Below, one piece after another: positions 1-64,000 of a stretch of DNA of 64,000 nt. The stretch covers positions 3,264,001-3,328,000 of the forward strand of contig CBDCKW010000009.1 of the NCBI GenBank assembly GCA_965218435.1, in the 5' to 3' direction. This DNA is from Truepera sp. Its GTDB lineage: Bacteria > Deinococcota > Deinococci > Deinococcales > Trueperaceae. The notes under the pieces are model-generated. The model was not told where the DNA came from, ran no database searches, and saw nothing but the letters and a program-made list of their open reading frames with translations. The number at the start of each line of letters is the position of its first letter. Positions within the stretch are counted from its first letter, which is position 1. Both the position numbers and the translations under genes were made by a program.

Positions 1-1
1 A

Positions 2-130
2 GCGCGGATGCTTGGCGAGATAAAGGTTCCGACCTCACGTATAGCTTACGGATTGCCCGTCGGGGGCGATCTCGAGTACGCCGACGAAGTAACCTTGGGC
101 CGCGCCATCAGCAACCGCCGCAGGTTATAG
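2..130 (+). CDS. recR: RecR, C-terminal fragment (5' end outside window)
   Basis: Frame 2 reads ...[31 protein letters not shown], the conserved RecR C-terminus. Not in the ORF track. Confidence 0.93.
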
Positions 131-192
131 GCTGCGGCTATCAATGTACTGTAAACACGTCTGGAGTTTGCGGCAGCGTGTATAACACCTCA

Positions 193-220
193 TTGACATC
201 AGCTGGGCACTCTATATAAT
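193..220 (+). promoter_or_regulatory. Sigma70-type promoter of topA
   Basis: TTGACA (193-198), 16-nt spacer, TATAAT (215-220); AGGAGG RBS before GTG at 274. Confidence 0.8.
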
Positions 221-273
221 GGCGTGCTTAAGCGTACTTTACTTATTAGGTACGCAGAATCTTAGGAGGCACG

Positions 274-3216
274 GTGAGTCAGGCACAAAAAAGAAGCGTT
301 AGAGGGGGTGGACTGCGCCGACTTGTCATCGTCGAGTCGCCGACGAAGGCCAAGACCATCCGGCGTTTTTTGGGGCCGTCTTACCGTGTTGAGGCTTCGA
401 TGGGCCACGTGCGCGACCTGCCCGCCTCCGCCGCCGAAATTCCCAGCAGCTATAAAGACCAGGCGTGGGCGCGACTCGGTATCAACGACCGCTTTGAGCC
501 CATCTATATCGTCCCGGCAAAGAAGAAAAAAGTCGTCAGCGAGCTTAGAGCTGCGCTTAGAGACGCCGACGAACTCTATATAGCCACCGACGAAGACCGC
601 GAGGGTGAGTCGATTGGCTGGCACTTGGTCGAGGTCTTAAACCCCAAGGTGCCGGTACACCGGATGGTCTTTCACGAAATCACTGAAGACGCCATCCTCC
701 GGGCGCTGGGCGAAACTAGAGCGATTGACCAGCATTTAGTAGACGCGCAGGAGACGCGGCGGGTGCTAGACCGTTTGGTGGGTTACACACTCTCGCCCTT
801 ATTGTGGAAAAAAGTTGCGCCGAAACTCTCGGCGGGGCGGGTGCAGAGCGTGGCGGTACGGCTCATGGTCTTACGCGAACGTGAACGCATCGCGTTTGTC
901 CCCGCGAGCTATTGGGATTTGAAGGCAAGGCTCGAGAAAAATCAGTACGCCTTCGACGCTGTGATGACGCACTTGGGCGGCGTCCGGTTGGCCACGGGCC
1001 GCGACTTTGACGACGACACCGGCAAGCTCAAAGCGGGTCTGACGGCGGGTAAAGACATTTTGCTGCTCGGTCAAGCTGACGCCAAAGGTTTGGCAGATCG
1101 CCTTAAAAGCCAAGCTTGGCACGTCCATAAGGTCGAAGAACGCACCGGCAAACGCTCTCCAGCGGCTCCCTTTACCACCTCGACCTTGCAACAAGAGGCG
1201 AGCCGCAAACTTGGGTTATCCGCTAAGGAGACGATGCGCCTCGCGCAAGGGTTGTACGAAAACGGCTACATCACCTATATGCGTACCGATTCAACCAACC
1301 TCGCGTCCGAGGCGGTCAACGGGGCGCGGCGGGCGGTCGAGACGCGTTACGGCAAAGAGTATCTGAGCCCGAGCCCGCGTTCGTATAACAAAAAGGCCAA
1401 AAACGCGCAAGAGGCGCACGAGGCGATTCGGCCGGCGGGCGGCGACATGAAAACACAAGCGGAGCACGGTCTGGCGGGGCTCGAGGGCCGTCTGTACGAC
1501 CTCATCTGGAAACGCACCGTCGCCACGCAGATGGCCGACGCCGTGCTCAGATTTGTCACTGCGCGGATTCACGTCGGTGAGGGCAAAGCGCAAGCCGAGT
1601 TTCGGGCTTCGGGCCGCACCACCGTCTTCGCTGGCTTTTTCCGCGCCTACGTCGAAGGGTCGGACGATCCTAACGCGGCGTTAGACGACCAAGAGCAACC
1701 GCTTCCTGATCTGCAAGAACAAGACCCGCTCAACTGTAAAAATCTGGACGCGCTCGGTCACGAGACAAAACCGCCCGCCCGTTTTACCGAAGCGTCTTTG
1801 GTCAAACTTTTAGAACAAGAGGGCATAGGGCGACCGAGCACCTACGCGAGCATCATTGATACGGTCATCAACCGGGGCTACGCCCGCAAAAACGGTTCAC
1901 AGCTCGTCCCGACGTTTACCGCGTTTGCGACAAATAACTTGTTAGAGAAACAGTTTGCACAGTTAGTAGACACCGGGTTTACCGCGCAGATGGAAGACGT
2001 GTTAGACGACATCGCGGCGGGTGACCTCGAGGCTGAACCTTACCTCGAGCGCTTTTACCGGGGGCAAGAAGGGTTAGAAGCTCGGACGCAAACGAGCCTC
2101 GCCGAGGTAGACGCTAAAGCCATCTCGACCCTGCACTTCCCCAAATGGGGCGATTATCTGGTGCGCGTCGGGCGTTTTGGGCCGTACGCCGAGGGTGTGA
2201 TAGACGGCGAAACCGTCACCACGTCGCTGCCAGCAGACCTGCCACCTGATGAAATAACGAAGGAATACCTCGAGAAAGCCCTTACAGAAGGCAACGCCGC
2301 CGACAACGTGGTCGGCGCGTTTCCCGAAACCGGCGAGGTGATGATCTTAAAATCCGGTCCTTACGGGCCGTATGTGCAGCTCGGGGACGACGAGCAAGCG
2401 GGCAAACCCAAACGCACGTCGCTCCCGCGCGGGCTCGAGCCGAGCGCCGTCACGCAGGAACTGGCTGCCGGTCTGCTATCCTTGCCGCGCACATTGGGCC
2501 AGCACCCGGATACCGGGAAAGACGTGCAAGCTGCCATCGGCCGCTTCGGGCCGTATGTCAAACACGGCAGCACCTTTGCGTCTTTGCCCAAAGAGGACGA
2601 TGTGCTCAGCGTCGCCTTACCGAGAGCGTTAGACCTCATCACCAAAAAAGAGTTTAAGAATAAGCCGCTCCGCGTATTGGGTGAGCACCCCGAAACCGGT
2701 GAAGACGTCGAGCTGCGTGACGGGCGTTATGGGCCGTATGTTAAACATCAAAAGACGAACGCGTCTTTGACTACGCAGGAGCCGGACACGGTGACGCTAG
2801 ATGAGGCGTTGGGGCTGCTGGCCGAACGCGAACGGACGCACCCAACGAAGAAGGTAACCGGGACGAAAGCTGCCAAAAAATCTACAGGCAAAAAGAAAGC
2901 AGCTCCTAAAAAAGCCGGGGCGAAGACCGCTAAAAAATCCGCAGCTAAAAAATCCGCCAAGAAACCCGCCGGACCCAAAGCCACCCCACGTCAGCTCGAG
3001 CCCTTTTTAGGCGACTTAGACCCCGAAGTGGCCGAGGTGGTGGTGAAGCTCGAGGGGATGCGCGGCGAGCGTGCCCAGGACATCGCCACCGTTGCCGACA
3101 GCGTCGGCATGTCTGAAGAAGGCGTTAAAGCAGCGCACAAACGCGGGATGTTCAAATTGCGAATGGCGTTTGGGCGGGCACGTAAAGACGCCGAAAACGC
3201 GCCCGTTGCCGCGTAG
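274..3216 (+). CDS. topA: DNA topoisomerase I (type IA) with Topo_C_Rpt repeats, Lys/Ala-rich linker and a C-terminal sigma-70 region-4-like domain
   Basis: VIVESPTKAK TOPRIM, ATDEDREGE, SAGRVQS, catalytic ITYMRTDS, AHEAIRP; four G(R/P)(F/Y)GPY repeats and no Zn ribbons. Confidence 0.98.
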   Translation: MSQAQKRSVRGGGLRRLVIVESPTKAKTIRRFLGPSYRVEASMGHVRDLPASAAEIPSSYKDQAWARLGINDRFEPIYIVPAKKKKVVSELRAALRDADELYIATDEDREGESIGWHLVEVLNPKVPVHRMVFHEITEDAILRALGETRAIDQHLVDAQETRRVLDRLVGYTLSPLLWKKVAPKLSAGRVQSVAVRLMVLRERERIAFVPASYWDLKARLEKNQYAFDAVMTHLGGVRLATGRDFDDDTGKLKAGLTAGKDILLLGQADAKGLADRLKSQAWHVHKVEERTGKRSPAAPFTTSTLQQEASRKLGLSAKETMRLAQGLYENGYITYMRTDSTNLASEAVNGARRAVETRYGKEYLSPSPRSYNKKAKNAQEAHEAIRPAGGDMKTQAEHGLAGLEGRLYDLIWKRTVATQMADAVLRFVTARIHVGEGKAQAEFRASGRTTVFAGFFRAYVEGSDDPNAALDDQEQPLPDLQEQDPLNCKNLDALGHETKPPARFTEASLVKLLEQEGIGRPSTYASIIDTVINRGYARKNGSQLVPTFTAFATNNLLEKQFAQLVDTGFTAQMEDVLDDIAAGDLEAEPYLERFYRGQEGLEARTQTSLAEVDAKAISTLHFPKWGDYLVRVGRFGPYAEGVIDGETVTTSLPADLPPDEITKEYLEKALTEGNAADNVVGAFPETGEVMILKSGPYGPYVQLGDDEQAGKPKRTSLPRGLEPSAVTQELAAGLLSLPRTLGQHPDTGKDVQAAIGRFGPYVKHGSTFASLPKEDDVLSVALPRALDLITKKEFKNKPLRVLGEHPETGEDVELRDGRYGPYVKHQKTNASLTTQEPDTVTLDEALGLLAERERTHPTKKVTGTKAAKKSTGKKKAAPKKAGAKTAKKSAAKKSAKKPAGPKATPRQLEPFLGDLDPEVAEVVVKLEGMRGERAQDIATVADSVGMSEEGVKAAHKRGMFKLRMAFGRARKDAENAPVAA

Positions 3217-3235
3217 GTCAAGTCAAGCAGCTACT

Positions 3236-3685
3236 ATGATGTCAATCCTCTTGGGTAGCTCATTTGCAATCATGACCTGCCTGATTGCACTGCTGCATTT
3301 TTACTGGGCAGTAGGTGGGCGTTTGGGCATGACTGCAGCGGTTCCTAGCAGGGGTAACAAACCTTTGTTTACACCAAGTCCTTTAGCAACGGCTTTTGTA
3401 GGTATTGCCCTGTTGCTCTCAGCTGTCGTGTCGCTTCAGTACATCAGAGTTTTAAGCTTACCTTTACCTCGGGGGCTGGTTTCGCCTTGCATGTGGAGTT
3501 TAGGTATCGTCTTTCTCGTTCGAGCTGTCGGTGACTTTAACTATGTTGGATTTTTCAAACGTCAACTGGGTACACGCTTTGCCAAGCTGGACAGCCGGTT
3601 TTACAGTCCTTTGTGTTTACTGTTAGCAACTCTGGTTTTTGGTGCTATTTATACCGTCCCTGCAGCTACTTCGCCGTTTAACTAG
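3236..3685 (+). CDS. DUF3995-like membrane protein
   Basis: IALLHFYWAVGG, RAVGDFNYVGFFK and YSPLCLLL motifs; four hydrophobic segments; start moved to ATG 3236. Confidence 0.8.
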   Translation: MMSILLGSSFAIMTCLIALLHFYWAVGGRLGMTAAVPSRGNKPLFTPSPLATAFVGIALLLSAVVSLQYIRVLSLPLPRGLVSPCMWSLGIVFLVRAVGDFNYVGFFKRQLGTRFAKLDSRFYSPLCLLLATLVFGAIYTVPAATSPFN

Positions 3686-3746
3686 GTGTAGTAAAAGATT
3701 CGAACTCAGTGAGCATAACCGCTATAGCTGCTAGATTGAAGATGGT

Positions 3747-4025
3747 ATGAACGAGTCCGAACCGCTCAACCTCTTAAACCTCGCCAAAACTGAACCGGGT
3801 CGGGCGAAGAGCGCCTTAGCTGAGGGTCTTTCAGTGCAGGCACTAACCGAACCGTTGACGCTTAATCCAACCAAATTGTGGCTCTTGGTGCTCGAGGGTG
3901 AGCTCATCGTTGATTTGCCGCACGGCGACTTCCGCGTTCTTAAGGTCGGGGACAGCGTTTGGTTAGAGGGTCAGGTGACCCTGACCCCGCTGCAACAAAG
4001 CGTTTTTCTCTTTTCTGAAGATTAA
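3747..4025 (+). CDS. Small cupin-like protein
   Basis: LLVLEGELIVDLPHGDFRVLKVGDSV resembles a cupin beta-barrel motif. Confidence 0.65.
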   Translation: MNESEPLNLLNLAKTEPGRAKSALAEGLSVQALTEPLTLNPTKLWLLVLEGELIVDLPHGDFRVLKVGDSVWLEGQVTLTPLQQSVFLFSED

Positions 4026-4034
4026 GTCGTTTCG

Positions 4035-5381
4035 TTACCTAGCCGGACGCAAGAATACCGGACCGGTAGCGTTGACCGCTTCTTCGTAACGCCGCTCGAG
4101 GCGGGCAAAGTCGGTCTCGAGCAAAACCTTTTTGCCGCCTTCACGGAGAAGTTCGGCTTCGTTTAGAAGGGCGCGGCGTAATTCGGTGTTGTCGGTACTG
4201 ACCAAAAGCGTGCCGATAATATCGAGCAAGTGCATCGAAACGAGCATATTGTCGGCGCTGAAGCGGCGAAACTCGCCCAGGGTGTCTTCAACCAAGTTAC
4301 CGAGGTCAATCTGCGGCAAGATGAGCCGGAGGCCGCCCGCTTCATCAAAACGGTGCGACGCGGGTGGTCTCCGCGAAACCATCAGGTGTAGTCCCTGCGC
4401 GATCCGGTCGGCGCAGCGCATCGCGGTCACCGCGTCGTTGACGCCCGGTGACAGCGCACGCAAGGCCATTTCTGAGAGCTGATCGAACAAAAAGTCTAGG
4501 TCGTGCGCGGGGGTACGGCGCGGTCCGAGTGTAAAAAAGTTTGATAGATGCTCGGTTTGGTCTTCCTCTAACACGTTTTTAGGCCACACGAGCGCAACGG
4601 GTTGATCGGACAGCAAAAAGGTACCGGGAAGTTGTAAGCACTGCACCGTCACATTGTGCTCGCCCGCAAAGTTGAGCAACCCGCCCTCGTCTAAGTTTTG
4701 TAGGTAACCGCTGCGGTGCTGCACCAAGGCGACCGCCTGTCCGGTCTGCGGGTCCAGCTCGCGCGGCGTCAGGGTCGCTGGCGCAGCCTCGTCTTCGGGA
4801 GCGGCTTCAGGGTAAAGCTGCCGAATCATTCCCATCAGGTCACCGGCAATCCGCGCGGTAATCGTCGAAGCTTGGATGGATTCGGCGGTGTGGTGGATAA
4901 AGTAGATAAATACCCCGACGTTCAAAAGTGCCAAAACGATAGCCAAGATAATAGACAAGTGCGGGACAAAGGCGGCAACGGTGTCGCTGTCGGTGTGGAT
5001 GGTGCGCAATACGAGCAGACAGTACACATAGGTCGAAACGAACGTGCCGAGCACAATCTGATTGCCCAGGTCGCGCATAAAGTTGCTCAGCAGGCGCGGG
5101 CCGAACTGCCCTGAAGTTAAGGACAACACCGCCAGCGTAATCGAAAAGGTCGTTCCGGCAACGGTAATCATCGAACTCGCTACCGTCGAGACGAGCGAAC
5201 GTGCGCCGTCGGGCTGATTGTAATAACCAAATCCCAGGTTACGAATCGTCTCTAGGCTCAGACTCTGGTCGAGCCGAATCATTAAGGCCGCCAGGACGAT
5301 GGCCCCAAAGGTCATGAGCGACGGCACGAACCAGTAACTCGCACGCAGTGAATCGAAGGTTTTACTCAGCCATTTACGCAT
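4035..5381 (-). CDS. DUF2254 family membrane protein
   Basis: SYWFVPSLM, QFGPRLLSNFMRD and RALSPGVND motifs; ATG 5381 overlaps the mscS stop. Confidence 0.88.
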   Translation of the reverse strand: MRKWLSKTFDSLRASYWFVPSLMTFGAIVLAALMIRLDQSLSLETIRNLGFGYYNQPDGARSLVSTVASSMITVAGTTFSITLAVLSLTSGQFGPRLLSNFMRDLGNQIVLGTFVSTYVYCLLVLRTIHTDSDTVAAFVPHLSIILAIVLALLNVGVFIYFIHHTAESIQASTITARIAGDLMGMIRQLYPEAAPEDEAAPATLTPRELDPQTGQAVALVQHRSGYLQNLDEGGLLNFAGEHNVTVQCLQLPGTFLLSDQPVALVWPKNVLEEDQTEHLSNFFTLGPRRTPAHDLDFLFDQLSEMALRALSPGVNDAVTAMRCADRIAQGLHLMVSRRPPASHRFDEAGGLRLILPQIDLGNLVEDTLGEFRRFSADNMLVSMHLLDIIGTLLVSTDNTELRRALLNEAELLREGGKKVLLETDFARLERRYEEAVNATGPVFLRPAR

Positions 5382-6372
5382 CGTTATTTTTGCTCCCTGA
5401 TTTGGCTCCTGATCCGCCCAGCAATGCTTGGCGGGAGCGTGGCGCACCACCCGAACCACCCGGCCACCCCTCGCGCTGCTGCGTGCGGTCGCCATCTAGC
5501 TCTTCAGTCTGGTCGTGAAACAAAATCTGCTGGGTTGGGTACGGCAGATCAATCCCGTGCTCGTCGTAAAGCACCCGCTTGATGGCGCGGAGTACCTTGT
5601 CTTGCGCTGCCAGGGTGTCGGCCCGTTCCGAGCGTGCCCACCAGCGTACCCGCAGGGCGATGCTCGAGTCGTCAAACGACACCATCAAGACGTCGGGTGG
5701 GGGTTTTTGCAGTACCCCTTCGGTTTTTGACAGCAGCTCGAGCAAGAGGCGCGTCGCTTTCTCGAGGTCGTCCCCGTAGCCGATCCCGAGGTCGTACTCG
5801 AGCCGCCGCACCTTAAACGCCGTATTGACCGTCACCGAATCAATAAACAAGTTCGAGTTGGGAATCACCACGCGCCGCCCGTCGTAAGTGCGGATAAAGG
5901 TTGCCCGCGTTTCGATACTTTCAACGGTACCTTCAAACTCGTTACTGGTAATGATCTGGTCACCGACCCGGAACGGTTCACGCCAAAGGAGCAAAATCCC
6001 AGCGAAGTAGTTTTGCAAAATGTCCCGAAAGGCAAAACCGATGGCAACACCGCTGACGCCTAACGCGCTCAAGAGACTGCTCCCGTTGACCGTCGGAAAA
6101 GCGATGGCCATCCCTAACAAAAGTCCGGCGAGCAGCACCCCGAGCCGAGCCAGTCGGCTGACCGCTTTGCCGAAGCCGGTGCCACGCGTTGCCCGCAAAA
6201 TCAGCCGCCGTACGAGCCCGGAGAGAAAGTAAAACAACACGAAGACAGCTAGACCGACTAAAATACCCGGCAACAGCTGCAAAAAGCTCTTGTATATTTC
6301 GCCGAGTGCGCTCGTTGTCACCGTAACCTGGTTACCCACGGCGTCGGTCAGGTCATTTGCCGGGGCGCTCAA
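5374..6372 (-). CDS. MscS family mechanosensitive channel
   Basis: GFAFRDILQNYFAGILLLWREPFRVGDQI, RTYDGRRVVIPN and IDLPYPTQ motifs. Confidence 0.92.
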   Translation of the reverse strand: MSAPANDLTDAVGNQVTVTTSALGEIYKSFLQLLPGILVGLAVFVLFYFLSGLVRRLILRATRGTGFGKAVSRLARLGVLLAGLLLGMAIAFPTVNGSSLLSALGVSGVAIGFAFRDILQNYFAGILLLWREPFRVGDQIITSNEFEGTVESIETRATFIRTYDGRRVVIPNSNLFIDSVTVNTAFKVRRLEYDLGIGYGDDLEKATRLLLELLSKTEGVLQKPPPDVLMVSFDDSSIALRVRWWARSERADTLAAQDKVLRAIKRVLYDEHGIDLPYPTQQILFHDQTEELDGDRTQQREGWPGGSGGAPRSRQALLGGSGAKSGSKNNDA

Positions 6373-6423
6373 CGGGTTCTCACTTTTTTTGGGTCTCGCT
6401 TCTGGGTTCTCACTTTTGGGCGC

Positions 6424-7200
6424 TCACTCTACCTCGTTGACGGTGATGTTGGGGTTGTCGGCTTTATAGGTCTGCTTAAAGGTGACGGGTTTGCTGCCCC
6501 GAACGCGGATGTTAAGAAACTCGACCATCACCGCAAACGCCATCGAAAAGTAGATGTAGCCTTTGGGGATGTGCTGATGGAGCCCCTCAGCGACGAGTGA
6601 GACCCCGATTAGAATCAAAAATGACAACGCCAGCATCTTGACGGTCGGGTGCCGTTCGACAAACCCGACGATGGGGTTGGCGGCGGCCAGCATGATCAAA
6701 ATAGCGACGATTACGGCAATCACCATAATGGCGATGTCATTGGCCATGCCGACCGCCGTAATCACCGAGTCGAGCGAAAACACCACGTCTAAAACTAAAA
6801 TCTGACCGATCACGGCGGCAAACGAGGCGGCCACCTTTGAGCTTTCGTGGCCCTCTTCGCCCTCGAGCTTGTCGTGAATCTCGCCCACAGCTTTGTAGAT
6901 CAAAAAGAGTCCGCCCGCCAGCAAGATCAGATCACGCCCGGAGATGTCTAACCCTAGAACGGAGAAGAGGGGCGCAGTTAGGCCAACCAGCCACGAAATT
7001 GAAAAGAGCAGCGCGACGCGTGTGAGCATCGCGAGTAGCAACCCGGTATAAACAGCCCGCTGCTGCTGCGCCTGCGGCAGCTTCGCCGCCAAAATCGAGA
7101 TAAAAACGATGTTGTCAATGCCCAAAACGATTTCCAAAGCGAGCAGTGTCAAGAGTGCAATCCAACCCTCAGGGTTGGCCGTCCAAGCAAACCAGTCCAA
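6424..7200 (-). CDS. TerC family membrane protein
   Basis: LEIVLGIDNIVFI, DVVFSLDSVITAVG and HIPKGYIYFSMAF motifs. TTG 7200 follows an AGGAG RBS; an in-frame ATG at 7284 is an alternative start. Confidence 0.93.
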   Translation of the reverse strand: MDWFAWTANPEGWIALLTLLALEIVLGIDNIVFISILAAKLPQAQQQRAVYTGLLLAMLTRVALLFSISWLVGLTAPLFSVLGLDISGRDLILLAGGLFLIYKAVGEIHDKLEGEEGHESSKVAASFAAVIGQILVLDVVFSLDSVITAVGMANDIAIMVIAVIVAILIMLAAANPIVGFVERHPTVKMLALSFLILIGVSLVAEGLHQHIPKGYIYFSMAFAVMVEFLNIRVRGSKPVTFKQTYKADNPNITVNEVE

Positions 7201-7333
7201 GAACCTTCTCCTTTCGCCGCGATAGGGGGCAGCGTAAAGGTATTGTAAGCGAGACGCCCACCCAACTTTGGGGATACTCCGCATGGTAAAGCGTAGTGTA
7301 AATAAGGTAGGAGCAACACGGAAAGGAAAAAAG

Positions 7334-8272
7334 ATGGAGACACGGACACTTGGCACCAGCGACCTGCAGGTTTCAGTCGTTGGTTTGGGTTGTAACAACT
7401 TTGGTGGCCGTTTAGAGCTGCCGGAGACCAAGGCGGTCGTTCACGCGGCGCTTGACGCAGGCGTCAACTTTTTTGATACGGCTGACATTTACGGCGGACG
7501 CGGCGGCAGCGAAACGCAGCTCGGTGAGATTTTGGGGTCTGAGCGGCAACATATTATCCTTGCCAGCAAATTCGGTATGAAGATGAGTGACGACGGGAAG
7601 GAGCAGGGTGCGTCGCGCAGCTACATCGTAAAAGCGGTTGAGGGGAGCTTAAAGCGGCTCCGCACCGACTACCTGGACCTCTACCAGATTCATCAACCCG
7701 ACCCGAACACGCCGATTGAAGAGACGCTCGAGGCGCTCTCAGAGCTTATTCAGCAGGGCATGGTGCGCCGCCTCGGTCTGTCGAACTATTCGGCGGAAGG
7801 CATCAGTCAAGCGCAAGACGAGGCGAAACGGCTCGGCGTACCGGGGTTTGTCTCGAGCCAAGACGAGTACAGTCTGTTGGTGCGCGAGCTCGAGACCACC
7901 CTGTTGCCGACCCTGACTGAACAAAGCCTCGGACTCCTCCCTTATTTTCCATTGGCGAACGGGCTGTTGACCGGCAAATACCACGCGGGTGAAGCGGCTC
8001 CCGGTGACGCACGTTTAAGCAGGCGCGGTGAGGGCGACAAATACTTTAACGAAGAGAACCTAGAAACAGTTGAAAAATTGCGGGCGTTTGCTAAAGCTCG
8101 AGACCGGACGCTCTTAGAACTCGCTTTCAGCTGGCTGCTGAGTAAGCCGGTCGTCAGCAGCGTGATCGCCGGAGCGACCAAACCCGAACAGATCGAGGCG
8201 AACGCACAGGCGGCAGACTGGCAGCTCTCCGAAGACGAACTGGCTGAGGTAGACGAGCTTACGGGCGCGTAA
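7334..8272 (+). CDS. Aldo/keto reductase
   Basis: GLGCNNFG, FFDTADIYG, SLKRLRTDYLDLYQIH and PYFPLANGLLTGKY motifs. Confidence 0.95.
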   Translation: METRTLGTSDLQVSVVGLGCNNFGGRLELPETKAVVHAALDAGVNFFDTADIYGGRGGSETQLGEILGSERQHIILASKFGMKMSDDGKEQGASRSYIVKAVEGSLKRLRTDYLDLYQIHQPDPNTPIEETLEALSELIQQGMVRRLGLSNYSAEGISQAQDEAKRLGVPGFVSSQDEYSLLVRELETTLLPTLTEQSLGLLPYFPLANGLLTGKYHAGEAAPGDARLSRRGEGDKYFNEENLETVEKLRAFAKARDRTLLELAFSWLLSKPVVSSVIAGATKPEQIEANAQAADWQLSEDELAEVDELTGA

Positions 8273-8346
8273 AGTACGCAAGGCGCAAAGCCGGATGGTG
8301 TACCGGAAGCTTGTCTAGCCCCTTGCAGAGCGATACGCTGGGTAGC

Positions 8347-9207
8347 GTGAGTGTCAGCGTCGTCAGTCCCAATTTTGAAGTAGCAGCCGCGTCAGTGGTT
8401 GACGCGGCGACACTACTTAGCAAAAAACGCCTGTTTATTTTGGGCGGCGCGGGCCTCAGTACCGAATCGGGTATCCCGGACTACCGGGGGCCACAGAGCA
8501 GCAAAACCCCGCGTAACCCGATGCGCTTTCAGCAGTTCGTCAGTTCCGAAGCGGCGCGGCGGCGCTACTGGGCGCGGAGTTTTGTCGGCTGGCAACGTGT
8601 CGCGGACGCTCGGCCCAACTTGGCGCACCGGGCGCTCGCAGGGCTCGAGGCGACGGGCCGGGTGACGGGCCTGGTAACTCAAAATGTAGACGGGCTCCAC
8701 CAAGCGGCGGGCAGCAAACGCGTCTTAGAGCTGCACGGCAGTCTGGCGGCGGTACGCTGTCTGGGTTGCGGCGCGGTAAGTTCGCGGCGGCAGCTGCAAA
8801 ACAAACTCCGCGAGTTAAACCCTGAGCTGAACTTCAGGCCGCTCGAGCTGGCCCCCGACGGCGACGCCGAACTGCGTGAAGAGCTCGAGGCGACCTTCCA
8901 AGTCCCAGCGTGCCGCTTGTGCGGCGGCGTCCTCAAACCTGACGTGGTATTTTTTGGTGAAAACGTCCCCAAGCGCCGGGTGCTGCGGGCTTACGACCTG
9001 CTCGCTCAGGCCGACGCGCTCGTCGCGGTTGGTACGTCATTAACCGTTTTTTCAGGTTACCGCTTCGTGGTGCAGGCCGTCAAAGACGCCAAACCGGTGG
9101 TGATTATTAACGACGGTGTAACGCGGGGTGACGGCGACGCGGCGCTTAAACTGGGTGGCCGTTTGGGTACGGTGCTCCCGGCGCTTACCACCCTGCTCTC
9201 GCACTAA
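8347..9207 (+). CDS. NAD-dependent protein deacylase, Sir2 family (class II/SIRT4-like)
   Basis: GAGLSTESGIPDYR, RRRYWARS, TQNVDGLH, LELHG, two CxxC pairs and KPDVVFFGE; TACGCT lies 7 nt before GTG 8347. Confidence 0.93.
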   Translation: MSVSVVSPNFEVAAASVVDAATLLSKKRLFILGGAGLSTESGIPDYRGPQSSKTPRNPMRFQQFVSSEAARRRYWARSFVGWQRVADARPNLAHRALAGLEATGRVTGLVTQNVDGLHQAAGSKRVLELHGSLAAVRCLGCGAVSSRRQLQNKLRELNPELNFRPLELAPDGDAELREELEATFQVPACRLCGGVLKPDVVFFGENVPKRRVLRAYDLLAQADALVAVGTSLTVFSGYRFVVQAVKDAKPVVIINDGVTRGDGDAALKLGGRLGTVLPALTTLLSH

Positions 9208-9310
9208 GCTAAACCTTTACGGCGCACCACCACCTTACAAGCTGGGAATTCGCTGGAAATTTGGGGGTGGGTGTGACATGCTAAACCCCATCAGGTTCAG
9301 GGAGGTTGTC

Positions 9311-10012
9311 ATGGTTGCGTTTTACCGCTTTTTGTTCGTGCTCACGTGCTGCTTGGGCCTCGGCGTCACCTTGGCGCAAGACCTGAAAACGGGTGACGCC
9401 CTGTTTGATGGGGGCGATTACGCGGGCGCAGCCGGGGTTTATCAGCGCGTTTTTGACGCGTCCGGAGACCAAGACGGGGTGGCGCTCTACAAACTCGCCA
9501 ACGCCAAGGTTTACGCCGCCGGACAGACCGAGGGCGACGCAGCCGAAGCTCTCTACGCCGCCGCCGTTACCGCTGCAAAAGAGGCCGTAGAGCTCGTCCC
9601 TGACGACTTAGAAGCGCATATGGCGCTCGTGCGGGCGTGGGGCCGACTGGCGCAGTCTCGCGGGGTGCTCGAGTCCTTGAACCTCGCTACGCTGATGAAA
9701 GGAGAGCTTGACTCTATTTTGGAACGCGACCCCGAGCACGACGGCGCGCTGCACGCCCTCGCGCTCTGGCACCTGAACGTCCCGTGGGTGTTTGGCGGAC
9801 GCACCGACAAAGTGCGTGGGCTTTTCGACCAGGCGATTGCCGTTCACCCGACGGTTTTGCATCACCTCGAGTACGGCGAATCGCTTTTAACTTTGGGCGA
9901 CCCGGCAGCGGCCAAAGCCCAGCTCGAGGCGGCGCTGGCCATGCCTGCCCAAACTGCCGCCGACCGAAACGAACAGGCGAGGGCACAGACGCTGCTCGAG
10001 ACGTCGTTCTGA
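9311..10012 (+). CDS. Exported TPR-like helical protein
   Basis: GGAGG RBS; signal peptide ending TLA-QD; Ala-rich helical repeats; VPWVFGG motif. Confidence 0.75.
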   Translation: MVAFYRFLFVLTCCLGLGVTLAQDLKTGDALFDGGDYAGAAGVYQRVFDASGDQDGVALYKLANAKVYAAGQTEGDAAEALYAAAVTAAKEAVELVPDDLEAHMALVRAWGRLAQSRGVLESLNLATLMKGELDSILERDPEHDGALHALALWHLNVPWVFGGRTDKVRGLFDQAIAVHPTVLHHLEYGESLLTLGDPAAAKAQLEAALAMPAQTAADRNEQARAQTLLETSF

Positions 10013-10081
10013 GGGTTACGAACCCGGCGCAGCACCCGCAAAGTAAGAATCTTGTGAGAGTGTTCCCGGTACAGTAACTCC

Positions 10082-10170
10082 AGAAAGCTTCCGCACCTGC
10101 TCTCAACCTCTCCAAGGAAGCTTTCTCCACCTTGTCCCTGCGCTCCCCGACCCCGGCGCAGGGATTTTTT
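10082..10170 (+). ncRNA. Candidate small RNA A: two hairpins with C/U-rich loops and an intrinsic terminator
   Basis: TACAGT -10 at 10070-10075. 11-bp stem 10082-10092/10116-10126 with a 23-nt pyrimidine-rich loop. 10-bp stem 10135-10144/10155-10164 with loop CCCCGACCCC, then T6. Confidence 0.6.
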
Positions 10171-10422
10171 AGGCGGGTGACCTCGTAGCCCGCCGTCGAA
10201 AAGCCAAAGAAGTTACACAGCTGTTCTTGACGCTTCGCTTCTCTTTAGAGGGTCGGCACCGCATGTCTCATCACACATGTGCGGAACCGTTTTACCTCGC
10301 CTGTGTCGGCGTAAGGGTTTGGACGAACGAACCGAGTCGGCTCAGTGTGCAGCAGGCCATTTTGAAGCTGAAGTCCAGCTGCACTGTGCTCTAAAGCTGG
10401 CAGTAAGATAAAAATTTGCGCC

Positions 10423-10495
10423 AAAAAACAGCCTGCCAAACTCAGTCTGACAGGCTGCTTGTCTCTGCTGCACCCGGTCTGCCCCCACCGGCAGT
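10423..10495 (-). ncRNA. Candidate small RNA B (~73 nt): G-rich loop and intrinsic terminator
   Basis: Minus-strand TACACT -10 at 10508-10503; 5' hairpin presenting GGGGGCAG; 13-bp stem CAGCCUGUCAGAC/GUUUGGCAGGCUG followed by U6. Confidence 0.55.
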
Positions 10496-10605
10496 AGTGC
10501 ACAGTGTACGGGTTCTCGGCGACGCGAAACAGATACATAAGTACTCAAAAAGTCCTGCAAATGCTTGATTTACGTGCGGTATATGGGTTGACAACCAGGT
10601 TAAAA

Positions 10606-10663
10606 CGCGTTTAGGTTATCACCGCCGGGGGCAGACCGTAGACACGGCGATAACCTAAACCCG
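10606..10663 (-). terminator. Long hairpin (16-bp stem, 20-nt loop) followed by a short U-run on the minus strand
   Basis: GTTTAGGTTATC (10609-10620) is a perfect inverted repeat of 10649-10660 and extends through a G-U pair on the minus strand. The loop contains CGGUCUGCCCCC. Confidence 0.5.
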
Positions 10664-11029
10664 TAGGCTCCGGACACTTAAAAGCAGCCGCAACCTAGGG
10701 GTTACCTTATGGAAACCAGCTACGCCAAATATAGGTATTTGCTACGTTTACCCCAGCAAGGTTAAGTCGGGCCGACGACCGGACGGTCTCGAGGGTTTGG
10801 TTTGCTGTCCTCAGCAGTGTAGGGGTCAGCAGTAAAGCGCACTGAAGCCGGGGCGGTTACCAGATAAGAGCGCAGAGAACAGCGAAGCGGCCGTTCAGCC
10901 AGGGGCGGTCGCAGCTTGTCAAAGTTATAATGTATCAGGTTGCGATGTATCGTTACGATGTATCAACCAGAAAGGGTCAAAAGGGCTGCGGTGACCATCG
11001 TCCGTCCGGCTAGTATCTTCAGGGCAACC

Positions 11030-11224
11030 CTAACGAAAAACCCCAAGCAAAAAAACCAAAATGCCCATCGCCAAAAACGCAAACCCCATCAGAATATAGA
11101 CGCCCGCGTGGTTTTTACCGGTAACGATGTTTTCGTCGCGTGCGCCGCTCCGAATCCCGTAGCCCAAAAAGATCAGGCTTACTGCCAGCATCAGCGCACC
11201 GAAAAGCGTATCAAGGTGCTCCAT
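11030..11224 (-). CDS. Small two-TM membrane protein
   Basis: GAGGGG RBS; two hydrophobic helices; 64 aa. Confidence 0.7.
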   Translation of the reverse strand: MEHLDTLFGALMLAVSLIFLGYGIRSGARDENIVTGKNHAGVYILMGFAFLAMGILVFLLGVFR

Positions 11225-11311
11225 TGTCCCCTCCCACGCTCTACTGTAGAGCGCCCAGGCCAGCGGAACAGGGCGTTGACACGGATTTGGCTGGCGCAGC
11301 TAGCTTTAGCA

Positions 11312-12724
11312 TCAGCCGCGCAGCGCCAGCCGCGCCAGCTTTAAGAGCACCTCGGGCGGCGTACGGAGAAGCTGCGTTCCCTGCGGCTTTTTGGCGGCGA
11401 GCTCTAACCGCCGAAACAGCTCATCAAAAAGCGGTTCGGGCAGGTTAAGCGCCGGGGTCAGGCGCACCGTGCGGCTGGCGTTAAGCGTATAACACGCGTG
11501 AATCCCGGCAAAGTGCAGAGTTCTGAGGGCGAGGGCGCTGCCGAGTTGGGCACTCAGTTCAGCGTCTAAACCGACCCCGGCCAAAGGTGGCAACACCGCG
11601 CGAAGTTGCAACGCAAAGAGCAGCCCCGCGCCGCGCACCGCGCTAAAAAAGTTCGGATAAGTTGCGGCGAGCTGCTCGAGCCGTGCCAAGCCCCGCTGCC
11701 CCAACCGCCGTGAGCGTTCGCTCAACCCCTCGTCTTCGATCAGCTCCAAAGACTTGAGCCCCACCGCCATCGCCAGCGAACCACCGCCAAAGGTATTCGA
11801 GTGACGTTTGCTCGAGAGGCCGCCCAAGAGCCCCCGCATCAGCGGGTGCCGCGCAACCGTCGCGCCAATCGGGACGAGCCCGCCGCCGAGCGGTTTAGCG
11901 AGGGTGAGGATGTCGGGCTCGAGCCCTAACGCCACACTCGCAAAGTCGTAACCACAACGCCCCAATCCGGTCTGAATCTCGTCGGCCACGACCAAAAAGC
12001 CGTGCTTTTGTGCGAGTTCACCGATAAGCGGCAAAAACTCAGGTGGCGGTGTAATAACGCCACCTTCGCCCTGAATCGGCTCGACAAAAACCGCCCCGAC
12101 CGCGTTCCCATGCCGAACGAACGCCTGCTTAAACGCCTCGGCGTCGCCGTAAGGCAGCGTCAGCACGTCACCCCACAAGGGCTTAAAAAGTCCCTGATAC
12201 TCTTGGTTTGGCGTGAGCGACAATGCGCCCAACGTTTTGCCGTGATAGCCACGGGTAAAGTTGATGATTTTTGGCGCACGGGGCCGGTTCGCCCGGACGA
12301 GTTTGAGCGCCGTCTCGACGGCCTCCGCGCCGCTATTCGAGAAAAAGACCTGTGAATCCGCGTGACTCGGGGCGTGCCGAGCGAGCAGCGCGACCAGGTT
12401 GGTCTCGAGCGCCCCCCGCCAAGCCGAGGCCGACTGCTGCGGCAGGCTCATCCCCCGGGTTTCGCGCAAATACTGCTCGACAAACGTGACAAGTGGCGGG
12501 TACAACTCGCCAAAAGGCAGCGCCGCGTACCCACCTGCGTTGATGAGGTGACGGCCGTCCGGGGCGCGCAGCTCCCACGGGCTCAAAACCTCGAACGGTC
12601 CGGCAATCTCTAACGCGTCCAAGACGCGGATCAGGTCACCGTTGCCGTGGGTTACCTCGAGCCCCCGCACCGCCCCCGCCGAGAGCGGCCCGAACAGCTC
12701 AGCGGTACGAATCGGCAAACTCAC
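11312..12724 (-). CDS. Class III PLP-dependent aminotransferase
   Basis: FFSNSGAEAVE, GYHGKT, VEPIQGEGG, ADEIQTGLGR, LAKPLGGG and HSNTFGG motifs. Confidence 0.92.
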   Translation of the reverse strand: MSLPIRTAELFGPLSAGAVRGLEVTHGNGDLIRVLDALEIAGPFEVLSPWELRAPDGRHLINAGGYAALPFGELYPPLVTFVEQYLRETRGMSLPQQSASAWRGALETNLVALLARHAPSHADSQVFFSNSGAEAVETALKLVRANRPRAPKIINFTRGYHGKTLGALSLTPNQEYQGLFKPLWGDVLTLPYGDAEAFKQAFVRHGNAVGAVFVEPIQGEGGVITPPPEFLPLIGELAQKHGFLVVADEIQTGLGRCGYDFASVALGLEPDILTLAKPLGGGLVPIGATVARHPLMRGLLGGLSSKRHSNTFGGGSLAMAVGLKSLELIEDEGLSERSRRLGQRGLARLEQLAATYPNFFSAVRGAGLLFALQLRAVLPPLAGVGLDAELSAQLGSALALRTLHFAGIHACYTLNASRTVRLTPALNLPEPLFDELFRRLELAAKKPQGTQLLRTPPEVLLKLARLALRG

Positions 12725-12737
12725 GAGTAAAAACCGC

Positions 12738-13367
12738 TCAGGGCCGGAAGACGGTAACGTTTCCGGCCTGGTCGGTCACGGTAATCTCGATGTCTTTGGT
12801 CGTCTCGAAGGTAAAGGCAATCTGCGCTGCTGGAACGAACGACAACGCCTTATCGCCCGTGGTAATTTTGCTTACCACATCGTTGTCCCGAGCGACGCCC
12901 GAGACACGGGTATTGCCGCCACCCAACCCCTCAACCCCGGTCAGCGTCACCGTTGGCGGTGTACCGTCAATCTCTAAGGGAAACGTCAACGAGGTTTTGC
13001 GGCTGTCTACGTCGGTCACGACAATCTCCGAGCGCCACAACCCTTCACGTACCTGCCGTGGGCGAAACCCAAAATTGATGAGCTTTTTGCCGCGTTCTCC
13101 GGCGTACCCCGGCGCATCTAAAATCTCGGTGCCGTCTACTAAGATGCTCGCTACGCCTACATCGTCCATCGCGTAACCGACGATCTGCAGGTCGCTCTCA
13201 GCCTTGACAGTCGTCCCCTGCGGTTCGGTGATCGTCACCACCGGGGCGAGCGCGTCGCCGCGTCCGGCACAACCCGCGAGTGCCGCCGCCAGCAAGACAA
13301 AAAACGGTAGCCGTAAAGCTAGTTGTTTTAGACGTAATAAATCTCTTCGTAAACCTAGACGTGTCAC
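12738..13367 (-). CDS. Lipoprotein with Ig-like beta-sandwich repeats
   Basis: Lipobox LAGC; DALAPVVTIT, DGTPPTVTL and VTDQAGN motifs typical of bacterial Ig-like domains. Confidence 0.7.
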   Translation of the reverse strand: MTRLGLRRDLLRLKQLALRLPFFVLLAAALAGCAGRGDALAPVVTITEPQGTTVKAESDLQIVGYAMDDVGVASILVDGTEILDAPGYAGERGKKLINFGFRPRQVREGLWRSEIVVTDVDSRKTSLTFPLEIDGTPPTVTLTGVEGLGGGNTRVSGVARDNDVVSKITTGDKALSFVPAAQIAFTFETTKDIEITVTDQAGNVTVFRP

Positions 13368-13444
13368 CTAGCTAGTTTACGCTACCGGCTCTGCGCCATG
13401 CGTATAAACCTCGAGCCAGACGCCCGTAAATTAGACGCTTAGGT

Positions 13445-13488
13445 CAATTATCCCCGAAATTAAGCCCAAAATTAAGCCTCAAATTAAG
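13445..13488. repeat. Direct repeats of AAATTAAG with 12-bp period (three exact, one degenerate)
   Basis: AAATTAAG at 13457, 13469 and 13481; CAATTATC at 13445. Confidence 0.8.
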
Positions 13489-13711
13489 TTTGTGAAGCTC
13501 GGTAGACACGCCGTTTTAGGCGGTCCTCACCCTAAAGCCGCCAAGTTTGTTAAACTGCACAGAACAGTTTTCAGGTGCATCAGGGCACCGATTCTAGAAA
13601 GGAGGGTCGCTGCTACAGGTGTAGCAGGTAACGTGTAAAGGTTAAAGGGTCCAGCGTACCCATCTTTTGTAACGTAGCTAGATTCAGATAGAGCCAGCCA
13701 AAGGAGTTTAG

Positions 13712-15487
13712 ATGAAAAAACTGCTGCTACTACTTGCCTCACTTGGGCTAAGCACGGGTCTAAGTATAGTGCTCGCCCAAAGCGCCAAGGACACCTACAT
13801 CGAACAGGGTATCGCTGACGTAGATTCCCTCGACCCGGTGCAAGCCTACGACACCGCCTCAGGCCAGATTATCGAAAACGTCTACGAAAAGCTTTACGGT
13901 TATAAAGGCGAAAGCGTCACCGAATACGAGCCGATCTTGGCGACCGATTATCAGGTTTCAGACGATAACCTGACCTACACGTTTGACCTGCGTAAAGGCG
14001 TCACCTTTCACAGCGGCAACCCCATGACGTGTAAAGACGTCGAGTATTCGTATCAGCGTGCGCTCGTCGTCAACCCCGCCGACTCCGGCGCGTGGATTTT
14101 GATGGAGCCGCTAACCGGGTACTACTCGGACGCCAACACTGAACTCGGTGACGGCGCAACCGACAAGCAGTACGCCGACTTTTACAAAAAAATTGACAAC
14201 AGCGTCGAGTGCCCCGACGGTCCCGACGGGCTCACCGTAAAGTTCAACTTGGCCCAAGCCGATCCGACCTTTTTTCCTAAAACGCTCTTTTCTGCCGCCT
14301 CGATTGTAGACAAGGCGTGGGCCGTCAAAAACGGTATGTGGGACGGTACCGAAGCCACCTGGCGCAACTGGATCGGTCAAGACCTGCGCGAATCGTACCT
14401 GCAAAATCACATGAGTGGCACTGGCCCCTACCAACTAGTTAATTGGCAAGTCGGCACCAGCGTGATTGCTGAAGCTTACCCGAACTACTGGGGCGGCGCA
14501 CCTGCCATCAAGAATGTCCAAATTCAAGTCGTTGAAGACCCTGCGCCGCGTATTTTGGCGCTGCAACAGGGCGACGCTGACAGCATCGGGATTGACCGGG
14601 CTCAGCTAAGTCAAGTTCAGGGACAATCCGGTATCACCGTCGAAGACGCCGCCACCGACCCAAGTCTCGACTGGTCATCAGTTAACGTAGGCGCAATCTT
14701 TTTGAACGAAGCGGTCGAGGCCAACAACAACCCCAACATCGGCTCCGGCAAGCTCGACGGTCAAGGCATTCCAGCAGACTTTTTTACTGACGTGAACGCT
14801 CGCAAGTGCTTCAACTACTCGTTTGACCCACAAGCTTACATTGAACAGCTACTTCAGGGCCAGGGTCAACAGATCACTATGGCGCTACCACCTTCGTACC
14901 TCGGCTACGATTCCGAAATCCCAACCTATAGCTACGACCCTGAAGCAGCTGAAAAAGCTTGCCGCGCCGCCTGGGACGGCCAGCTTTGGGAAAACGGCTT
15001 TCAGATGACGCTCGCTTACAATACCGGTAGTGACGTGCGCCAAGCGTCTTTACAAATCCTCAAGTCGAACCTCGAGTTCTTAAACCCTAAATTCCGTGTC
15101 AACGTGCGCGGCATCGCGTGGCCCGACTTTTTAGACCAACGTGGCCAGAACCTCTTACCAGTCTCAGCTATTTCCTGGGTACCTGATTACGCCGACCCTG
15201 ACAACTACATCCACACGTTCTACGCTAAGGGTGGCTACTACGCCGACCAGTCTAGCTTTTCGGACAAGCAGATCAATGAGTGGGACCAAAAAGCGCGTAC
15301 GTCGTTTGATGAGAACGAACGTGTCAAACTCTACAGCCAGATTGGTCAACGGGCCTACGAACTCGCACCCTACGTCCTGACCCCGATAGGTGTTCCTTTC
15401 CTGGTTCACCGCAGCAACTTGCAGGGGACGTACTATAACCCCATGTTGAGCGGTACCTACCTTTGGAAAGCTCTCTCCAAAAACTAA
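13712..15487 (+). CDS. Peptide/nickel ABC transporter substrate-binding protein (family 5)
   Basis: SLDPVQAYD, YTFDLRKGVTFHSG, GTGPYQL and WVPDYADPDNY motifs; signal peptide. Confidence 0.93.
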   Translation: MKKLLLLLASLGLSTGLSIVLAQSAKDTYIEQGIADVDSLDPVQAYDTASGQIIENVYEKLYGYKGESVTEYEPILATDYQVSDDNLTYTFDLRKGVTFHSGNPMTCKDVEYSYQRALVVNPADSGAWILMEPLTGYYSDANTELGDGATDKQYADFYKKIDNSVECPDGPDGLTVKFNLAQADPTFFPKTLFSAASIVDKAWAVKNGMWDGTEATWRNWIGQDLRESYLQNHMSGTGPYQLVNWQVGTSVIAEAYPNYWGGAPAIKNVQIQVVEDPAPRILALQQGDADSIGIDRAQLSQVQGQSGITVEDAATDPSLDWSSVNVGAIFLNEAVEANNNPNIGSGKLDGQGIPADFFTDVNARKCFNYSFDPQAYIEQLLQGQGQQITMALPPSYLGYDSEIPTYSYDPEAAEKACRAAWDGQLWENGFQMTLAYNTGSDVRQASLQILKSNLEFLNPKFRVNVRGIAWPDFLDQRGQNLLPVSAISWVPDYADPDNYIHTFYAKGGYYADQSSFSDKQINEWDQKARTSFDENERVKLYSQIGQRAYELAPYVLTPIGVPFLVHRSNLQGTYYNPMLSGTYLWKALSKN

Positions 15488-15503
15488 AGGCTCTGTATAG
15501 TAA

Positions 15504-15533
15504 AGGGGAAGGGTTCAGCCCTTCCCCTATTTT
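15504..15533 (+). terminator. Hairpin after the substrate-binding protein gene
   Basis: AGGGGAAGGG-TTCAG-CCCTTCCCCT followed by ATTTT. Confidence 0.7.
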
Positions 15534-15548
15534 GTAAGGAGGGGCCGC

Positions 15549-16571
15549 TTGTTTGCCTTTATCGTTCGGCGCATCTTGTTTTTACCCGTTATCTTCATCG
15601 GCGTTACACTCTTTATCGTTTTACTCATGCAGCTTCTCAGCCCTTATGAACGCGCCGTGACCTTCGTGACCTCAGAGGTGCAGCTCCGCAATATTGACGC
15701 GATTATCGAGCAGTACGGCCTTGATAAACCCTGGTACGTGCAGTACTGGAACTGGCTGTCTCAGGCGCTCCAGGGTAATCTAGGTTTCTCTCGCGTGACC
15801 AATCAACCTGTTTTGACGACGATTGCCCAGCGGCTTCCGAACACCATTGAACTTGCGGTGCTAACTATCATTCCGACCATTGCGTTTGGGATTTGGCTGG
15901 GGACAGCCGCCGCCTTAAACCGTGACCGAGCTATCGACCAGGTTTCCCGGATAACGTCTATTTTCTTTTGGTCACTCCCGACGTTTGTCCTGGCAATTTG
16001 GCTGCTGGTTATCTTTTACGGCGGCTTTAACCTGTTTGGTATCGGTCAGCTGTCTTCAAATTTTTCTAGGGCCATTATCCGGCCCGAGTTTCACCGCTAT
16101 ACCGGTTTTCTGCTCCTAGACTCCCTGGCAAACGGCCGCGTTGACATTTTCTGGAACGCGCTTTTGCACCTTGTCTTACCGGTAGCAACGCTCGTGCTGG
16201 TTATCAGCGCACAGATCGTGCGGGTGATGCGCTCGTCGCTGCTTGATACTTTGACGCAAGATTACGTGCGGACAGCACGGGCTAAAGGACTTTCAGAAAG
16301 GGTGGTTAATCACAAGCACGCACGGCGTAACGCGCTGATTCCGGTTTTGACGCTTTCCGGATTTACACTGGTCGGGCTGCTTAACGGTGCCGTCATTATC
16401 GAAACGATCTTCGCGCTTCCCGGTGTCGGCAAATGGCTGGCAGACGCCGCCGTACAGCTCGACTACGCCGCAGTTTTGGGCGGCGCGGTGTTTGTCGGCG
16501 TTATCGTCGTCGTCGGTAACCTTATCGTAGACATTCTCTACGCGGTGGTAGACCCCAGGATACGGTACTAA
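15549..16571 (+). CDS. Peptide ABC permease (DppB/OppB-like)
   Basis: QDYVRTARAKGL EAA loop, HARRNALIP and VDPRIRY motifs. Confidence 0.93.
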   Translation: MFAFIVRRILFLPVIFIGVTLFIVLLMQLLSPYERAVTFVTSEVQLRNIDAIIEQYGLDKPWYVQYWNWLSQALQGNLGFSRVTNQPVLTTIAQRLPNTIELAVLTIIPTIAFGIWLGTAAALNRDRAIDQVSRITSIFFWSLPTFVLAIWLLVIFYGGFNLFGIGQLSSNFSRAIIRPEFHRYTGFLLLDSLANGRVDIFWNALLHLVLPVATLVLVISAQIVRVMRSSLLDTLTQDYVRTARAKGLSERVVNHKHARRNALIPVLTLSGFTLVGLLNGAVIIETIFALPGVGKWLADAAVQLDYAAVLGGAVFVGVIVVVGNLIVDILYAVVDPRIRY

Positions 16572-17629
16572 TGGACAACGTCGACCCCAGTACAGCCGGT
16601 GCTTACGCTGAAGACGAAAGGGTACTCGAGCAGGCCAGCTCGAGCGGCTGGTGGCGCTCAAAAGCGATGAAACGGTTTCGGCGCAACCCGCTTGCTATCG
16701 TAGGTGCGCTGCTCCTCATTTCTTTTGTGCTCATCGCCATCTTCGCTGCACCCCTCACCTCGTACCAGCTCATCAATACCCGTAACACGTGCGTGCGTGA
16801 CCTCGGTTTGTCTGCCTCGACGGTGACCGACGTTCGTAACCCGCTTACAGCAGTTTTTTGGCGGGCTGTCGTGTTGCCACCCGCGTCTTGCTTCGACATC
16901 CCCCGCGTGTCTTATTCTCCCATCCCAACGCCCCCGTCAGAAGGTACCTTTTTAGGAACGACCGGCGGCGGGTACGACATCTACTACGGCCTTATTTGGG
17001 GCGCACGTTCGGCGTTTTACGCAGGTATCGCCGTTACCGGTTTTAGTGTTTTGGTCGGCATCATCGTCGGGAGTATCTCCGGATTCTTTGGCGGCTGGGT
17101 AGACAACGCGCTCATGCGGCTGGTAGACATCATCTTTGCCATTCCGGGCCTCGTTCTCGCTATTGTTATCGTTGCTATTTTAGGTCAAGGCTTGACCAAT
17201 GTCATCCTCGCGTTTATGATCTTTGGCTGGGCGGGTTACGCCCGCTTACTTCGCGGCGACGTATTGCAACTTAAAGAGCGAGAGTTCGTAGACGGTGCGA
17301 GGGCTCTCGGTGCGGGCAACGGCCGTTTGATCTTTCGCCACATTTTACCTAGCGCCGTTGGTCCTCTGATCATCGTTGCCAGCTTAGACATCGGCTCGGT
17401 TGTTCTCTCGGTTGCCGCGCTAAGTTTTTTAGGGCTCGGTGCGCCTGTCGGCTACGCCGACTGGGGGCAGATGATCAACTTTGCCCGTGGTTGGTTGCAA
17501 GGACCGCCCGGACAACCCTTTGCCTACTGGTACGTGTCGTTTTGGCCGGGACTGATTATTGTCCTCTTCGTCCTTGGTTGGAACCTTTTAGGCGACGCGG
17601 TACGCGACGTTATGGATGTGCGCGGTTAA
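16571..17629 (+). CDS. Peptide ABC permease (DppC/OppC-like)
   Basis: REFVDGARALGA, RHILP, LSFLGLG and NLLGDAVRD motifs. Confidence 0.93.
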   Translation: MDNVDPSTAGAYAEDERVLEQASSSGWWRSKAMKRFRRNPLAIVGALLLISFVLIAIFAAPLTSYQLINTRNTCVRDLGLSASTVTDVRNPLTAVFWRAVVLPPASCFDIPRVSYSPIPTPPSEGTFLGTTGGGYDIYYGLIWGARSAFYAGIAVTGFSVLVGIIVGSISGFFGGWVDNALMRLVDIIFAIPGLVLAIVIVAILGQGLTNVILAFMIFGWAGYARLLRGDVLQLKEREFVDGARALGAGNGRLIFRHILPSAVGPLIIVASLDIGSVVLSVAALSFLGLGAPVGYADWGQMINFARGWLQGPPGQPFAYWYVSFWPGLIIVLFVLGWNLLGDAVRDVMDVRG

Positions 17630-17645
17630 AGGTTTACCGTAAACT

Positions 17646-18203
17646 TTAGTGCAGTTTAACTGCCGCCGCGTTTTCCCGGTCGAGCTTTTTTTCCGGGAGA
17701 ACGCGGTTTAGTTTGAGGATAAACGCGCTGAGCGCGTAGCTCTGCTCATCGTTAAGCGTCCCCGGTGCGTGCCGGGGCATTGCCGCGCGGACGAACGCTT
17801 GGAGCGCCGCCGCGTTTTGAAACGCGGGCAGCGCGTCCGGGCCATGCAGAGCGGGCGCGACGCCGATAGAGAAGGCGTTGCCAATCGCCGAGCGGCCCCT
17901 GACCGACTCGAAACTGCGGTCACCCATCTGCACTCTCAGCTGAGGGTTGCCCGGTTTATGGCAGCCTTCGCAGTGGCGGTGGTCTTCAGGAAAAGCGAGG
18001 CGGGCCTCGGCGAGTCCGCCGCCTGCGTCCCCATGACAGACTGCGCAGCGTAACGCAAAAATCTGTTTTCCCCTGGTGACTTGGTGCGTAAGAGCTGACT
18101 CGTCTTTCGCCAAAACCTTCGCTCCAGGTTTACCTGCAAAGGACGCGCCCAGCGATAACGCGAGTAAACCGACTACGAAAAGTGTAAAAACCAGACTGCG
18201 CAT
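17646..18203 (-). CDS. Exported c-type cytochrome with two CXXCH motifs
   Basis: Signal peptide; CAVCH and CEGCH; MP axial-ligand motif near the C-terminus. Confidence 0.85.
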   Translation of the reverse strand: MRSLVFTLFVVGLLALSLGASFAGKPGAKVLAKDESALTHQVTRGKQIFALRCAVCHGDAGGGLAEARLAFPEDHRHCEGCHKPGNPQLRVQMGDRSFESVRGRSAIGNAFSIGVAPALHGPDALPAFQNAAALQAFVRAAMPRHAPGTLNDEQSYALSAFILKLNRVLPEKKLDRENAAAVKLH

Positions 18204-18229
18204 CTGCTAAGAGTCTACCAGTCCGACCC

Positions 18230-19141
18230 TCAGACCGTCTCGGGCGACCGCTGCCCGCACGGGTCAACGGGCTCACCGCTTTCAATCTGTAACGTCGTAT
18301 GGACGATTTCAAACTTATCGTGTAGCCCGCCGCACGCCTGCTGAATAAGCGGGTTGCTGTCGCCGTTATGTCCCGGAACGATCACGTGCGCCGTCAGCGC
18401 GGCCTCAGTGGTACTCATGGCCCAAATATGCAGGTCGTGAACATCCGTGACCCCGGGCAGACTCTGCAGATAATCGCGTACTGCCTCCGGGTTGATGCCG
18501 TCCGGTACTGCGTCTAAAGAGAGCCGCAGCGTATCCCGGAAAAGCCCCCAGGTACTCCAAAGTACGACCCCGACGATGACTAGGCTGATCACTGGGTCGA
18601 GCCAGTTGGCACCGGTGTAGAGGATCAGGACGCCCGCGAGGAGGACGCCTAACGTCACGAGACCGTCAGCCATCATGTGCAAAAATGCGCCCCGGATGTT
18701 GAGGTCGTCTCGGCCTTTGACAAACAGATAAGCCGTGCCGAAGTTGACGACGAGCCCCACCAGCGTCACCCAGATGATCGCAGCGCCGGAGATGGGTTCT
18801 GGGTTTCGCAGCCGCTGAACCGCCTCCCAAAAAACGATACCCATCGCGCCGAAGAGCAGCAGCGCGTTAAAGAGTGAGGCGACGATGGGCGAACGTTTGA
18901 GGCCGTAGGTAAAGCGTTCAGACGGGGGTTGCTGCGACAACCGCGCGGCGGCCCAGGCGAGAATGAGGCTCAGCACGTCGCTGGCGTTATGGCCAGCGTC
19001 GGCGACGAGACCGAGTGAACCGATAGCTAAACCGACGATGACTTCGACGACGACGTAAGTCAGGTTGAGCCCGATACCCCAGGCGAAGGCGCGGCCGAAG
19101 TTTTGCGGTGTATGTGAATGTCCTGCGTGACTATGTGCCAC
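18230..19141 (-). CDS. CDF family Zn/Co/Cd efflux transporter (CzcD/ZitB-like)
   Basis: His-rich N-terminus; ADAGHNASD, GAFLHMMAD and VHDLHIW motifs. Confidence 0.93.
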   Translation of the reverse strand: MAHSHAGHSHTPQNFGRAFAWGIGLNLTYVVVEVIVGLAIGSLGLVADAGHNASDVLSLILAWAAARLSQQPPSERFTYGLKRSPIVASLFNALLLFGAMGIVFWEAVQRLRNPEPISGAAIIWVTLVGLVVNFGTAYLFVKGRDDLNIRGAFLHMMADGLVTLGVLLAGVLILYTGANWLDPVISLVIVGVVLWSTWGLFRDTLRLSLDAVPDGINPEAVRDYLQSLPGVTDVHDLHIWAMSTTEAALTAHVIVPGHNGDSNPLIQQACGGLHDKFEIVHTTLQIESGEPVDPCGQRSPETV

Positions 19142-19166
19142 TAAATCTCCTCTAAAATTATTGACA

Positions 19167-19709
19167 TTAAAAAAACCGTGGAACTTGCTTGCAGTAGCGG
19201 TCGTAGTCAGTGCCGAAACGCTCTCTTAACCAAGGCTCTTCGGTAAAAGGCCATAAGATAAAGAGCAGCGCCCCCAGTAAACCGGGCAGGATGACGAGAG
19301 CTGCATTACTAAACAAGACCAGACCGATAAGAGTGGCAGCGTCACCTAGATATTGAGGGTTGCGGGTGTAACGGTAGAGCCCTGTAGTTGTCAGCTTGCC
19401 TTTAAGCCCAGCAGAGTTAGACGCGCCCAACCGACCAACGCCGGAAAAGGCTAGCAGCAGCCCGCCCGCAAACAAAGGCAAACCGACAACGTAGCGCAGC
19501 CAATCGGGAACTATGAAGCTGTTCCAATCCAGTAGGGCTAGCACTCCAAGAGCTACGAAAACGAAGAGGATGAGCACCCAGACAAACCAGAACTGCGGGC
19601 TTTTCCAACCCGGTGTCGGCCAGACTCTGTGCGCCGGACTGAGGATAGAAATAACCAAGCTGATGCCAAGCGCCAGCTCAGCGGCGAGAGTAAGGTAAAA
19701 AAGCACCAT
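19167..19709 (-). CDS. PEMT/isoprenylcysteine methyltransferase-like membrane protein
   Basis: TTGLYRYTRNPQY and EEPWLRERFGTDYDRYCKQVPRFF motifs. Confidence 0.85.
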   Translation of the reverse strand: MVLFYLTLAAELALGISLVISILSPAHRVWPTPGWKSPQFWFVWVLILFVFVALGVLALLDWNSFIVPDWLRYVVGLPLFAGGLLLAFSGVGRLGASNSAGLKGKLTTTGLYRYTRNPQYLGDAATLIGLVLFSNAALVILPGLLGALLFILWPFTEEPWLRERFGTDYDRYCKQVPRFF

Positions 19710-19711
19710 CG

Positions 19712-20020
19712 TTACTGACCGTGTTGAACGTGCTCGAGCCCACACCTGACCAGTTGCTCGACGTGCGCGTCGTCCAAGCTGTAAAACACGTAACGCCCCT
19801 CTTTACGGCTTTTGACGAGCCGCAGCTGCCGCAAATGCCGCAGATGGTGCGAGGTGGCCGACTCGCTCAGCTTGGCCTGAGCTGCCAAATCGGTAACGTT
19901 ATGCTCTCGTTCCGTTAGTGCCGCTAAGATCAGGATGCGTGCGCCGTCGCCCAGCGTGCGGAAAAGTTCGGCCAAAGAGATCGCAGCCCCTTCATCTACG
20001 TGTACCGCTAACTCCGGCAT
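19712..20020 (-). CDS. ArsR/SmtB family metalloregulator
   Basis: LAELFRTLGDGAR, SESATSHHLR and FYSLDDAHV...GLEH (alpha5-type ligand positions). Confidence 0.92.
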   Translation of the reverse strand: MPELAVHVDEGAAISLAELFRTLGDGARILILAALTEREHNVTDLAAQAKLSESATSHHLRHLRQLRLVKSRKEGRYVFYSLDDAHVEQLVRCGLEHVQHGQ

Positions 20021-20028
20021 AGTTTAGC

Positions 20029-20050
20029 ACCTGAACATCTATTCATATAT
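20029..20050 (-). promoter_or_regulatory. SmtB/ArsR-box operator
   Basis: Minus strand ATATATGAATAGATGTTCAGGT, an imperfect TGAA..TTCA palindrome just downstream of TATAAT (20059-20054). Confidence 0.75.
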
Positions 20051-20130
20051 TTGATTATAAACCGAGTCTACTTCCCAAGATCAAAGACAACCTTAAAAAC
20101 CGGTAAGTTAGCTGGTTCTGCCGACTAAAG

Positions 20131-20796
20131 CTAAGCCCCAGCAGGGCAGGCGCACGCCTCAGCCGGACAACGCCCTGCCGGACACAGCGCCGGGTGCAGC
20201 TCCCGCCACGCCTCAGTTAGCACCGTAAAAGCCGAACGGAGAAACAGCGCCGTAATCACCAAACTGATCAGCAAGTCGGGCCACACGGAGTGGGTGAACA
20301 CCGTCACACCGGCAGCGAGGATCACGCTGGTGTTGGCCGCGATGTCGTTACGCGAGCAGAGCCAGGTCGAACGCATGTTGATGTCGTCAGCTCGGTGCCG
20401 AGTGAGCAGATAGAGGCACACGCCGTTGGCCGCGAGTGCGACGAGGGCCGTCAGGCCCATCAAACCCGCTTCCGGAGTCTCTGGGACGTGGAGTTTATAG
20501 ATAGCCTGCCCCAAGACCCCGAGGCCGAACACCGCCATAATGCCGCCCTTAAGGAGTGCTGAACGTGCCCGCCAGTGCAGCGCCCGACCGATAGCAAAGA
20601 TACTAAAGCCGTACACCAGCGTGTCACCAAGCATATCGAGCGAATCCGCCAAGAGCGCCACCGACCCGGCCCATAGGCCCATAATTAGCTCGAGGACGAA
20701 CATACCGCCGTTAATCCCCAGCACCGTCCACAGCACTCGGGACTGGCTCTTCTGTAAAGCTTCGACTTCGCAGCCTTTATCTTGGCAACACGACAT
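20131..20796 (-). CDS. Short CDF-family cation transporter with Cys-rich termini
   Basis: SVALLADSLDMLGD and DINMRSTWLCSRNDIAAN motifs; MSCCQDKGC N-terminus and CPAGRCPAEACAC tail. Confidence 0.88.
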   Translation of the reverse strand: MSCCQDKGCEVEALQKSQSRVLWTVLGINGGMFVLELIMGLWAGSVALLADSLDMLGDTLVYGFSIFAIGRALHWRARSALLKGGIMAVFGLGVLGQAIYKLHVPETPEAGLMGLTALVALAANGVCLYLLTRHRADDINMRSTWLCSRNDIAANTSVILAAGVTVFTHSVWPDLLISLVITALFLRSAFTVLTEAWRELHPALCPAGRCPAEACACPAGA

Positions 20797-20892
20797 ACCG
20801 GGATTATAGACCTTTGAGCGGCAGGTGTTGGCGGTGGCGCTACCCTTAGGCTGTCCCAGGCGTAGGGACTCGAACTCGTTTTGTCCAAGCGG

Positions 20893-21339
20893 CTAGCTGG
20901 GCACGTAAATAGCCCTGGTCATGAGTCCAACAGCGATAAGCGTAAGCGCAAACCCCAGCAGCGCAAACCGCCGCGCAGGACGGATATCCTTCGTTTCTTT
21001 GAGGTTGCGTAAGGCAGGCCGGAGCGCCCCGTCCCCGATCCCGAGTAGAGCTACCGCGATAACGATACACACGGTGACGATGCCGCCCCACTCCCCTTTG
21101 AACAAACTGTCGTAACCACGCGTTCTAAGAACTAGAATTAGTCCGAAAAAGATCGTGGCCATCCCCGAATAGGTCAGCACGCGTACAGTCGTTTCGGCGA
21201 GGGACTCGAGCCCAGCTGCACCTTTCGCTAAGGCCGGAATCAGGAGAAATGCCAGCACGATATACCCGCCTACCCACAGTGCTCCGCCGACGACGTGACC
21301 GTAACGAATCAGCCACGTTACCGTCGCGGCCAGCGTCAT
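20893..21339 (-). CDS. Four-TM membrane protein (CopD/DUF2269-like)
   Basis: RYGHVVGGALWVGG start and four hydrophobic helices. Confidence 0.6.
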   Translation of the reverse strand: MTLAATVTWLIRYGHVVGGALWVGGYIVLAFLLIPALAKGAAGLESLAETTVRVLTYSGMATIFFGLILVLRTRGYDSLFKGEWGGIVTVCIVIAVALLGIGDGALRPALRNLKETKDIRPARRFALLGFALTLIAVGLMTRAIYVPS

Positions 21340-21692
21340 GCTCGTCCTTCTAACGCGTCTTGACGGACTGATTGTGCCCTTTTAAGCTGCCGGCTGATGA
21401 GAACTTCACCGATAAACGCGCCCGGTGGACCCCCGGTAAAAACGGTAGCCGCCAAAAACCACCAGCTCCAGAGCCCATCGGTTGCCCCGGTAAAGACCAG
21501 CACCACGAGCGCCAAAAAGTTACCGCCGTGAACCGGGCCGAGGACACTGACCAGCGCACGGTTACCTAGCAGCGACGCGCTGACCAGCGTAACGAGTAAG
21601 AGGGCGTCAGCCAATGCGACCCAGCGTACGAAACGCAACCGGCGTAAGACGGCTCCAGGGTCCGGCACAGATTTAGTCATAAGTTTAGTCAT
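21336..21692 (-). CDS. DUF3817-like membrane protein
   Basis: RWVALADALLL...VSVLGPVHGGNF motif. Confidence 0.65.
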   Translation of the reverse strand: MTKLMTKSVPDPGAVLRRLRFVRWVALADALLLVTLVSASLLGNRALVSVLGPVHGGNFLALVVLVFTGATDGLWSWWFLAATVFTGGPPGAFIGEVLISRQLKRAQSVRQDALEGRA

Positions 21693-21703
21693 GGTCAAAC
21701 CTT

Positions 21704-22201
21704 TCAGAAACGTATAAATACTCGAGCCACCTTCTTAGTCCCACCATCAAGACGTTCGGGAGTCACAATAGGCGTTTGGCGAAACCAGCCAAACACAGGC
21801 GGTGCACCCGTAAAACACCACACCGCAATCACCGGGTCACAAATGGCGCAGCCGAACGAAGAGGGCGCGGCAAAAGGCACGATAGGGTCGCCGTAAAGGT
21901 AGTGCGCGAAATCCCAACAGGTGTGCAGCAACCACGCAGCTCCGATAAACCGGTAGTCGGCCAAGCCCCGAAAAGCGCAGTACGTGATGAGCGTCACAAA
22001 CACGAACTCCCAGACGCCGAAACCACCGCTCAGATACGCGGCTCCGGCACCTGCAATCATCACAGCATTAAACTTTTGCCGCGCCGGTTCTTTGAGTAAA
22101 GAACTCAGAGTGATGTAGAGCAAACCGATAACGAGCGGGGCAAGCCAGTTAGCGAGGTTCAGCACGGCAAGTTTTTGTATAAGCAATTCGGTAAATAGCA
22201 T
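21704..22201 (-). CDS. Conserved membrane protein (DUF6010-like)
   Basis: AGAGAAYLSGG, WLLHTCWD and SFGCAICDPVIAVW motifs; family name recalled, unverified. Confidence 0.65.
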   Translation of the reverse strand: MLFTELLIQKLAVLNLANWLAPLVIGLLYITLSSLLKEPARQKFNAVMIAGAGAAYLSGGFGVWEFVFVTLITYCAFRGLADYRFIGAAWLLHTCWDFAHYLYGDPIVPFAAPSSFGCAICDPVIAVWCFTGAPPVFGWFRQTPIVTPERLDGGTKKVARVFIRF

Positions 22202-22224
22202 GGTGTCCTTCAACACTTGTAGCT

Positions 22225-22818
22225 CTAACGGGGTTGAGCCGCTTGGATAAGGACTTCAAAACCTTGGAGTGCCACGGCGTCCGCCTCACGGTCACGCATC
22301 AGCCGCTGCATGGTGTGATGCGCGTTGTAAAGACCGAAAAGCTGCCACGCCAACGCTTTAGCATCGGTCTCAGCGCCTAACTGTTTTAGCTCTACCGCTT
22401 CACCGATAACCTGTTGGAAAACGCCGAGCAAACCAGCTAACGTCTCAACTAAATAGTCCCGCACCGCGCCTTCTACCTCATCGAACTCGGCCGTAGCCGC
22501 GACAAAGGGGCAGCCACCGGGCAATCCTGAGCGCGGAGCCCAGCCCAACCAGCGGTCAAAGAGACGGCGTAACCGGGGCAAACCGGGGGGCGCTTGCATG
22601 GCGGGCTCAAGGACTTCACGCCCAGCTAGTGCGGCGGCAGCTTGGAGCAGCTCGAGCTGTAACGCTTCGGACGAGCCGAAGTGCGCGAACACCCCACTTT
22701 TGGAGAGCTTGGCCTGCGCTGCTAACTCACCAATGGTGACGCCCCCAAAGCCGCAACTGCTGACAAGCCCTAAGCCGTGCCGTAAAAGTTGCTGATGCGT
22801 GCGTTCGTATTTCTGCAT
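22225..22818 (-). CDS. TetR family regulator (leaderless)
   Basis: TIGELAAQAKLSKSGVFAHFGS HTH and GGCPF motif; TTGCAA-17-TATTTT-6-ATG. Confidence 0.92.
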   Translation of the reverse strand: MQKYERTHQQLLRHGLGLVSSCGFGGVTIGELAAQAKLSKSGVFAHFGSSEALQLELLQAAAALAGREVLEPAMQAPPGLPRLRRLFDRWLGWAPRSGLPGGCPFVAATAEFDEVEGAVRDYLVETLAGLLGVFQQVIGEAVELKQLGAETDAKALAWQLFGLYNAHHTMQRLMRDREADAVALQGFEVLIQAAQPR

Positions 22819-22823
22819 GTTGT

Positions 22824-22849
22824 AAAAATAGCACGAACGTTTTATTTTT
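22824..22849. promoter_or_regulatory. Probable TetR operator overlapping its own promoter
   Basis: Imperfect palindrome AAAAATAGCACG-AA-CGTTTTATTTTT. Confidence 0.7.
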
Positions 22850-23154
22850 GCAAGATACAGAGTAGACCGAAGCACGCCAATTTTTGGACATCCAGAAAGA
22901 TTTAACTTTCACCATATGATTCCTATAACAGAAGCAAGAACTGCTGCTGACGACCACTGGAAGGCTAAGCACGAGTCTCGTCACGTAGCTATTTAAGCCC
23001 CACCCACAAAGAACGTTTGCGCTATTTAGATGTCTACCAACGCGTCAGTTTGTACTTGTGAGCTTGCCGAACTCGAGCCCCTAAAGTTAGCTCACCGAAC
23101 GCAAAGGCTGAGGTCGGGTAGCGGTGACAACTTAGTGACTTAAAAAATGAGAAG

Positions 23155-23757
23155 CTAATCTGGCAGCGTCACCGTAAAGACGTTTGAGGTAGTAGCCCCC
23201 GGAGGTAAGTCACACGGGCCAAAAGGGTCTAGGTCGCTCGAGCAAGAACTCGCACTATAACCAAGCTGCATACGGCCCCCAAGTAAGCCGAAGGGTTCTC
23301 CGGTCGCGCCGTCCCACGCATTAGGTCCTGAAATTACAAGCGTGTCAACCCGCTGTTCTTCCGGTCGCACTTCGATAAACTTGTTGTGCCCCACACACGC
23401 CCAATTTGGATTGTACGCACTTTCTTCTTGGGTCAGAGCGCCTACACCATAGATAGGAGACGTATCTTCAGGGTAGCAAAGATCAAAGTAAACCGGGGCG
23501 TCGGTCTGATTGGTATAGGTCAGCAGCAGCGTAACCGTACAGCTTTTGCGGTAACCTTCGCCCTGACAACTTGCAGTGTAGGTAGCTCGGTCGGTCTCGA
23601 GTGATCCGTCAGTGGGAATGGGGTCACGAACCTCAGCAGGCGGCGGTGTATCCGGCCCGGACTGACTCGGCGCAGGCTCAGACGCACACCCTACCAATAG
23701 TGTCAAAACCAATGGTGTCAAAACGCTTGTGACCATCAGTAACTTGTTCGGCCTCAT
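23155..23757 (-). CDS. Uncharacterised lipoprotein
   Basis: Lipobox LVGC, Pro-rich linker, beta-rich domain with six further Cys. Confidence 0.7.
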   Translation of the reverse strand: MRPNKLLMVTSVLTPLVLTLLVGCASEPAPSQSGPDTPPPAEVRDPIPTDGSLETDRATYTASCQGEGYRKSCTVTLLLTYTNQTDAPVYFDLCYPEDTSPIYGVGALTQEESAYNPNWACVGHNKFIEVRPEEQRVDTLVISGPNAWDGATGEPFGLLGGRMQLGYSASSCSSDLDPFGPCDLPPGATTSNVFTVTLPD

Positions 23758-23860
23758 AAGGTTTCCTCGGGACGGAAGAAATTTGCCTTAACTTTAGCAT
23801 AACGGCACAAGAAGGCTACATACAGCGCAAAGCCGTATGCAGCACTTAGATAAAGAAGAA

Positions 23861-26590
<2,730 letters not shown>

Positions 26591-26666
26591 GTAGCCTCCT
26601 TGATGAGTAGTTTATCCTAGCCGATTTTGTAGCTAAAAATCTCTGTGTACAAAACGTTTTCGAGGT

Positions 26667-27353
26667 TTACAATGGCGTAACAGCGCCGTAAACGAAAAAA
26701 TCAGCGGTTTTCCCGATACTACTTTGCCACCCTAACGTGGTCAGTTTTGCCTCCAGCTGTTCCGGTTCATAAAACACTTTGACGATGTCAAAGGTTCGAC
26801 CGTCGTCTAAACGCCGCGTTGTTGTCGTTGCGCCTGCACTACCTAGCACCTGATCTTTGGCGGTTCCTGCGGGGGTGTGGCTCGAGTCTATTAAAAACAC
26901 CCGTCCGCAGGGGTTGAGGCACGCCTTTACGGTCGCCCAAAAGCTTGCAAACCGCTCCGGCGGGACGTGCGAGAGCCAGAACGAAAAGAACACCGTGTCG
27001 TACTTTCGCTCCGGTGTCCAGTTAAACAGATCAGCTTGCACGTACCTGATCTTTGCCGACGGCAACCGCGCCCGGTTTAACCCGAGGACTTCGGGTGACG
27101 CGTCTACCGCTGTCAACGAATCCCCATAGTGAGCAAGGTGCTCCGTCCACCACCCCGTCCCACACGCGAGTTCTAAAAGGTCACCGCGCGGCGCGAAGTC
27201 GGCAAGAGCTTTCCCCAACACCTCGACTTCAGCGAACCACTGCGCCCGGTGCGCTTCGCCCCGGTCGTACCGCCCCTGCAGCAAAAACCAAGCGTCGTAC
27301 TCGGACGCCCTGGCCCGGTAATACGCCCGTTGCGACGCCAGTAATTTATCCAT
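26667..27353 (-). CDS. Class I SAM-dependent methyltransferase
   Basis: LLELACGTGWWT and FFSFWLSHVP motifs; AGGAGG RBS. Confidence 0.9.
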   Translation of the reverse strand: MDKLLASQRAYYRARASEYDAWFLLQGRYDRGEAHRAQWFAEVEVLGKALADFAPRGDLLELACGTGWWTEHLAHYGDSLTAVDASPEVLGLNRARLPSAKIRYVQADLFNWTPERKYDTVFFSFWLSHVPPERFASFWATVKACLNPCGRVFLIDSSHTPAGTAKDQVLGSAGATTTTRRLDDGRTFDIVKVFYEPEQLEAKLTTLGWQSSIGKTADFFVYGAVTPL

Positions 27354-27393
27354 CCACGCCTCCTAATCTCAGTGTGAGGGTAAGCTGCGTGAT

Positions 27394-28038
27394 ATGGAAA
27401 ACCAAAAATCACCCAGCCTGACGATTACCGATCCGGACGCGGCGGCGGCGCTGACGAACCCGAAAACTTTGCGGCAGTTGGAACCCTTTTTGAACCGTGA
27501 ACGCACCGTGCTCGAGGCCGCGCAAGAAACCGGCGTCAAACCCAACACCATGCTGGCGAGGGTTCGCAAATTCACCGAATTAGGGCTTCTCGTCGTTACC
27601 CGTGAGGTGCCGAGAGCCGGACGCGCCGTCAAGCTCTACCGGAGCCGCGCCGAGAGCTTTTTTGTACCGTATGAAGTGACACCGTCGGAAACCTTAGAGA
27701 GTGCCATGCAGGAGCGCGAACGCTATTGGGAAAACCTGCTGAGAAAGAACGTCGTGCGCGTTCGGAGTGAAGATGTCGGGAGCTGGGGTACACGCATCTA
27801 CCGGGACGCTCGAGGCCGCTTGCAGGTGCAGGCCGCCGTAACGCCCGAGCAAAACTACACGCTCTTAGCGCCCGAACGCCCCGCCGCTCTGTCCGCGTGG
27901 CGCGATTCTGTCTATTTAGACTTTGACGATGCTAAAGCCTTGCAGCAAGAGATGTTTGCGCTACTGAAAAAGTATCAGCAAAAAGCGGGGGCGCAGCGGT
28001 ACATTTTTCATTTGGGCTTGGCCCCGATTAGGCCGTAA
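27394..28038 (+). CDS. Winged-helix protein of a Deinococcota-expanded ArsR-like type
   Basis: DPDAAAALTNP...LEPFL...EAAQETG...REVPRAGRAVKLYRS...FFVPY pattern. Confidence 0.75.
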   Translation: MENQKSPSLTITDPDAAAALTNPKTLRQLEPFLNRERTVLEAAQETGVKPNTMLARVRKFTELGLLVVTREVPRAGRAVKLYRSRAESFFVPYEVTPSETLESAMQERERYWENLLRKNVVRVRSEDVGSWGTRIYRDARGRLQVQAAVTPEQNYTLLAPERPAALSAWRDSVYLDFDDAKALQQEMFALLKKYQQKAGAQRYIFHLGLAPIRP

Positions 28039-28040
28039 CG

Positions 28041-28724
28041 ATGCTTATCTGTTTTGACCTAGACGATACCTTGTTCGACCACGGCAGCGCACAAGAGACT
28101 GCGGCACAAGAGTTTGGTAAGACTTACGGAGACCAATTGGCTGAGTTTAAGGGCACGTTTGCGGACACTTGGCGAGCGGCGGCGGAGAAACACGTCGAAG
28201 TCTTTTTGCGCGGCGACATCTCATTTCAAGAGCAGCGCCGCAGGCGTATTCATGAACTGATGACAGCTGAACTAAGCGACGACGAAGCCGACGAGTTTTT
28301 CAGCTTATACCTTGAAATCTACGAGGCTAACTGGACTTTGTTTGACGATGTGAAAGCTTGCTTAGCGGAGCTTGCTGACATGAAGCCTAGCAGCTATCAG
28401 CTGGGGATTATCACCAACGGTACCGAGACGCAGCAACTTCGTAAGCTGAAAACGCTGGGCATTTCAACCTATTTTGATTTTGTCTTAAGCGCCGATGGCG
28501 TGGGCACTGCTAAACCTCATCCGGCGATGTTTCAACGAGCAGAGCAGCTCACCCGGCTGACAAAGCTCGTTTATATCGGGGACGACCTGGCACTCGACGC
28601 CGAAGCCGCGACTCGAGCGGGTTGGTACGGCGTCTGGCTCGACCGGCGACGTCTCGGCTCATCTACACTCTTGCCTACAATTCATACGTTGCTCGAACTT
28701 CCGGCGCTCATCCGAGAGTTTTAA
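28041..28724 (+). CDS. HAD family hydrolase
   Basis: FDLDDTL, IITNG, AKPHP and YIGDD motifs. Confidence 0.92.
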   Translation: MLICFDLDDTLFDHGSAQETAAQEFGKTYGDQLAEFKGTFADTWRAAAEKHVEVFLRGDISFQEQRRRRIHELMTAELSDDEADEFFSLYLEIYEANWTLFDDVKACLAELADMKPSSYQLGIITNGTETQQLRKLKTLGISTYFDFVLSADGVGTAKPHPAMFQRAEQLTRLTKLVYIGDDLALDAEAATRAGWYGVWLDRRRLGSSTLLPTIHTLLELPALIREF

Positions 28725-28729
28725 GCCGC

Positions 28730-28749
28730 GCTTGGGCTCGAGCCCGAGC
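28730..28749. terminator. Hairpin between convergent genes, centred on CTCGAG
   Basis: GCTTGGGC-TCGA-GCCCGAGC. Confidence 0.45.
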
Positions 28750-28801
28750 AAATCCCACCCTCGTGCTTTAGGTGTTCGCTTTTAGGTATTCGCTACTCGG
28801 T

Positions 28802-29359
28802 TCAGGGCAAAACCAAATCGGTCTCGATGGTTTCGGGTAAGGGGTATCCTAAGGCGCGTCCAAACGCCAGCATCTGTCCTTTATGGTGAGACTCGTGCGT
28901 GACGTTCCTCATGAAGACCCAACGTTGCGTCACCACCGTGCGGCGACCGCTAGCCTTTGTGATCTCGAAGGGGTGATCCAAGTGGTCGAAGGTTTCGAAC
29001 GCCCGTTCCATGAGGTCATTCACCTGGAGAAACTGGCCGCGCATGGCGCTCACATCCGTCAAACGTAGGGTTTCGGCCCGTTCCAGCGCGATGATGGCCT
29101 CTATTCGAGCTGCGTGTGTAGCAACCTCTGCAGGAGGCAAAGCAGCGAGCTGCTGGTAGGGCTCAACCCCCAGACAGAAACGGCCCACAAACCACTCGTA
29201 CATATTCGCTACATGCGCGTGGACGTCACGAAGGCTGCTCGAGGGCAGACCCGGCTGATCTTGCAGGTACACCCGGCTCGGCAAGGATTCCGTGTACTCG
29301 AAGAGTCGTTCTCTCGTGCGTTTCACCCAGTCATACATGAGGGGCAAGGATGGGTCCAT
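28802..29359 (-). CDS. DinB family protein
   Basis: SLRDVHAHVA and THESHHKGQ His triad; AGGAGG RBS before ATG 29359. Confidence 0.88.
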   Translation of the reverse strand: MDPSLPLMYDWVKRTRERLFEYTESLPSRVYLQDQPGLPSSSLRDVHAHVANMYEWFVGRFCLGVEPYQQLAALPPAEVATHAARIEAIIALERAETLRLTDVSAMRGQFLQVNDLMERAFETFDHLDHPFEITKASGRRTVVTQRWVFMRNVTHESHHKGQMLAFGRALGYPLPETIETDLVLP

Positions 29360-29426
29360 GCTGGCCTCCTGCGTCACGCTATCATGTTTATCTTTTGCCC
29401 TCCAACCGGACCCCACCCCAAAGACT

Positions 29427-29980
29427 TTAGGAAACTGCAGGACGGTACTCGAGCGCAACGAGTCTGGAGTCAAGTACCTTGCTCTCAACCAGTTCTAGGT
29501 TGATGTCCGGGAGTTCAGCAAAGATCGGCTCCCTTCCCGTAGCTCCGAGAATTTGAGGAAAGACCATCAGCCGCAATCTATCAACCAGCCCGGTTTGCAG
29601 CAGGTTCTTCATCAATGACAGGCTACCTATCGTGCATATGGGATCGCCCGTCTGCCGCTTTAATGCCCTAATCTCATCTAAGTCTGATGCCAATTAAGTC
29701 TGATACCAATGTGGAGTTTGACCATGCCTGCGGTTCTTTTAGGGTTGACCACCAGCTTGGGAAGTTCGTTCATCCGTTTGCTAGGCTCATCAGACCCAGA
29801 CTGTGAGATACCCGCCATCATTTCGTACGTCACCCGTCCCATCAGCAGAATCTGGGGTGTTGCCGATTGTTCGTCAATCCACCGCTCGAGGTCAGGGCCG
29901 AAGTAACCGAAATAGGCGGGAGCACCTTCGCCTAAAGCAAAGCCGTCGAGGGTGATGATATCTGCGACAAACTCTCTTAT
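29427..29980 (-). pseudogene. RibD C-terminal/DHFR-like protein, degraded
   Basis: GAAAGGA RBS is followed by ATA instead of ATG. ITLDG and MGRVTYE lie in one frame; STLKEPQAWSNSTL in a second; GSLSL...GLVDRLRLMVFP in a third. A 16-bp tandem duplication at 29679-29710 causes one of the shifts. Confidence 0.85.
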
Positions 29981-30047
29981 CTTGATCCTTTCTGGATGCT
30001 TGCGCTGGGCTTTATGAAATCTGCAAACCACGAAACTGTCGGCTGGC

Positions 30048-30632
30048 TCAGTGACGGACGCGGTAGCGGATGTGAGTGGCTTCCGGGGTGTCGATCACCC
30101 GCACAATCTCTAGTTCGGTAGGCGACGGCAACACGTCGAACAGCCGTCGGCCACTCCCGAGCAGCACCGGAATCTGATGGATTTGCAATTCGTCGAGTAC
30201 CCCGGCCTCGAGCGCCCGTTGCGCCGTGGTCGCGCCATGCACCAGCACGTTCCGATCCCCGGCGGCGGCCTTCGCCTGTGCCATCGCGCTAGTGATCCCA
30301 TCGGCGGCGTAGGTTACCAACGGATAGTTCGCGACGGACGGTTCGGGCGGCCGGTGACTGGGCACAAAGACCGGGACACCGTGGTGATCGCCGCCCCAGT
30401 GATCGACCTGCTCCATGGTCCGCCGGCCCACGACGACCGCGCCGGTCGCCTTGCCTTCGTCCAGAAACTGTCCGGCCACTCCGGACGACTGAGTGGATTC
30501 CCCGTCCGGGCCGAATCCGTACCAGTCGTGCAGTCGCATGAAGCCGTCGCCCCCTGGGTTGCCCGGCTCGTCATTCGGTCCCGCGATGTACCCGTCAAGC
30601 GACATCGACATGTAGAGGACAGTCTTTCCCAC
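30048..30632 (-). CDS. RibD C-terminal/dihydrofolate reductase family protein
   Basis: MSMSLDGYIAG, VVGRRT and DELQIHQIPVLLGSGRRLF motifs. Confidence 0.9.
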   Translation of the reverse strand: MGKTVLYMSMSLDGYIAGPNDEPGNPGGDGFMRLHDWYGFGPDGESTQSSGVAGQFLDEGKATGAVVVGRRTMEQVDHWGGDHHGVPVFVPSHRPPEPSVANYPLVTYAADGITSAMAQAKAAAGDRNVLVHGATTAQRALEAGVLDELQIHQIPVLLGSGRRLFDVLPSPTELEIVRVIDTPEATHIRYRVRH

Positions 30633-30635
30633 GCT

Positions 30636-31130
30636 TCATCTCCTCGCTTCTTGCGCCAAAAATGCCTCGAGCCTGTCCCAAGTTTCGTTCAGTCCCGCTT
30701 CCATGCCCATATCCAGAACGCGCTTAAGCTCCTCAGCCGACCCGAAGACCGTACGGCTGATAACTTTTGTCTCGTCTTCCAGAGCTTCAAAACTAACGGT
30801 GATTTGCAGCTGCGGCGTGCCTTCAAGCACATTGCCGTCACTGTCTACAAAGTTATCTGTATAGGTAATTTTTTCCGGCGGTTGGATGTCTCGGTACACG
30901 GCTTTGCCCCAGCTCTCCTCCCCGCCGGGGCCGCGCATACAGTAGAGCCAAGTGCCACCAGGGCGAAAGTCCAGCTCGCATACAGGCAGCGTCCAACCTT
31001 TCGGCCCCCACCACTGTTTGAGATGTTCAGGTTTGCTGAACGCTTCAAAAACCAGTTCTCGAGGCGCATTAAAAACGCGTTCTACAACGAAAGTGCGGTC
31101 AGTGAGCGTAGCTGCATTATTCTGATTCAT
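30636..31130 (-). CDS. SRPBCC/AHSA1 family protein
   Basis: ERVFNAPRELVFEAF, WWGPKGW, DFRPGG and GLNETWDRL motifs. Confidence 0.92.
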   Translation of the reverse strand: MNQNNAATLTDRTFVVERVFNAPRELVFEAFSKPEHLKQWWGPKGWTLPVCELDFRPGGTWLYCMRGPGGEESWGKAVYRDIQPPEKITYTDNFVDSDGNVLEGTPQLQITVSFEALEDETKVISRTVFGSAEELKRVLDMGMEAGLNETWDRLEAFLAQEARR

Positions 31131-31473
31131 CTTTCTTCTCCTTTTGCGGCTTTTGTAAAGCCTCTAGATACTCTTCCAGGCGGTCGAAACTTTCTTCCCA
31201 AAACTGCCTAAACGGAACCACCCAGTCGTAAATCGTTTTTAGGCGCTCGCCGTTGAGCCTATATAAACGCCGCTGACCCGACGTGCGCACTGTAACTAGC
31301 CCCACCTCCTTTAAGACGCGCAGATGTTTGGAAACTTGCGGCTGTCTCGCACCCGTCGCTTCGACCAGTTCGCTCACTGAGCGTTCCCCACCTGCCAGCA
31401 CGTTTAAGATGTCGCGCCGCTGCGCCTCGCCGACAGCGTTAAAAACATCCGAGTTGGTCGCCGAACGTGCCAT
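31117..31473 (-). CDS. ArsR family regulator (SRPBCC-associated, leaderless)
   Basis: DVFNAVGEAQRRDIL, QPQVSKHLRVL and FWEESFDRL motifs. Confidence 0.92.
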   Translation of the reverse strand: MARSATNSDVFNAVGEAQRRDILNVLAGGERSVSELVEATGARQPQVSKHLRVLKEVGLVTVRTSGQRRLYRLNGERLKTIYDWVVPFRQFWEESFDRLEEYLEALQKPQKEKKDESE

Positions 31474-31479
31474 GAATTC

Positions 31480-31509
31480 AGCATATTCTTATATGGGAAT
31501 GTAAGTCAA
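31480..31509 (-). promoter_or_regulatory. Promoter with an operator palindrome in the spacer
   Basis: TTGACT-18-TATGCT-6-ATG; ATTCCCATATAAGAAT imperfect palindrome at 31485-31500. Confidence 0.7.
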
Positions 31510-31632
31510 GTGAAAAAGGTTCGAAAATTCAACTAGGGCGTTTTGTATTCGCTCGAGGCGCGAGCCCCTACCTTAAACCTGAACTGAGACACCTTTCACG
31601 CATTTTTCGGCCCTAACCGCTATCATAGGCGC

Positions 31633-32061
31633 ATGACCTATAAAGCTACCCTCACCGCACTTGTGCTCGCGCTGGCACTGACCGCTTGCGCTCCCCGAAC
31701 TCAGCCCACCCCCACCGCACGGCCCCCAGCAACCCAAGGACAGCCGGGAACACCGACCAGGCCGAACGCACTCCCTAAAGGCAACCGCGTCCTGACCGAC
31801 CCCGCAGCCCTCGAGGTTGACCGCGCCGCCCGCCAAGCGTTTCACCTGATGGGGCTGGGCTACGCCCGTACGGGAACGTACAGCGTCAACGCTTTGGTTT
31901 CCGACCTCGAGCTCCCCAGCGGCGCACGGTGGGAACTCGAAGACTTGAAGCCCAACACCTATAAGCTCCGCTTTACGTCGGACAATGTACCGGATGTGGC
32001 GTGGCTCGTGACTCCCGAGGGTGTCAAGGCGCAACAAACCAACGACAACAGAATCCTTTAG
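31633..32061 (+). CDS. Uncharacterised lipoprotein (leaderless)
   Basis: TATCAT-6-ATG; lipobox LTAC; Pro/Thr-rich linker. Confidence 0.75.
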   Translation: MTYKATLTALVLALALTACAPRTQPTPTARPPATQGQPGTPTRPNALPKGNRVLTDPAALEVDRAARQAFHLMGLGYARTGTYSVNALVSDLELPSGARWELEDLKPNTYKLRFTSDNVPDVAWLVTPEGVKAQQTNDNRIL

Positions 32062-32084
32062 GCTAACCCTAGCAAGGAGACCCC

Positions 32085-34004
32085 ATGCCCAACCGCCCGC
32101 TAACCCGCGTTTTACCCTGGCTTTTCGCTCTATTGACGAGCGTTTCTTGGGTAAGCGCCCAAAACGCCCGATCAGACCTGCGTCCCCTCGAGCAGCTCGC
32201 CCCCGCCGAGAGCTTTTTGACCCTCGGGTTTAACAGCCCGTTTGGAGCGCCCGAAACCGGCTTGCAGACGGATTTAGCCGCCCTCGACTTTCCCAGAGCG
32301 GGCCGGACGCTTGAAAAACTCGGTGAGCTGAGTGACGACCCGACCCTGCGCGACCTACTCGGTGAGTACGGTGGCTTTTTTCAAGGGGTTGAAGGGCAGC
32401 TCAAACGTCAGCAGAAGCGTATGGGTGAAGGCAACGCGTTTACGCGCTGCTTGGAGGCCAACACCCCGGAAAACCTCGAGACCCTGGCCCTACCTGAAAC
32501 GTCCGCTGCCTGGACCAGCGCCCTCTTAAGTGTCGGCGCGAGCAGCTACAGCCCCATTCCGGCAGTTACAGCGATGGTCCGGGTTGCGCCCACAGCAGCA
32601 GCGCCGTTTGCTGAACTTCAGCGTCTCGTCGTGCTCTGTAGCGAACGCGTCGGCGTTGAGGTCGTGCGGCTCCGCGAAGGGAATACGCCGCTCGTCGTCG
32701 TCGGCAACGCGGGCGATTTTCCGGTCGTCCTAAGCCGGGTCGGGACGCTCTTTATTGCCGGGACGAACCCCGAAGCGGTGCGCGGCGTCGTGCGGCGGGC
32801 GCATGGCTCAGAAGAACCCAACCTCAGCACGACTGATTTTTACAAGCAAAATCAGGAACTGTTAGCTGGCCCCGGGATGAGTTTGGCGCTGAACGCAGCA
32901 GCTCTGGGGAACACGGTAGAGAGCTTGGGTGGGGGCTTTGCTGACGCCCAAACCCAGCCTCTACTAGACAGACTGGTCGGGTCTTTGCGCACCTTGGGCT
33001 CTTACGCCGGGGTCTTGCGCTTTGAAGGACAAGAACTGCGGCTGAGCTCGAGGCTGAACGTCAACCCCAAAGGTGGCGACGCCGAACTCACGGCGCTGCT
33101 GCTGGACGACACGCCCGCCCCAGCTCCGACCCTTGCCCCGGCAGGCAGTACCGCCGTCAGTACCATACGCTGGCAACCTCAGCGTGTTTTAGATTATGTG
33201 GAGGGTTGGGCCGAGCTTGCAGGACGGGCGATGGGCGAAGCGGTATCCCTACAAGACCTGGCGCAGCAAGAACTCGGCTTAGATTTGGACACAGCCTTGG
33301 GCTGGCTCGGTGATGAGACGACGAGCATCGTCCTAAAGCCCGTCGGTACGGACATCAGCACGCTCGTCTATGGTCGCCCGCAAGTGATGGCCTTCAAAAC
33401 GACCGGTCAGGCGGCGGCTCAAGCTGGTTTGAAAGAGATTGGGCAGGCAGTGCTGCGGGGGCTCGAGTCCCAAAATCTCTCCGCCGCCGACCTCCCGGCA
33501 AATCTTTACACCCAAATTTCCCAAAGTAGCTACCGCTTCGGTGACACCGAGGTTACGCGTTTCCGCGTCGGCCCGAACCTCGACCTCGGCACTGCCTTTT
33601 TAGGAGACACGCTGCTCGTCGGGACGCCCGCAGCAGCGTTAGAAGATGTCATCACGACGGCGCAAGGTCTCCGCAGGCCCTTGACCGACGACGAAAGCTA
33701 TCAGCAGAGTCAGACGGACGCGCCACAAAATGCGGTCAGCTCGAGGTACACCGATCTTGCAGCCGAGTTGCGTGGTTACGCCGAGCTGACCCGCGTCGTC
33801 GCCCAACCGCTCGCATTTACGGCGTCAGTTGGCCTTGGTGGGGACGCGAACACGCAAGCACCCGATTTCGCCGACCTGTTGCACCTGCTCGAGCTCATGC
33901 CCAACACCCTGCAAACCTTCAGCGACCACACCGGAAGTACGACGGGTTACACCTGGATAGAGGGCGACACGCGCCGCTCGGAAACGCGTTTGAGCCTCAG
34001 ATAA
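32085..34004 (+). CDS. Large exported hypothetical protein (DUF3352-like two-lobe repeat)
   Basis: AGGAG RBS; signal peptide VSA-Q; internally repeated architecture; LGWLGDE motif. Family assignment tentative. Confidence 0.6.
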   Translation: MPNRPLTRVLPWLFALLTSVSWVSAQNARSDLRPLEQLAPAESFLTLGFNSPFGAPETGLQTDLAALDFPRAGRTLEKLGELSDDPTLRDLLGEYGGFFQGVEGQLKRQQKRMGEGNAFTRCLEANTPENLETLALPETSAAWTSALLSVGASSYSPIPAVTAMVRVAPTAAAPFAELQRLVVLCSERVGVEVVRLREGNTPLVVVGNAGDFPVVLSRVGTLFIAGTNPEAVRGVVRRAHGSEEPNLSTTDFYKQNQELLAGPGMSLALNAAALGNTVESLGGGFADAQTQPLLDRLVGSLRTLGSYAGVLRFEGQELRLSSRLNVNPKGGDAELTALLLDDTPAPAPTLAPAGSTAVSTIRWQPQRVLDYVEGWAELAGRAMGEAVSLQDLAQQELGLDLDTALGWLGDETTSIVLKPVGTDISTLVYGRPQVMAFKTTGQAAAQAGLKEIGQAVLRGLESQNLSAADLPANLYTQISQSSYRFGDTEVTRFRVGPNLDLGTAFLGDTLLVGTPAAALEDVITTAQGLRRPLTDDESYQQSQTDAPQNAVSSRYTDLAAELRGYAELTRVVAQPLAFTASVGLGGDANTQAPDFADLLHLLELMPNTLQTFSDHTGSTTGYTWIEGDTRRSETRLSLR

Positions 34005-34019
34005 CGTCTTAAAGACATG

Positions 34020-34051
34020 AAAAAGCCGGAGCGTCAAACTCCGGCTTTTTT
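34020..34051. terminator. Bidirectional intrinsic terminator
   Basis: AAAAAGCCGGAG-CGTCAAA-CTCCGGCTTTTTT between convergent genes. Confidence 0.9.
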
Positions 34052-34064
34052 GAATAACGTAACT

Positions 34065-34397
34065 TTAGCTGGCGACGGTAGCGACGTGCTTCTCGAGCCG
34101 CGCCTGATACGCACCCTTGGGCTGCGCACCGATCATCGTTTCGACGGGTTCGCCGTCTTTGAACAAGATGACGGTCGGAATGCTCATCACGCGGAAGTTC
34201 ATCGCGGTTTGCTGATTGTCGTCTACGTTGAGCTTGCCGACCTTGATTTTGCCTTTATAGTCACCGGCGAGTTCTTCGATGACCGGGCCGACCATCCGGC
34301 AAGGACCGCACCAGGGTGCCCAGAAGTCTACCAAGACGAGCCCTTGATCGGTTTCGTTTTTGAAGTTGCTATCGGTAAATTCAGCTGTATTTGCCAT
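34065..34397 (-). CDS. trxA: Thioredoxin
   Basis: [11 protein letters not shown] and SIPT motifs; AGGAGG RBS. Confidence 0.97.
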
Positions 34398-34470
34398 GTA
34401 TTTGGCCTCCTATATGCAATTTAGTTGAGTGAAACGCGCGTGTATGTCTTGTAGTCTACACGTTTGGCGG

Positions 34471-35613
34471 TTATGTCCAAAGATGAAACGCAGCTGTGGT
34501 GTCGCCCCTGCCGAACTTCGGCGGCATCAGACCGAGTGCGCGGCTCCCTCCTTTGACGGCGGCTCTTACGAGTGCCAAAGGGCTCACCTTGTCCCCGTGC
34601 AGCGCCCGCGCCGCTGCGACTTCGTGCTCGAGACTCAGGTCCGGCGCAGACCCGCGAGAGTCCGTCCCTAGTGCGATTTCAACCCCGTGTTTGGCGTACA
34701 GCTCCCACGGAAAACGCCCACATTCCAGAGCCTCGTTCGAGCGCGGACAATGCACTACCCCGCACCCGGCCTTCGCCACCGTTTTGATGTCGTCTTCGGG
34801 CACGTTCACCATATGGACGAGTGTCGGCCGCGCGTCTAGTACGCCCAGCTCGGCGAGGTACTGCACCGGCTTCAAACCACTTGGCTGCCAAGACCCCAAA
34901 AAAGGTTTCATGAATTCATAAAGCGGCCCACTGCCGTCTCGCTGCATAGAGACTTCCGCGGGGCTTTCTGCCACATGAATTTGCAGCGGCAGGTTTTCGG
35001 CGATAGCCAAACGTGCGAGCTTTTGTAAAAGTAGGCCGCTCACCGTATGCGGCGTATGCGGTGAGAGCCCGAGTTTGAGCCCGTCGGGACGCTCGAGCCT
35101 CCGAAACTCGCGTAACAACTCAACGGTTTCCGCAAACGCTTTATCGGCATCGTCAGGATCCGGCGCAAAGACTTCCCAGTACGCTACACCCTTGAGTCCG
35201 GGCGTTTGCAAAAGCCAGCGCACCACCTCAGCTCTAGCTACGATATCGCCAAAAGCTCCAACACCGGTAGCCGTAATTTCAGCCAGCCCCGCCTTAGCTG
35301 CCTCGACCCCACGACTCGAGTCATGGTTGACGACGTGCCGGATAAAGTTGTCGTAAGAACCCCTAAAGTACGGTAGGCTCGAGAGGTCTAAATGCGTGTG
35401 CGCGTTGACCGGCGGCGGTGAAATGGCAAACCCCACATCTTTTACGGGCGCGTCCGGGTAACTCTGCCGCGCGTCCGCAAGGCTCCCAACCATCACGATA
35501 CGCTCGCCCTGCACAACGACTGCCCCACCTTCGCGGGGCGTGCCGATGCCGCTATAAACGACCTCAGCGGTCAAAATTTGATGCTGTAGTAAATTCTGTT
35601 TCAGTGAACTCAT
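34471..35613 (-). CDS. Amidohydrolase, probable aminodeoxyfutalosine deaminase (Dr0824-like)
   Basis: PPPVNAHTHLD, GLSPHTP, QIHVAE, RPTLVHMVNV, CPRSN and LGTDS motifs. Closely resembles D. radiodurans Dr0824 as recalled; mqnC lies 2.4 kb upstream on the same strand. Confidence 0.8.
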   Translation of the reverse strand: MSSLKQNLLQHQILTAEVVYSGIGTPREGGAVVVQGERIVMVGSLADARQSYPDAPVKDVGFAISPPPVNAHTHLDLSSLPYFRGSYDNFIRHVVNHDSSRGVEAAKAGLAEITATGVGAFGDIVARAEVVRWLLQTPGLKGVAYWEVFAPDPDDADKAFAETVELLREFRRLERPDGLKLGLSPHTPHTVSGLLLQKLARLAIAENLPLQIHVAESPAEVSMQRDGSGPLYEFMKPFLGSWQPSGLKPVQYLAELGVLDARPTLVHMVNVPEDDIKTVAKAGCGVVHCPRSNEALECGRFPWELYAKHGVEIALGTDSRGSAPDLSLEHEVAAARALHGDKVSPLALVRAAVKGGSRALGLMPPKFGRGDTTAAFHLWT

Positions 35614-35648
35614 AACCCAACGCTACCGGATTGCTGAACTAAATTCAG

Positions 35649-35885
35649 CTAGCTTGCAAACAGGTTAAACGTGCCTGCGACGAGTGCGCCGACGACATAG
35701 AGCAAAATACCAACGCAGCAAAGCACAAAGGCAGCTTGAGCGAAGTTCCTTTTACTCGGCAGTGCCGAGTTACCAAACGCCCAATATGCAAGCGCGACCA
35801 AGTTGACCAGCGGAATGGACAAGACGATAAACGTCACGATCCAATTCCCTACCGAAATGACCTCTGCTTCATCACGGCGCTGCAT
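35649..35885 (-). CDS. Small membrane protein
   Basis: GGAGG RBS; ISVGNWIVT...IPLVNL...WAFG...SKRNFAQA pattern. Confidence 0.75.
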   Translation of the reverse strand: MQRRDEAEVISVGNWIVTFIVLSIPLVNLVALAYWAFGNSALPSKRNFAQAAFVLCCVGILLYVVGALVAGTFNLFAS

Positions 35886-35899
35886 CAGGTAGCCTCCAA

Positions 35900-36805
35900 T
35901 TAGCGGTGCTGCGTGTAACGTGTGGCTGTGTTTAGGTTGCGGAGGGTCTCGAGTTCCCCTACGGTCAGCGTGACTTCAGCTGCGCCAACATTCTCTTCCA
36001 ACTGTTCTAAACTGCTCGCTCCCGGAACCACGGTTGCGACCGCCGGACTTGAAAGCGCATAACGCAGTGCGAGCTGCGCCATTGTCCGCTCAGGCGTCAC
36101 TAAATCCCGCAAGGCGGCACGTGTATCCTCTAAAACTTTGGTTGAATGGTCTAAAAAACCGTCCGATACTTTGGCCTCACCTGACACGCTCAAGATACCT
36201 TTGGCAACCGGTCCCCGCACAATGACGCTGACACTGTTTCGCTCGAGTAGCCCCAACACCGCCTCTTCGGGCCGCCGGTCTAAGAGGCTGTACTGCATCA
36301 TCACGCTCGCCATGTTTGACTTGTTGACCCACTCCCGAATCACGTTGGGCCGGATTGACGAAATCCCATACGCGCGGATCAGCCCCTGCGTTTTGAGGTC
36401 TTCAAACGTCTCGATCACGCCGTCAATGTCGTCATCTAAGGTACCGCCGTGCAGCTGATAGAGGTCTAAATAATCCGTCTGGAGCCGCTTCAAGCTCGCC
36501 TCAACAGCCTGCCGGATATATGTCGGCGACGCGTCCCAATCCCAGGTGCTGCCGTCCTCACGCCAACGGTTGCCGACCTTGCTAGCCAAAACGACCTGCT
36601 CACGCATTCCCTTAAACGCCCTACCGACGCTCTTCTCGTTGAAACCTTTGTCGTACAGATCGGCAGTATCAAAAAAGGTGACGCCCAAGTCCAAAGCCCG
36701 TTGCAAAAGTTTGATATTTTCATCGTGGTCATGGCCTAAAGACATGCAGCCGTAGCCGATTTCGCTGACCTCAACGTCACTTTTACCCAAGCAGTTGATT
36801 TTCAT
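35900..36805 (-). CDS. Aldo/keto reductase
   Basis: GYGCMSLG, FFDTADLY and SLKRLQTDYLDLYQLHGG motifs. Confidence 0.94.
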   Translation of the reverse strand: MKINCLGKSDVEVSEIGYGCMSLGHDHDENIKLLQRALDLGVTFFDTADLYDKGFNEKSVGRAFKGMREQVVLASKVGNRWREDGSTWDWDASPTYIRQAVEASLKRLQTDYLDLYQLHGGTLDDDIDGVIETFEDLKTQGLIRAYGISSIRPNVIREWVNKSNMASVMMQYSLLDRRPEEAVLGLLERNSVSVIVRGPVAKGILSVSGEAKVSDGFLDHSTKVLEDTRAALRDLVTPERTMAQLALRYALSSPAVATVVPGASSLEQLEENVGAAEVTLTVGELETLRNLNTATRYTQHR

Positions 36806-37473
36806 GGTCTCCCTTCGTGCACAAGCAGCCAGCCGATCAGCTCGAGCATTACCTGCGCTCGTCTCCGGGCGTCTCCTTCAAAAAGCTCGTGAAGTGACGC
36901 GTCTAAACCTTCAGGTACAGCTTGCAAATCCGGCAAATGTACCCACACCGCGCCCCCAGGCGGCATAGGTTTGTCGTTATGTGCCCACAGCCCCTCTAAA
37001 ACCTTCCAACTGTTGATGCTCGCGCAATACCCCAGTTTTTGCGTGTCTCCCACCGCCATCGCCGCGTTCAGTTTGAGAGAAGCACTCTTTAACCAGTAGA
37101 AAATGGCTGATTTCTCGTGAGCAGGCGTTTGGTAAGTCTCAAACCGGTTTCCGGCAAGCTGCTCGAGTTCAGCGAGTAGGCCGTCGGGATCGTAAAGCGT
37201 GCAACCGTCCAGATAGCTGTAGAGTTCCACCGGGTTCTCGAGCAAACGTGCTTTTGCCCCTGTCACGTCCCAGATGTGCCGCTCGACGAGCGTACCATCT
37301 ATCATTTCAGAGCGAAACGACGGCCCGGTTAAAGAATCTACTAAGACGAGCATATCCAAGTCAGAACCGGGAAGAGCGTCGCCTCTAGCCCTCGAGCCCG
37401 TCAGCAACACACCGCGGACGTTTTTGTCGCGGCAAAGCGAGTTGGTGACGCGCACGATCAGCCCGTCTGTCAC
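36802..37473 (-). CDS. Nucleotidyltransferase-domain protein
   Basis: LLTGSRARGDALPGSDLD (GS...DxD pol-beta motif) plus a helical C-terminal domain. Confidence 0.85.
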   Translation of the reverse strand: MTDGLIVRVTNSLCRDKNVRGVLLTGSRARGDALPGSDLDMLVLVDSLTGPSFRSEMIDGTLVERHIWDVTGAKARLLENPVELYSYLDGCTLYDPDGLLAELEQLAGNRFETYQTPAHEKSAIFYWLKSASLKLNAAMAVGDTQKLGYCASINSWKVLEGLWAHNDKPMPPGGAVWVHLPDLQAVPEGLDASLHELFEGDARRRAQVMLELIGWLLVHEGRP

Positions 37474-38034
37474 CTACAGCCCCTCGTAAATATCTTCAAG
37501 TGTCAGGTCAAGGCCCAAGTACGGCAGTTTCACGGTGCCGTCTCGCCGGTATTCGTGATACCACCAGCCCTCGGTGTCGTCGCGGCGGTAACGCTCCAAA
37601 TACCGTTCGTCGGCGCTGACAATAAGATAGTCGCGCAGTTCCGGAATACCCTGATAAGCCAAAAGCTTTTCACGGCGGTCAACGCTTGCAGTACTCGGTG
37701 ACATTACCTCGACTAAAAGAGATGGAGACATCTTATAAAGGTCGTCCGTATCGCTGTCGCTGCACGTTACCATCACATCGGGGTAGTAAAACTTATCCAC
37801 AAATTCGGCTTGCACCCGCAGTTTCATATCGCTGATGTAGGCGCGGCAACCCTCTTTCAAACCCTGACGAATGCGAAAGTAGATATTGCCTGCGACACGG
37901 TTGTGTTTGTCAGTCGCACCGGCAAAAGCGTACACCTGACCCTCCACAAATTCGTGTTTGGTGGTGCTGCTCGCCTCGAGCTGCAGATACTCTTCAGCCG
38001 ACAGTGGTTTGAGTTTTAACGCCGCTTCACCCAT
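37474..38034 (-). CDS. Uma2 family (DUF820) endonuclease-like protein
   Basis: KHEFVEG, YYPDVMV and VEVMSPSTASVDRREK motifs. Confidence 0.93.
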   Translation of the reverse strand: MGEAALKLKPLSAEEYLQLEASSTTKHEFVEGQVYAFAGATDKHNRVAGNIYFRIRQGLKEGCRAYISDMKLRVQAEFVDKFYYPDVMVTCSDSDTDDLYKMSPSLLVEVMSPSTASVDRREKLLAYQGIPELRDYLIVSADERYLERYRRDDTEGWWYHEYRRDGTVKLPYLGLDLTLEDIYEGL

Positions 38035-38049
38035 AAGGCAGTATAGGGT

Positions 38050-39198
38050 TTAGAAGGCAGTCTCGAGCATCCCAAAATCAATCTGTGGTTTGTCCGCTAA
38101 AATCGCCGCTGCGTCAGGCACCCTGATGGTCTCGTAAAGGCTGCCGCGCTGCACCGGCTTGAAGCCTGCCTCGGTAATCTGCCGGATGATTTCGCGCTCG
38201 TTGACGCGGCGGTGTTTGGCCCCAGCTTGTGAAACGACGTTTTCTTCCAACATCGTCGAACCGTAATCGTTCGCCCCGAAAAAGAGCGCGGTCTGTGCGA
38301 TTTTGTGCCCCATCGTCGGCCAAGAAGCTTGGAAGTTCGGCACGTTGTCTAAAAAGATGCGGCTGACCGCCAGGTTTTGCAGATACTCGTGTGCGCCCGC
38401 ACCCGGTACTTTGCCGTCAATCCGGACACCTTGCGTTTGCAGCGTCCACGAGATAAACGCCGAAAAGCCGTTGCCGTGTGTGGCGTCGGCGAGGTCTTGC
38501 TGCTCACGGACCCGAAGCATACTTCCAATCCGCTGCGCGGGCGTCTCCGCGAAACCGATGACCATCGTTGCGGTCGTGTAAAGCCCCAATTCTTGCGCTT
38601 CACCCATCACGCGAATCCAGTCATCCGACGAGATACGCGCGGGTGAGATATGTTTGGCGTGCCGGATGTCGTCTACCAACATCTCACCGCCGCCGCCCGG
38701 TAGCCCATCGAGCCCCGCCGCTTGCAGCTCTTTGAGGACTTCCATGCTCGTCATCCCGGTCAGCTTCCCCATCCCTTTGATCTCTTCAGGTGAAAACGCC
38801 TCAACGCGGATGCTCGGATGATGTGTTTTGAGGTGCTGCATCAGGTCTAAGTACCAACTAAAAGGTAGGTACTGATTGACGCCGCCCTGCATCAAGATAC
38901 GGGTACCGTGAACGGCCTCGAGTTCCCGTATCTTGTCGCTGATGGCTTCAGATGAAAGCGTGTACGCGCCCTCTTGGTTGCGCGTCCGGTAAAAACCGCA
39001 AAACGCACAGCCGACGTTGCACACATTCGAGTAGTTGATATTGCGGTCAATCAAATAGGTGACGACCCCTGGGTCGGTACGTTGTTGCCGGACGGCGTGG
39101 GCGGCGGCGGCGAGGTCAAAAAGGGGTAAGTCGTAAAGTCCGACGGCTTCTTGGGGTGATAACCGCTCTCCAGACGCGGCTTTGGTGAGCAGGTTCAT
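38050..39198 (-). CDS. mqnC: Cyclic dehypoxanthine futalosine synthase (radical SAM)
   Basis: YLIDRNINYSNVCNVGCAFCGFYR, ILMQGG, LPGGGGEML and GANDYGSTMLEENVVS motifs. Confidence 0.88.
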   Translation of the reverse strand: MNLLTKAASGERLSPQEAVGLYDLPLFDLAAAAHAVRQQRTDPGVVTYLIDRNINYSNVCNVGCAFCGFYRTRNQEGAYTLSSEAISDKIRELEAVHGTRILMQGGVNQYLPFSWYLDLMQHLKTHHPSIRVEAFSPEEIKGMGKLTGMTSMEVLKELQAAGLDGLPGGGGEMLVDDIRHAKHISPARISSDDWIRVMGEAQELGLYTTATMVIGFAETPAQRIGSMLRVREQQDLADATHGNGFSAFISWTLQTQGVRIDGKVPGAGAHEYLQNLAVSRIFLDNVPNFQASWPTMGHKIAQTALFFGANDYGSTMLEENVVSQAGAKHRRVNEREIIRQITEAGFKPVQRGSLYETIRVPDAAAILADKPQIDFGMLETAF

Positions 39199-39275
39199 AA
39201 ATAGAGTCTAGCACCGCATCTGAGCAGCGTTCGTAGTGTCGTCAGGGCATTTTTAAGTACAGCAGCAAAGGTAAG

Positions 39276-39743
39276 TTAGAGGTGTTTAAGAAAAAAGTCC
39301 CGCATCACCTTATTAAAACCGAAACGGCGATAGAGACGCCGCGCCCCTTCGTTGTCAGGTAGAGCCTCGAGGCTCAGCGCCTTCATCTCCAAAGCTCTGC
39401 ACGTCGTTTCGGCAAAGCTCAGCGCCGCCTGCCCGAACCCTCGGCCTCTAAAGTGTGGCGCAACGTAAAGCTCATCAACCTCGGCAACACGCCCGCCGTA
39501 CTCGAAACTATAGCTCCACGTGAGCGCAAGATACCCGGCCTGTTCCCCTTGGTAATCCAGCATCCAGATGCGGCCTTGGTCTTGGGAGCTGAAAAACTGC
39601 TCGAGCGCCCCCCACGTGTGCCTGGGCGAGACATCGAGGTGGTCAGCTTGATAGTAAGCCTGCATCAAAAGAAGTAACGCCTCGAGGTCCGTTCGGGTCG
39701 CTTCACGAAATGAAAGTTCGTCTGTATCGCTATGGGGCAGCAC
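39276..39743 (-). CDS. GNAT acetyltransferase
   Basis: DELYVAPHFRGRGFG and NEGARRLYRRFGF motifs. Confidence 0.9.
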   Translation of the reverse strand: MLPHSDTDELSFREATRTDLEALLLLMQAYYQADHLDVSPRHTWGALEQFFSSQDQGRIWMLDYQGEQAGYLALTWSYSFEYGGRVAEVDELYVAPHFRGRGFGQAALSFAETTCRALEMKALSLEALPDNEGARRLYRRFGFNKVMRDFFLKHL

Positions 39744-39891
39744 GACAAGAGCATAACCGCTGGGGAAATGGCTCGAGGTTGTTTAACAAAATAATCGCCC
39801 AAACCGCAGTTCTACGAGCGGGCCGGCCTAACCTAAAGAAACCGGAGATACGACGCAAGCGCCGCAACTCCGGAAAGTTGTTGAGTTCTGT

Positions 39892-40410
39892 CTAGCTGTG
39901 CTGCTGCGCGTACTTGATCAGACCTAGAGTATCGGCTGCGTTCAGACGACCTATCGCATTTGACGAGTACACTGCGACGGCAACTTTACCGTCGGGCGTC
40001 AGAATAAACCCCGTAGCTTGAGAGTAGGTCGGCTTGCCGTCGCTCCCGTCTGAGAGGTAGTTACCGACTTCCGCAGCGATGGTCTGTGCGTCTAGGCCGT
40101 AAGCCACTGGGAACGCGAGGTGATGACGGTTGACCGTTTGCTCCGCGTCCGCTTTAGCGTCTACTGACAGGGCAACGACCTTGGCGTTGACCCCGGCGAA
40201 CCCCTCGAGCTGCCTTTGAAAGTCGCCGAGTTGGCCTCGGCAAAAGGGGCACCAGTCGCCCCGGTAAAACAGCACGACGCCCCACGAACCCTCGAGGTCT
40301 CCCGGCAGGTTGAGGGTACCGCCCTCAACGAGGTTGGCGCTTAAGGACGGAAAAGTATCACCGTTGTTGAGCCGAAAGGCGTTAGTTGTTGGGGCGCTGG
40401 TCGTGGTCAT
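39892..40410 (-). CDS. AhpC/TSA peroxiredoxin-like protein
   Basis: VLFYRGDWCPFC and VALSVD motifs; GGAGG RBS before ATG 40410. Confidence 0.88.
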   Translation of the reverse strand: MTTTSAPTTNAFRLNNGDTFPSLSANLVEGGTLNLPGDLEGSWGVVLFYRGDWCPFCRGQLGDFQRQLEGFAGVNAKVVALSVDAKADAEQTVNRHHLAFPVAYGLDAQTIAAEVGNYLSDGSDGKPTYSQATGFILTPDGKVAVAVYSSNAIGRLNAADTLGLIKYAQQHS

Positions 40411-40509
40411 AAAATCCTCCTGAAAAGTTCTGTAGCGCCTGCCGGAAAATAAGTGGCTTTTATTTCCGGTACCTACGACTCGCTTGCCACTCGCCATCAA
40501 ATTTTGAAG

Positions 40510-40559
40510 TAAGTTGACTGACTTAAAATGACTCTACGCGCGTATTAAGTTTTTGTCAA
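40510..40559 (-). promoter_or_regulatory. Promoter with probable TetR operator for the peroxiredoxin-like gene
   Basis: Minus strand TTGACA (40559-40554)-17-TAGAGT (40536-40531); palindrome TAAGTTGACTGACTTA at 40510-40525. Confidence 0.72.
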
Positions 40560-40665
40560 GCTTAGTATCAAACCAACTTAGCTTCGACTATCTCAAAGCC
40601 CCCGAGCTGTCCGTTCTTCTGCCCCGTACGGATTTTGTAACACCCTCTTGGTTTCATCTAATCTA

Positions 40666-41747
40666 AGTACCTCCAACCTGAAACTAAAGGATAATAGCTT
40701 CCAAGAGCGCAAGGGTAGAAAAGACGGCATCTTTGAGGTCTTTAAGCGAGGTATATAAGCGTCTGGGTAATAGAAAACCCTTCAGCACACGCCATAAAGC
40801 CTCGATGGGATTCAAATGTGGCGAATAAGGTGGGAGATAACGAAGAAATAAGCCTTTGGCTTGCCAACAGGGTTCTTTGGCTTTAATGTTAGCGGCTTTA
40901 TGAAAGCGGGCATTATCAAGCACCACGACAGTCAAACCTTCGGGGTCGGCTTGTTGGGCTAGCTGGTCAAGAAACGCCTCACATTTTTTGGCCTCACAGC
41001 TACCTGCCAAATCACGGTAGAAAAGCTTGTTAGCTGCAAAGTCCAAAGCTCCTATGAGGTTGAGCCTGCCTGCTGAACCTTGCCAGGAAGGAATTTCAAA
41101 CTGAATACCCGAGCCCTTGGGTGTCCAGGTCTTGATAGGTTTGAGGGTCAGACTAAAACCTACCTGATCAAGATAAAGCAGTTTCAGTCTTTGCGCCAGC
41201 GCCCCTTTTTCAACGTGTCTAAAGCTGCTTTATGATGCTTAAGCTCGTCCTCGCCGGGACGCTTGGCTGGGACAAACCGCCCCTTTTTCCAGCTGTAGCC
41301 CATTTCTTTAAGTCGTTTGCGGATGCCTTCAGCGCCTACCTTGACGCCGTAGCCCTCAAAAATAGCCTCAGCAAGTTGCTCACACGTCCAGGTTCTTGGT
41401 TCTATCAACTTCGCTGCCATAAACGTTTTGACTTCTTCGCTGATAAGGGGTTTTCGTCCGTGGGCTTCGTAATGATCGGCTAAGCCTGCGTAACCTTCTT
41501 TTTCCCAACAGTCAAACGTTCTTCGTATAGTTTCGTAGTTCTTCGCTACATGCTCAGAGATGCGCTCTATCGCCATACCTTGATTCGACAATCTTAGTAC
41601 TTGGGCACGCAAACGTACCTTTGCCTTCATATGGACATTCTGCTCTATCGCTCTTAACTTGCTATTCTCCTCGTTGTCCAGTTGGATAAACCTGTGCGCT
41701 CGATTCGCCATTCCTTCATTATCCTACTTCTTTGAGTTGGAGGTACT
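40666..41747 (-). mobile_element. IS630 family insertion sequence
   Basis: 12-bp perfect terminal IRs AGTACCTCCAAC/GTTGGAGGTACT; TA duplicated at 40664-40665 and 41748-41749, reconstituting a CTAG target; lower GC than flanks. Confidence 0.93.
40684..41711 (-). CDS. IS630 transposase in two ORFs joined by a probable -1 frameshift
   Basis: OrfA is HTH-like and ends LKKGRWRKD*. Slippery AAAAAGGGG at 41210-41202. The -1 frame gives LLYLDQVGF...VVLDNARFH...LPPYSPHLNPIE (DDE triad). Confidence 0.9.
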
Positions 41748-41799
41748 TAGTACGACTACTTTTTAAGATTTGCCCGACACCTTAATTTGTCGTGTGAGG

Positions 41800-41844
41800 T
41801 TGACGCGTTCTATAAAGTCGGTAATAATTAAGTTGTTCAACTCA
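41800..41844 (+). promoter_or_regulatory. Promoter and operator of the TetR gene
   Basis: TTGACG at 41800; AT-rich -10 region ~41822-41828; TAAGTTGTTCAACTCA at 41829-41844 resembles the 40510 palindrome. Confidence 0.68.
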
Positions 41845-41855
41845 TTGGAGGCGAG

Positions 41856-42419
41856 GTGCTAGAGAACGTTAAGCAAGATAAACGGGAACGACTTACCGGG
41901 GCCGCTAAAGCCCTCTTCTACCAAGCGGGTGTCCAGAACACGAGTCTCGCCGATATCGCCCAGGCTGCTGAAGTTCCACTCGGAAATGTCTACTATCACT
42001 TTAAGACCAAAGACGCCCTGATAGAAGCGGTAATTGCTGCGCACGCCGCCGATATTCACGCTGAACTCGCGCGTTACAACGCCGAAGCCGAACCGCTCGT
42101 GCGCTTAAGAGCGTTTGTGCGGCGCGGCCTACCCTACAAAGACGCGCTCACCCGTTTTGGCTGCCCCTACATTACGTTATGCGCCGAACTCTCTAAGGGT
42201 GACGCTCGCTCGGCAGAAAGCGCCGCCACCTTGTTTAATTTGTACTTGGGATGGCTCGAGCGGCAGTTTCGGGACCTCGGGCGGGCAGACGCTGCTGAAC
42301 TCGCGTTGGAAACCTTTTCTACCCTGCAAGGTGCTTTTATCATCACCTACGTGACCCACGCGCCGCAGCTGCTCGAGCAACAGACCGCACGGCTTGAACG
42401 TTGGATTAGTGCTCTGTAG
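41856..42419 (+). CDS. TetR family regulator
   Basis: TSLADIAQAAEVPLGNVYYHFKTK and FGCP motifs. Confidence 0.93.
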   Translation: MLENVKQDKRERLTGAAKALFYQAGVQNTSLADIAQAAEVPLGNVYYHFKTKDALIEAVIAAHAADIHAELARYNAEAEPLVRLRAFVRRGLPYKDALTRFGCPYITLCAELSKGDARSAESAATLFNLYLGWLERQFRDLGRADAAELALETFSTLQGAFIITYVTHAPQLLEQQTARLERWISAL

Positions 42420-42429
42420 CAAAATGTCT

Positions 42430-43215
42430 TCAGGTGTTTGTAGAACGGATGTAGCGTTTAAGATGAAAGACGGCAAGCTCTACGTCGGTAGGCTTGACGC
42501 GGACGGGTTCACTTTTTAGAAAACCGCGCAGAGCTTTAGGCTCGAGCACCCAGGTATCACTTTGGTCAGCTCCAGAAATGCGCTCTACAAACCAGCCCGG
42601 AAAGACAACCACCGGTTTGACGCTGAGCGTTTTACCTGTAGATTCAGCTAACAGCTTTTTCAGCCAACCCGCTTGCGCCCTCCCTTGTGGTACCGGATTG
42701 TCCGGCAGTTCCAGCTCACCAAGCCGCACACGCTCCCCGTCGAAGTAGAGCTGCGCGTCCTTGCCGACGTACTTATTCAGCGTTTTGGTCTCGACCGTAA
42801 AGACACCTTTGGGTCCGATGATTACGTGGTCAATGTTAAAGTTCGGCCCGACTATATCGTGAAACACGCGGTGTCCGTCGTCCCTGAGCAAATCCAAACA
42901 TTCAGCAACGGCCCGCTCACCGTCTCGAGCCTGCCGTAAACGCTGAAGCTTTTTGCGTCCTCGCCACATTCTCGGAATAAAGATGCTTGCCGCTATGACG
43001 GTAAACACCCCTACACCGCTCGCCATTATCCATTCAGGAGTTTTTGTAAGCCATTGGATAAGTTCTACACCTAAGATGAGGCCAAACAGTAAGATAACAA
43101 GTCCATCTTCCATAAACTTGTCAATAGTTTTGAGAATCTCTGCATCTAGCGACTGACCGGGATTACGGAGAGTTTTGTCTTTTAAGGGAGAACGCAATAC
43201 AGGACGTTGAGACAT
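42430..43215 (-). CDS. Membrane-anchored NERD (nuclease-related) domain protein
   Basis: Two TM helices, then GERAVA...VFHD...NIDHVIIGPKGVFTVETK. Confidence 0.85.
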   Translation of the reverse strand: MSQRPVLRSPLKDKTLRNPGQSLDAEILKTIDKFMEDGLVILLFGLILGVELIQWLTKTPEWIMASGVGVFTVIAASIFIPRMWRGRKKLQRLRQARDGERAVAECLDLLRDDGHRVFHDIVGPNFNIDHVIIGPKGVFTVETKTLNKYVGKDAQLYFDGERVRLGELELPDNPVPQGRAQAGWLKKLLAESTGKTLSVKPVVVFPGWFVERISGADQSDTWVLEPKALRGFLKSEPVRVKPTDVELAVFHLKRYIRSTNT

Positions 43216-43282
43216 AGAAGATTTTACAAACACAAGCTTTTTATTCGCCGTAAACTTTTACGCTCGAGCCCTACTAACCCGG

Positions 43283-44074
43283 TTATTTTTTGGGCGTGAG
43301 TTTCTCGAGTCTCAGCCGCTGCTGTGTATCAAAGAGAGTACGAAACGCCAGCAATGTCACGACCAAACTGCCGAGCGCCGAACTTGTCGCCAAAACGAAC
43401 ATGATGACGATCTGATAGCGCACCGCCTTTTCCGGCGACGCGCCCGCCAAAATCTGCCCGGTCATCATCCCCGGCAAGCTGACGATGCCCATGACGACCA
43501 TATTATTTAGCGTCGGAATCATGCCGGTACGAACGGCGGTCGCCACCTCATGGTGGGCCGCTTCCCAACGCGTCGCGCCTAGTGCCAGCAAACCCTCGAT
43601 CTGCCCGCGCCGGTTGATTACGTCTGCAGTGAAGCGCTCGAGCGCCAGCGACACGCCGGTCAGGGTATTCCCAAGCACCATCCCTAAAATCGGCACGGCG
43701 TACTGCGGGTTCCACCACGGGCGCACCTGGATGATTCCAGCGAGCGCCAGACCACTCAGGAGAAACGAACTGCCGAATACGGCGATGAAACTATCAACAT
43801 AGATACGCGCGTACCGCTCTTTGCTCCGCGACACCGCCGCCTGCCCCGCGAGCAGCGTCATCACCAAGCCGATGGCGACGACCGGCAGTGGTGTTTGCAG
43901 TGAAAATATCCAACCCAAAATGAGGCCGACGAGTAAAAGCTGCGCGGTCATCCGGACACCGGCGACGAGGATGGTGCGGCCCAGACCGAGCCGAAGCTGC
44001 CACGACAACACCACACTGACACCCATCAGGGCGGCGGCCAGCACGAGTTGAAAGGGGCTGATAGGAACGCTCAT
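43283..44074 (-). CDS. ABC permease, FetB/UPF0014 family
   Basis: RMTAQLLLVG, PILGMVLGN and GIVSLPGMMTGQILAG motifs. Confidence 0.9.
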   Translation of the reverse strand: MSVPISPFQLVLAAALMGVSVVLSWQLRLGLGRTILVAGVRMTAQLLLVGLILGWIFSLQTPLPVVAIGLVMTLLAGQAAVSRSKERYARIYVDSFIAVFGSSFLLSGLALAGIIQVRPWWNPQYAVPILGMVLGNTLTGVSLALERFTADVINRRGQIEGLLALGATRWEAAHHEVATAVRTGMIPTLNNMVVMGIVSLPGMMTGQILAGASPEKAVRYQIVIMFVLATSSALGSLVVTLLAFRTLFDTQQRLRLEKLTPKK

Positions 44075-44081
44075 AGGGCGA

Positions 44082-44762
44082 TCATAGGGCGCTGACCGGA
44101 TGAAAGGTTGACAACGCCAACTCCCGAGTTGAGAGGCGCTCACGCTGCGCCGCGTCGTGACCGACCCACAAGAGCGCGTGGTCGGCGGCTTGCGTCCACT
44201 CGAGCAGCAGCGCCTCGGCGCGGCCCAGAACGTCCGGGTCGAGGGCGCTCGTCGCTTCGTCGAGCAAGAGTACCGCCGGGTCTAAACTGAGGGCGCGGAC
44301 GAGCGCGACGAGTTGTGCTTCTCCACCCGATAAACGTTCGGCAGCTTGGCTTAAAAAAGCCTCTGAGCGTCCAAGTTGGGCAAGTAACCGCGTAACGTGC
44401 TCCGGAGAAAACGCCTTGTCTCGGTGCGCCTGCAGGGTAAACGGAAGTCTCAGATTGTCTTCAACCGTTCCTGGATAGAGCGGCGCACGCTGCGGCAAAT
44501 ACAAAACGTGCGTGCGGTACGTTGTGACCGGCAACGTTTGCACGTCTTGGTCACGAAAAGAGAGTGAACCGGCCTCGAGCGGGTCAAGTGCGGCAAGCGC
44601 CCGTAGTAAGAGACTTTTTCCCGATCCCGACGGCCCCGTGACAGCTAACCGTTCGTGAGCGTAAAGCTCGAGCCCCACCCCACTCCAGAGCACGCGCCCT
44701 GAGCCGGTTTGGTTTAGAACAGTGCGGCTGAGTCCCTGAGCAGTGAGTAGAGCTTCGGCCAC
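44082..44762 (-). CDS. ABC ATPase, FetA-like
   Basis: GPSGSGKS, LSGGEAQ and LLLDEATSALD motifs. Confidence 0.92.
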   Translation of the reverse strand: MAEALLTAQGLSRTVLNQTGSGRVLWSGVGLELYAHERLAVTGPSGSGKSLLLRALAALDPLEAGSLSFRDQDVQTLPVTTYRTHVLYLPQRAPLYPGTVEDNLRLPFTLQAHRDKAFSPEHVTRLLAQLGRSEAFLSQAAERLSGGEAQLVALVRALSLDPAVLLLDEATSALDPDVLGRAEALLLEWTQAADHALLWVGHDAAQRERLSTRELALSTFHPVSAL

Positions 44763-44778
44763 GCCCTATACTAAACGT
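44763..44778. promoter_or_regulatory. Bidirectional overlapping -10 elements
   Basis: Plus strand TATACT (44767-44772)-6-ATG; minus strand TAGTAT (44773-44768)-5-GTG. Confidence 0.7.
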
Positions 44779-45393
44779 ATGCCTAGCCCTGCCCCCGGTT
44801 TTGCCATCCGGCCTTATCAGTCAAAAGACCTGGACACACTTTATGACATCTGCTTAAAAACCGGCGACATCGGTAAAGACGCCACCCAGCTCTACGATGA
44901 CCCGAACCTGCTTGGGCAGCTTTACGCCGCGCCGTACGCAGTTTTAGAGCCCGACCTCACCTTCGTCTTAGAAGACAGTAAAGGCGTGTGCGGGTACATC
45001 TTGGGCGCACTTGATTCAAAGACGTTTTATGAACGGTTAGAGACCGAATGGTTTCCGCCGCTACGTGAGCGGTACCCCAAACCAAGCGGGGATAAAAAGG
45101 ACTGGACGAGGGACGACCATATCATCCGGCAGTTTTACGGTTTAGGCGCAACTTACCCACCTGACTACCCTTCGCACCTGCACATTGACCTGTTACCGAG
45201 GGCGCAAGGCAGCGGCAACGGGCGGGCGCTGATGGAGACGTTTTTGGCGGCGCTTAGGGAGAAGGGCTCACCGGGTGTCCATCTCGGCACCTCACCGCAA
45301 AATGTCCGGTCAGAAAAATTCTATTTGAAGATGGGGTTCAGAGAGCTTAAGCGGCGAGAACCGCACACGTTAGTGATGGGCAGACGTCTTTAA
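44779..45393 (+). CDS. GNAT acetyltransferase
   Basis: YDICLKTGD, YPSHLHIDLLPRAQGSGNG and FYLKMGF motifs. Confidence 0.9.
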   Translation: MPSPAPGFAIRPYQSKDLDTLYDICLKTGDIGKDATQLYDDPNLLGQLYAAPYAVLEPDLTFVLEDSKGVCGYILGALDSKTFYERLETEWFPPLRERYPKPSGDKKDWTRDDHIIRQFYGLGATYPPDYPSHLHIDLLPRAQGSGNGRALMETFLAALREKGSPGVHLGTSPQNVRSEKFYLKMGFRELKRREPHTLVMGRRL

Positions 45394-45496
45394 TACCTTC
45401 TTGGGACCCTGTTTTGTTTTAACCGTTAGGTGTGATGATGCTTTTTCGGCTGGTTGACAAACTATTTGGGGTGAAGTTCCGGGTCATACTACCTGC

Positions 45497-46063
45497 CTAG
45501 AGATACCTTTTGACCCGGTTGCAATACGCTGTATACACCTCGCCGTAATGTCTCTTCAAATCCGCTTCTTCACGGAGTACCTGACGGTGAAACAGCCACA
45601 CGGCTGCGCCCGTATAGATTAGCAGGAGCCAGTTTGGGAAGATTAGGAACTGGCCCAGTAAGATCAGCGCAAAGGCTACATAGATAGGATTACGGCTGAC
45701 AGCAAAAACGCCGGTCGTAACCAGTTGGTCGGGACCGTCGGTGTCGATGCCGATCCGAAAACTCCGCCCAAAAGAGACCAGGCTCCAGAGTAGGAGGAGT
45801 AACCCCGCTAGGCACAGCAACACACCGCCCCACGCGATCACCGCCGATTGAAAGAACACTTGTGTGCTGGGGGTAGGAAGATCAAACGCAGCGGCAAACA
45901 CGAGATAAAAGTAGAAAAAGGCAAACGGCGGAATCAAAAAGTCCGTCTTATCGATGTTGCCGAAGTTCACCGCTTGTAGCCCTCGTCGCCTTAGCAACCA
46001 AACGCGGGCCAGTACCATGCCAAGCATTAGAACGATAGTCAGGGGTGCGAAATACCGTGGCAT
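45497..46063 (-). CDS. PEMT/isoprenylcysteine methyltransferase-like membrane protein
   Basis: GRSFRIGID, LVTTGVFAVSRNPIY and EE..L..HYG..Y..YC..V.RY motifs. Confidence 0.85.
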   Translation of the reverse strand: MPRYFAPLTIVLMLGMVLARVWLLRRRGLQAVNFGNIDKTDFLIPPFAFFYFYLVFAAAFDLPTPSTQVFFQSAVIAWGGVLLCLAGLLLLLWSLVSFGRSFRIGIDTDGPDQLVTTGVFAVSRNPIYVAFALILLGQFLIFPNWLLLIYTGAAVWLFHRQVLREEADLKRHYGEVYTAYCNRVKRYL

Positions 46064-46226
46064 AGACTTTATTTTAGGCTCGAGCTGTCTAACGTTGTCA
46101 CCCAGTAGCACACCTGGGGCAAGTCCGTTCTACGCCGCTTCTCGAGTGCTCCTTATAATGGTGACGCAGGCCCTACATACTCGTTAAAGAATAGCTATAA
46201 CATTCGCGCGAAAATTTCGACTGGGT

Positions 46227-46680
46227 TTAGCCGACAGGAACGAAGGTACGCGAGAGGAGCCACAACAAGAGGACTGCTTGGGCGGTGATGGCGAAAGTCC
46301 GAAGCCGACTATGAACGATGAGGCCCTGAATCAGCGCGTCAGCTTTGCCCTGCTGCTGCAACTGGATATGACGCGGTATTTCTAGCGCAATTCACTAAAA
46401 GTGCTAGGCCGCCGAGCGCCGCACTAAGGCTGGCCATCCATAAAGTTATAGACGGCGGGCGAAAAAAGAGCAGCACAAAGGGCGCAAGAAACGACAAAAA
46501 TCCGGGGATGATGACGCTAGCTGTAATACGGCGGTTGTAAAAGAGGTGGTAGGCCAAAAACGCATCTTTAGGTACAAGTCGGAAGAGCGGATAGGTCACA
46601 CTTTGAGTCGGCCAGATGACGTCGCAGTTATACACACTCAAGACTGCCAGCAACAGGAGAAATCAGTGCGCTCCGCTCAT
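46227..46680 (-). pseudogene. Degraded four-TM membrane protein gene
   Basis: ATG 46680 reads MSGAH* (in-frame TGA), then FLLLLAVL...QSVTYPLFRLV...YHLFYNRRI. After a frameshift near 46390 it continues ALEIPRHIQLQ...RLRTFAIT...FVPVG*. Confidence 0.75.
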
Positions 46681-46816
46681 GGCCTATCTTTGTCCCAAAC
46701 ACTCCCGAGACGCAAGTATGGCGCTAGGTTTTAACGGAAGCCTCGAGCGTTACCGTCCTTGGACTAGAATGCTGTATATTTTCTGCTGCTCGAGCCTGTC
46801 GTCTCGAGTTACCCTC

Positions 46817-47845
46817 CTAGACCTCGATCATCACCTTGACCGCGCCGTCCGTCCCCTTTTCCGCGTACTCAAACCCGGTCAGCATCTCGTCCAGCGGAAA
46901 ATGATGCGTAATCATCGGCTTTAAGTTGACCGCGCCCGAGGTCAGCAGATTGATCGCCGCCGGATAGGTATAGACGTAGCGAAACACGCCCTTGAGGTCG
47001 AGTTCTTTTCTGGTCAGCTCAATCATCGGGACATCATAGGTTGACTTGTCGCCGAGCCCGACGACAACGACCGTGCCACCGCTTTTTACGGTTTTCAGGC
47101 AGCTCAGGAAGGCTGGTTCGGCTCCGGCACACTCGATTGCAAGGTCAACACCGCGCCCGTTCGTCGCGTCATTCACTATAGCTTCGGCGTCTTCTTTAGC
47201 ATCAAACACGTGCGTCGCGCCCATCTGTTTGGCGACTTCTAAACGGTGCGGCCGCACATCGCTGATAAACACCTCCGTAGCGCCGAACGCTTTGGCCGCT
47301 GCTAGCGAGGTCAAGCCAATCGGCCCCGCCCCGGCGATAAAGACGCTCTGCCCCGCGGTGAGGTTGCCACGCCGACACGCGTGAATGCCAACCGATAAGG
47401 GTTCGATCAGGGCTGCTTCGTCAAGGCTGAGCGAATCGGGCAGTTTATAGGCGAAGTCTGCGGGAGAAACCGCGTAATCTGATAACGCGCCGTCTACCGG
47501 GGGCGTCGCAAAAAACTGCACGTCGGGGCAAAGGTTGTAGCGGCCCGTTTTGCACATTTCGCAGTGACGGCAGGGGACACCGGGCTCTAAGGCAACCCTG
47601 TCCCCTACTTTGAGCGTATGGACGTTTTTACCGACTTCTGCGACGACGCCCGCAACCTCGTGGCCTAAAATCATCGGCTCTTCGACCACGAAGTCGCCGA
47701 TTGCGCCCGTGCGCCAGTAATGCACGTCCGAGCCGCAGATGCCGACCGAACCGATTTTGACGAGCACCTCGTCCGGGCCGTAACGGGGGGTGGGAACGTC
47801 CTCGAGCCGTAAATCTCTCGCTTTATGTAAAACCGCTGCTTTCAT
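46817..47845 (-). CDS. Zn-dependent polyol (sorbitol/xylitol) dehydrogenase
   Basis: [45 protein letters not shown] and GAGPIG motifs; AGGAGG RBS before ATG 47845. Confidence 0.92.
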
Positions 47846-47951
47846 GTTACCTCCTAAAAACATAGCTATAATACTCGGCTTTACGGGTTCAGCGCGAAAT
47901 CTGCGTGCGACCTGGCACCAGCAGAGCAAAACCGGAGTATCCTCATAAAAG

Positions 47952-48704
47952 ATGACGATATCAGGGTTGTACGGCAAACGGGCGCTGATTACCGGCGCGA
48001 GTAAAGGCATCGGGCGCGGTTTGGCGGCAGCGTTCGCGGCGCAGGGCGTGGAGATCGTCGCAGTGGCTAGAGACGAAACCGGCTTGGCTGAGGTCGAACG
48101 TGAGGTTGAGGCGGCGGGCTCGAGTGCTCACATCATCCGCGCCGATTTAGCTGATATGGAAGACGTGCAGCGGCTGGCAGCTGAGGCTGACACGCTAAAC
48201 GTTCATATCCTGGTTAATAACGCGGGTGTGAGCTATCCGCAAAGTGCTTTAGAGGCAAGCCCGGAAAACTGGGACAAGACGTTCGCCGTCAATGTGCGGG
48301 CGGCTTTTTTTCTCGCTCAGGCGTTTGGTAAAAAAATGGTGGAACGTGGTTGGGGTCGCGTTGTCAATATGTCGTCGCAGGCGGGGCTCATTGCACTCGA
48401 GGACCACGTGGCGTACTGCGCCTCGAAGGGGGCGCTCGAGATGATGAGTAAGACGCTGGCGCTCGAGTGGGCACCCGCAGGCGTAACCGTCAACTGCGTC
48501 GCGCCAACGGTGATTGACACGCCGATGGCGGCGATGGCCTTCCCTACCGAAGCAGCGCGGGAGAAGATGCTCCGGCGTATTCCGGTCGGGCGTTTCGGTG
48601 AAGTTTCCGAGGTCGCCGCCGCCGTGCTCTTTTTAGCCTCGGACGCGGCGGGGATGATTACCGGCGATACGCTCAAGCTAGATGGCGGCTGGACTGTTCA
48701 GTAA
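47952..48704 (+). CDS. SDR oxidoreductase (D-threitol dehydrogenase/L-xylulose reductase-like)
   Basis: TGASKGIG, NNAG, SSQAG...DHVAYCASK and VNCVAPTV motifs. Confidence 0.8.
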   Translation: MTISGLYGKRALITGASKGIGRGLAAAFAAQGVEIVAVARDETGLAEVEREVEAAGSSAHIIRADLADMEDVQRLAAEADTLNVHILVNNAGVSYPQSALEASPENWDKTFAVNVRAAFFLAQAFGKKMVERGWGRVVNMSSQAGLIALEDHVAYCASKGALEMMSKTLALEWAPAGVTVNCVAPTVIDTPMAAMAFPTEAAREKMLRRIPVGRFGEVSEVAAAVLFLASDAAGMITGDTLKLDGGWTVQ

Positions 48705-48745
48705 CCTGAGTAGCTGGTATAACTACCTGACTTAAGGAGACGACT

Positions 48746-49495
48746 ATGACCGACCGTTTTAATCTAACTGGGCAGCACGCGCTCGTCACCGGGGCCGGGC
48801 GAGGGATCGGGCTCGAGATTGCCCGTACGCTTAAGGGTGCCGGTGCGAGCGTAACTATCGGTGAGTACGCCGAAGACGCAGGCCGCGCCGCTGCCGAAGA
48901 ACTCGGCGGCAACTTCGTCCAGGTTGACGTGCGTGACCCTGAGAGCGCCGAGCAGATGGTCGAGCAGGCCGAAGGCTACGCGCCGCTAGACATTTTGGTC
49001 AACAACGCCGGGATCGCCAAAAATGTCGAGGCAGAACATACCTCGGACGACGACTGGCTCAACATCATCAATGTGAACTTAAACGGCGTCTTTTGGTGCT
49101 CACGCGCGGCGGGCAAACGGATGCTGGGGCGCGGGTCGGGCAGTGTCGTCAATATCGCCTCGATGTCGGGGATGATCGTCAATAAACCACAACCGCAAGC
49201 CGCGTACAACACCTCAAAAGCCGGGGTCATTATGTTGACCAAATCTTTGGCGGCGGAGTGGGCCAAACGCGGCGTCCGGGTGAACTCGGTGTCGCCGGGA
49301 TATATCGGCACTGAGATGACCAAGCTGGGCATGAGCAACGAGGAGTGGAATCGGCAGTGGTTGGAGATGACCCCGATGGGCCGCGTCGGTGAACCTGCGG
49401 ACATCGCGCACGCGGTACTTTATTTAGCGTCGGACGCAGCGCGCTTTGCGACCGGGACGAACCTTGTGGTAGACGGCGGTTACACCGTTTGGTGA
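48746..49495 (+). CDS. SDR polyol dehydrogenase (galactitol 2-dehydrogenase-like)
   Basis: TGAGRGIG, ASMSGMIVNKPQPQAAYNTSK, WLEMTPMGR and VDGGYTVW motifs. Confidence 0.82.
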   Translation: MTDRFNLTGQHALVTGAGRGIGLEIARTLKGAGASVTIGEYAEDAGRAAAEELGGNFVQVDVRDPESAEQMVEQAEGYAPLDILVNNAGIAKNVEAEHTSDDDWLNIINVNLNGVFWCSRAAGKRMLGRGSGSVVNIASMSGMIVNKPQPQAAYNTSKAGVIMLTKSLAAEWAKRGVRVNSVSPGYIGTEMTKLGMSNEEWNRQWLEMTPMGRVGEPADIAHAVLYLASDAARFATGTNLVVDGGYTVW

Positions 49496-49571
49496 GGGCT
49501 CAAGGGCTGTCATATCGCGTGTTTTTTTCGGTTGTATCCTTAACGAAGGGTTGAAATCCACTGCTATATAG

Positions 49572-50180
49572 TTGGCATCAGAGGAGTGGGTACAAGTGAT
49601 CAACTTTCCAGAACCGAGAACAGGTCTTGCAGGCTTTTGGGACAGGCTTATAGGGCCTGGTGCAACCTTCTCCGAAAATACCCTTATCATTGTAAGTTCC
49701 GTTGTGGGTGGCATTGGAGCCGCTGCCCCCTTCGCACTTGCAGGCTTACCTTCGGTAAAGATTATCGTCGCTGCCCTGCTAGGTTTTGACGTTATCGGTG
49801 GCGCGGTTGCCAACGCTACGAATACAACTAAAGCTTGGTATCACCGACCTGGGGTTGGTTTTATACAGCAGTTAGGATTTTTGCTTCCCCACCTCATTCA
49901 CATTTTCCTTGTTGCATGGTTATTTCGCGCCCAACCATTTGATATCAGTTACATGCTGATTATCGGTTCAGCCTTACTGCTTTCAGGGCTAATCGTCATC
50001 CTAAGTCCTAAGTTTCTCAAGCGTCCTGTAGCCGCAGGACTTTATCTAGTTGCAATTGCTATTGCACTTTACGTTACGGGTCTTACACTTAGCCTTGAAT
50101 GGTTTGTGCCAGCACTATTCTTAAAGCTACTCATTGGTCATCTCGTACCTGAAGCAGTTCCTGTTCGTGACGCTCTTTAA
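49572..50180 (+). CDS. Hypothetical membrane protein with AT-rich codon usage
   Basis: Multiple TM helices; DRLIGPGAT and DVIGGAVANAT...KAWYHR motifs; start codon uncertain. Confidence 0.7.
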   Translation: MASEEWVQVINFPEPRTGLAGFWDRLIGPGATFSENTLIIVSSVVGGIGAAAPFALAGLPSVKIIVAALLGFDVIGGAVANATNTTKAWYHRPGVGFIQQLGFLLPHLIHIFLVAWLFRAQPFDISYMLIIGSALLLSGLIVILSPKFLKRPVAAGLYLVAIAIALYVTGLTLSLEWFVPALFLKLLIGHLVPEAVPVRDAL

Positions 50181-50200
50181 CAACGCTTTTAGACTAATCC

Positions 50201-51610
50201 GTGTCCTATGACGCTGTAGTCGTCGGCTCCGGCCCCAACGGACTCGCTGCTGCGATCACCTTAGCTAGAGCAGGTCTTAAGGTCGCGCTGTTAGAGAGAA
50301 AAGCTGTCACCGGCGGCGGCATGTGGACAGAAGAACTTACGCTACCGGGGTTTAAGCACGACGTCGGTTCGACGGTTCATCCGTTTGGCGTCGGCTCGCC
50401 TTTTTTTCGGAGCTTGCCTTTGGGAAAGTTCGGGCTCGAGTGGGTTCAGCCGGACGCGCCTTTCGCACATCCTTTAGACGATGGTGTGGCGGTAGCCGAG
50501 CGTTCGTTAGCGGCAACCTGCCGAGGTCTAGGCAAAGATGCCGAGATTTATGACCTGCTCATGCGCCCGCTCGTCCGTAACTCAGAAAAACTCAGCGACG
50601 ACTTTTTGGGGCCGCTCCTCCGTTTTCCCGCCTATCCTGTTTCGCTGGCGCGGTTTGGTGTGCGGGGGCTGCCCCCGGCGACGCTCCTCAGCAAAATATT
50701 TCAAGAAGAGAAGACCAAGGCGCTTTTTGCCGGACTCGCCGCGCACGCGGTGATGCCGCTTTCCTCCCCCGGAACCTCGGCGTTCGGGCTCGTTTTAGGA
50801 ATGCTCGCGCACACCGTCGGTTGGCCTTTTCCCAAAGGTGGCGCAGCATCGTTGGCACAGGCGCTGACACGCTACTTTTGCTCACTCGGTGGCGAAGTCT
50901 ATACCGATACTTGGGTGGAGACACCGAACGATGTGCCCGAGGCCAAGGTTGTGCTCTACGACCTTTCGGCCAAGCCGTTTCTTAAATTGATGGGCGATAA
51001 GCTCCCAACAGGTTATCGAGGGTGGTTGGGGCGTTACCGCCTCGGCGCAGGCATATTCAAAATAGATTACGCACTTGACGGCCCGGTACCGTGGAAAGAA
51101 GCCGCCTGTTTACGTGCCGGGACGGTTCATCTGGGCGGGACGCTGGCAGAAATCGCCGCATCCGAACTCGAAGTCGGACAAGGCAGAGCGCCGACGAACC
51201 CTTATATTCTAGCGGCGCAGCACAGCCCTTTTGATAAAACTCGAGCACCCGAGGGCAAACAAACCCTGTGGGCGTACTGTCACGTACCCAACGGTTATGA
51301 CGGGGATATGACGGACAGAATTGAAGCGCAACTCGAGCGTTTTGCACCCGGTTTTAGAGACCGCGTGCTAGCTCGGCACACGATGAACGCGCCCGCTATG
51401 GAGCACTACAATCCCAACTATGTCGGCGGCGACATCAACGGGGGCGCGGCGAGCTTGTGGCAGCTTATCGCCCGGCCCACGCCGCGCCGTTTTCCCTACC
51501 GCACGCCGCTAAAAGGCGTCTACCTCTGTTCAGCGAGTACGCCGCCGTCAGGCGGGGTTCACGGGATGTGCGGCTACTGGGCAGCACAAACGGTGCTCCG
51601 CGACCTTTAG
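50201..51610 (+). CDS. Phytoene-desaturase-like FAD oxidoreductase
   Basis: VVGSGPNGLAAA, TLPGFKHD, NPNYVGGDINGG and YLCSASTPPSGGVHGMCG motifs. Confidence 0.9.
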   Translation: MSYDAVVVGSGPNGLAAAITLARAGLKVALLERKAVTGGGMWTEELTLPGFKHDVGSTVHPFGVGSPFFRSLPLGKFGLEWVQPDAPFAHPLDDGVAVAERSLAATCRGLGKDAEIYDLLMRPLVRNSEKLSDDFLGPLLRFPAYPVSLARFGVRGLPPATLLSKIFQEEKTKALFAGLAAHAVMPLSSPGTSAFGLVLGMLAHTVGWPFPKGGAASLAQALTRYFCSLGGEVYTDTWVETPNDVPEAKVVLYDLSAKPFLKLMGDKLPTGYRGWLGRYRLGAGIFKIDYALDGPVPWKEAACLRAGTVHLGGTLAEIAASELEVGQGRAPTNPYILAAQHSPFDKTRAPEGKQTLWAYCHVPNGYDGDMTDRIEAQLERFAPGFRDRVLARHTMNAPAMEHYNPNYVGGDINGGAASLWQLIARPTPRRFPYRTPLKGVYLCSASTPPSGGVHGMCGYWAAQTVLRDL

Positions 51611-51650
51611 GGGGGTGCGGAGCGCCGACAACCTTACTTCGAGCTATGAT

Positions 51651-52334
51651 CTACGCGGCTTGGACGCCTTCATAAAGGGCCCCCAGCAAGATACTTGCCG
51701 AGGTCGCGCCCGCATCTTGAAATCCGCGAGCACGTTCACCCAAACGGCTTGCCCGCCCGAGTTTGGGTACGAGTTCTTTCGTCTTTTCAACACCTTGCCA
51801 AGCTGCTTCAGTCGCGGCTTTGAGGGTAGCTGCGGCGTCAGCACCGTCACCGCCCTTAGCTTGCGCCGCCTCAGCTGCCGGAACCCAGGCGTCGATCAAG
51901 GTTTTATCGTCAAGCTTAGCCTTGCCGACCTCTTGCATGGCGTTAGCCATCGCGCTCAAGATGTCGGCCCAGATTTGGCCATCACTCAGACTTTGTTGGC
52001 CGTCCGTAGTGTCGGCAGCTGCGGCGAACGCCGCCTCGTAAAGCGGCCCGATAGACGCGCCCACTTCGTCGGCAAACGCTTCGGCCACCGCGCGAAAGGC
52101 GTCGGCCGGGGCTGGGTCTGTCAGTTCGCCCAAGCTGCGCCGCGCGGCCCGCATCCCGATCGTCATGCTGACGCCGTGGTCGCCGTCCCCGACTTCGGAG
52201 TCGAGTTCACAGAGGTAATCTTTGTTGTCCTCGAGCTTCACTGCCGCGCCCTCTAAAATCTTGACGAGCGCCGCGCCGTTTATAGCTTTGCCTGAGGTTG
52301 TCTCGGTAATCGTATTTGAGGTCTCGGTCGTCAT
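51651..52334 (-). CDS. DhaL-like kinase subunit (probable erythrulose kinase L domain)
   Basis: LDSEVGDGDHG, GASIGPLY, DKTLIDAW and GRASRLGERARGFQDAGA motifs. Confidence 0.9.
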   Translation of the reverse strand: MTTETSNTITETTSGKAINGAALVKILEGAAVKLEDNKDYLCELDSEVGDGDHGVSMTIGMRAARRSLGELTDPAPADAFRAVAEAFADEVGASIGPLYEAAFAAAADTTDGQQSLSDGQIWADILSAMANAMQEVGKAKLDDKTLIDAWVPAAEAAQAKGGDGADAAATLKAATEAAWQGVEKTKELVPKLGRASRLGERARGFQDAGATSASILLGALYEGVQAA

Positions 52335-53348
52335 CTAAAACCCTCCCAGCATCGCGCGGTTGTGCGTAAACATCGGGCAGTAGGCGGGCGCGTCAAGCAG
52401 CTCTAAGAGCTCACCGTCTAAACGCATTAGGGTAATCGACGCCCCGGCCATCTCGAGCGAGGTGACGTACTCGCCGACGAACGAACGTCTGATGGTCACG
52501 CGCTCTGCCTCTAAAATCTGCGCGAGTTTGCGGTACATGATGTAGAGCTCTTCGTAAGGGGTCGCGCCCAAACCGTTGACGAGCACCGCCACGTCGGAGC
52601 CGGAAAAGTCCAAGTCCTTCAAGATGTAATCAGTCATCTCTTCGACCAGGTTATCGACCGGTTCGACTTTGGTACGGCGCAACCCCGGTTCACCGTGGAT
52701 GCCGAGCCCGACCTCGAGTTCCCCCTCCGGCAGCGCAAAGGTCGGTTTACCGTTGGCCGGAACCGTACACGCCGAGAGCGCGACGCCCATCGTCCGGGTG
52801 TTGTCGTTGGCTTTTTCGGCTGCCATTTTGACCGCGGCGAGGTCCGCCATCGTCTCGGCTTTGGCCGCCGCCGCCTTAAAGACGAAAAAGTCTCCGGCAA
52901 TACCGCGCCGCCGGTCTTTTTCCTCATTTGGCGCTGAGGCGACGTCGTCGGTCACTAGGACCGTTTCAACCGGAATGCCCTGCTCGCCAGCTTGCGCCGC
53001 CGCCCGGTCGAAGTTCATCACGTCGCCTGCGTAGTTGCCGTAGCTGTACAGAACACCTGCGCCGCCGCTTGCGGCAAGCGTAGCCTCGAGCACCGGTTTC
53101 GCGGGCGGTGAAGCGAAGATATTCCCGATCGGGGCGGCGTCTGCCGCACCTTTGCCGACGTACCCGGCAAAAGCGGGCAGATGGCCCGAGCCGCCGCCGA
53201 CCACCACGCCGACCTTGCCGGGGGTGGGACCGTCTTTGCGGCCGACCGCGCGTTTGCCCACACGTTTTACGGTATCGGCGTGCGCCAAGAGAAAACCCTC
53301 GAGGCTCTCCTCGACAAAATCAAACGGATCGTTGATCAGTTTTTTCAT
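52335..53348 (-). CDS. DhaK-like kinase subunit (probable erythrulose kinase K domain)
   Basis: GGGSGHLP, FASP, NYAGDVMNF, TDDVAS, GIHGEPG and TSLEMAG motifs. Confidence 0.92.
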   Translation of the reverse strand: MKKLINDPFDFVEESLEGFLLAHADTVKRVGKRAVGRKDGPTPGKVGVVVGGGSGHLPAFAGYVGKGAADAAPIGNIFASPPAKPVLEATLAASGGAGVLYSYGNYAGDVMNFDRAAAQAGEQGIPVETVLVTDDVASAPNEEKDRRRGIAGDFFVFKAAAAKAETMADLAAVKMAAEKANDNTRTMGVALSACTVPANGKPTFALPEGELEVGLGIHGEPGLRRTKVEPVDNLVEEMTDYILKDLDFSGSDVAVLVNGLGATPYEELYIMYRKLAQILEAERVTIRRSFVGEYVTSLEMAGASITLMRLDGELLELLDAPAYCPMFTHNRAMLGGF

Positions 53349-53394
53349 CGCTCAGACCCTATGTCTGAGTTTTCTATGTCTGAGTTGATAGAAA

Positions 53395-53886
53395 CTAGCA
53401 CCCGCTACCTACCTTCGCTTCGGTTTCGCGGCGTTCACTCCGGTCAATCTCTTCCATCTTGGTGACCTTACGGCTCGAGTTGCCGCCTTCAAATTCGGAC
53501 TCGAGCCACGCCCCGACGATCTCTTTAGCGAGTTCAGCGCCGATGACCCGCGCCCCGAGCGTGACGATCTGCGCGTTGTTGCTTTTACGCGCCCGCTGCG
53601 CCGAGTAGGTATCGTGTGCCTGCGCCGCCCGCACGCCCGCGACTTTGTTGGCTGTAATCGCCATCCCGATGCCGGTACCACAGATCAAGATGCCGCGTTC
53701 ACTCCGCCCCTCGGCGATGGCTTTGGCAAGGCGGTAGGCTACATCGGGATAGTCGTCTTCAGGGCCGGGGCTATAGTCTTTGACGCTCACGCCGCGCCCC
53801 TTGAGGTAACCCTTAAGCTCGTCTTTTAAGACGTTACCGGCGTCGTCACAACCCAACAACACGGTCTGTTTGGTCAGCTGGCTCAT
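53395..53886 (-). CDS. RpiB family isomerase (probable D-erythrulose-4-phosphate isomerase, DerI-like)
   Basis: GCDDAG, CGTGIGM, ANKVAGVRA, AHDTYSA, RKSNNAQ and LGARVIG motifs. Confidence 0.88.
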   Translation of the reverse strand: MSQLTKQTVLLGCDDAGNVLKDELKGYLKGRGVSVKDYSPGPEDDYPDVAYRLAKAIAEGRSERGILICGTGIGMAITANKVAGVRAAQAHDTYSAQRARKSNNAQIVTLGARVIGAELAKEIVGAWLESEFEGGNSSRKVTKMEEIDRSERRETEAKVGSGC

Positions 53887-54998
53887 CAGGGAATCAACAA
53901 AATCTTGAGTGAGCTGTCACCTTTAGCCATCAGGTCAAAACCTTCTTGATATTTCTCGAGCGGCAGTTGATGTGTGACCACCCCTTCGGTCAGCAGACGC
54001 CCGTCGGCAATCGCTTCAATCGTAAACGGATAGCAGTACGGCCCCAGGTGCGACCCGAGCAGGTCGAGCTCTTTACGGTCGGAGATAATGCTCCAGTCTA
54101 CCGTGACATCTTTCGAGAAAACGCTGAACTCGACGAAACGGCCGAGTTTGCGGATCATTTGCAACCCTTGTTCGACGCCGACCGGACTGCCCGTCGCTTC
54201 GATATACACGTCGCAACCGTACCCGCCGGTCAGGTCTTTGACGATTTTTACGGCGTCTTCCTCGAGCGGGTCGATCACCATATCCGCGCCGAACTTTTTA
54301 GCGAGCTCTAAGCGTTCGGGTTTGGTATCTAAGACGATCAGCTTGCTGGGGTTTTTCAGCCGCGCCGCCCCGACCATTCCGAGTCCGAGCGTTCCAGCAC
54401 CAGCTAACACCACCACGTCGCGGAGCTGAATGTTGCCCCGGTTGACCGCGTGCACCGAGCACGCGTAAGGCTCGACCAAGATGGCTTTCTCAATCGGCAG
54501 GTCACTCGGAATATGGTAGTTGAGCGCCTCTTTGGGAAAGCGCATATATTCGGCCATGCCGCCGTTGACGTTATTTTGAAAGCCGTAGACGTCGTGCTTC
54601 TCGCACATCCAGTATTCGCCCTCGTCGCAAAAGCGGCAGTTCCAGCAAGGGACGATCTGCTCACTGATCAGCCGGTCGCCGACCTTAAACTCACCTTTGG
54701 CGAGGACGTTTTCACCGACTTCGACGGCGACGCCGATAAATTCGTGGCCGGGGATCATCGGCGCTTTGATGTAGGCGGGTTGACCTTTGCCGCCCCAGAA
54801 CGACACCGCGCCGTCACACGCTTTGATGTCGCCCGCGCAGATGCCGCACGCCTCGACCTTGACGATGATGTCGTCAGGTCCGGCGCGGGGCGTTTCGACC
54901 TCTTCAAAACGGTAGTCGCCGGGGGCGTAGGCGACCACGGCGCGCATGGTTTTCGGTAAGGTTTCAGCTTGTTTTTCGGGGGCTAGTGTGTCAGCCAT
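53886..54998 (-). CDS. eltD: Erythritol/L-threitol dehydrogenase-like Zn alcohol dehydrogenase
   Basis: CGICAGDIK, FWG...QPAYIKAPMIPGHEF, SEQIVPCWNCRFC and DWSIISDRKELDLLGSHLGPYCYP, recalled as typical of EltD; consistent gene context. Confidence 0.78.
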   Translation of the reverse strand: MADTLAPEKQAETLPKTMRAVVAYAPGDYRFEEVETPRAGPDDIIVKVEACGICAGDIKACDGAVSFWGGKGQPAYIKAPMIPGHEFIGVAVEVGENVLAKGEFKVGDRLISEQIVPCWNCRFCDEGEYWMCEKHDVYGFQNNVNGGMAEYMRFPKEALNYHIPSDLPIEKAILVEPYACSVHAVNRGNIQLRDVVVLAGAGTLGLGMVGAARLKNPSKLIVLDTKPERLELAKKFGADMVIDPLEEDAVKIVKDLTGGYGCDVYIEATGSPVGVEQGLQMIRKLGRFVEFSVFSKDVTVDWSIISDRKELDLLGSHLGPYCYPFTIEAIADGRLLTEGVVTHQLPLEKYQEGFDLMAKGDSSLKILLIP

Positions 54999-55021
54999 GA
55001 TGGGTCTCGCTTTCTATAGAA

Positions 55022-56215
55022 TTAGATGGTGTGGGTTGAAACGGCTGTTTTGCTCGTGCTGCGCTTGCCTTCTGAACGTTTGGACGTCATGGCGTCGGGC
55101 GCAGCCCCACTCGTCCGGTTAGCGACGGGGATACGGACGCCGGTTTCAGTATCGAACAGCAGCGTGTGCGCGAGGTCGAACTCGAGGTAAACCCGCTCAC
55201 CTTCCCGTAAGCTCCGGGTAATCGGCAGCGTGACGGTCAGTTCCATCTCGCCGTAACGCACCAAGAGCCGTGTTTCGTCGCCCAAGTGCTCCGCGACCGC
55301 GATCTCGCCGGGAATGCTGCCGGGCTGCTCACGGCGGTGAACCGCGATACGGTGCGTGCGAATCCCAAGTTTAACTTTACGGCGCTCGCCCAACGCGTCT
55401 AGTATCTCGGTGCCGACCGGTAGGGCGAACTCCGTACCGGGCAAGCGCAGCGTAGGCGACTCGCCTCGGCTCAGCTCGACCGTAAAGATGTTCATCGGCG
55501 GCTCGCCGATAAAGCCTGCGACAAATTCGTTGGCGGGGTAGTTGTAGACCTCATAAGGGGTCCCGTACTGCTGTAACACACCCAGATCTAAAATCGCAAT
55601 CCGGTCGGCCATCGCCATCGCCTCTAACTGGTCGTGAGTGACGAGCACGGTCGTTGCGCCGACCTCGACGTGGAGGCGTTTGAGTTCGGTACGCATCCGG
55701 AGCCTAGCGCGGGCGTCCAGGTGGCTGAGCGGCTCGTCTAGTAGCAGCAAGGTGGGTTCACGGACCAGGGCGCGGGCGATATTGACGCGCTGTTTTTGAC
55801 CGCCGCTTAAACCCCCCGGTTTGCTGTCTAAGATGTCGGTAATCCCGAGCAGGTGAGAGATACGTTCGATCTTTTTCTTTTGGGTGGCGCGGTCGAGATT
55901 TTTTGCCTTGAGGTTAAAGGCCAAGTTATTGTAGATCGTCAGCGGCGGGTAAAGCGCGTAGTTTTCAAACGCCAGCCCAACGCCGCGATCTTTCGGCGCA
56001 ACACGGTTCATCACCTGGTCGCCGATCAAAAGCTCGCCCGAGGTGATGTCTTCTAAACCGGCAATCATCCGCAAGGTTGACGATTTGCCGCACCCCGACG
56101 GGCCTAAGAGCGCGATAAACTCACCGTCTTCGGACTCTAAGTTGAGGTTATTGAGGGCCGGTTCATGGCCCTTTTCGTAGATTTTGGTAAAGTTCTCGAG
56201 CTTAAGTCTAGCCAC
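55022..56215 (-). CDS. Sugar/polyol ABC ATPase
   Basis: GPSGCGKS, FENYALYP, LSGGQKQR and LLDEPLSHLDA motifs. Confidence 0.93.
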   Translation of the reverse strand: MARLKLENFTKIYEKGHEPALNNLNLESEDGEFIALLGPSGCGKSSTLRMIAGLEDITSGELLIGDQVMNRVAPKDRGVGLAFENYALYPPLTIYNNLAFNLKAKNLDRATQKKKIERISHLLGITDILDSKPGGLSGGQKQRVNIARALVREPTLLLLDEPLSHLDARARLRMRTELKRLHVEVGATTVLVTHDQLEAMAMADRIAILDLGVLQQYGTPYEVYNYPANEFVAGFIGEPPMNIFTVELSRGESPTLRLPGTEFALPVGTEILDALGERRKVKLGIRTHRIAVHRREQPGSIPGEIAVAEHLGDETRLLVRYGEMELTVTLPITRSLREGERVYLEFDLAHTLLFDTETGVRIPVANRTSGAAPDAMTSKRSEGKRSTSKTAVSTHTI

Positions 56216-57353
56216 GTAAAACCCCTTTCCCCTCATCGGCTTCGCGTACGGCGGCTCGAGCTAAAAACTGCCCGCTCCCCTTATCGAAGAAGATCAGGTT
56301 GTCCGGTTTGACCGTAAAGCTGACCGTCTGGTCCATCTTCGGCTGAACTTCAGCGTCAACAAGGGCGCGAACCACCGTGTCTTGCAGCGTTTTAATGATC
56401 AGGATCGCTTTGGCCCCGAGCGGTTCGTAGCTGTAGACCGTTCCCCTTACCCCTTCGTGTTGTCCCAAGCGAACCTGCAGGTCGGCGGGTCGAAACCCGA
56501 GCAACAGGTCTTCGTGACCTAAAAGCTCATCAACGACCTCGGGCGGTACCTCGAATCCGAACTGCCCCCCTTCGACCACAGCCTGCGTCTGCCCGTCACG
56601 CCCGGAATGGAGCGTTGCGCTGAGCATATTGATCTCCGGGTCGCCGAAGCCCTGCGCCACCTCGACACTTTGCGGGCGCAAGTAAACTTCGTCGGGCGTC
56701 CCGATCTGCAGCACCCGGCCTTCGTCCAGCACGATGATGCGGTCGCCCAAGCTGAGCGCCTCTAAGTAGTCATGCGTGACGTAAAGGGTGGTGGTGTCGA
56801 GTTCGCTCTGGACGAGTTTAAGCTCGGTGCGCATCTGATTGCGCAGCTTCGCGTCCAGGTGACTGAGCGGCTCGTCCATCAAGAAAACGGCGGGTTTGCG
56901 GACCAGGGCGCGGCCCAGGGCGACGCGCTGGCGCTGCCCGTTGCTGAGCGCGGTGATCGCCCTATCTAACAGATGGTCAATTTTAAGCGTCGCACCCACC
57001 TGCGTCACGCGCTTGTTGATTTCGGCTTCGTTCAGGTTGGATTTGGGACCACGAAGCGGAAAGGCCATGTTTTCAAACGCGGTCATCTGCGGGTAGAGCG
57101 CGTAGTTTTCAAACACCATCGCAATGTTGCGTTCGCTGGGCTCGAGCGTATTGGCTACTCGCTCTTGGAGCCAGACCTTACCCGCGTCGGGGGTAGCGAT
57201 CCCGGCGATCAAGTTAAGCGTCGTGGTTTTGCCCGCCCCGGCGGAGCCGAAGATCACCACGAACTCTTTTTCCCTAAGCTCGAAACTTACGTTATCGACG
57301 GCGGCGGTTTTGCCGTAGCGTTTACTGATATTTTCCAGCCGTAAAGGAACCAT
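56208..57353 (-). CDS. Second sugar/polyol ABC ATPase
   Basis: GSAGAGKT, LSNGQRQR and MDEPLSHLDA motifs. Confidence 0.93.
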   Translation of the reverse strand: MVPLRLENISKRYGKTAAVDNVSFELREKEFVVIFGSAGAGKTTTLNLIAGIATPDAGKVWLQERVANTLEPSERNIAMVFENYALYPQMTAFENMAFPLRGPKSNLNEAEINKRVTQVGATLKIDHLLDRAITALSNGQRQRVALGRALVRKPAVFLMDEPLSHLDAKLRNQMRTELKLVQSELDTTTLYVTHDYLEALSLGDRIIVLDEGRVLQIGTPDEVYLRPQSVEVAQGFGDPEINMLSATLHSGRDGQTQAVVEGGQFGFEVPPEVVDELLGHEDLLLGFRPADLQVRLGQHEGVRGTVYSYEPLGAKAILIIKTLQDTVVRALVDAEVQPKMDQTVSFTVKPDNLIFFDKGSGQFLARAAVREADEGKGVLRG

Positions 57354-57354
57354 C

Positions 57355-58191
57355 TTAACCCTTCACCGCGCCGAACGAAAGACCCCGGACCAAGTGCCGC
57401 TGAATCGCCAAGGCCAGGAGCACGACCGGTAGCGCGGTAATCGTCGCAGCAGCGGCCAGCTGACCGTAACGCACGCTGTCCGAGCCGATAAACCGCAAGA
57501 TGACGACCGTCGAAGTCTGTGCGTGGTTGCCCGACAACAGGAGCGGAAAGGTAAAGTTGTTCCACGAAAAGATAAACGCCAAGAGTCCGGCGGCGGCCAA
57601 GCCGGGGCGCACGAGCGGGAGCAAGACCTTGAGAAAAACCTGCCACCACGAATAGCCGTCGAGCTGAGCGGCGTACTCGAGCTCGGGCGAAATATCTTCA
57701 AAGTAGCCGCGTACCACCCAGATCAAGAGCGGCAACGCGATCAGCTGATAGACCCAGATCAGTCCGAAGTAGGTGTCTAACAGCCCGATCCGCTGATAAA
57801 TCAAAAAAAGCGGCAAAATCACGAACAGCTCCGGCGCAAAACGAAAGGAGAGCATCGTAAAAGCCAAGTCTTCGCGTCCGGGAAACTTAAAACGGGCCAG
57901 CGCGTAGGCGGCGGGGACACCGACGATCAGCGCGAGCACCACCGCGCCCGTACTGACGATCAGGTTGTTGAGAAAGTACTGCAGGTAGTCCGAGCGCAGA
58001 AAAATCTCCGCGTAGTTCTGCCAGGTCGGATTAAACCTAAACATCGTGGTGAGCATCTGATTATCGGGTTTGAACGACAAAATGAGCATCCACAACAGTG
58101 GGAACAGCGCAAAGAGCGCGTAAAGCGTCAGCGCCAGGTTGCGCAAAACGGCCAGGAAGATACTTTTTCCAGTAGTGGTTTCTGTCATCAT
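57355..58191 (-). CDS. Carbohydrate ABC permease (MalG-like)
   Basis: ELEYAAQLDG EAA loop, FSWNNF and LVRGLSFGAVKG motifs. Confidence 0.93.
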   Translation of the reverse strand: MMTETTTGKSIFLAVLRNLALTLYALFALFPLLWMLILSFKPDNQMLTTMFRFNPTWQNYAEIFLRSDYLQYFLNNLIVSTGAVVLALIVGVPAAYALARFKFPGREDLAFTMLSFRFAPELFVILPLFLIYQRIGLLDTYFGLIWVYQLIALPLLIWVVRGYFEDISPELEYAAQLDGYSWWQVFLKVLLPLVRPGLAAAGLLAFIFSWNNFTFPLLLSGNHAQTSTVVILRFIGSDSVRYGQLAAAATITALPVVLLALAIQRHLVRGLSFGAVKG

Positions 58192-58198
58192 GCCCTCC

Positions 58199-59143
58199 CT
58201 AAAGTCCGGCTGCGCGCCGCTGCGCTGCGCCCCAGACTCTGACTAAAACCCAGCTCGCGGCAAAGACGATCACCCATAAGACCATCATCAGCGGGATACT
58301 TTGCCCTAAGTTGTTGTATAAAAAGCCGGTGTTATAGGCGTTTAGCGACAAGCTCAGGAGCGTATCTCCCGGCCCGCCCTTGGTCGCCGCGAAGATGATG
58401 CTAAATTCTTGCAGCGAGACCATCAAGCGGAAGATCAGCGCAATCAAGAGGTGCGGGGTAATCATCGGCAGGGTCAGGGTGCGAAAGGTAAACCACGCCG
58501 AGCCGCCGTCGAGCTGTGCGGCCTCATAAGGAGCTTTGGGGAGCGACTTGAGCCCGGCCAGGGCCAAGACCATGACAAACGGCGTGTAGACCCAAACGTC
58601 GATCATGACCACCGTAAACATCGCGCTGCTAGACGCCGCCGCCCAGCGAAACCCGCCGAGCCCGACCGCGTTCATGAGCGGGGCCAAGACGCCGACCGAC
58701 GGGTTGGTCATCAGCTGCCAGATCAGCGTTGCGACCACCGGCGCGATCATCAGCGGGAAGATCAGCAGCACCCGCAAGATTTTGGCGTACCGCGATTCGT
58801 TATTTAGCAGCATCGCCACGCCGAGCCCTAAGAGCATCGCCACGCCCGTGGACCAGAGCGCGTACTGCAGCGTGACACTGACCGAGTGCCAAAACGACCG
58901 ACTGGTGAACATCTCGCGGTAGTTCTCGAGGCCCACAAACGCGTAGTCGGGGAAACGAAAGGAAAAGTTCGTTAAGGACAGGTAGATCGCGTAAACGAAG
59001 GGGACCAAAATACCTGCGGTCAAGAGAAATGCCGGGGTCAAAATAAGATAGGGGCGGGCACGCTGGCTCCACGTTGGTTTAACGACGTCGGCTTGACTGG
59101 GCCGGGTTTGCGCGGGTTGTTGGCCTTGGGCAGGAAGTGCCAT
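58199..59143 (-). CDS. Carbohydrate ABC permease (MalF-like)
   Basis: FVGLENY, DVWVYTPF and PYEAAQLDG motifs; start moved to ATG 59143 after AAAGGA. Confidence 0.93.
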   Translation of the reverse strand: MALPAQGQQPAQTRPSQADVVKPTWSQRARPYLILTPAFLLTAGILVPFVYAIYLSLTNFSFRFPDYAFVGLENYREMFTSRSFWHSVSVTLQYALWSTGVAMLLGLGVAMLLNNESRYAKILRVLLIFPLMIAPVVATLIWQLMTNPSVGVLAPLMNAVGLGGFRWAAASSSAMFTVVMIDVWVYTPFVMVLALAGLKSLPKAPYEAAQLDGGSAWFTFRTLTLPMITPHLLIALIFRLMVSLQEFSIIFAATKGGPGDTLLSLSLNAYNTGFLYNNLGQSIPLMMVLWVIVFAASWVLVRVWGAAQRRAAGL

Positions 59144-59358
59144 AGTAAATCCTTTTCTGGTATAGCAGGTATACCCTGGAGGGCACGCGTCAGCTGGTTT
59201 AAGCCTTCTCACAAGGTAGAACATTAGGCAACACGTATATTCTGAGATGAACCTGCAGCAGCTAGCTTTGCGAGCTGAGAGCTGCGGGAACCCAGCTCAG
59301 TTTGATGAAAACCACGGTACTTTAACGCCGTACTTTACTCTCGCCGGAGTTAGCTAAG

Positions 59359-59398
59359 GCGCAGCGGGTGAGACTTCAACAAAGTCTCACCCGTGCGC
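59359..59398 (-). terminator. Stable hairpin after the substrate-binding protein gene (partial terminator or mRNA stabiliser)
   Basis: CGGGTGAGACTT-CAACA-AAGTCTCACCCG, extended by GCGCA/TGCGC. Confidence 0.7.
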
Positions 59399-59423
59399 TT
59401 AAAAAGTTAGCGGCAGGTCGCGC

Positions 59424-60791
59424 CTACTGAGCCCTGACGCGGCTCACGGTCTGGGTGATGCCGTCGGCCAAGTTTTTCATCGTTGATTCGGCGTCACTGC
59501 CTTGTTCAACGATCTCTTGGAGCGCCGCGGCCCACTCGGTGGTGGTCTCGAAGAAGAAGGGTTGCGGCGTAAACTCGATCTTCGCTTCCGGCACGACGGT
59601 GTTGAGGGTGTCGTTATAACCCGAGGCGCTCTTGATGCGGTCGATAAACGCGGGGTCTTGGCGTACCGAATCACGGGCCGGGTTGACCACGCTCGCATTG
59701 ACTGCGCCCCAGAGCATATGCTCCTTGCCGGTAAAGTACTGGATAAACAGCCAAGCTGCATCTTTTTTCGTTGAGCTGCTGTTCATCCCTAAAGACCAAA
59801 TCCACAAGTTCGAGCTGATCGGGTCACCCGCGGCGGCGGCAGGGGGCGGCGCAAAGGCGATGTTGCCGCTCTGCGCCGAAGCACCTTCGACGTTGGCGAA
59901 GTAGCCGACGATATCGGCGTCAAACATCATCGCCGCTTTGCCTGCGCCCAGGTCAGCCGAGCACTGCGACCAGGTGTAACTCGACCAAGCGGGCGGGCCG
60001 CCGTCTTGGATGATCTTGGCCCACTCTTGGGTGGTGCTGATCGCTTCGGGAGAAGCCAAGGCCGAGACGAGCTTGCCGTCTTCGACGGTAAAGTCTTTGG
60101 CACCGGCGCTGGTAAAGGCGGTCATATAACCGGGGTGAATCGTGGCCCATGAGCGCGTTCCGCGGACACACACGCCGTAAGAACCGGCTCCGTTCCAGCC
60201 CTTAAGGTCGCTGGCCAGCTGGTCAAGCTCGGCCAAAGTTTTGGGCGGGGTCAGCCCCTTGTCCTTAAAGAGCGATTTGTTATACGACAGCGTGTAGGCT
60301 TCAAAGCCGAGCGGGAGCGTGTACTGCTCACCCGTACCGACCGGATCGCCGACGTTTAAGCTCCAGCGTCCGCCCGCTAAAACGCCCTGAGAGATGTCTT
60401 CAACGTCGTAGTCGGGGCTGGTTTTGCTGGGGTCGTTTAAGTAAGCGTCAAGCGGTTCCATGTAGCCAGACGAGGCGTAGTCCCACATCTGGTAGATGCC
60501 GGTCATAAAGACGTCGGGGTTACCCGAGCGGGCAAACAAGTTGGTCGTGATGCGGTCAAAGTAGTTGTCTTCGGGGGTGACGTTATACGACACGTTGATG
60601 CCGGTAAGTTCTTTGAACTGCGGCAGCCGCGCGATGATCGCGTCGGAGTAGGGGTGCTGATTGAGTTCGACGTTGAGGGTCGTCCCTTCAGCTTGACGCC
60701 AATCAAATGTTTGTGCTGTTGCAAGTGCGCCGCCGCTACAAAGTAACGCGAGCGTACAGACGAGACCTGAACTTTTTCTAGTAGTGCGCAT
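59424..60791 (-). CDS. Polyol/sugar ABC substrate-binding protein
   Basis: Signal peptide; FDWRQAEGT, FKELTGINV and SNLWIWSLGMN motifs. Confidence 0.9.
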   Translation of the reverse strand: MRTTRKSSGLVCTLALLCSGGALATAQTFDWRQAEGTTLNVELNQHPYSDAIIARLPQFKELTGINVSYNVTPEDNYFDRITTNLFARSGNPDVFMTGIYQMWDYASSGYMEPLDAYLNDPSKTSPDYDVEDISQGVLAGGRWSLNVGDPVGTGEQYTLPLGFEAYTLSYNKSLFKDKGLTPPKTLAELDQLASDLKGWNGAGSYGVCVRGTRSWATIHPGYMTAFTSAGAKDFTVEDGKLVSALASPEAISTTQEWAKIIQDGGPPAWSSYTWSQCSADLGAGKAAMMFDADIVGYFANVEGASAQSGNIAFAPPPAAAAGDPISSNLWIWSLGMNSSSTKKDAAWLFIQYFTGKEHMLWGAVNASVVNPARDSVRQDPAFIDRIKSASGYNDTLNTVVPEAKIEFTPQPFFFETTTEWAAALQEIVEQGSDAESTMKNLADGITQTVSRVRAQ

Positions 60792-60951
60792 AAAGTGTAT
60801 TTATCTCCTTTAATCTACAATGTGTTACTAACTGGGTGTTACTAACTGAACCAGCGCAGAAAAGACAAAACTCCTTTCCAGCGTCTAGTTGCCTGCTCAA
60901 CAAACAGGGTGCCCGGAGGCAAGTCGTGTGTTTAACAATTGCTAGACGCGC

Positions 60952-61022
60952 TTGTCATTTGTAAATTGGCTTAAGCGTACCGGTAAATATAGAAAATGTC
61001 AAGTGGTCTAGACATATGACAA
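60952..61022 (-). promoter_or_regulatory. Polyol operon promoter flanked by two related operator-like sites
   Basis: Minus strand TTGACA (61002-60997)-17-TACGCT (60979-60974). TTGTCATTTGTAAA (60952-60965, plus) and TTGTCATATGTCTA (61022-61009, minus). Confidence 0.72.
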
Positions 61023-61269
61023 GGTAGAACCTTAGAATCACCGGGCACAGGCACTTGGTAGCCGCAAGTTGTAGTTACACGGTTGTAGTCGAATGTTGTA
61101 GTCATCAGTTAAGGTGGCGGTTCGGGCTGTAAGGAGTCGGTTTCAGGTTTCTACCAAGTTTCTACCAGGTGTGCCCCGAGTGAACAGCGCGTAACAGCAC
61201 AGGTGACAACGACAATTAACAGTGCAGCAAAGCCGGGTAAGGTATCGTGCAGGCTGGGGAGCGTTATCA

Positions 61270-62232
61270 GTGGAGCAGTCGGAAAAACTTGACAACTTAA
61301 TTCAGACTGCCTACCTCTATTATCACGAAGGGCTGACCCAGGCCGAAATTGCGCAAGCATTAGGCATCTCGAGACCCACCGTGGCTAATTTGCTCCAACG
61401 AGCCCGTACTGAAGGTCTCGTGACGATTACGCTGCGCCCCGACTACCTGAGCAGCCTGACGCTAGCCCGCGACCTCAAAACGCATTTTGGTCTGACGGAC
61501 GCGCTGATCGTCCCTACTTTGCCGGGTGCCGACACCGCGGCGGTCAACCGCGCCTTAGGCGCGATGGGGGCGCTTTACCTCGAGAAAGTCCTGACCCCCG
61601 GTGACGTGATCGCCACTGCCTGGGGCGCGACGATGCTCGAGGTCGCTCAGGCGCTGAGCGGCCGCACCGTTGACAACGTCACCATTGCCCAGTCGCTCGG
61701 CGGGCTCTCAACGGCCGATTCGTTTAATCCGGGCCGCGTCGCCACCCTGATGGGCGACAAACTCGGGGCCAGAACCTATCATCTTTACGTGCCGGCGGTA
61801 GTTGAATCCAAAGAGGTCAGAAATATCTTGCTCCGCGACCGCGCCATCTACTCCGCTTTTGAGGTAGCCCGCTCAGCCCACCGCGCGATCTTAGGGATCG
61901 GGAAGGTCTCGCACAGCGCCACCGTCATTAAAGCCGGGTTTATCAGCACGCAGCAGATGGACGAGTTGCACGCGAAGGGTGCGGTCGGTGACATGTCCGG
62001 GCGTTTTTTTGACCTTGACGGCAAACCTGTGGTGACCGACCTCGACGCGCGGATTATCGCGCTCTCACTAGATGACCTTAAAACTATCGCGCCGGTCATC
62101 GCCGTTGCGGGCGGCGAGGATAAGGTCGAGGCAATTTTAGGGGCGCTTAGAGGCGGCTACTTAGACGTCTTAATCGTAGACGAGCAGACCGCCAAGAAGG
62201 TCTTAAAACGCAGTCAAGACGCGGGCGCTTAA
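61270..62232 (+). CDS. SorC/DeoR family sugar-binding transcriptional regulator
   Basis: AYLYYHEGLTQAEIAQALGISRPTV HTH, AWGATM, GAVGD and GGEDKVEAILGALRGG motifs; GTG 61270 preferred, 61222 possible. Confidence 0.93.
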   Translation: MEQSEKLDNLIQTAYLYYHEGLTQAEIAQALGISRPTVANLLQRARTEGLVTITLRPDYLSSLTLARDLKTHFGLTDALIVPTLPGADTAAVNRALGAMGALYLEKVLTPGDVIATAWGATMLEVAQALSGRTVDNVTIAQSLGGLSTADSFNPGRVATLMGDKLGARTYHLYVPAVVESKEVRNILLRDRAIYSAFEVARSAHRAILGIGKVSHSATVIKAGFISTQQMDELHAKGAVGDMSGRFFDLDGKPVVTDLDARIIALSLDDLKTIAPVIAVAGGEDKVEAILGALRGGYLDVLIVDEQTAKKVLKRSQDAGA

Positions 62233-62737
62233 GCTTCCGCTGAGGTTTTAGCAGCGGGTGACGTTGCTAGCGTAATTAGAACCTATCCGAAAACCCTCCT
62301 TAATTTCCCCATCTAACATTAGATTCGGCGAACGAAGCGGGATAAAAGCACGTGTGAAACGCTTTTCGTAAAGGGCGTTGCAAGAGCAAAGAAGTTAGAC
62401 GGTACGGCCTTGATTGGGACTAGCTTTGTACAAAAAGTCATAGGGATGCGCTTCGAAGAATTTACTTACGTTTTGTGTCGTTAAAAGATTTGACAACTCT
62501 CGCTGGTGACAGCAAAAGCTAGCCAAAGTCACACATCAACTTTTCGGCGTGAAAACTTGTGAGGTCAAGAGCTACTTCTTGTGCAAAGCCGTTAGGACGA
62601 CCGCATGCGCGTGTTGTTTCGCTTGCTGAACCAGACTTAGCTGACCAGTTGGTACACTCGGCTCCGAAAAGCAGTACTTTGCAAATTTGAACCTATATAC
62701 CGAGCCGTGTAAACTAGCTATTGTGGCTTTAGAAAAT

Positions 62738-64000
62738 ATGCCTGAAAGCCCTTGGCGCAGTCTTTTTGAAACGGTGCGGGGGGCGCTGCACAATCGGCGG
62801 GACGAGCGGGGCGTCGTCGGGTCGATCAACTGGCTCCGTCAGGGGATGGCCGAACGCGGGGCCAATCCGAACGTCGTACGTAATATTATCTACCGCGACA
62901 AAGGCAAGCTCGCCGACAAACGGGTGCTTTTCGGCCTCTTAAGCGAACTTTGGGAGAGCACCGAGCACCCCCCGCTCGAGGCTCCTGAGATCGAGCGGCT
63001 CCTAAGCGCCGCTCCCGACCGAGGGGAGGCGTTACAGCTTTTGGGCCGGGACAAGCGCCGTATTTACGAAGGTTTTGTCGGCGCGTTGCGGGCGGGCAAA
63101 CGCCCCAAACTGCTGGTGACCGGCCGCCCCGGATCGGGTAAAACGCTCCTTATTGATTATCTGCAAGAGGGGCTCGAGCGTGCAGCGCAAGCGCCGCAGA
63201 GTACAACCCGGAGTAAAACCCAAAGTGCACCGCAGGTCATCCGGCAAGAATTTTCGGCGCTCAACTTAGCCGACGCGCTGCTTCACCTCTCGCTCGCACT
63301 CGGAGGCTCGCCGCAGGCGTTTGCCGCCAAACTCGTCAAGGTCGGCGTCGCGGGCGCGTACTCGGTTCAGGCCGACGCGCAGGCCGGGGTTGCCAGAGTC
63401 GTATTAGAGCAGCTGCGAAACCGCCAAGGCCCGGTGGTGCTGCTACTGCACGTGTCGCAGTCTTCGGGGGGCACGCAGCCCGGACAGTTAGGCGACGTCC
63501 CGCTGCGCCTTAACACCCCGGAGGTGCCCCGGGTCGGCCTGACCGAATGGCTCTGGCATACGCTGCTGGAGCCACTTGGTCACCTGGGTCAGGTGAGTCT
63601 ACTCGTCAGCATGGCCGAGCTGCCCATAAGCTTGGCGGGCCGGACCGAAGCCTTTGAAGGTCCCTACAAGCTGAGCCCGCCGACGACCGCCGAGGCGCGG
63701 CGTTTTGTCCGCACCAAAGCGCCGCAGTTGCCGCCTGAACAGCAAGAAAAGCTCTTAGGGCAGGCCAAAGGCTCGTTTGAAAACCTCCGTACCCTGACGC
63801 TGCTCGCTGAAGCTCGTGAACCGCACGGTAACGGTTGGGACGAACACTCGAGTGACAGCCGGGATGAGCGTTGGCGTGAAGGTCAGGGCAATGTTCATGG
63901 TGGTGAGCGTCCAAGCGAGCAACTCGGTCAGCTCGTGACAACCGGCTCGAGCCGTATCCGGGACTTTCTCGAGGTGTTGGCGGTGCTGTCGCTGCCTGAG
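62738..64000 (+). CDS. P-loop NTPase-domain protein, 3' truncated by the window end
   Basis: Open from ATG 62738 to the end with no stop, so it is absent from the ORF track. Begins MPESPWRSLFE...GSINWLRQGM...NVVRNIIYRDKG; Walker A GRPGSGKT at 63122-63145. Confidence 0.85.
   Translation, partial: MPESPWRSLFETVRGALHNRRDERGVVGSINWLRQGMAERGANPNVVRNIIYRDKGKLADKRVLFGLLSELWESTEHPPLEAPEIERLLSAAPDRGEALQLLGRDKRRIYEGFVGALRAGKRPKLLVTGRPGSGKTLLIDYLQEGLERAAQAPQSTTRSKTQSAPQVIRQEFSALNLADALLHLSLALGGSPQAFAAKLVKVGVAGAYSVQADAQAGVARVVLEQLRNRQGPVVLLLHVSQSSGGTQPGQLGDVPLRLNTPEVPRVGLTEWLWHTLLEPLGHLGQVSLLVSMAELPISLAGRTEAFEGPYKLSPPTTAEARRFVRTKAPQLPPEQQEKLLGQAKGSFENLRTLTLLAEAREPHGNGWDEHSSDSRDERWREGQGNVHGGERPSEQLGQLVTTGSSRIRDFLEVLAVLSLPE

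What the first reader, a model, noticed from the sequence alone, without database searches (positions are those of the whole stretch)
2980..3216. Topoisomerase I fused to a sigma-70 region-4-like domain that lacks its -35-reading residues
Seen: after four Topo_C_Rpt repeats and a Lys/Ala-rich linker, TopA ends in LGDLDPEVAEVVVKLEGMRGERAQDIATVADSVGMSEEGVKAAHKRGMFKLR. By hand this aligns without gaps to E. coli RpoD region 4 as I recall it ([52 protein letters not shown]). The hydrophobic pattern, the central Gly and the terminal KLR are kept, but the recognition helix TRERIRQIE becomes SEEGVKAAH. Known: sigma4 binds both the -35 element and the RNAP beta-flap tip, and bacterial TopA enzymes contact RNAP through their C-terminal regions. 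Inference: this may be a sigma4 mimic that tethers TopA to the flap of elongating RNAP, coupling relaxation to transcription. I do not know of a described TopA-sigma4 fusion.
Basis: partly seen in the sequence, partly recalled or inferred. Interest (0 to 1): 0.8.

Follow-up and report, generated by a model that had tools for sequence, protein, structure and literature searches.

The report
Topoisomerase I with sigma-4-like tail
The DNA-relaxing enzyme topoisomerase I of this bacterium, and of most of its phylum, ends in a small domain related to the promoter-binding part of sigma factors; it has lost most promoter-reading residues and was kept even when the rest of the enzyme was replaced, so it probably docks the enzyme on a host partner such as RNA polymerase, which is untested.

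Summary
Confirmed. TopA (274-3216) ends in a 74-residue domain (2974-3195) homologous to sigma-70 region 4: profile hits RpoS/RpoH/SigA at E about 1e-6, and the model (pLDDT 93) matches sigma-4 folds. A profile match occurs in 253 of 265 Deinococcota genomes. Where a partner was identifiable it was TopA. The scan noted this four times before on other DNA. New here: (1) the tail sits on two deeply divergent TopA bodies, mycobacterial-like Topo_C_Rpt and zinc-ribbon. In genome G159 the body was replaced at the same locus while the family-type tail stayed (AU p=0.001). (2) Thermus-like genomes deleted the first HTH helix, so HTH reading of DNA cannot be the shared role. Conservation clusters where helix 1 crosses helix 4 (W541, L544, F596, K597, L598), the end that in sigma carries the flap pocket and the activator patch. 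Best reading: a tether to RNA polymerase (0.4; flap tip specifically about 0.25). Rivals: nucleic-acid binding (0.3), another partner (0.2). The flap pocket is only partly kept, and the tail is lost or tandem-duplicated in some lineages. No binding is shown.

The parts
193..220 (+). Perfect consensus sigma-70 promoter, TTGACA-16-TATAAT, upstream of topA
   Evidence: 12 of 12 matches. At least 11 of 12 with a 16-bp spacer in 15 of 19 family-f1 topA loci, including tail-less ones
274..3216 (+). topA: DNA topoisomerase I, 980 aa
   Evidence: TIGR01051 758 bits against cut-off 456; the only match in the genome at E<=1e-100
322..681 (+). Toprim domain (aa 17-136)
   Evidence: PF01751 E 4e-20
724..2046 (+). 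Type IA catalytic core (aa 151-591)
   Evidence: PF01131 E 9e-116. Core scores 636-649 bits against PDB 6pcm/8tfg/5d5h (mycobacterial; names recalled) and about 400 against E. coli TopA
2155..2835 (+). Four Topo_C_Rpt repeats (about aa 628-854)
   Evidence: PF13368, 4 stretches, E 1.5e-56; start taken from the first GxFGxY repeat in the sequence
2836..2973 (+). Lys/Ala-rich low-complexity linker
   Evidence: Sequence
2974..3195 (+). Sigma-70 region-4-like four-helix domain (aa 901-974)
2986..3015 (+). Helix 1; holds L544 (98 of 98 tails) and position 541 (W in 67 of 98, P here)
   Evidence: sigma-70 numbering anchored on recalled T583
3112..3138 (+). Degenerate recognition helix SEEGVKAAH (583-591)
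   Evidence: R at 584 in 1 of 98 tails and Q at 589 in 0 of 98
3139..3186 (+). Conserved basic/hydrophobic end of helix 4, KRGMFKLRMAFGRARK (592-607)
   Evidence: K597 in 97 of 98, L598 in 91 of 98, F596 in all 68 tails outside family f2

Best explanation
The tail is a sigma-4-derived docking module that tethers TopA to the host's RNA polymerase. It hangs on a flexible Lys/Ala linker and would hold the enzyme at the upstream face of transcribing RNAP, where negative supercoils arise. The binding surface would be the helix-1/helix-4 end, which in sigma factors faces the beta-flap tip, not the HTH. Shown: homology and modelled fold, near phylum-wide presence, decay or deletion of the HTH, clustering of conservation, retention through body replacement. 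Inferred: that the surface binds a protein, and that the protein is RNAP (about 0.4 overall; the flap tip itself about 0.25).
For: Conservation lies at W541/L544/L548 and F596/K597/L598. Papers place 540, 544, 547 and helix 4 (PMC3950348) and L598 (PMC4943231; sigma32 L225/L278, PMC10216364) at the flap or core interface. The HTH is not needed: 8 of 9 Thermus-like tails aligned lack about 10-14 residues with its first helix (the ninth carries a short duplication there), and the model is a three-helix bundle. Residues 583-589 are net acidic in 4 of 5 families. The tail follows the host, not the enzyme: G159 has a zinc-ribbon body but an f2-type tail (tail clade support 100; AU rejects a clade of Zn-bodied tails, p=0.0013, and a clade of f2 cores, p=3e-42). 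It keeps the same flanking genes as Rpt-bodied relatives. TopA binds RNAP through its C-terminal part in E. coli and M. smegmatis (PMC10969213, passages).
Against: Position 540 is T in 62 of 98 tails, and the H5 helix that packs on the flap tip in group-1 sigma is replaced by a continuous basic helix. L544 and L598 may be conserved only because they pack helix 1 on helix 4. RNAP has one flap tip, yet tails occur as 2-3 or more tandem copies in 9 genomes examined. The flap-tip helix is nearly invariant across the phylum, whereas much of the tail surface differs by family (596 is F or K). The tail is missing from 5 fully read f1 TopA genes at 4 places in the tree. In E. coli the RNAP-TopoI complex is held mainly by shared DNA, with few and flexible protein contacts (10.1101/2024.10.07.617030). 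NusA uses the flap tip during elongation (recalled).
Confidence: 0.4

Rival explanations
1. The tail is an extra, sequence-independent nucleic-acid-binding domain. Exposed aromatic residues (W541, F596, F/Y602) flanked by Lys/Arg grip ssDNA, dsDNA or RNA and, with the Lys-rich linker, raise processivity or keep TopA on the nucleoid.
For: Aromatic plus basic surfaces are how TopA C-terminal repeats bind ssDNA (E. coli passage). Mean net charge is +2.6 to +3.6 in families f2-f5, and in f2 the recognition helix is basic and strongly conserved. Tandem copies suit a polymeric ligand. A basic sigma-4.2 surface binds 6S RNA (reference title only).
Against: Mean net charge in f1 is only +0.3. The HTH is deleted in Thermus-like tails. 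A generic DNA grip does not obviously explain keeping the host's own tail when a complete incoming enzyme had its own DNA-binding repeats.
Confidence: 0.3
2. The tail docks on a Deinococcota protein other than RNAP, through the exposed 593-600 face that in sigma-70 binds activators. Candidates are a transcription factor, a nucleoid protein or a replisome protein; it could also be a sigma-4 decoy.
For: K593/R596/K597/R599 form the activator-contact patch of sigma-4 (PMC10570014, passages). In the tail this face carries F596 and M600 in a conserved basic stripe that switches as a block between families, as co-evolution with a variable partner would give. The tail tracks the host family.
Against: No partner was identified: no gene is conserved next to topA across families. 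The most invariant residues (L544, L598) are on the helix-1/helix-4 side.
Confidence: 0.2
3. The tail has only an intramolecular or housekeeping role (packing on the enzyme, capping the low-complexity linker against proteolysis), and was kept through body swaps by recombination crossovers in the linker.
For: Lost at least four times in f1. A crossover in the shared low-complexity linker would leave the host's 3' end in place without selection for a partner.
Against: It sits on two unrelated C-terminal repeat types, so it has no common intramolecular surface to pack on. Surface residues are near-invariant within families, for example K597 in 97 of 98. It is present in about 95% of genomes searched.
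Confidence: 0.1

Closest known systems
Sigma-70 family region 4 (Pfam PF04545/PF08281; RpoS, RpoH and SigA by sequence; ECF SigR 5fgm and SigmaE 2h27 by fold)
   Same: Four-helix fold with HTH core (VIA Z 10.1, rmsd 2.1 over 65 residues to 5fgm; Foldseek TM 0.76 to Thermus SigA 5e17). Hydrophobic core positions 544, 548, 551, 577, 580 and 598 kept.
   Different: Not part of a sigma factor (no region 2). R584 and Q589 lost; no H5 helix. F at 596 in four of five families; HTH first helix deleted in Thermus-like genomes; sometimes tandemly repeated.
Actinobacterial-type topoisomerase I (Topo_C_Rpt repeats plus Lys-rich tail; M. tuberculosis and M. smegmatis TopA)
   Same: Same body, four repeats and Lys/Ala-rich stretch; core 636-649 bits to 6pcm/8tfg/5d5h (organism names recalled). 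Reported to contact RNAP through the C-terminal part (PMC10969213, passages).
   Different: An extra folded sigma-4-like domain after the Lys-rich stretch. The tail-less f1 enzymes end like the mycobacterial ones.
Chlamydia TopA-SWIB fusion (PMC12445093; search listing and abstract start only; NCBIfam NF004966)
   Same: TopA with a lineage-specific foreign domain appended at the C-terminus.
   Different: Different domain. The Deinococcota tail is related to a part of the transcription machinery and occurs on two different TopA bodies.
E. coli TopoI-RNAP coupling through zinc-ribbon domains (10.1101/2024.10.07.617030, parts 1-2 of 4 read)
   Same: [quoted passage not shown]
   Different: E. coli uses zinc ribbons, beta-prime contacts and shared DNA. 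Zinc-type Deinococcota enzymes have four C4-type ribbons (16 Cys) plus the tail.
Sigma-4 mimics and sigma-4-like non-sigma proteins (T4 AsiA; UPF0122 protein 1xsv; KorA; PhyR)
   Same: AsiA binds the flap-tip helix as a mimic of sigma region 4 (PMC6755090, passages). 1xsv, KorA and PhyR share the fold (Z 8.9, 6.6, 7.3).
   Different: None is fused to a topoisomerase; AsiA is not homologous to sigma-4.

Membership tests
Bacterial topoisomerase I (TopA, TIGR01051), Topo_C_Rpt subtype | Toprim plus type IA core above the family cut-off | tested here: met
   758 bits against cut-off 456; PF01751 and PF01131
Bacterial topoisomerase I (TopA, TIGR01051), Topo_C_Rpt subtype | C-terminal Topo_C_Rpt repeats without cysteines | tested here: met
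   Four PF13368 stretches
Sigma-70 region 4 domain | Sequence homology to region 4 | tested here: met
   This tail is under Pfam's cut-off (16.7 against 24.1 bits). 31 of 47 members hit PF04545 at E<=0.1, best 1.9e-8; profile E 7.8e-7 to RpoS
Sigma-70 region 4 domain | Four-helix fold with helix-turn-helix | tested here: met
   Model helices 5-14, 17-27, 37-44, 48-73, pLDDT 93; 15 of the 16 rows at Z>=8 are sigma-4 domains, the other a UPF0122 protein. Predicted, not solved; not met in the Thermus-like form
Sigma-70 region 4 domain | -35-contacting residues (R584, E585, R586, R588, Q589; listed in PMC4943231) | tested here: not met
   R584 in 1 of 98 tails, Q589 in 0 of 98, E585 in 49 of 98
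Sigma-70 region 4 domain | Hydrophobic flap-tip pocket (540, 544, 547, 563/565, 598) | tested here: inconclusive
   544 L in 98 of 98, 598 L in 91 of 98, 547 F/H; 540 mostly T, 563 polar (K in this genome's own SigA too)
Group-1 sigma region 4 | C-terminal H5 helix with hydrophobic residues that pack on the flap tip | tested here: not met
   Continuous helix 4 ending in basic residues; role of H5 from PMC3950348
Sigma factor | Region 2 in the same chain | tested here: not met
   No Sigma70_r2 hit in the 980-aa protein at E<=10
Sigma-70 region 4 domain | Binds the RNAP beta-flap | not testable with these tools
   Needs a binding experiment
LuxR/NarL-type HTH | Closer to LuxR-type than to sigma-4 | tested here: inconclusive
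   EsrB Z 7.9, DesR 7.2 and NarL 6.3 against 8.0-10.1 for the top sigma-4 rows. In the own genome the tail profile ranks the two SigA-type sigmas above LuxR-like proteins

The most novel reading that the evidence does not exclude
Deinococcota topoisomerase I carries a captured sigma-4 domain turned into an RNAP hook. After sigma release it takes the vacated sigma-4 site on the beta-flap and so couples DNA relaxation to elongation. The hook matters enough that it was grafted onto each new TopA body acquired, at least twice, including a same-locus swap between a zinc-ribbon and a mycobacterial-type enzyme.
Probability: 0.25. Interest if true: 0.85.

Novelty: new variant of a known kind. Interest (0 to 1): 0.62.

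Why it matters
How topoisomerase I is recruited behind RNA polymerase is unsettled: the E. coli structures show mostly DNA-driven, transient contacts. A folded sigma-4-like domain on TopA across a phylum that holds the main structural models of bacterial RNAP gives a small, deletable element with named surface residues to test. If it binds the flap, it would be a topoisomerase using molecular mimicry of a sigma factor and competing with sigma and NusA. Whatever the partner, a host-specific tail kept through in-place replacement of an enzyme body is a clear case of modular gene displacement.

Tried and rejected
Complex prediction of the beta-flap (131 aa, alignment A2) with the tail (A1): score 0.00 in 2 of 2 runs, verdict 'no answer', controls not folded. 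By the tool's own calibration this is neither support nor evidence against, and it is not used. A second body swap into family f5 with its tail kept: suggested by the trees but not supported by the AU test (p=0.129), so not claimed. Direction of the swaps: not determined, since there is no root or outgroup. Chance similarity or wrong frame: rejected. A stand-alone or mobile form of the domain: among the 150 best of 615 hits in 1.84 billion representatives, every hit with a single-domain score of 51 bits or more was a TopA tail or a short fragment of one by motif and linker; below that came true sigma-4 domains. 116 of the 120 listed longer homologues carry a TopA Pfam domain, the other 4 are short fragments. 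No match in 72,556 plasmid or 50,697 phage records with the single tail. A diverged tail on TopA outside Deinococcota would be missed by these searches. Autoregulation through the perfect topA promoter: unlikely, since the promoter is also present in tail-less f1 genomes and R584/Q589 are gone. A conserved partner gene next to topA: none across 11 loci of five families. Foldseek gave no match at E<=0.001 (best 3.5e-3), as usual for a 74-residue query. The Thermus-like three-helix model gave only Z<=6.9, with a UPF0122 protein and sigma-4 domains on top; too weak to weigh.
Full report
OBSERVATION. Window 274-3216 (+) is one open frame of 980 aa. It scores 758 bits on TIGR01051 against a cut-off of 456 and is the only such match in the genome. 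Pfam gives Toprim, Topoisom_bac and four Toprim_C_rpt stretches. A Lys/Ala-rich linker follows, then the tail at 2974-3195. Alone, the tail gives weak but one-sided hits: Sigma70_r4 E 0.0073, 5 of 5 NCBIfam hits sigma factors, 3 of 3 PDB hits RpoS. A 47-sequence alignment (A1) lifts this to E 7.8e-7 for RpoS and 3.1e-6 for RpoH, with SigA chains behind; a few designed repeat proteins also score by summing weak repeats. 31 of 47 members hit PF04545 at E<=0.1. The AlphaFold2 model has four helices, pLDDT 93. 15 of the 16 rows at Z>=8 among 48,161 chains are sigma-4 domains (best SigR, Z 10.1, rmsd 2.1, 65 residues). The tail aligns without gaps to this genome's own SigA region 4.

DISTRIBUTION. 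Named homologues are Trueperaceae, Truepera, Meiothermus, Deinococcus and Deinococcales, so the window is from family f1 = Trueperaceae (inferred). The profile matches 253 of 265 genomes at least 90% complete at E<=1e-4: f1 71/80, f2 105/105, f3 12/12, f4 57/60, f5 7/7, plus the own genome (one counted genome, G257, is unpublished and enters only this tally). Weak matches can be true sigma or LuxR domains, so I re-examined 28 genomes chosen mostly for weak or no matches. In 23 the best match was a TopA tail, in 1 a LuxR-like protein, in 2 SigA only, and 2 had none. Five f1 TopA genes read in full end at the Lys-rich stretch without the tail; they fall at four places in the core tree. Tandem copies occur in G022 (2), G009 (3, a fourth cut by the contig end), G106 (2) and six g38 genomes picked for double matches (2-3). 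No strong hit was found off TopA. Precomputed Pfam already marks PF04545 on 7 of 120 listed homologues, so the fusion is latent in databases.

ANATOMY. Numbering follows E. coli sigma-70, anchored on the recalled T583 through the own SigA. Among 98 tails (f1 32, f2 30, f3 5, f4 25, f5 6; tandem copies counted apart): L544 98/98, K597 97/98, L598 91/98, A577 89/98, W541 in all 66 non-f1 tails, F596 in all 68 non-f2 tails. The -35 contacts listed in PMC4943231 (passages) are largely gone: R584 1/98, Q589 0/98, E585 49/98. Residues 583-589 have mean charge -1.2 to -2.0 in four families but +1.7 in f2. In Thermus-like genera (g35, g57), 8 of 9 aligned tails lack the first HTH helix and model as three helices while keeping W541, L544 and FKLRM. 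The shared function therefore lies at the helix-1/helix-4 end. In sigma factors that end holds the flap-tip pocket (540, 544, 547, H4, H5: PMC3950348; sigma32 A221, L225, W244, L245, L278: PMC10216364) and, on the outer face of helix 4, the activator patch K593/R596/K597/R599 (PMC10570014). The pocket is only partly kept: 540 is mostly Thr and H5 is absent. The 4-residue loop that makes the f1 tail match RpoD without gaps is missing in all other families.

EVOLUTION (new in this report, as far as the earlier notes show). The tail sits on two kinds of TopA. One is the Topo_C_Rpt type (f1, f5, most f2), whose core scores 636-649 bits against mycobacterial structures (names recalled). The other is a zinc-ribbon type with 16 Cys (f3, f4), only 40-43% identical to the first; it scores best against 6ozw (545 bits) and worst against the mycobacterial ones (376-392). 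G159 is f2 by GTDB code and by rpoB flap (99/96) but has a zinc-ribbon body that groups with f3/f4, while its tail groups with f2 tails (support 100). On 29 genes chosen to span genera, AU tests reject a clade of Zn-bodied tails (p=0.0013) and a clade of f2 cores (p=3e-42); the groups were named after seeing the trees, which weakens these p-values. G159's topA has the same neighbours as the Rpt-bodied G062 (aminotransferase IV, DUF218 and MurJ upstream; Dus and M42 peptidase downstream); G154 shares the first two. So the body was exchanged in place and the family's tail stayed. With G159 inside f2, at least two exchanges are needed. The direction is not fixed, the G159 case rests on one assembled genome, and a further swap into f5 is not supported (p=0.129). 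A crossover in the linker could keep a tail without selection, but phylum-wide retention and invariant surface residues favour selection.

MECHANISM. Most likely the tail is a docking module, and RNAP is the leading partner: the fold comes from an RNAP-binding domain, the conserved end is the flap-facing one, and TopA-RNAP contact through C-terminal parts is reported in E. coli and M. smegmatis (PMC10969213). Against this: the incomplete pocket, tandem copies for a single flap tip, family-specific surfaces against a near-invariant flap tip, repeated loss, and the mainly DNA-driven E. coli complex. I put the RNAP tether at 0.4, nucleic-acid binding at 0.3, another partner at 0.2 and a structural or neutral role at 0.1. 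No binding has been shown.

WHAT IS KNOWN. Nine paper searches (listings and abstract starts) returned no description of a sigma-4-like domain on TopA; six of them were aimed at that question. Term searches in two reviews of type IA C-terminal domains found 'sigma' 0 times (PMC9369019; PMC10969213). PMC1274311 does not mention TopA. Seen: passages only for PMC9369019, PMC10969213, PMC3950348, PMC6755090, PMC10216364, PMC9388147, PMC4943231, PMC10570014, PMC1274311 and 10.1101/869172; parts 1-2 of 4 for 10.1101/2024.10.07.617030. No supplements were read; those of PMC9369019 may list such architectures. Most subscription papers are not in the library. The scan's own notes hold four earlier reports of the same fusion in other genomes; these are unchecked AI notes and add no support.

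VERDICT. Real, near phylum-wide and apparently undescribed: a new variant of a known kind (TopA with an appended lineage-specific domain). It is a sigma-4 homologue by sequence and fold, not a -35 reader, and its partner is open. Interest 0.62.

Noticed in passing
window 193-220 (+): Perfect TTGACA-16-TATAAT promoter before topA. 12 of 12 with a 16-bp spacer in 10 of 19 f1 loci and 11 of 12 in 5 more; other families score 6-10 of 12, with 18-19 bp spacers in several f3/f4 loci. A conserved short spacer may tune supercoiling sensitivity (recalled idea, not tested).
   Followed up: partly
L064:1548-2975 (+) = G000:C5:152047-153474: A 476-aa frame in the same genome with a Sigma70_r4 domain (E 1.5e-8, above cut-off, recognition helix intact) fused N-terminally to a tyrosine integrase.
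   Followed up: partly
L063 = G000:C9:902817-904031 (+): A second SigA-like sigma factor with an intact TRERIRQIE helix, besides SigA at C9:56716-58161.
   Followed up: no
L057, L058 (G045:C5, G037:C18): Some f2 genomes carry a second, shorter TopA (687-702 aa) with neither repeats nor tail, on a long branch; possibly plasmid-borne.
   Followed up: partly
L056 (G031:C11): The tail is out of frame with the TopA body right after a run of N in the linker; probably an assembly artefact.
   Followed up: no
G000:C9 upstream of the window; L190: In this genus topA follows a dnaX-like and a recR-like gene (recognised from their translations, no family search). The arrangement was not seen in the other families' loci.
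   Followed up: no
P0068, P0078, P0083, P0086, P0088 and others: Many large proteins (300-1700 aa) with 3-8 weak sigma-4-like repeats each; not TopA by BLAST.
   Followed up: no
window 3236-3682 (+), 4035-5495 (-): Downstream genes: a DUF3995 membrane protein and a DUF2254 membrane protein; no link to the finding seen.
   Followed up: partly

Follow-up and report, generated by a model that had tools for sequence, protein, structure and literature searches.

The inverted repeat and its locus

Do two perfectly complementary 12-mers in a gap between genes of Truepera sp. mark a pair of small RNAs that bind each other, or are they a chance repeat in the DNA? In the window, which is the whole 64,000-nt stretch of DNA analysed here, a 1-kb gap is bordered on one side by a plus-strand gene for a TPR protein and on the other by two minus-strand genes, one of 64 codons and then one for a class III aminotransferase. 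The 12-mers, each the exact reverse complement of the other, stand in this gap at 10475-10486 and 10627-10638, as the original prediction had them, and an exact search of the whole 4.8-Mb genome found these two sites only. The inverted repeat extends to 17 nt at 88% when near matches are allowed. Taken alone, the repeat stands out only a little: a 12-bp repeat arises by chance in 5 of 500 dinucleotide shuffles of the gap, and comparable inverted 12-mers number three in the window and 1.8 per 64 kb in the first megabase of its contig (C9). Conservation is what makes the feature real. Many copies across the genome had been named beforehand as the mark of a MITE or REP remnant, but exact search and blastn (which found no second copy of the 1-kb gap elsewhere in the genome) agree on a single copy, and such a remnant was rejected.

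The gap holds two predicted RNA units, A and B, with the following features:

10602..10696, minus strand: RNA A, about 95 nt, with a 5' hairpin (10664-10696), then a long 3' hairpin with a C-rich loop and a U tract; predicted ends
10627..10638, minus strand: CGGUCUGCCCCC, the 12-mer in the C-rich loop of RNA A, unchanged in 4/5 copies, with 10 of its 12 nt kept in the fifth
10704..10709, minus strand: predicted -10 box of RNA A, TAAGGT in 4/5 copies and TAGGGT in 1/5, 6-7 nt before the 5' hairpin, with no canonical -35
10423..10496, minus strand: RNA B, about 74 nt; its 5' hairpin carries a G-rich seed and is followed by an intrinsic terminator; antisense to both A and RNA C (see below); predicted ends
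10468..10486, minus strand: two-part pairing motif of B, a GGGGCA seed and GGUGC(A/G)G, both in 5/5 copies
10423..10460, minus strand: terminator hairpin and U tract of B, with a CCUG...GCAGG core invariant in 5/5 copies
10503..10508, minus strand: TACACT, the predicted -10 box of RNA B; 8/8 antisense units have a TANNNT box 18-23 nt ahead of the G-run

Across copies, A measures 95-116 nt and keeps the order TA(A/G)GGT, 5' hairpin, 20-bp hairpin with C-rich loop, U tract, while B measures 65-74 nt and has, in silico, a -10 box and a terminator, no ORF and a -35 that is not canonical. The minus-strand folds of the A and B hairpins have z-scores of -4.1 and -4.2 (0/200 shuffles), compared with -2.4 on the plus strand. 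Open reading frames spanning the A/B region have 25-97 codons, and no conserved ORF was found across the five A copies. A scan with a consensus sigma-70 promoter gave 0 promoter-like sites, and neither minus-strand terminator was called. The TACACT box and the terminator that had been assigned to RNA B are both present in the sequence. For A, a bare terminator-like hairpin of 16 bp with the 12-mer exposed in its loop had been proposed; the hairpin is real, but its stem is about 20 bp long with G-U pairs, the 12-mer is only partly open because the minimum-energy fold closes part of the loop, and the whole forms the 3' end of a unit of 95 nt that also has a 5' hairpin and its own -10 box. In a four-copy alignment the A stem varies yet keeps its pairs, and the loop is invariant. 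The U tract has 4 nt in the window genome and 5-6 U after the 20-bp stem in relatives.

At least three further A variants occur in DNA contigs from two sequencing runs of one sample, possibly the window's own source; in the one variant that was read base by base the loop is intact and the two changes in the stem preserve its pairs, which is not independent support and is silent on expression. A loose contig end in that sample carries a B variant with both motifs recognisable. Beside these units, three loose direct repeats of 13-14 nt (10924-10965) lie next to a TATAAT between the A promoter and the 64-codon gene, and that gene (11030-11224, minus strand) is a hydrophobic ORF with no Pfam match and a similar sequence at the G005 ortholog.

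Distribution of the A+B cassette

Strong matches to the window feature were found, among 61 genomes searched, only in two members of the same genus, G004 and G005. Including the window genome (G000), these three of the six genomes of the genus carry five A+B cassettes, one in G000 and two in each of the others: three are the window locus and its orthologs in G004 and G005, one follows an MmeI-like restriction-modification gene in G004, and one stands beside a MarR gene in G005. The order is constant on one strand (A, a free spacer, a TANNNT box, B), with 102-151 nt between the paired motifs. Every A has a B, and B was found nowhere else in 128 genomes; the B model, which was built from the same five copies, is strong only at its five loci in these genomes, with three further matches at E 0.011-0.038. 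The five cassettes, all of a single genus, do not count as independent cases.

Pattern scans added no cassettes. The scan of metagenomes gave six matches, none a cassette on inspection; that of the genome collection gave seven, of which two were repeats of counted copies and five were chance; and those of viral contigs gave 0 and 0. Also rejected were a third exact match to the loop in G004, in an apparent lytic transglycosylase gene (frame judged by eye), matches in G082, G112 and G146, which are coding or lack the hairpin, and one-mismatch matches to the C loop in other families, which are not hairpins. In G005, an IS110-family transposase gene (L032 5444-6514) lies between B and a further hairpin, Y, described below.

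RNA C, a family-wide hairpin

The A hairpin model led to a third RNA, here called C, a single hairpin of about 70 nt with a C-rich loop, its own -10 box and a U tract. The copy of the window genome lies at G000:C9:3539083-3539157 (+), 265 kb from A and B. A family model built from 25 C and 5 A sequences detects C in 65/128 Trueperaceae genomes and 28/36 genera, the misses including incomplete genomes as well as whole genera, and in 0/108 genomes of four sister families. All 17 of 17 stem pairs show two-sided changes among 85 aligned members, and 94.8% of cells are paired compared with at most 54% in slid controls, both figures being taken from an alignment fitted to the model. A TANNNT box lies 4-9 nt upstream of 68/78 C-type genes compared with 16/312 control windows, a count that left out the five A copies, one partial match and one short locus. 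Thirty-five C loci are beside the same methyltransferase gene and 25 beside the same quinone-oxidoreductase gene, and these recurrent neighbours point to an ancestral C site.

A scores 48.4 bits against model R2, which includes A itself. A and C match through the upper stem and the loop, but in A the middle of the loop is altered and there is a 5' hairpin in addition, and on this alignment A is a diverged paralog, or sibling, of RNA C.

Rfam gave 0 matches in the window at the gathering score, the outcome of a check that had been proposed with the repeat, and at the E-value setting only chance-level matches for these RNAs; judged by their sequences, A, B and C do not belong by descent to RosA, RsaI, CrfA or any other Rfam family. 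No published description of A, B or C was found in a literature search covering mostly open-access texts without their supplements, whose motif tables could hold C. A, B and C belong to undescribed RNA families.

No conserved mRNA target of C or A was found. The 25 nt before starts contain the word GGGGGCA about twice as often (17 vs 7-8 per bin) in a home-made gene set, where a control is similar at 13, and seed-plus-ATG sites in 10 genomes number 74 vs 60 and 47 vs 37 in controls. Ten candidate target ORFs among 65 loci share no ortholog. Two other roles for C are not supported: as a partner of 16S rRNA, since its best site (-32 kcal/mol) is far below the -50 sites, and as a Y RNA, since TROVE (Ro60) is present in 12/128 genomes and was not found in G000, G004 or G005, the three g1 carriers, compared with C in 65/128.

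Predicted pairing and conservation of RNA B

Pairing energies were calculated by an approximate, accessibility-corrected method of our own. With A, B is predicted to form exactly the 12 bp of the inverted repeat (-21.3 kcal/mol), and with the C of its own genome 20 bp (-26.9 kcal/mol). For 7/7 tested pairs none of 30 shuffles was better, one being equal to the B-A value to the printed decimal. In all five copies B pairs with C as well as or better than with its own A, and each of the five scores better with some other A than with its own, which counts against the sponge reading. A genome-wide comparison of 12,333 seeded sites ranks B and a second unit, B2, at C9:3725536, as the best intergenic complements of C. 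G-rich and C-rich sequences easily score well together: three coding sites outrank B for C, and for the whole A core B falls outside the best 25 sites. B2 is a stand-alone unit of 97 nt at G000:C9:~3725450-3725545 (-), in L093, with a -10 box and a terminator, and at its 5' end it is close to a full antisense of C (-21.7 kcal/mol); it has no adjoining A and no homolog was found in G001-G005. A family-wide pattern for distant antisense units returned only B2 and four coding matches, and this pattern would miss the antisense type of a second genus, g42.

The conservation of B is uneven. Its columns average 63% identity, and outside the terminator the invariant ones face the conserved loop and stem; only a G-rich seed of 6-7 nt and the second motif are kept across copies, and the perfect 12-mer is that of the window copy. 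One copy keeps GGUGCGG although the segment facing it is gone from the A of that copy, as would be expected if the invariant C is a partner. Part of this second motif is also base-paired within the stem of B itself; its conservation could be due to this, which counts against a sponge. Compensation is sparse, with one G-C to A-U change beside the C run in the second G005 copy. The search for homologues with compensatory changes, proposed at the outset, thus found the cassette conserved but little compensation inside the 12-mer. The proposal of two separate RNAs on the same strand, one antisense to the other, finds support in the five conserved cassettes, which have -10 boxes and terminators, and in the lack of many genomic copies, but the pairing is not private to A and B and the perfect complementarity is particular to the window copy. 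The middle of B corresponds to A and its second motif to C, and the complementarity of B continues into the 5' stem strand of A, a pattern that suggests inversion of an ancestral A. Judged by this pattern, B probably began as the A hairpin copied in inverted orientation and then travelled with A as a cassette.

A second cassette in genus g42

The surroundings of all 85 family members were searched for complements, 330 nt on each side and on both strands. A same-strand downstream complement at z <= -3 was found in exactly 7/85, namely the five A copies and two paralogs in g42. Five opposite-strand neighbours reached the same threshold, but these were gapped and judged chance, and those that could be placed lie in coding DNA. 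The g42 antisense units have their own -10 box and a different terminator, and match the altered CCAC/GUGG stem of their paralog; their predicted binding is poor with A-type RNAs (-5 to -12 kcal/mol) and good with C-type RNAs (-19 to -23 kcal/mol). Both g42 cassettes lie after a UvrD-type helicase gene, one of them before an integrase fragment. From these differences in sequence, terminator and binding, rather than from a tree, the layout of a paralog plus its antisense apparently arose twice in Trueperaceae.

No antisense unit adjoins the other 78 of the 85 members, which include many second copies, and most genomes with C show no B-like unit; C therefore does not need one, a point against the sponge reading. 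The g42 genomes G072, G073 and G074 (L149, L180, L182-L189) have 3-5 C-family copies each, with distinct loop and stem variants. The g42 copies form a natural set for studying how siblings diverge.

Possible roles of the cassette

The explanation that we favour, with a probability of about 0.55, is that B acts as an anti-sRNA sponge of the RosA/CrfA kind that would trap both A and C. A and B would be made from their own minus-strand promoters as two small non-coding RNAs, and the open G-rich seed of B would first meet the C-rich loop of A or C. Pairing would then spread into the upper stem, over 12 bp with A and about 20 bp with C, and an RNA with its loop masked in this way would be inactivated by sequestration, so that control would run from B to A and C, which themselves would regulate mRNAs. 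Hfq was not found in G000, and an RNase III domain was found in 0/5 genomes (G000, G001, G004, G005 and G073), the Deinococcus and Thermus controls also being negative; since neither of these nor Ro60 was found, loop-initiated pairing and sequestration would be the likeliest mode of action.

A type VIII-like, RNA-only toxin-antitoxin or addiction cassette, in which B either neutralises an otherwise harmful A or disables the conserved C, with A as a decoy that soaks B up, is an unlikely reading in spite of several features that recall such systems. Both RNA partners are encoded within the 200 bp typical of type VIII, about 105 nt apart and together in 5/5 copies; the distribution is patchy, with two loci per genome in places and half of the genus without any; and the layout seems to have arisen twice. 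Signs of a link to mobile or defence DNA are mixed: an MmeI-like gene, IS110 or an integrase fragment lies near 3/7 cassettes, but none is in viral contigs. On the other hand, there are many extra C copies with no antisense neighbour, three cassettes occupy one stable syntenic site, the pairing has no cognate specificity and B2 stands alone without an A. A type I toxin-antitoxin was rejected, as the A copies share no ORF and the 64-codon gene is not beside the two paralogous cassettes. We also hold it rather doubtful that the locus is a selfish cassette of new design, in which C, possibly indispensable, was duplicated, an inverted duplicate came to silence the original as well, and the duplicate serves as decoy antidote, the whole invented twice and working without Hfq, RNase III or CRISPR-Cas.

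Similarly doubtful is the notion that the complementarity is a relic, with B derived from an inverted duplication of A and both RNAs now acting separately on mRNAs or proteins of their own. The complementarity runs past the loop into the 5' stem strand of A, as an inversion would leave it, and the middle of B varies with no matching change in A and shows no cognate preference. Against this, in an RNA of low overall identity the invariant columns outside the terminator are those facing the conserved loop and stem, linkage survives duplication to new loci, and a second genus has the same layout with the antisense following its own paralog.

It is improbable that A and B form one read-through transcript in which intramolecular pairing of the two motifs serves as a switch or a signal for processing. 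The short U tract of A in the window genome, the common strand, the short spacing and the lack of a canonical -35 before B would fit such a transcript, but relatives have the longer U tract, TANNNT precedes 8/8 antisense units, the spacer varies freely in length and sequence, and no ORF follows B to be controlled. A DNA repeat, or the plus-strand promoter of a divergent G-rich RNA that had been offered as an alternative, is very improbable. Inverted 12-mers are not rare genome-wide and TTGACA-18-TAGGTT is present here as written, but there is a single genome copy, none of the three relatives read at this position has the TTGACA, the stem varies so as to keep G-U pairs on the minus strand, and the U tracts and -10 boxes all point to that strand.

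Comparison with known systems

In the excerpts of the reports cited here, the closest parallel to a sponge acting on A and C is CrfA of Caulobacter crescentus, a purine-rich stem-loop of which pairs with the pyrimidine-rich core of the siblings SisA-D (PMC12559287). The likeness extends to one sibling copy at a conserved locus with paralogs elsewhere (PMC12559287). CrfA was found on Hfq (PMC12559287), which was not found in the window genome, and there is no Rfam match here; also unlike CrfA, the antisense unit lies directly behind its sibling and looks derived from it. In RosA of Bacillus subtilis (with RoxS and FsrA) and RsaI of Staphylococcus aureus (with RsaE, RsaG and RsaD), G-rich single-stranded regions of a stand-alone RNA bind C-rich regions of several sRNAs (PMC8216469). 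RosA has about 229 nt and three G-rich regions (PMC8216469), whereas B has about 74 nt and a single two-part motif that is near-antisense to the whole hairpin top, and the Truepera RNAs belong to a different phylum and have no sequence match to RosA or RsaI. The sponges described in these reports were found by cross-linking or RIL-seq (PMC12559287; PMC8216469).

The type VIII systems CreTA and SdsR-RyeA likewise have two RNA genes within 200 bp, and creTA allows a same-strand layout, but SdsR and RyeA overlap on opposite strands and CreA works through CRISPR-Cas (PMC10767807), whereas A and B are tandem, non-overlapping and directly complementary. RNA C recalls the actinobacterial 6C RNA, which has two hairpin loops with runs of six or more C (PMC5014011), in being small and taxon-wide with a C-run in a hairpin loop; unlike 6C RNA, it has one loop, was found only in this family and has no Rfam match.

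The logic is thus of a known kind and the arrangement is new, with an antisense unit behind its sibling and seemingly derived from it. An uncatalogued, strongly conserved small-RNA family and its likely natural inhibitors come from a little-studied lineage, and a sponge of this sort would be readable from the sequence. Its likely origin by inversion is visible, seemingly twice, which makes the origin of sponges testable, and B would offer a handle to switch C off and learn its role.

Other elements of the cluster

Three more elements accompany A and B in the gap. A candidate small RNA, X (10082-10170, plus strand), has a -10 box at 10070-10075, a hairpin with an invariant CUCUCAACCU loop and a terminator; it is conserved in G004 and G005 and was not found elsewhere in the 128-genome set, and it points towards B and A. 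Before the -10 box of X lies a conserved direct repeat, GTAAGA-N5-GTGAGA (10043-10059, plus strand), with 11-bp spacing; similar words stand at two other places in the genome and also before some C genes. This repeat resembles a response-regulator box. Hairpin Y (10254-10293, plus strand) has a UCUCAUC loop and a U tract, occurs also at the G005 ortholog and beside a C-family gene in G074 (L185), and is possibly, by its sequence, a fourth small RNA of the cluster.
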